This document shows positions 1 to 20,273 of a DNA stretch of 20,273 nucleotides, piece after piece (positions within the stretch are counted from its first letter, which is position 1; every line of letters starts with the position of its first letter). The DNA comes from a virus (taxonomy: Duplodnaviria; Heunggongvirae; Uroviricota; Caudoviricetes). The stretch spans positions 1 through 20,273 of the IMG/VR virus record IMGVR_UViG_3300046522_000173. The stretch is one strand, 5' to 3'. Both the position numbers and the translations under genes were made by a program. Under the pieces are notes generated by a model. It ran no database searches and was not told the origin of the DNA. It saw only the letters and a program-made list of their open reading frames with translations.

Positions 1-2
1 AT

Positions 3-944
3 GCTGTCAAGCTGAGCAACACTGGTGTGATGAGCCGCAGGGAGATTGCAGAGTTCTTAGGTGTAAAACGCTCGACTTGCCTGGACTATCTGCGGGCTTA
101 TTATAAGGCGTTGTCGGAGCAGGATGACTCTCCACAAGTGCTTGTCACCACAACAGAGCAACCGAGTAAGACACACCTTGTCATTCCTGACACACAAGTG
201 AGGCCAGGGATTTCTCTGGACTATCTTCGATGGATTGGAGAATACATTGTACGAAAGCGCCCAGATGTCGTCGTGCACATCGGAGACCACGCAGACATGC
301 CCAGCCTTAGCGCATGGGACAAAGGCAAAAGCACAGCAGAGGGTAAGCGTGTTACCGAAGATATCCAATGGTCTATCGCAGGTATGGAAGCGCTGCTTAC
401 ACCTTTGTGGAATTTGCAGGAACAGCAAGCAGAGGCTGGTGAAGCAATGTATAACCCGCGACTTGTCTTGACGCTAGGCAATCACGAAGAGCGCATTAAC
501 CGACACGTAGATGCTAACGCAGAACTGCAAGGGTTCTTGAGCATTGCTGACTTGAAGTATGAAGAGATGGGCTGGGAAGTTGTACCATTCCTTACTCCCA
601 TTAACATTGATGGTATTTCTTACTGCCACTACTTCCCTAACGTGATGACAGGTAAGCCGCTTTCAGGTACTGCTCAAAACATGCTTAAAACAATTGGCGA
701 GAGCTTTACTATGGGTCACCGTCAGACTCTTGATGTGACTACTCGATTCCTTCCGTCCAGTGGTAAGCAGCAGTGGGGGATGATTTGTGGCGCTTCTTAC
801 ACACATGAGGAGCACTATAAGGGAGTCCAGGGTAACAAGCATTGGAGAGGAATCGTGCTGAAGCATAATGTTCGTGACGGTAGCTACGATCCTTTGTTTG
901 TGAGTATGCAGTGGCTGAAGGAAGAATATGGCAGCGGCTCCTGA
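3..944 (+). CDS. Calcineurin-like metallophosphoesterase with N-terminal helix-turn-helix (5'-partial)
   Basis: Frame 3 is open from the window edge (AVKLSNTGVMSRREIAEFLGVKRSTCLDYLR, HTH-like), so the true start is probably upstream. Phosphoesterase motifs IPDTQ, IGDHAD, LGNHE, HYF and MGH occur in the expected order. Confidence 0.85.
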   Translation, partial: AVKLSNTGVMSRREIAEFLGVKRSTCLDYLRAYYKALSEQDDSPQVLVTTTEQPSKTHLVIPDTQVRPGISLDYLRWIGEYIVRKRPDVVVHIGDHADMPSLSAWDKGKSTAEGKRVTEDIQWSIAGMEALLTPLWNLQEQQAEAGEAMYNPRLVLTLGNHEERINRHVDANAELQGFLSIADLKYEEMGWEVVPFLTPINIDGISYCHYFPNVMTGKPLSGTAQNMLKTIGESFTMGHRQTLDVTTRFLPSSGKQQWGMICGASYTHEEHYKGVQGNKHWRGIVLKHNVRDGSYDPLFVSMQWLKEEYGSGS

Positions 945-1524
945 CTTTAAGGATAGATGTGGTAATTGGGTTAAAACTTTCAATTTTAACGGGAAACACT
1001 GCTACACCCTGTCGGGACGGCGGTGGTACAACATGATGTCGAGGACTAATCCGTTGGGCGCGTACCAACAAGATAAAAGTTCGTATGTTGGCGTTACCAG
1101 CGAGTTCATATCTTTCCAGTCTTTTGTAGACTGGAGTTTAGCACAACACGGCTACGACGAGTCAAAGTGGCATTTAGACAAAGACCTGCTAATCAAAGGT
1201 AATAAGTCGTACTCTGAATATACTTGCCTGTTTTTGCCACAAGAGTTGAACTCATTTATAAGTTTTCCCAAAGCCAACAGGGGTTGGCTACCTCTAGGTG
1301 TGTACTGGAAAGAGAGAATCCACAGATTTGTTGCCAACTCTAAGTGCCCATTGACTGGAATCTACAAGCATCTTGGGGTGTTTAACTCTAAGGAGTCAGC
1401 TTTTCTTGCGTACAAGAGTTTTAAAGAGGGCAATGCAAAAGTGCTAGCAACCAAATGGCGCGATAAGATTGATCCTCGTGCTTACGAGGCTCTAATGTCG
1501 TACCAAGTAGAAATTACAGATTGA
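928..1524 (+). CDS. Free-standing HNH-type homing endonuclease with C-terminal AP2-like DNA-binding region
   Basis: Motif WHLDKDLLIKGNKSYSEYTCLFLPQELN is typical of phage HNH-like endonucleases. It is followed by LPLGVYW...RFVA...KHLGVFNSKESAFLAYK (AP2-like). SD AAGGA at about 918-922. The gene overlaps the upstream gene by 17 nt. Confidence 0.75.
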   Translation: MAAAPDFKDRCGNWVKTFNFNGKHCYTLSGRRWYNMMSRTNPLGAYQQDKSSYVGVTSEFISFQSFVDWSLAQHGYDESKWHLDKDLLIKGNKSYSEYTCLFLPQELNSFISFPKANRGWLPLGVYWKERIHRFVANSKCPLTGIYKHLGVFNSKESAFLAYKSFKEGNAKVLATKWRDKIDPRAYEALMSYQVEITD

Positions 1525-1549
1525 CAGCCTGCAAGAATTCTGTCACAAT
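1521..1549 (+). promoter_or_regulatory. Sigma70-type promoter upstream of the MazG-like/nrd operon
   Basis: TTGACA (1521-1526), 17 nt spacer, CACAAT (1544-1549) preceded by TGn. SD AAGGAG at 1570-1575. Confidence 0.65.
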
Positions 1550-1568
1550 AGAATCTTGCAGTTGTTAA
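1521..1568 (+). repeat. Long imperfect inverted repeat enclosing the -10 box
   Basis: CTGCAAGAATTCT (1529-1541) pairs with AGAATCTTGCAG (1550-1561) with one bulge. TTGACAG (1521-1527) pairs with TTGTTAA (1562-1568) using G-U pairs. Confidence 0.8.
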
Positions 1569-1581
1569 CAAGGAGAAGTGA

Positions 1582-2052
1582 ATGGACGTACAAAAACATT
1601 ACGACAGCGTAGAACGCTTCAATGACATTGCAGGCAACCTAACCAACGTAACAGTCGATAAGATTGCTGCACAGATGAAAGTGGTTGTAGAGGAAATCAA
1701 CGAACTGAAAGATGCCTTCGAGAACAAGGATGCTGTAGAACTACTGGATGGGGCTTGCGATGGCTTTGTCACTCTGATGGGCCTGATTCAGCAGATGAAG
1801 CGAGCAGGGTTTAAGGTGGACGTGGCGCTGAAGAGGGTTTGTGAGAACAATCTTGAGAAGTTTCCAGACTACCTGATGGATACGGAGGAGCACGACATAT
1901 ACAAAGAGAAAGGTTGGAAAGTTGACTTTCATATGGGGTACGGTTGCTGTGTGATTAAGGACCAGAACTTAAAAGTTCGCAAGCCTGTTGGTTTCCAGTC
2001 GGTTGTGCTGGACGATTTGGTACCAAAGGATTTCTTCGGAGGTGAGGCATGA
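1582..2052 (+). CDS. MazG-like / all-alpha NTP pyrophosphohydrolase
   Basis: EEINELKDA...ELLDGACDGFVT acidic metal-binding pattern, then a VCENNLEKF motif. Strong SD AAGGAG. Confidence 0.75.
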   Translation: MDVQKHYDSVERFNDIAGNLTNVTVDKIAAQMKVVVEEINELKDAFENKDAVELLDGACDGFVTLMGLIQQMKRAGFKVDVALKRVCENNLEKFPDYLMDTEEHDIYKEKGWKVDFHMGYGCCVIKDQNLKVRKPVGFQSVVLDDLVPKDFFGGEA

Positions 2053-2639
2053 ACAAAACTCTGTCAGTTTTTGACCTCATGCTCGCAGAGCCACTGCAAG
2101 GCTTCACAATGTTTGATTGCGTTGACCTCGCTAACCTTGATGCTGTAAACAACGTTCTGGCAGTATTGGGCTTTGATACGAACAAACCAATTTTTGTAGA
2201 GGCACACAACCACCGTACTTTGGCAGGCCAAGTGAAAATCGGCTACGTGTTCAAGGGGCACATTGCACACGGACGAGAGCACGTGCATGGCAAGTATTCG
2301 ACGCCGCATGATATGTACGCAGCAGCGGAGGCCACTGGACAGGATTGGTACGATGAGTTGCTGTCGATGGGCACACGCTCTGTCAGCTACGGCTCAGACG
2401 CTCTAGACGATAAGATTCCTAGCCGAGAGGAGCCGGAATACCGCGCAGAAGAGCAGAAGATTCTTGACGACATTAAGTTGTTGAACGATCTGCTGGTTCT
2501 TGCACGAGGCGATCAACGACGAAGCGACGGTTCAATCAAGACGGCTTACGATTACAAGACACCGGAAGCCCCGCCTGAGAAGGCTAAGCGGCGCAAGAAG
2601 GGCTTTCGCAACGAAGTGGGATATACTGAAGATGAATGA
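2049..2639 (+). CDS. Hypothetical protein (196 aa)
   Basis: ATGA overlap with the upstream gene, SD GGAGG, and 8-nt overlap with nrdA. No family recognised. Confidence 0.75.
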   Translation: MNKTLSVFDLMLAEPLQGFTMFDCVDLANLDAVNNVLAVLGFDTNKPIFVEAHNHRTLAGQVKIGYVFKGHIAHGREHVHGKYSTPHDMYAAAEATGQDWYDELLSMGTRSVSYGSDALDDKIPSREEPEYRAEEQKILDDIKLLNDLLVLARGDQRRSDGSIKTAYDYKTPEAPPEKAKRRKKGFRNEVGYTEDE

Positions 2640-5600
2640 CAAACATATTATGGTAACTAAGCGGGATGGTACTGTTGTCCCGTTTGATCCAGAGAAGCTT
2701 ACTCGCTGGGCCAAGTGGGCAGGTAACATTGGTGTGGACTGGTTTGGCATCGTAGCTCAAACTTACCAGAAGCTTCCTGACCAATGCACTACTCAGGAGC
2801 TTCAGCAAGCGATGATTCAGGCTTGTATGGACTTTGAAGATACGCCGCATATGCTGATGGCGGGCCGTCTGCTGATGGGCAGTGTGTACAAGGAAGCGTT
2901 CGGTGGGCATGACAAGATTCCAACCGTCCCGCAGATTTACTCGCATATGGTAAGCAGTGGTTTGTGGGAAGATATGGGTTATTCGTGGGAAGATTTGGAG
3001 GAAGCTCAATCCTTCATCAACCACGAGCGAGACCTGAACAGTGTTCACTCTGTTGTGAATCAAATCACTACTAAGTACGCTATCAAGGACATCGAGAAGA
3101 ACATTGCCCTGGAGTCGCCTGCATTTGTGTGGATGCGTATGGCTCTTGGCGTATGTAAGGAAGAGTCTGTTGAAACTCGTATGCAGAGCGTCAAAGAATA
3201 CTACGAAGACTTTGCAACAGGGCGAATCAATGCTCCTACGCCGAACATTAACAATCTTGGTACACCTAAACGCAACTATGCTTCTTGCTGCGTCTACAAG
3301 AGCAACGACACGCTAGACAGTCTTGCCACGGGCGACCATATCGCAACTAAGATGACTGCCGCCAGTGCAGGTATTGGCGGCATGCTGATGACGCGAAGCA
3401 AGGGTGATGGTGTTCGTAAGAATACTATCCGCCACGGTGGCAAACTCCCGTACTACAATGCGCAGGCGGGTGCAGTTAATGCGAACTTGCAAGGCGGACG
3501 AGGGGGAGCTGAAACAGTCCACTTCAATTGCCTGGACCCGGAGATTGAAACACTGCTTCGATTACGCCATCCAACTACTGTGGAGAGTAAGGCCGAACGG
3601 CGATTGGACTACAGCTTTGGCTACCACCCTCTGTTGGCAGAGAAAGCAGCAAAGAACGAACAGTGGATGCTCGTGAGCTACAAGGTGAATCCTGACCTCT
3701 GGCACGCTATGTATAAGGACGACGGTAGCTTTGCTCAGCTGTATGCAGAGCATGAGAAGAGCAAGATGCGTAAGAAGTTCGTCAGTGCTCGTTGGTTGGT
3801 GGGCGAGTTCCTGCGAATGCAAGAGGAAACAGGCCGCATGTATGAGCACAACACACTTGAGATGAACCGGCATACCAGTTTCAAGGATACGATCTATAGT
3901 AGTAACCTGTGTGTTGCACCTGAGACTAGAATTCTTACCAAAGCAGGGTATGTTGAAATCGCCAGTCTTAAGGGCAAAGAAGTTGATGTTTGGAACGGCA
4001 AAGAGTGGTCCAGTGTCACCGTTGTAAAGACTGGCGAGAAGCGTAAACTGATTAAAGTGGTGACCAAAGATGGTTTCGAGTTGGAGTGCACTCCACAACA
4101 CAAGTTTTATCTGAATAAGAGGTATTCTAAAAAGCAGTACGAGGTGCAAGCTAACGACCTTAAAAAGGGGGACAAACTTATCAAGTTTGAGCTTCCGATC
4201 ATTCAAGGGGCAGACGTGTTGGATGAAGCTTATGCTAATGGCTTCTACACTGGTGACGGTTGCTTTTACGGGAACAATCAAATTGTCTATTTCTACGGTG
4301 AGAAAAAGAAATTGTTCCCACTCTTTAAGCACCTGTTCCATTATGTTATCGTACAGGATGCGCAAGACCGTATCGTGGGGCACACAAGGAGCCTCAAGGA
4401 AAAGTTCTTCGTCCCTGGCTGCAACTTTACTGTCGAGTCACGGCTTAAGTGGTTGGCAGGAATTTTGGACTCCGATGGTGTGGTTTGCTTCAACGGCAAT
4501 ACCCAATCGTTCCAAGTTGGAAGTATTGAGAAAAAGTTCCTGCAAGAAGTTCAGATCATGTTGCAAACGCTGGGTGTCAAGTCCAAGGTGACTAAGAACA
4601 GCGATGAGGGTATGAAACTGCTTCCGGCTAACAACGGCACGGGTGAGAGCAAGTTGTTCTTCTGCCAGACTGCATATCGTCTTCTTATCGGTAATGATGG
4701 GGTTAGCAAGCTCAAAGACCTTGGACTTGAAACAATTAGGTTGAAGACGACAGAACACCGTCCCAATAGGGAGTGCTCGCAGTTCATCAGGATCGCTGAT
4801 GTTGTTGATGAAGGGCGTTACGATGACACATACTGCTTCACTGAACCGAAGCGCAACATGGGGATGTTCAACGGTATCTTGACGGGACAGTGCCAAGAAA
4901 TTGGTCTGCCAACTGAAGGGTACAACAGTGTTACGGATTTGTATGAGGGACGGGATGCACCAGGAAATCCTGAAATCGGGCTTTGCAACTTGGGTGCAGT
5001 GGTAGCGGGCCGCGTTCGCCCTGAGGTATACGAGGGTGTTGCATACCGTTCCCTTAAAATGATTGACAACGTAATATCAATGATGGAGTATCCGTTCCCG
5101 CACTTGAAATACACAGCACAGGCTCGCCGTTCAGCAGGTGTTGGTATCACAAATCTTGCCCATGATATGGCCGTGAAGGGCCTTCGTTACGACTCCGCTG
5201 ACGGTAAGGCATATATGCACAGGTTGGCTGAAATGCACTCTTATTGGTTGCACAAGGCTTCTATTCGGTTGGCGAAGGAACGTGGCAAATGTGATTGGTT
5301 CCATAAAACAAAGTACGCCAATGGCTGGTTGCCCGTAGACACGTACGCTAAACAAGTGGATAATATTACGGATCAGCCGCTACTGTGTGATTGGGAAGGA
5401 TTGCGCAAGGAGATTGCCGAGCATGGGCTGCGTAACAGTGTTCTCGAAGCATTCATGCCTGTGGAGTCTAGTAGTCTTGCTGGTAACACCACTAATTCGA
5501 TTTACCCTGTTCGGGAGAGTGTGGTCATCAAGACTAGTGGGACTAACAAGAATGTGTTCATCGCACCTGACTGGGAAGAGCTGAAAGATCGTTACCAGAT

Positions 5601-5862
5601 GGCTTGGGATGTCCCAATCAAGGACCAAACCGAGATGTATGCTATCTTCCAGAAGTTCTGTGGGCAAGCGATTAGTGCTGACTTCTGGCGTACTTTTGAT
5701 CCGAGTAAGCCGAAGCAACTTAGTGCTAAACAACTTCTACTTGAGTGGTTCTACCGAATCAAGTGCGGCCTTAAAACAAAATACTACTCCAATAGCCGCT
5801 CCGGTCTTACGATTCTTAACGAAGACCCTGATGCTGTCGAATGTGAGTCCTGCAAGCTATAA
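2632..5862 (+). CDS. nrdA: Class Ia ribonucleotide reductase alpha subunit, intein-containing (1076 aa precursor, about 749 aa spliced)
   Basis: Start moved to ATG 2632 (MNDKHIMVTKRDG, ATP-cone start). Motifs: YASCC, SNL/CQEIGLP (catalytic Asn-Cys-Glu split by the intein), EIGLCNLG, KTKYY, C-terminal CESC redox pair. Confidence 0.95.
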   Translation: MNDKHIMVTKRDGTVVPFDPEKLTRWAKWAGNIGVDWFGIVAQTYQKLPDQCTTQELQQAMIQACMDFEDTPHMLMAGRLLMGSVYKEAFGGHDKIPTVPQIYSHMVSSGLWEDMGYSWEDLEEAQSFINHERDLNSVHSVVNQITTKYAIKDIEKNIALESPAFVWMRMALGVCKEESVETRMQSVKEYYEDFATGRINAPTPNINNLGTPKRNYASCCVYKSNDTLDSLATGDHIATKMTAASAGIGGMLMTRSKGDGVRKNTIRHGGKLPYYNAQAGAVNANLQGGRGGAETVHFNCLDPEIETLLRLRHPTTVESKAERRLDYSFGYHPLLAEKAAKNEQWMLVSYKVNPDLWHAMYKDDGSFAQLYAEHEKSKMRKKFVSARWLVGEFLRMQEETGRMYEHNTLEMNRHTSFKDTIYSSNLCVAPETRILTKAGYVEIASLKGKEVDVWNGKEWSSVTVVKTGEKRKLIKVVTKDGFELECTPQHKFYLNKRYSKKQYEVQANDLKKGDKLIKFELPIIQGADVLDEAYANGFYTGDGCFYGNNQIVYFYGEKKKLFPLFKHLFHYVIVQDAQDRIVGHTRSLKEKFFVPGCNFTVESRLKWLAGILDSDGVVCFNGNTQSFQVGSIEKKFLQEVQIMLQTLGVKSKVTKNSDEGMKLLPANNGTGESKLFFCQTAYRLLIGNDGVSKLKDLGLETIRLKTTEHRPNRECSQFIRIADVVDEGRYDDTYCFTEPKRNMGMFNGILTGQCQEIGLPTEGYNSVTDLYEGRDAPGNPEIGLCNLGAVVAGRVRPEVYEGVAYRSLKMIDNVISMMEYPFPHLKYTAQARRSAGVGITNLAHDMAVKGLRYDSADGKAYMHRLAEMHSYWLHKASIRLAKERGKCDWFHKTKYANGWLPVDTYAKQVDNITDQPLLCDWEGLRKEIAEHGLRNSVLEAFMPVESSSLAGNTTNSIYPVRESVVIKTSGTNKNVFIAPDWEELKDRYQMAWDVPIKDQTEMYAIFQKFCGQAISADFWRTFDPSKPKQLSAKQLLLEWFYRIKCGLKTKYYSNSRSGLTILNEDPDAVECESCKL
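3910..4890 (+). mobile_element. Full-length intein (327 aa) with LAGLIDADG homing endonuclease and C-terminal Gln
   Basis: Begins CVAPETRILT immediately after SSNL. Block B CTPQHKF. Endonuclease motifs YANGFYTGDG and WLAGILDSDG. Ends YCFTEPKRNMGMFNGILTGQ, followed by the +1 Cys. Removing it restores SNLCQE. Confidence 0.95.
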
Positions 5863-5870
5863 GGAGAACC

Positions 5871-6968
5871 ATGAGCGTTTTTAACAAAAGCAACACTGAA
5901 TGGAAGGAGGGGAAATACTCCCTCTTCCTAGGGCAAGAGCCTGCTTTGTACGACAGTATTAACACAACATTCCCAAAGCTGTTTAAGCTGTACAAGGACC
6001 AGAAGCAAGCTGACTGGAGCGAGAACGAGATTAGTCTAGAGCAAAGTCGCATTGATATGATGACTTGCCCACCTGAGGCACGGGATATGATGCTCAAGAA
6101 TCTTGCACTTCAGTGGGAAGCTGATTCTGTCGCAAGCCGCTCGATTGCACCTCTGTTTGCACCGTTCATCACCAACAGTGAATACTGGGCAGCAATCCTG
6201 AAGATTTCTGAGATTGAGGTGCTACACGCACTCACCTACTCTGAGATTGTTCGTCAGTGCCTTGACGATCCGAACGAAATCTTTGAAGATGTGATGAAGA
6301 ACGAAGCAATGTTTGAGCGTCTGGACGAGGTGTCGTATGCATTCAGTCGGTTGAAACGAGTCGGTGCAGAACTCACTCTCGATATGATTAGTAAGGAAGA
6401 CGCCTATTGCGCTGTGATGCGGGCACTAGTTGCCCTCTACTGCCTGGAGCGCTTGCAATTCATGGCTTCGTTTGCTGCAACATTCGCCGTGGTGGAAGCG
6501 GGCTACTTTCAGGGTATTGGCAAGCTTGTGCAGAAGATTATGCAGGATGAACGCTTTATCCACGCCGAAGTCGGTAAGGCTGCTATCGGGATTGAACTAG
6601 CTACAGAGCGTGGGCAAGCGTGGCTGGCAGCTGACAACGAATACGTGAAGGACATGATTGATAGCGTTGTCGAGGCTGAATACACGTGGTGTCGTTACTT
6701 GTTCTCGGAGGGTCGCAAGGTTGTTGGTGCAAGTGAGCAGTCGTTCACCGATTGGGTAGACTACAATGCACAAGATGTCTACGAGACTCTAGGGTTTGAG
6801 CCTCCACGTAAGGTGAAAGCTAACCCACTCAAGTATATGGACAACTGGCTTGACCTGAACAAGAACCAGAACGCGCAGCAAGAGGGAGATAGCGCAAACT
6901 ACTCTCTCAACATTATTGTGGACGATTTACAAGACGAGGTGATTGAATATGATTTTAGTGTACAGTAA
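5871..6968 (+). CDS. nrdB: Class Ia ribonucleotide reductase beta subunit
   Basis: Di-metal and tyrosyl-radical motifs WEADS, EVLHALTY (E-x2-H-x3-Y), LERLQFMASF and DERFIHA. SD AAGGAG. Confidence 0.95.
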   Translation: MSVFNKSNTEWKEGKYSLFLGQEPALYDSINTTFPKLFKLYKDQKQADWSENEISLEQSRIDMMTCPPEARDMMLKNLALQWEADSVASRSIAPLFAPFITNSEYWAAILKISEIEVLHALTYSEIVRQCLDDPNEIFEDVMKNEAMFERLDEVSYAFSRLKRVGAELTLDMISKEDAYCAVMRALVALYCLERLQFMASFAATFAVVEAGYFQGIGKLVQKIMQDERFIHAEVGKAAIGIELATERGQAWLAADNEYVKDMIDSVVEAEYTWCRYLFSEGRKVVGASEQSFTDWVDYNAQDVYETLGFEPPRKVKANPLKYMDNWLDLNKNQNAQQEGDSANYSLNIIVDDLQDEVIEYDFSVQ

Positions 6969-7197
6969 GAATAACTGCCCTGAGTGCCAGAAAGCTATGA
7001 TGCTGCTGCAAGCTAAGGGTGTCCCATACCAAGTGATGAAGGTGGATGAACAGCCAGAGGCACGTGCATTCCTCATCGCACAAGGTCACAAGTCGGTTCC
7101 ACAGGTGTACAAGGATGGTGAGCTGTTCGTACAAGGCGGGTACAAAGGCCTCCTAACCATCACCGACTCAGACTTCACCGCCCTAAAAGAATCTTAA
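6949..7197 (+). CDS. Glutaredoxin-like redoxin (likely RNR reductant)
   Basis: ATG 6949 with SD GAGGT at 6936-6940. CPEC active site, SVPQ cis-Pro motif and GG motif. Directly follows nrdB. Confidence 0.9.
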   Translation: MILVYSKNNCPECQKAMMLLQAKGVPYQVMKVDEQPEARAFLIAQGHKSVPQVYKDGELFVQGGYKGLLTITDSDFTALKES

Positions 7198-7200
7198 AAT

Positions 7201-7251
7201 TGTTGTAGACAGAGAGGGATTGCTTGCGTATAATTCTTCTCTGTTGCAACA
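7201..7251 (+). repeat. Long imperfect inverted repeat (about 18 bp, one bulge, four G-U pairs) enclosing most of the -10 box
   Basis: TGTTGTAGACAGAGAGGGA (7201-7219) pairs with TTCTTCTCTGTTGCAACA (7234-7251). The wobble pairs work only on the + strand RNA. Confidence 0.8.
7206..7234 (+). promoter_or_regulatory. Sigma70-type promoter for the small-ORF operon
   Basis: TAGACA (7206-7211), 17 nt spacer, TATAAT (7229-7234). SD AAGGAG at 7257-7262. Confidence 0.8.
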
Positions 7252-7267
7252 CAACCAAGGAGAAACG

Positions 7268-7465
7268 ATGTTCAACCTGTTTAACAAGGTGTACTCTCTA
7301 GAGTTGGTCTTTACGGACAACACCTGCACGCTGCATGAGGGTGTCACTGGCATCAAAAGATACGGCGACACAATATCATTCAACAAGGGTGGCACTGTCC
7401 ACCGAGTTAATTGGGACCACCTGTACGCAGCATCTTATAAGGCGACTACGAATGTTGACCAGTAA
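7268..7465 (+). CDS. Hypothetical protein (65 aa)
   Basis: ATG 7268 with SD AAGGAG. First gene after promoter 7206-7234. Predicted beta-rich. Confidence 0.75.
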   Translation: MFNLFNKVYSLELVFTDNTCTLHEGVTGIKRYGDTISFNKGGTVHRVNWDHLYAASYKATTNVDQ

Positions 7466-7655
7466 AATCGTCCCAGCCCGCAAAGCTGTTTCGTCCGACC
7501 TGCACTACGAAGCAGGTGGTAAAGTCCACCGAGTGTTTGACACTAATGAGCACGGTGAACTGATCCCAGTTTCGTATATGCGGCAACATGATTCTTTCGT
7601 ACTATACTTTGCACCACGTGGCAAAGTGTTTGCAGAAATCACTAACGACTTTTAA
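7452..7655 (+). CDS. Hypothetical protein (67 aa)
   Basis: ATG 7452 overlaps the previous stop by 14 nt and fills the gap to the next SD. Own SD is weak. Confidence 0.65.
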   Translation: MLTSKIVPARKAVSSDLHYEAGGKVHRVFDTNEHGELIPVSYMRQHDSFVLYFAPRGKVFAEITNDF

Positions 7656-7664
7656 GGAGGACAA

Positions 7665-7910
7665 ATGACTGATACCAATACCTACATCACCACCAATGTA
7701 GCGCCCGCAACGTACACCACCCTTGCACGCGCAGAAGACGAATCTTACGCTGATTACCGTATCCGTCGCAAGCTCGCCAATGATGCTGTCAAGGCTCTTA
7801 AATACGGCGAGACGTTCCACATGAGCAGTGTGTACGGTACGTACGAGAACAAGGAGAAGCAAGCGCTGAAGGCTGCTCGCAAGGCACGTAAATCAGCTAA
7901 GAAAGGCTAA
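7665..7910 (+). CDS. Hypothetical basic protein (81 aa)
   Basis: Strong SD AAGGAGG. RAEDESYADYRIRRK core and a Lys/Arg-rich C-terminus. Confidence 0.8.
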   Translation: MTDTNTYITTNVAPATYTTLARAEDESYADYRIRRKLANDAVKALKYGETFHMSSVYGTYENKEKQALKAARKARKSAKKG

Positions 7911-7913
7911 TGA

Positions 7914-8276
7914 ATGGATAACCAACATAAGCTTATCAAGGGCTACCGCGAGCTGAGTCAAGAAGAGATTGACCTGATGAACGAAGTCAAGGACATGGCA
8001 GAAAGCATGAAACAACTGCACAGCAAGATTTATGCACACCTACGTAACACGTGCACTCAAGAGCAGTGCTCTTTTGTTTATGATGGGGCGCAAACCGTTG
8101 ACAAAATGGCTGTCAGCATGTCAATCGGTGGCGTGACGACTATTTATCAAGACTCGGAGAACACGCTTCGCTGGAAAGCTGCTCATCCTTACGAGTGGCT
8201 CAGCCGTGGTAAAGATGATCTGCAAGACGGTTTTATGAAACTTACCCGTGCTATTGCACAACCCACTACTTTCTAA
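7914..8276 (+). CDS. acb2: Anti-CBASS cyclic-oligonucleotide sponge Acb2 (T4 Vs.4 family) with internal insertion
   Basis: N-terminus MDNQHKLIKGYRELSQEEIDLMNEVK and C-terminus WLSRGKDDLQDGFMKLTRAIAQPTTF closely match the termini of Pseudomonas phage Acb2 as I recall them ([26 protein letters not shown] ... [26 protein letters not shown]). Confidence 0.9.
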   Translation: MDNQHKLIKGYRELSQEEIDLMNEVKDMAESMKQLHSKIYAHLRNTCTQEQCSFVYDGAQTVDKMAVSMSIGGVTTIYQDSENTLRWKAAHPYEWLSRGKDDLQDGFMKLTRAIAQPTTF

Positions 8277-8285
8277 GGATAAACA

Positions 8286-8549
8286 ATGACCAACATTATC
8301 AACATCGACAACGCCCAAATCGACGCAACCAAACTGACTGGCTTCCTCCAGAGGGCCATTAGTGTCCAAGCTGAAATCGAAATGAACAAAACGGACCTGA
8401 AGGAAATCGTCCAAGAAGCCGTTGACGCAACTAAACTGGATAAGAAGATCGTCCGCAAGTTCTTCACCACTCGCTACAAGGCCACCACCAAGGATGTCGT
8501 GGCTGAAGCTGAGACGCTGGATGCACTGAGCAAGGCTGTAGACGGCTAA
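8286..8549 (+). CDS. Putative dsDNA-binding protein, T4 DsbA / GapR (DUF2312)-like
   Basis: 87 aa helical pattern: L..F.QR....QAEIEMNKTDLKEIVQEA.....LDKKIVRK....RYK...VVAEAE. SD AAGGA. Confidence 0.6.
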   Translation: MTNIINIDNAQIDATKLTGFLQRAISVQAEIEMNKTDLKEIVQEAVDATKLDKKIVRKFFTTRYKATTKDVVAEAETLDALSKAVDG

Positions 8550-8560
8550 GGCCGTTCAAT
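8541..8560 (+). terminator. Possible weak terminator or hairpin ending the small-ORF operon
   Basis: GACGGC-TAAG-GCCGTT stem-loop with the stop codon in the loop. Tail is AT-rich but not poly-U. Confidence 0.3.
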
Positions 8561-8640
8561 ATATCCGTGACAATGTTGCATGTAATAAGAGAAACTGAAC
8601 AGGGTGTTTACAACATTCTGTGAAAATACGCGGAAATGTG

Positions 8641-8669
8641 TTGACGGGCAACAACCCGAGATATATAGT
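8641..8669 (+). promoter_or_regulatory. Sigma70-type promoter for gene 8789-9058
   Basis: TTGACG (8641-8646), 17 nt spacer, TATAGT (8664-8669). Confidence 0.75.
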
Positions 8670-8788
8670 AAGGACATGTTGAACACAGATCAAAGCGTTA
8701 TATCTGACCTGTGGCAGCAAATAACAAGAGCGGAATCGCCGGAATAAACATTCTACCAAAAGCACTTAACAAACAAGGAACCTAGTAA

Positions 8789-9058
8789 ATGAACATCATC
8801 GCTACCGCTCAAGTCATCCTCGCCCTGCTGCCAGTTGTATCGGACACTGTAAAGAATGTCGAAGCTGCCGTTGGAGCAGGCAACGGTGCCGAGAAGCTGA
8901 AGCTTGCCCTGGCCATCATCAAGCCAATCTACGAAGCGTCCAACCCGCCAGTCGCCTTCGACAGTGTTGTGGCAAAGATCACTGAAGTGATTGCTGCGTT
9001 GGTGACGTTCTACGGCAATATCGGTGCATTCGTCACCAGCCTGAAGAAAGCTGCCTGA
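8789..9058 (+). CDS. Small hydrophobic/amphipathic membrane-associated protein, LL-H-holin-like
   Basis: 89 aa, hydrophobic N- and C-terminal helices, VKNVEAAVGAGNGAEKLKLA motif resembling the (A/V)E...G.G.EK signature of LL-H-type holins. SD AAGGA at 8776-8780. Confidence 0.5.
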   Translation: MNIIATAQVILALLPVVSDTVKNVEAAVGAGNGAEKLKLALAIIKPIYEASNPPVAFDSVVAKITEVIAALVTFYGNIGAFVTSLKKAA

Positions 9059-9063
9059 CAAGT

Positions 9064-9096
9064 AAAAATGCCTCACCACAATTAAGTGAGTGAGGC
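9064..9096 (-). terminator. Intrinsic terminator for the - strand late/lysis transcript
   Basis: GCCTCAC-CAC-AATTAA-GTG-A-GTGAGGC stem with an AAAAA run on its left, which reads as a U-tract on the - strand. Confidence 0.75.
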
Positions 9097-9131
9097 GAAG
9101 GGTTGCTCTACCGTGAGCACTTACAAGGAAA

Positions 9132-9172
9132 GGGAGGAGGCCATTGCTCGGCTTCTTCCCTGTTTCTATTTT
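9132..9172 (+). terminator. Intrinsic terminator for the + strand transcript
   Basis: GGGAGGAGGCC / GGCTTCTTCCC stem (G-U pairs valid only on the + strand) followed by TGTTTCTATTTT. Confidence 0.75.
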
Positions 9173-9211
9173 AGCGTGCATTGCATCTTCAGTGCAACAC
9201 CTTTGAAGCTA

Positions 9212-9685
9212 CTAAGCATCGTTTGTGAGATTGTTTGTTGCAGAGAAGGGAGCGGAGTGCTGTCTTGCCCATTCAAGGGCTCTTGCACGTACGTCTTCAT
9301 CAATTGACTGATTAGCTCCGTCTCGTCCCACAGGGGCTTCGCTGCCGCTTTGCACACTGGCGGGCTCTTCTGTGCCTGACTGTTCAGGGTTTGACACAGA
9401 CGGCTGGGCTTCTCGTATGGCTCTCGGCTGCACTCCGATGTGCTTGGACGTGATGACAGTGAGGATGCTATTGACGATGAAGAAAATAGTGCCAGCAATA
9501 GAAACAGCCAACTCGTCCGATACTGGCAGATCATATCCCATCCCTTTAGCAATTGCGACAACAAGCATTATCAGAGCAGCTACAACCGGCTGGACGATGG
9601 CTTGACCCTTCTTCCAGAACGCCGGGTCGGACACCTGATGCCCGTACGAAAACAACTTGTAAAACTGCTTTATTGTCTCTAGCAT
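9212..9685 (-). CDS. Putative holin-like membrane protein (2 TM segments, long polar C-terminal tail)
   Basis: Hydrophobic segments IVQPVVAALIMLVVAIA and LAVSIAGTIFFIVNSILTVI. Overlaps the endolysin stop by 7 nt. Confidence 0.55.
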   Translation of the reverse strand: MLETIKQFYKLFSYGHQVSDPAFWKKGQAIVQPVVAALIMLVVAIAKGMGYDLPVSDELAVSIAGTIFFIVNSILTVITSKHIGVQPRAIREAQPSVSNPEQSGTEEPASVQSGSEAPVGRDGANQSIDEDVRARALEWARQHSAPFSATNNLTNDA

Positions 9686-10212
9686 TTCAACACCTCTCTT
9701 GCACGTTTATAAAGTGCTTGACGATCTTCCAAGCCGTTCGTTCCACCATTAATCTTCTTGGTGATGCGGACAAAGGCTTCGTCTGTACCGGCATCTGCCA
9801 ACACACTCAATCCCCTATCGCTCCACCACCAAGCCGCTGTACGGCAGGCATTCACGGGCTGTTCAAGCAACTCAGGCTTTGCTACGCAGTCAATGTGTAA
9901 GGCAGCAGCCACTTGGGAATAATTTAGAAATCCCGTGACTTGGATCAGCCCTCGCCCCTTGTACTTGACGCCCCAACCTGGATGAGTATTACCAAGCGAC
10001 TTCCTACCTTCGTAAGCCTCGCCACTAGCCAACTCCTTTACGTACCGAAGCTGCCCAGACTCGTGACCTACTTGAGCAAGGAACGCAGCCATCCGCAGAG
10101 GTGTATTAACCTCAAACTCGGTCATAGCTGCGTTCAGCGGACCTAAGAATGTTTGTGCACGAGACTTCGCGTAGGGCATGATGGCAACCAGCTGCTCTAG
10201 TGTGAGTTCCAT
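9679..10212 (-). CDS. Endolysin, glycoside hydrolase family 19 (chitinase-like)
   Basis: AAFLAQVGHESGQLRYVKE, YKGRGLIQVTG..NY and ITKKINGGTNGLEDR are GH19 motifs. No signal or SAR segment. TGATG coupling with the upstream gene. Confidence 0.92.
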   Translation of the reverse strand: MELTLEQLVAIMPYAKSRAQTFLGPLNAAMTEFEVNTPLRMAAFLAQVGHESGQLRYVKELASGEAYEGRKSLGNTHPGWGVKYKGRGLIQVTGFLNYSQVAAALHIDCVAKPELLEQPVNACRTAAWWWSDRGLSVLADAGTDEAFVRITKKINGGTNGLEDRQALYKRAREVLKC

Positions 10213-10490
10213 CAGTGCCCCCTACTGGCCTCGATAAGCCTGTCCTCGATGCGGTCGAATCTCGAATCAATCTTGTTGCCCTGCTGCTCAATTGCCCTGC
10301 TAACAGCTTCAATGGCTGACTGAAGCTCGTGCTTGGTAGAGAAGGACATAGCAGCTTCCACTTTGTACTGCGCGAGGTCTGCCTCTACGCGCTCAGCCTT
10401 CTTCTTTGTTTCCGTAAGCATCGCCCAGAGAACAATGCACAGCGCACCCAAGAGCGATTGTATGACCCCAAAAAATAGGTTATAATCCAT
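10212..10490 (-). CDS. Single-TM coiled-coil lysis-cassette protein (holin/antiholin candidate)
   Basis: N-terminal TM segment LFFGVIQSLLGALCIVLWAML followed by a heptad-rich coiled coil. Immediately upstream of the endolysin. Confidence 0.5.
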   Translation of the reverse strand: MDYNLFFGVIQSLLGALCIVLWAMLTETKKKAERVEADLAQYKVEAAMSFSTKHELQSAIEAVSRAIEQQGNKIDSRFDRIEDRLIEASRGH

Positions 10491-10491
10491 G

Positions 10492-10998
10492 TCAGACTTT
10501 CTTAACGTATTGTAGGGAGAAGCCCTTGTCGTCTAACAAGAACTTGACTACAGCGGCAGGGGTCGCCTTGGTGGAAATACTTAGGTGGGAGAGCTTGCGT
10601 GCACAGATGAGAAATTCCGCGCAGCTCCAATTTGAGTTCGAACCTATATCAAGAAGCTCAAGTTGTGCAGCAATTGCCTCTAGCTTGCTGTACGCCCCTG
10701 TAGCAACCTGAGAAAACATAAAGTTCTTCTCAGTGTCAGAGATAGGGACTCCGGTTTGGATAAGGTAGAAATCTTCTTCTAGGTTATCGAGAGGCATAAT
10801 ACGGACGAACGGCACAACACTCTCTACAAGGAAAGGCGTGCCATCCATCACAAGAATGATAGCTACGTGCGAAAACTCTGATTGCGTCACACTCTTGACG
10901 ATTTGAGACTCGATGTCAGAGAGACTATTCCACTGTTGGTGCGAGAGGGCTACTACGTCACCAGACTTGAGGTTGTTACGAATTTCAGAATACTTCAT
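10492..10998 (-). CDS. Permuted papain-like NlpC/P60 (YiiX/YaeF-like) amidase
   Basis: Start moved to ATG 10998 (MKYSEIR, SD GAGG). LKSGDVV, FSHVAI (His), a conserved Tyr and WSCAE (Cys) occur in the permuted His-before-Cys order. Confidence 0.75.
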   Translation of the reverse strand: MKYSEIRNNLKSGDVVALSHQQWNSLSDIESQIVKSVTQSEFSHVAIILVMDGTPFLVESVVPFVRIMPLDNLEEDFYLIQTGVPISDTEKNFMFSQVATGAYSKLEAIAAQLELLDIGSNSNWSCAEFLICARKLSHLSISTKATPAAVVKFLLDDKGFSLQYVKKV

Positions 10999-11000
10999 AC

Positions 11001-11828
11001 TCAGACCTCTTCTACTTCTATAGTGGCAGACATGATGTTCCAATATGCCGTTGACATCACAGGTTGTTGTACCAACTTGCCATACATCTGATGTGTCTGC
11101 TCAAGCTTCGTATCAGCATTATTTGGGAACAGAGAAATGAACAAAGGTTTAGCCATTCCGTTCGACCACAAGATATTCCACATCTGAGCCCTGTCATTCG
11201 TATCCAAACACCCCATCGGCAAGCTCTGCTTCCTATGCTTCGTACCAATGTGCGTATGCAAGTCCCCTGCCTCGGTGCGGAAGTGTTCGCTAGTGTCTGT
11301 GACGGTGAGGGTGCTGCCCATCTCTACGCCTACAGTTGGCATCCAATAGTCCCCGCAGATAAACCTACCAATATCAATGTAGCCCTGCGTATTCGCCGCA
11401 TCTGTAACAGTGACAACGATTTTCTTGGCACTGACCTTAGAAGCAAACCACACACGAGAATATGTGCCACCGCCATAAGCGAATGCATTCACACCCGTGT
11501 TAGCCCAGCCATTCCCAACAGGACTAGAAGCTGCTGCACCAAGCACTGCACCTGTATCCAACACAGCAGTCGTATCAGCCGTATTCGTGTACGCCTGCAC
11601 TCTAATCGTATGTGTGGCAGACAGATTGGTGAACGCTAAAGCCACACCGCCAATTGTCTCAGCATTCGTCCACGTAGCTGTAATCGTAATCGACGTACCG
11701 CTGCTCCTGCACACTCTCGATTTAATGTCGCTCAGAAGATTGGCTACGCCAAGCCCTGTTGCCGTCGCAGTAGAAGAGAGAGTAGCCCTATCTGCCGCGT
11801 TATCATATATCACTCGAATATTCGCCAT
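11001..11828 (-). CDS. Putative virion tail-tip / distal-tail-like protein
   Basis: 275 aa. Ala/Thr-rich beta-sandwich-like N-terminal part. The C-terminal part (DIGRFICGDYW...RT.AG...SLFP...YGKL) resembles siphophage tail components. SD GGGAG. Confidence 0.5.
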   Translation of the reverse strand: MANIRVIYDNAADRATLSSTATATGLGVANLLSDIKSRVCRSSGTSITITATWTNAETIGGVALAFTNLSATHTIRVQAYTNTADTTAVLDTGAVLGAAASSPVGNGWANTGVNAFAYGGGTYSRVWFASKVSAKKIVVTVTDAANTQGYIDIGRFICGDYWMPTVGVEMGSTLTVTDTSEHFRTEAGDLHTHIGTKHRKQSLPMGCLDTNDRAQMWNILWSNGMAKPLFISLFPNNADTKLEQTHQMYGKLVQQPVMSTAYWNIMSATIEVEEV

Positions 11829-11858
11829 AGGGCGCTCCCATCATAAGAATTAATAAGA

Positions 11859-11887
11859 ATTATAGCACGGCAACAGTGTTACGTCAA
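11859..11887 (-). promoter_or_regulatory. Near-consensus sigma70 promoter with extended -10, upstream of the tail protein/amidase/lysis genes
   Basis: On the - strand: TTGACG (11887-11882), 17 nt spacer ending TGC, TATAAT (11864-11859). Confidence 0.8.
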
Positions 11888-11927
11888 AGATTAGATAAAA
11901 GATAATTAACAGGCAATTGTGAATATC

Positions 11928-12632
11928 TCACCAACTGATTGCCGCAATTTCCTCCGCTGTCGTAGCTGCTTCAAGCAATGCTTTCAATTCTTGAGAGTGC
12001 AAAAAATTGTTCACCCCTGCGTCATACGCAGCGATAAAGAACGCATCCCATTCTTCTTTAGTAGCGATTGGAAGATATGTGTTGTCGATTGCTTTCCAGC
12101 CTCCAGGCCAATTAGAAGGCCAGCCTTTCTGCATACGTGCATCTGTAGCGAGCAAGTCAAACATATCCTTGTCGGCTGTACGAATGTCTTTGGTAAGCTC
12201 AACATCTTGTGTGGTTGCTTCAGCTTCTTCTGTGGCAGGTACAGCAACTTGCACAGTGTAGGTGTAAGTGAAATGGTCAGAGTCGGCTTTGAGGCGTGCT
12301 GCTGTGATTTCTGCACGCTTGCGCTCTTTGAGGGTTTCGACAGAGGTGCTGTTGTCTGTAGTGAGACAGCCACCTTCAAACGTAGCCCCTGGAGCGATTA
12401 GCGCTGCCTCAATATCATTGGAAATGTTAGTGCTGCCTACCATCCCAGAGATATCTAGAGCGACTTCCCAGTTCCATGCTGCGGGGAGTTGATTATTCGC
12501 AGCATCTTCGTCAGCATAAGACTTTACAGTGACTAGAGTTGTATTGTCGTTTAAATTTATTTCCAGCTTGACTACTTTGTGATATGCTACAGCAGCACCG
12601 TTACCTGCCTTAGTAGATTTATTGATTGGCAT
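11928..12632 (-). CDS. Tail-fibre-associated protein with C-terminal DUF4376-like domain
   Basis: C-terminal pattern LKERKRAEITAAR...WKAIDN...LKALLEAATTAEEIAAISW. SD AGGAG. Confidence 0.65.
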   Translation of the reverse strand: MPINKSTKAGNGAAVAYHKVVKLEINLNDNTTLVTVKSYADEDAANNQLPAAWNWEVALDISGMVGSTNISNDIEAALIAPGATFEGGCLTTDNSTSVETLKERKRAEITAARLKADSDHFTYTYTVQVAVPATEEAEATTQDVELTKDIRTADKDMFDLLATDARMQKGWPSNWPGGWKAIDNTYLPIATKEEWDAFFIAAYDAGVNNFLHSQELKALLEAATTAEEIAAISW

Positions 12633-12679
12633 AAAACTCCTTTATAATTGTGTTGCTACTAACCGCGTGTGAAATTTAC

Positions 12680-12708
12680 TTGACAACATGTGCCAAACAT
12701 CTTAATAT
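12680..12708 (+). promoter_or_regulatory. Sigma70-type promoter for the lipoprotein gene
   Basis: TTGACA (12680-12685), 17 nt spacer, TAATAT (12703-12708). Small GCCC-TACTAC-GGGC hairpin in the leader. SD AAGGA at about 12739-12743. Confidence 0.75.
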
Positions 12709-12749
12709 CTAGTCCTGCCCTACTACGGGCTTATCCTAAAGGAATTGAC

Positions 12750-12941
12750 ATGAAACTTTGCTTATCCCTCCTCGCCCTTGCTCTCACTCTTACGGGCTGC
12801 GCCAGCACTACATGGTCGTCAGCAGATCAAGCCCAATGGGAGAAAAACTGGGGTAGTACCAAGTGTGGTGGCTCTTGGCAGTGCGGTTCAGTGCCAGAAA
12901 ATCATAAACTTGGTGCGGCAGTGGTGCTAGAAGACGCCTAA
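12750..12941 (+). CDS. Small outer-membrane lipoprotein, putative superinfection-exclusion / receptor-blocking protein (Cor/Llp-like)
   Basis: Start moved to ATG 12750: MKLCLSLLALALTLTG/CAST with lipobox LTGC, Ala at +2 and two further Cys. 63 aa. Own promoter. Stop overlaps the stop of the convergent gene 12938-13654. Confidence 0.7.
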   Translation: MKLCLSLLALALTLTGCASTTWSSADQAQWEKNWGSTKCGGSWQCGSVPENHKLGAAVVLEDA

Positions 12942-13654
12942 GCCCAGTCTGCCATGCCTAGCGTCATGCTGCGATTGTTGTATGGGTCGGCTGATTGGGC
13001 TATTGTGCTGCCGTACAAACCCGCAAAAGAGCTGCCTGCTGCCCCCAGCACCTGATGGGAGATTGTTAGTGATGTTAGTGAATTGACTTTCGCGTAAATG
13101 CCGCTGGCTTCGTCTTGCGAACCTAGGTAACTGGCAACCAGAGGGTTAGCGACGATCCACGGCATCGCAGTGAAGCCTGTCATACTTAGGTTGTATGGAT
13201 ACGGATAGGAAGAAGTGGCGGCATGGTAGAGATTGGCAATGATACGGGTGTGTCGATTGTTGCTGTCGTATGTAATCTCTCCTGCCGTATTGAAGACTTG
13301 GAAGCCTCCGGGATCAGTGTCTTTGATTCCCGCCACTTGAGTAGAAAATACCGCGTAGTCAAATGACGCATTAGACGCATCGATCAGGAAATAATTGCCA
13401 CCGGAAACACTACCGTATTTCTTTGTGATGAATACCCCTCCCACGTTCTGACCAAACGCGGAGGGTCTGAGTAGCAGCAACGGTATCTCGGTGTTCAGGT
13501 CAATGCCAAATGCACTCAGGTTGAGGACGAAAGAGCCAAAGGCGTTGTCGGTCCCTTGTGCAACAGACCCTGTAGTAACTAGACGAGGGTTCTTCAGATT
13601 CTCATCAATCTGGATAACACCATTTGTATTATAAATTTGAATGCCCGCTGTCAT
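12938..13654 (-). CDS. Putative receptor-binding tail-tip protein
   Basis: MTAGIQIYNTNGVIQID...GGFQVFNTAGEITYDS carries the repeated G(L/I/F)Q(I/V)(Y/W/F)...G motif seen in small tail-tip proteins encoded after J-type fibres. Adjacent to the lipoprotein gene. Confidence 0.55.
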   Translation of the reverse strand: MTAGIQIYNTNGVIQIDENLKNPRLVTTGSVAQGTDNAFGSFVLNLSAFGIDLNTEIPLLLLRPSAFGQNVGGVFITKKYGSVSGGNYFLIDASNASFDYAVFSTQVAGIKDTDPGGFQVFNTAGEITYDSNNRHTRIIANLYHAATSSYPYPYNLSMTGFTAMPWIVANPLVASYLGSQDEASGIYAKVNSLTSLTISHQVLGAAGSSFAGLYGSTIAQSADPYNNRSMTLGMADWA

Positions 13655-13656
13655 AT

Positions 13657-13938
13657 TTAAATCCTGTACAGGGTTACTGGCACAGACGTGAAGCCAGTGA
13701 AATTGATTTTGTTGGACCGAATAGTTAGCCCACCGTTACCGATAGTGGCGCTGTAGTCGGGGCAGGGCAGAGTCACTACCCAATAACCATCATCGGTCAT
13801 CCCATCCACGGCGATGAATCGGGTAGTGTCGTCCTGCCACGGAGTCAACGAATAGGTAGCATAGAAGCGAGATAATCTGTCGATAACTTCCAAGCGCAGC
13901 TTGCCATCTGCGCTCCATACTTGTAGACCTGCTGGCAT
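13657..13938 (-). CDS. Small tail-tip adaptor protein (93 aa)
   Basis: ATG 13938 is TGATG-coupled to the fibre stop. MPAGLQVWSADGKLRLEVIDRLSR shares its N-terminal motif with the next gene. Confidence 0.6.
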   Translation of the reverse strand: MPAGLQVWSADGKLRLEVIDRLSRFYATYSLTPWQDDTTRFIAVDGMTDDGYWVVTLPCPDYSATIGNGGLTIRSNKINFTGFTSVPVTLYRI

Positions 13939-16900
13939 CACCACACCCCCATTCGTACACGCAAATTGCCGCCCGAATCAAACACCTGTATCAAACTAGA
14001 GCTGATTACAGTCCTTGCTCCACTTGTGGCAGATTGGATGGTGGTGCTTCCATCAGACGCAACAATGAACTTACTGTTGATGTTGATAGACCCCGCAGTA
14101 ATCGCTCCAAGGTTAGAGTTCAAGGATGACAAACTATTAGTGGAAGTTGTCCCCGCAGCCAGAGTCCCTGCAAAGCTGCCCGTAGCAGCACTCAACGTTC
14201 CCGCAAACGTTGCCGTACCATCTGCCGCAATAGCAAACGTTGTAACGCCAGCCTTCTTGCCAACCAATCCTCCGCTGCCGTAGTAGACGCCATTAGTCGT
14301 GTTACCAACGAGGAGTGCTTGAGAGGATTGCAGAACGAGCGAGCCTGATATGATATCGTTGCCGGATTTGGTGAGCTTGTCGGAGAGGGAGGTGTTGATT
14401 CCTGGGATGGCGTCTGCTGCACCTTTACCTGCTGCTGCGTTGGATGCTACGACGGATGCTTCAGTGCCGCCTACAGTGGTGCCAGCAGGAGCGCCGACAG
14501 TGGCGTTGTCCTGCGGTTTGCCACTACCGCCGATGCTCTCCCAAGCATTACTCGACATCGGCCCGAAGCGGATGCCGGAGAGTGCTGCACCTGTTGTAGC
14601 GAAGGAGCTATCAAAGAAGAGTACTTGACCAACAACCTTGGACTGCCACGACGCTGACGTGTAGAATACATCGCCGTCTTTAAGGTATTTGACAGACGAC
14701 CCGTCGTAGACGATGGCGAACACGTTGCCAACCTCATAAGCACCGAACGAGGCTGGGTTACTGTTAAACTCAAACACTCGCACGATGCCCGCGCCGGCAT
14801 CAAGATAAATGGCGTAGTCGAGTGTTTGGTACCCTACACTAGAGCTGGCATCACCGTTCAAGGCCAACATCACCGACCCTGTTGTATTGACAACTACTGC
14901 TGAAGCATACGCGCCGCCGGTGAAACTGTCCCTGCTATAAACAGATGAATCCCAAGACCCGTCGCTACCGCCAGTCTTGACTGCGGAGTTACCTCTAACG
15001 GTGACATTGGTCCCAACCAGCACAACGTCGGACGATGCGTTATCGGCAGGCCTTCCTGTGCCGGACACATCAACCCACTGCTGCTGGCTATTCAGTGTCC
15101 CTGTCGCCGCGTAAGCAGCATTAAGCGGAACACTGGACGCAAGAATCACTGTACCGTCAGCGGCACGCATCTCCGCATCGCCCATAATCACTTTACCATT
15201 GACATCTACAGAGAACTTACCATTAGCGCTACTAATCGTGCCCCCGACCGTCAGCGAGCCTGTATTCGTACTTACAGCCGACAAGCTACCAACACGCAAG
15301 CTTGCCAAGAACGGCGCACCCCACGTAGTTTTATTCGTGGTAGCATTAAAGATGCCATTACTCTGGAACAGGCTCTGTCCAGCAGTAGGTACACCCGGTG
15401 TAGCAGACCATGCACGAGTTTCTCCCCAAGTACCTGTCGTTGGGAGTGCTGTACCATCCACTGTTACAGATGCTGGCGTGCTATTGAGCGTGTTGCCGTC
15501 AATTACCGAATAAGCGAATACAGCAGAATTTCCCGATGTTCCTTGAGCACCTGCTGTAGACATGTACGCCACACCCACAATAGTGGCAGTAGTCCAATCA
15601 ACCGTGCTAGTTGCTGCACCAGATGATTCTACGATGCTCACACCAGCTTCGTACATCGTGTAACCTAGCGCCGGGGCATTCGTCTTATTCTTAGTCCATC
15701 CAGAAGGTGGATTGTCGTAATCGTTTTGTGCCCAAGTAAATATTGCGGAACCAACTGCCGTAGGCGCAGGCCCATTCGCCCATTGGTAAGCTGTGACAAC
15801 CTTACTCTTGATGCCAGGGGCACCATTAGCGCCGTTGATGGCGTAGGCGACCAACACAGCACCTGTCGTGTATGCTACAGTGCTTGTTGCTGTTCCTGCT
15901 GCCACTACCAACTGCTTGGACACAACCCACAATTGAATGCCTGCTGTGCCTGGATTGCCCCCTGCTGCTGCGGCACTAATGTACCAAGAATCTGTACCAG
16001 TGTAAGATGTGTTAGCGCCACTGGCCCACGTGAACTCAGACGTGCCTGTTGGCAAACTAGGCTGTGCTGTGGCCCACTTGAACAGGAAGGCTGTTGCTAC
16101 GGAGTTACCTGTAGAGCCTGCTGCACCTACTTTGGCCTTGGCAAGAGACAACACTTTCTGAATTGTCACGCCGCCATAAACAGCCTGCAATGTAGCTGTT
16201 GCTGCATCCGTACTCATTGCAGATACAGAGTAAGCGCCTGCTGTCGTAATCGCTACAGTGCATCCAGATTGATCTGCTACGGAATACGTTACTGAAGTGC
16301 CTGTTCTATCGGTGACGCCCTCAAACACTTTGAACGTACCTGCACCTTGCGAGAAATCCGTGACAACGCCTGCCGCCGTTGCAGCCAAAGTTGCTGACTC
16401 ATTTGTGAGGAAGCCTGTGATAGCGCTCACACCATTTGTACCACCAGTAACCTGCACAAGAGTCATTTCGTCTGTGTAGACAACACCTCCGATGGTCGCT
16501 TGTACGCGGAATGTGCGAGCATCTGTGAACGCGCTAGAAGCTACAGCATATGTTGCAGCCGTAGCTCCACTAATGCTAGTCCAAGCTGCACCGCTCCAAT
16601 ATTGCCATTGGTAGGTTGCTGTGCCGCCGTAAGGCGTTGCTGTGAGCGTGATAGACGTAGGAGCAAACGTTGCTGCGGAGGTGGCTCGGCTAAACACTTG
16701 AGACGTTGTAGAGACAACCACAAAGGTTGCTACACCGCTCGTACCGGAAGAGCCGTCAGCAACCTTTGTAATAACCTGTGACGTTATGTAGGTTTGTCCA
16801 TCGACAGTGAGCGTAGCAGTGATTGTTACACTGTCCAATTGCATGTCACTGAAAGCCAGAGTGCGAGTATTGCCCGTACCTGACAGTGTTCCACCACTCG

Positions 16901-17105
16901 TGATAGTGAAGGTGGCATCTCCACTAATACCGACAGGGATCGCTGTGAAAGTGATGGACTCTGGTGAGCCTACACCCAAACTAGACACATGGAAGATTGG
17001 TGTAGTGGTAGTGAGCGTGAGGTACTTGCCCGCTGTCGGGTCTGTATTACGTGTATCTGAATCTCGCAACAGAACGTCGCGATCATTGACTGCTGTGATT
17101 GTCAT
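13938..17105 (-). CDS. Central tail fibre / host-specificity protein with J-like C-terminus
   Basis: 1055 aa, Thr/Ala/Gly/Ser-rich, internal repeated modules. C-terminus SNLGAITAGSINI...GARTVISSSLIQVFDSGGNLRVRMGVW is characteristic of short J-type tip proteins. SD AAGGA. Confidence 0.75.
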   Translation of the reverse strand: MTITAVNDRDVLLRDSDTRNTDPTAGKYLTLTTTTPIFHVSSLGVGSPESITFTAIPVGISGDATFTITSGGTLSGTGNTRTLAFSDMQLDSVTITATLTVDGQTYITSQVITKVADGSSGTSGVATFVVVSTTSQVFSRATSAATFAPTSITLTATPYGGTATYQWQYWSGAAWTSISGATAATYAVASSAFTDARTFRVQATIGGVVYTDEMTLVQVTGGTNGVSAITGFLTNESATLAATAAGVVTDFSQGAGTFKVFEGVTDRTGTSVTYSVADQSGCTVAITTAGAYSVSAMSTDAATATLQAVYGGVTIQKVLSLAKAKVGAAGSTGNSVATAFLFKWATAQPSLPTGTSEFTWASGANTSYTGTDSWYISAAAAGGNPGTAGIQLWVVSKQLVVAAGTATSTVAYTTGAVLVAYAINGANGAPGIKSKVVTAYQWANGPAPTAVGSAIFTWAQNDYDNPPSGWTKNKTNAPALGYTMYEAGVSIVESSGAATSTVDWTTATIVGVAYMSTAGAQGTSGNSAVFAYSVIDGNTLNSTPASVTVDGTALPTTGTWGETRAWSATPGVPTAGQSLFQSNGIFNATTNKTTWGAPFLASLRVGSLSAVSTNTGSLTVGGTISSANGKFSVDVNGKVIMGDAEMRAADGTVILASSVPLNAAYAATGTLNSQQQWVDVSGTGRPADNASSDVVLVGTNVTVRGNSAVKTGGSDGSWDSSVYSRDSFTGGAYASAVVVNTTGSVMLALNGDASSSVGYQTLDYAIYLDAGAGIVRVFEFNSNPASFGAYEVGNVFAIVYDGSSVKYLKDGDVFYTSASWQSKVVGQVLFFDSSFATTGAALSGIRFGPMSSNAWESIGGSGKPQDNATVGAPAGTTVGGTEASVVASNAAAGKGAADAIPGINTSLSDKLTKSGNDIISGSLVLQSSQALLVGNTTNGVYYGSGGLVGKKAGVTTFAIAADGTATFAGTLSAATGSFAGTLAAGTTSTNSLSSLNSNLGAITAGSININSKFIVASDGSTTIQSATSGARTVISSSLIQVFDSGGNLRVRMGVW

Positions 17106-17117
17106 AAACTTTCCTTA

Positions 17118-18581
17118 TTAAACAAGCACAGCAATCGTCGCCCTTCCCGATAACCAATTGCGTGCAATAGAAATTACTAAGCCATACTTACCATTTGCTA
17201 GGCCATACCTTGTGTGTACCAGCTTTACAGCATCGCCAAGTTCAAGCGACGTAAGAAGCTCTGGTGTACCTTCAAACTGGAACACTGTGCGCGGGCTACT
17301 CCAGATGTCCACCCTACGTTGTGCCTCTGCTTGTGCGTCTGTGCGTGTCAGCAGCATCGTGTCCACTTGCACAGGAGCTTCGTTAAGCTTGTAAGCAGCG
17401 AGTGTGTCAACATCTGTAGCCGTCGCTGTCAGCCACTCTTCCGCAAACATGGCCTTGTGTGCAGCAGGCATTGTTGTTTGAAGGTCTGCTTGTACAGTCC
17501 AATTCTTATTGAATCCAAGCAGGACAGCACCCTTGACGTAGGGTCTATCAAGAATTTTCAGCGATTTCTCCACCATCATTGTGGAGTCAACAGTGATGTC
17601 AGCAGAAGTTGGAATCCTCACCTGGACAAGCCTAAGCTTACCAACGCGGGACATAACCATTCGTGCATCAACACTATTAGCCAATGCCTGACAAACCGTG
17701 ATAACATTCTCACGCCCGTTTGTTGGGTAGCCTACGGCTTGTGGAAAGCTCGTGTCAAACTGTGTGAAGTTGGCTGTGTCAATATCCGCGTCAGACAAGC
17801 GTGTAAGATCGCTGCCATATCCTGTCACAATACGCTTGATGATGCCAGCAACTGTATTTGTGTACGTCGGAGTGCAATCACCTTGAGCAGACACAGTGAT
17901 AACGCCCGCAGGATTACGATTCAGAGTGAAATGACCTGTGTCAGCATCAAGCGTAAATCCAACAGGGAGGCCATTGTCCCTCACTTCGATAATGCCGTTA
18001 ATCTTGTCATCGTGCACAGAATATTCCAGCAACCCTTCATCTCGAAGCTGAGGTGTTACATTGTGAGCTTCGCCAAACAGAAGATTAATAACATTATCTG
18101 CATCCGTGCCATCGCCACCAATCTTCTCGTCTGTGACAGGAGTGTTGAGCTGCTGACTCTTATCTTTCACAGAGAGTGTCAGCGTGTCAGCAGAAGTGCT
18201 ATTCAGCGTGTCAACAATACCATCAAACACAAGCTGGAAGTCTCCACGTGCCCAACGGGGATCACCAATGTAAGCCTTCACACTGCGGTTATCCCAAATC
18301 AAGTCAAGCCAGCCGTCACGTTCACCATTGTAATTGGCGATTGTTATCACGCCTGCCGACATACTGCCTTGCCCGTCTAGTTCAATCTTCTCTGTAATTT
18401 CCAAGCCAGAGATGATGATGGGGTCGTAATACTGGTTTGCTGGGCTGTCAGTGGGAGATGTCACGTAAGGCCTAGTGGATAAAAAGCGGGTTGTTTCCAA
18501 CCCACCTTCCATCACAGTGACTTCAACCAACACGTTTCTGACAGCAGCCGGGTCTTTAAACCAAGCCACATAGTCAATCAT
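17118..18581 (-). CDS. Putative tail-tip hub / baseplate-like protein
   Basis: 487 aa, directly after the tape measure gene. MIDYVAWFKDP...VLVEV start, and LLFGEAHNVTP and C-terminal LELGDAVKLVHTRYGL motifs typical of hub-like tail proteins. Confidence 0.55.
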   Translation of the reverse strand: MIDYVAWFKDPAAVRNVLVEVTVMEGGLETTRFLSTRPYVTSPTDSPANQYYDPIIISGLEITEKIELDGQGSMSAGVITIANYNGERDGWLDLIWDNRSVKAYIGDPRWARGDFQLVFDGIVDTLNSTSADTLTLSVKDKSQQLNTPVTDEKIGGDGTDADNVINLLFGEAHNVTPQLRDEGLLEYSVHDDKINGIIEVRDNGLPVGFTLDADTGHFTLNRNPAGVITVSAQGDCTPTYTNTVAGIIKRIVTGYGSDLTRLSDADIDTANFTQFDTSFPQAVGYPTNGRENVITVCQALANSVDARMVMSRVGKLRLVQVRIPTSADITVDSTMMVEKSLKILDRPYVKGAVLLGFNKNWTVQADLQTTMPAAHKAMFAEEWLTATATDVDTLAAYKLNEAPVQVDTMLLTRTDAQAEAQRRVDIWSSPRTVFQFEGTPELLTSLELGDAVKLVHTRYGLANGKYGLVISIARNWLSGRATIAVLV

Positions 18582-18586
18582 GAATA

Positions 18587-20272
18587 TTACCTTTCTACTA
18601 GGGCAGTGGATGCTGTTGTCGTTACAGTTGCCAAGGCCTCTGTCAACCCTGCAACAACAGTGTCAGCATTCTCCGCATTAGTGTTTACAGTTGCTGTGAT
18701 AAGCGCACTGAGAGTAGTTTTGATGGCTTCAAGTCCATTAGCAATCACAGAGATTTGCTCCGACGAGTCGCTGTTACTGCTCGAAGATGTCGAAACATCC
18801 GTTGCAGGGGTGACAGCGCTGAGGATGTCAGCAGCCGTAGCATTCAAGTTTTGCAGCTCATCGATTTGCTTCTGAGCGTCACTCACTTGGCCTGTTGCAT
18901 ACGTCTCCAGCAAGTCCATCTGTTGCTGCACCGAAGCGAATGCTGTGTCGTACGCGGAAGAACTTGCATACACTGTACGCATCGCTTCCAGGTAGCTTGA
19001 GGCTGCATCCGTCACTTTGCTCTGAGCATCCGTGTCACCGGACATAGCCTTCGCAAGAATGTCGTTGTAGTAGCTCTCTGTCTTTGCAACTTGCTCAGTG
19101 GGTGTCAGATTAGACAGGTCACTCGTGTACAAGGATTGCTTGAACTCTGCGATAGAATCAGCAAACTCCTGCATCGAATCAATCGTCTCTTGCAGAGCGT
19201 CCACAGTGGCTTGTGTAGCTTCGTCAGCAGCATCAGCAACTTGCCCAAAGCCTTCAGCAACATTCATGAGGCTGTTGAACAAAGCAATGTCCGCATCGTT
19301 CGTCAAGTCGAGGCCTTCTACGATGGACTTGAATTGCTCTTTAGTCGTAACACCAGCAAGGCCCAATGCGGACATTGCAGACTCTACAGACTTCTTCACC
19401 AGTGCAAGATTCTCGTCATCCGTAAGGATAGAACTCATGTATGTAGAAACACCAGAGGTGAGATTCTCTACGCTGCCGAACGAAGCAATCAGTTTCTCCG
19501 ATGTCGCAATGGAGGCGATTGCAGAAGGGAGGGTTTTACCCAACACTTCAAATACCTGCTGCACTTGGAGGAGGTCATTAGCTACGCGACTGATTGTTTC
19601 CAGCATCCCTTCGCCAACAGCTTGATATGTCTGCAATTCGCTGAAGGCAAACATCGCCATGTCGTCGCCAAGCTTGGAGAATACGGCGTTGATAGCAGCA
19701 GTGAGGTCATCCCCACTCAGTCCTTTCAAGCTCACTTCGCCTATGTCGATGACGAATTGCTGGAGGTGCTGAGTAAATGCGTCTCCGCTTACACCAAATA
19801 CATCTGCTGCACTCTCCAATACATTAGCCATGTTTTGAATGACTTTTGTGAATTGGTCATTAGCCGAAGCGCCCAACGAACTCAAAGCAGTGTCGTAGTC
19901 GTCGCTGCTGAACCATCCACCGTCGGTTTTCACTTCAGAATACTGACTAGCGTTGACACCACTCGAAAGAGTTTGACCGAGGGTCTTTGCGTTACCAAGC
20001 GTGAAGCCTGTGTCCACAACTTCAGTACTGCCACCAAAAATAGTGCCCATCACTTTGCCAACAAAACCCGTCAGCAATTTGGTGAATGTGTTATTAATGA
20101 TGAGGCCGTTGTCAAAGAAATCCTCTACCGAGCCGGAAGTCTTCCCTGCTGTCGTTCCAGTAATACCACTCACCTGGACAACTTGTGCAGCCAAACCTTC
20201 AATACTCGTAGACAGTGCATACATTGCGTTTAGCATCTGCTTATCTTGCACCAAACCTAAGCCAGAGTTCTT
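18587..20272 (-). CDS. Tail tape measure protein, C-terminal part (5'-partial)
   Basis: Frame is open to the right edge (KNSGLGLVQDK...). Long Ala/Ser/Thr-rich helical sequence without Cys clusters. Precedes the tail-tip genes. Confidence 0.8.
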   Translation of the reverse strand, partial: KNSGLGLVQDKQMLNAMYALSTSIEGLAAQVVQVSGITGTTAGKTSGSVEDFFDNGLIINNTFTKLLTGFVGKVMGTIFGGSTEVVDTGFTLGNAKTLGQTLSSGVNASQYSEVKTDGGWFSSDDYDTALSSLGASANDQFTKVIQNMANVLESAADVFGVSGDAFTQHLQQFVIDIGEVSLKGLSGDDLTAAINAVFSKLGDDMAMFAFSELQTYQAVGEGMLETISRVANDLLQVQQVFEVLGKTLPSAIASIATSEKLIASFGSVENLTSGVSTYMSSILTDDENLALVKKSVESAMSALGLAGVTTKEQFKSIVEGLDLTNDADIALFNSLMNVAEGFGQVADAADEATQATVDALQETIDSMQEFADSIAEFKQSLYTSDLSNLTPTEQVAKTESYYNDILAKAMSGDTDAQSKVTDAASSYLEAMRTVYASSSAYDTAFASVQQQMDLLETYATGQVSDAQKQIDELQNLNATAADILSAVTPATDVSTSSSSNSDSSEQISVIANGLEAIKTTLSALITATVNTNAENADTVVAGLTEALATVTTTASTALVER

Positions 20273-20273
20273 T

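Follow-up and report, generated by a model that had tools for sequence, protein, structure and literature searches.

A phage Acb2-family protein with a lineage-specific, predicted beta-hairpin insert at the tip of its helical hairpin

The window analysed here, a stretch of DNA of 20,273 nucleotides, covers the initial 20 kb of an IMG/VR virus record that is 84,273 nt long, with an estimated completeness of 96%. Upstream of the gene under study, acb2, it encodes a metallophosphoesterase, an HNH endonuclease, a MazG-like pyrophosphatase, the large (intein-containing) and small subunits of a ribonucleotide reductase (RNR) and a glutaredoxin, and downstream, on the opposite strand, an endolysin and tail genes. 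The acb2 gene itself sits within a run of small + strand ORFs (7335-7655, 7665-7910, 8286-8549 and 8789-9058), where the following features can be recognized:

7206-7234, + strand: candidate sigma-70-like promoter, an 11/12 match from a consensus scan alone, which found 6 sites against 2.4 expected
7900-7906, + strand: Shine-Dalgarno-like AGAAAGG, 7-8 nt before the acb2 ATG, read from the sequence
7914-8276, + strand: acb2-family gene, 120 codons plus stop (ORF list and translation, Pfam PF24729, match to 8h2j, structural match)
7914-7991, + strand: N-terminal segment, residues 1-26, with the dinucleotide-pocket residues Y11, L14 and K26 (8h2j alignment, family counts, literature)
7959-8051, + strand: first long helix, residues 16-46 (AlphaFold2 pLDDT 88-98; within the confident co-fold self-interface)
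8052-8159, + strand: lineage-specific insert, residues 47-82 (alignment gap; predicted beta-hairpin or three-strand meander, acidic)
8157-8258, + strand: second long helix, residues 82-115, broken at H91/P92 (AlphaFold2 model and 8h2j alignment)

Judging from its sequence, the promoter-like match at 7206-7234 could drive the whole run of small + strand ORFs, acb2 included. None of the small ORFs flanking acb2 matched a Pfam family, and the only PHROG match among them was that of ORF 8286-8549 (+), a weak one to phrog_639 ('transcriptional regulator', E=6e-8), with DUF7829 falling below the cut-off. In a related contig (L001), the acb2 homologue is likewise flanked by a row of small ORFs, and it is possible that these neighbours are further early or anti-defence genes. 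A megablast search with positions 7000-9500 of the window gave no match among isolated phages, and a tail-region protein gave only one, remote match, to EBPR siphovirus 2 (25%); by such comparisons, this appears to be a phage without a close cultured relative. Two neighbouring genes deserve a separate mention. The RNR large subunit (2500-5862, +) is a protein of 1120 aa interrupted by an intein of the LAGLIDADG type (LAGLIDADG_3 at residues 648-734, Intein_splicing at 504-781, RNR barrel at 261-1096), and its syntenic counterpart in L001 has 743 aa and is uninterrupted. The lysis gene (9679-10212, -) matches the endolysin PHROG 181 and also a PHROG annotated as chitinase, and its positional equivalent in L001 (7823-8239, -) encodes a VanY/Peptidase_M15_4 enzyme, which looks like a module swap.

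The ORF at 7914-8276 (+) is open, starts with ATG and encodes a product of 120 aa, the stop codon of the ORF upstream of it occupying positions 7908-7910. The preliminary description of this locus had noticed Acb2-like termini in the product, an impression borne out both by the Pfam family PF24729 (Acb2_Tad1_hairpin; 40.8 bits, E=2.6e-10, with a curated cut-off of 27) and by a phmmer search against all PDB sequences, in which PaMx33 Acb2 came out best (8h2j, E=7.8e-19; 8ixz, E=3.8e-18). The same Pfam family scored 37.6 bits on the phage genome, and PHROG 717 matched the protein with E=2.6e-21. The PF24729 profile is matched in full (1-58) and is spread across residues 10-116, and this stretching of a 58-position profile indicates an insertion inside the domain; the 8h2j match, in turn, comes in two blocks, with residues 1-46 of the protein aligned to Acb2 1-46 and residues 83-120 to Acb2 56-93. 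The protein is a genuine member of the Acb2 family, with a likeness far beyond chance. A Tad1-like reading, which the shared Pfam domain could have allowed, was ruled out by topology: Tad1 proteins begin with an antiparallel beta-sheet of four strands and end in two long helices (PMC12043709), whereas here the two helices have the beta element between them and the N-terminal residues form a canonical Acb2 motif. No Tad1 chain was found among the PDB sequence matches at E<=10.

An AlphaFold2 model of the protein, with 120 homologues in the alignment and a mean pLDDT of 87.7, comprises a short helix (4-7), a long helix (16-46) and a second long helix (82-90/92-115), whose break at H91/P92 corresponds to the E64/P65 kink of PaMx33 Acb2; P117, the equivalent of Acb2 P90, sits just past this helix. 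As modelled, the chain would have the protomer fold that defines Acb2, that is, a short helix at the N-terminus plus a pair of long antiparallel helices, with the kink kept. All significant Foldseek matches in the PDB were Acb2 chains (TM by target 0.82-0.87, E=3e-6), and VIA-align, used as an aligner that does not depend on Foldseek, gave Z=11.4 against 8h2j (rmsd 2.1 Å over 91 of 92 residues) and Z=9.3 against T4 Vs.4 (7uq2), with generic helical hairpins below both of them (Z<=8.5).

Regarding the ligand sites, the residues of the cyclic-dinucleotide pocket, Y11, L14, K26 and P90, are all kept according to the alignment to 8h2j and to the family alignments, with the codons of Y11 and K26 at 7944-7946 and 7989-7991. 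In Acb2, two protomers contribute Y11 and K26 to hold the cyclic dinucleotide (PMC10312549; see also PMC12393519 for the roles of the pocket residues), and in a sample of 266 family members taken from two large searches they occur in 261 and 263 proteins, respectively. The second site, for cyclic trinucleotides, involves R67 and T74, residues less conserved than Y11 and K26: the R67A change abolishes cA3 binding, T74A weakens it, and the T4 and CHI14 homologues, each without one of the two residues, bind 3',3'-cGAMP and not cA3 (PMC10312549). The E64/P65 kink of PaMx33 Acb2 is described in the literature as opening or enlarging this pocket. In the protein of the window, the 8h2j alignment places E94 (8193-8195) at R67, D101 (8214-8216) at T74, R98 (8205-8207) at I71 and S97 at A70, and the codons of E94, R98 and D101 were confirmed directly in the DNA. 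The preliminary description had stated the roles of both residue pairs correctly, as comparison with PMC10312549 indicates, and its reading of this protein, with Y11 and K26 retained, acidic residues at the two trinucleotide positions and a new arginine nearby, stands in the 8h2j alignment. The R67/T74 pair that characterizes the broad-spectrum Acb2 subgroup (PaMx33/JBD67 type, binders of cA3/cAAG) is thus missing from it.

That the altered site is something special, linked to the insert, is not supported by the family. Both R67 and T74 are present in 130 of the 266 homologues, and neither in 96. A maximum-likelihood tree on the core, with insert columns removed (81 columns, resolving poorly inside the clade of interest), places the protein in a clade of 50 members (SH-aLRT 95), 49 of which are without the pair, and most of these proteins are 92-99 aa long, with ordinary short tips and no insert. 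Since the loss of the pair spans the subfamily, including relatives without insert, the altered site predates the insert and is independent of it, and losing R67/T74 is a subfamily trait, a published and common variation, rather than a peculiarity of this phage. Positions 94 and 101 vary widely across the 50 proteins, an arginine at position 98 is found in 20 of them, and among the four proteins that carry the insert (see below) R98 is invariant and position 94 is E, K, K or D, a switching that argues against a new conserved ligand contact. Such variability resembles the outcome of relaxed constraint once the pocket had been lost, and not that of retargeting. Of the two fates that had been envisaged for trinucleotide binding, loss would be expected by analogy with the R67A, T4 and CHI14 data, and redirection is disfavoured by the variability at positions 94 and 101.

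The insert itself consists of residues 47-82 (36 aa), which replace the 9 residues of the hairpin tip of Acb2 (47-55). The net gain is 27 residues, as had been estimated before; the stretch quoted at that time ends rightly at 8153, but it begins at 8064 (residues 51-80) and not at 8061. Its presumed beta-strand character is backed by the AlphaFold2 model, with strands at 51-56, 67-71 and 74-80 (pLDDT of the insert, 73-84), and the model of the most divergent carrier (P0004) shows a long two-stranded beta-hairpin (51-64 and 71-82, pLDDT about 90), so a beta-hairpin arm is a recurrent prediction, obtained independently in two carriers. In all four carriers the insert has a net charge of -3 to -5, with no basic or aromatic residue conserved across them, and its sequence is 14-25% identical in five of the six pairs and 43% in the sixth, as compared to 65-85% for the core. 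The maintenance in frame of a beta-rich segment of 34-37 residues in four proteins with such cores suggests that it is not simply junk.

As for the origin of the segment, a search with residues 44-86 against 5.8 billion proteins retrieved the protein itself only, although the index used needs shared 5-mers and the result is no proof of uniqueness, and an atlas search gave no usable feature match for the insert, its structural rows being of unrelated families with TM <0.5. A source within the phage's own genome was also sought, and DNA and protein searches yielded only a chance match of 21 nt; internal duplication as the origin was ruled out, as there is no second copy in the phage genome. Right at the 5' edge of the insert, within the acb2 ORF, there is a terminator-like hairpin with a T-run (8053-8073, +), which is probably a chance occurrence (regional count of 4, with a shuffled expectation of 2.5).

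Insertions at this site are common, which is one half of what the preliminary description had set against its own reading, namely an insert both common and functionally neutral. Between the equivalents of residues 43 and 86, members of the family have 0-51 residues (median 17, 90th percentile 30, n=266), and 16 of the 266 have at least 38, the present protein having 42; along the family alignments, the hairpin tip is a site of hypervariable length. Long tip inserts, unrelated and more helix-prone, are carried by Vibrio phage VP882 p26 (115 aa) and by many proteins of 108-129 aa from IMG/VR and metagenomes, most of which keep R67/T74. The beta-rich type, by comparison, is shared with only three others among 5.8 billion clustered proteins (P0002, P0003 and P0004), which are 119-122 aa long and 50-55% identical. 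When 1.84 billion representatives were searched exhaustively with a HMMER profile, a single match fell below 1e-30, the clade's own representative, and the next one (1e-29) was a protein without the insert. The genes of the three relatives occupy the same position, after the RNR small subunit, the glutaredoxin and small ORFs, and one of them lies on a contig of 54.6 kb where the lysis and tail genes are arranged alike; this shared position in related uncultured phages indicates that the insert marks one phage lineage. A literature search for insertions in Acb2 found no published description of such an insert.

Two other groups of Acb2 proteins came up in the same family. VP882 p26 (EF057797.1, 21779-22123), together with five loci (L006-L008, L042 and L049), forms a separate and fairly common group of 115 aa, in which the tip holds another kind of insert, an Asp-Glu-Cys motif is conserved and R67/T74 are intact. 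In six other proteins of 161-198 aa (P0243, P0250, P0226, P0255, P0241 and P0121), the Acb2 domain is found at the C-terminus, preceded by 50-125 extra N-terminal residues, and these may be either fusions or mis-called starts.

Acb2 assembles as a hexameric triangular prism with dinucleotide pockets at its three vertices, and PaMx33-type proteins have additional trinucleotide pockets at the ends of a central three-fold channel (PMC12393519, PMC12043709). A co-fold of three copies of the present protein reached an ipSAE of 0.60, with 0.30 for the best control, a mark that was attained by 20 of 30 proteins solved as one-chain pairs and, among those solved as single chains, by 1 of 23, although, with Acb2 hexamers already solved, this pass may reflect memory of Acb2. 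The runs agree in at least 63% of contacts, with a partner pLDDT of at least 77. The output is a dimer with a loosely attached third chain, without a three-fold ring or a hexamer, and is therefore silent on the trinucleotide pocket. The confident interface involves residues 17-47 and 86-118 only, in an antiparallel pairing of the two long helices to which the insert adds no confident contact; the co-fold thus supports self-association through the helices and not through the insert, as a likeness to Acb2 and not as a demonstration of binding. Contacts 18:42, 21:39 and 25:35 would bring residue 47 opposite residue ~13 of the partner, near Y11 and L14, and by this geometry, taken from a predicted sub-complex, the hairpins should project at the vertices of the prism, beside the dinucleotide pockets, with two tips per vertex pocket. 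The wording of the preliminary description had implied a location at the three-fold site, and the modelled geometry points instead to the dinucleotide pockets.

With all these data, the protein is probably a dinucleotide-only anti-CBASS sponge of an uncultured tailed phage of ~84 kb, bearing a lineage-specific surface decoration. Like the rest of its family, it would assemble into a hexameric triangular prism, whose three vertex pockets would sequester CBASS cyclic dinucleotides (signals of the 3',3'-cGAMP type). Binding of cyclic trinucleotides (cA3/cAAG) would not be expected, as with the homologues of T4 and CHI14: its three-fold pocket would be lined by three Glu, three Asp and three Arg in place of three Arg and three Thr, a composition for which neither cA3 nor cAAG is predicted to be a ligand. 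The tip segment would be a clade-specific, acidic and fast-diverging beta-hairpin at a permissive site, most likely exposed to the solvent as a decoration that is dispensable for oligomerisation.

A more active role for the insert, either as a new ligand pocket or as a second anti-defence activity, has precedents among phage sponges, since in Tad2 an insertion between beta2 and beta5 forms an independent CDN pocket (PMC12043709) and in Acb2_43 extra beta-strands help to form the 3'cADPR pocket (PMC12393519), and the persistence of an in-frame, beta-rich segment in four diverged proteins agrees with it. Nevertheless, this role is held to be unlikely. The segment is acidic in every carrier, shares no conserved basic or aromatic residue, diverges far more than the core, has no detectable relative in sequence or fold, and lies outside the confident self-interface, and other Acb2 lineages have unrelated inserts of like length at this very site; nothing indicates the second activity that had been suggested for it. 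A related possibility, likewise unlikely, is that the beta-hairpins, two to each vertex of the hexamer, serve as lids or walls for the dinucleotide pockets and change the signals captured, as the added strands of Acb2_43 do for 3'cADPR; the clade would then represent a kind of Acb2 whose hairpin tip is a new determinant of specificity.

Concerning the three-fold pocket, a retargeting through R98 to a different signal, instead of a simple loss, would be favoured by the location of this residue at the pocket-facing position of I71 and its presence in all four carriers and in 20 of the 50 subfamily members, by the helix kink that opens the pocket, kept in the model, and by the documented existence of Acb2 homologues with unexpected specificities (PMC12393519). 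It is regarded as quite unlikely, however, given that positions 94 and 101 vary widely, with E, K or D at position 94 in the closest relatives, that the resulting pocket would be net negative, and that E94, R98 and D101/D102 are spaced at i, i+3/i+4, as is typical of salt bridges within a helix, which they may form. Finally, the strong contrast in divergence between insert and core, together with its exposed predicted location outside the confident self-interface, could also be read as the mark of diversifying selection on a surface hairpin, by which the sponge would evade recognition or neutralisation by some host factor. To our knowledge, no host factor targeting Acb2 surfaces has been described, and the same pattern is expected from relaxed constraint, in a comparison of four sequences at ~50% identity with saturated synonymous sites; this last explanation is considered very unlikely. 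A decorated, dinucleotide-only sponge is thus the preferred reading of the locus.

Acb2 sponges are a major route by which phages disarm CBASS, and their members have diversified in the signals that they capture; the protein described here belongs to a sizeable subfamily that gave up the residues of the trinucleotide site. If the hairpin shapes the ligand pockets, it would be a further case of sponges gaining specificity by insertion; if it does not, the tip would be a permissive site, useful for the engineering or tagging of Acb2, and either outcome leaves current understanding standing. The novelty lies in a small structural variant not described before, in which the helical hairpin is tipped by a beta-hairpin in one phage lineage, a modest addition that brings no new mechanism, whereas the loss of R67/T74 and the variation in loop length were already documented or evident from alignments.

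Among the known systems, PaMx33 Acb2 (gp26; 8h2j, 8h2x and 8ixz) is similar to the present protein in its fold, its identical N-terminal motif, the residues Y11/L14/K26/P90 and the helix kink, with ~37% identity overall, rising to 47% across the 91 residues aligned by structure. It differs, however, in having a tip of 9 residues instead of a predicted beta-hairpin of 36, and R67, A70, I71 and T74 instead of E94, S97, R98 and D101, and the new protein, unlike PaMx33 Acb2, is encoded in a lytic-type phage of ~84 kb, next to ribonucleotide reductase genes. The Acb2 proteins of T4 (Vs.4, 7uq2) and of the Serratia phage CHI14, which bind cGAMP and not cA3, represent the functional class predicted for it, but their sequence similarity is very low (E=0.04 for T4), neither has a tip insert, and T4 Acb2 is without the helix kink that the model keeps here. 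The long-loop proteins (VP882 p26 and the metagenomic ones of 108-129 aa) also have their extra residues at exactly the same hairpin tip, although these inserts are unrelated, richer in helix-forming and acidic residues, and mostly accompanied by an intact R67/T74 pair. The Thoeris-inhibiting Acb2_43 likewise combines the Acb2 fold with added beta elements, and is an example of how added strands can change ligand specificity (PMC12393519); its strands, however, are found at the N- and C-termini and are part of the vertex pocket, whereas the protein of this uncultured phage has canonical termini and carries its beta element between the two helices.
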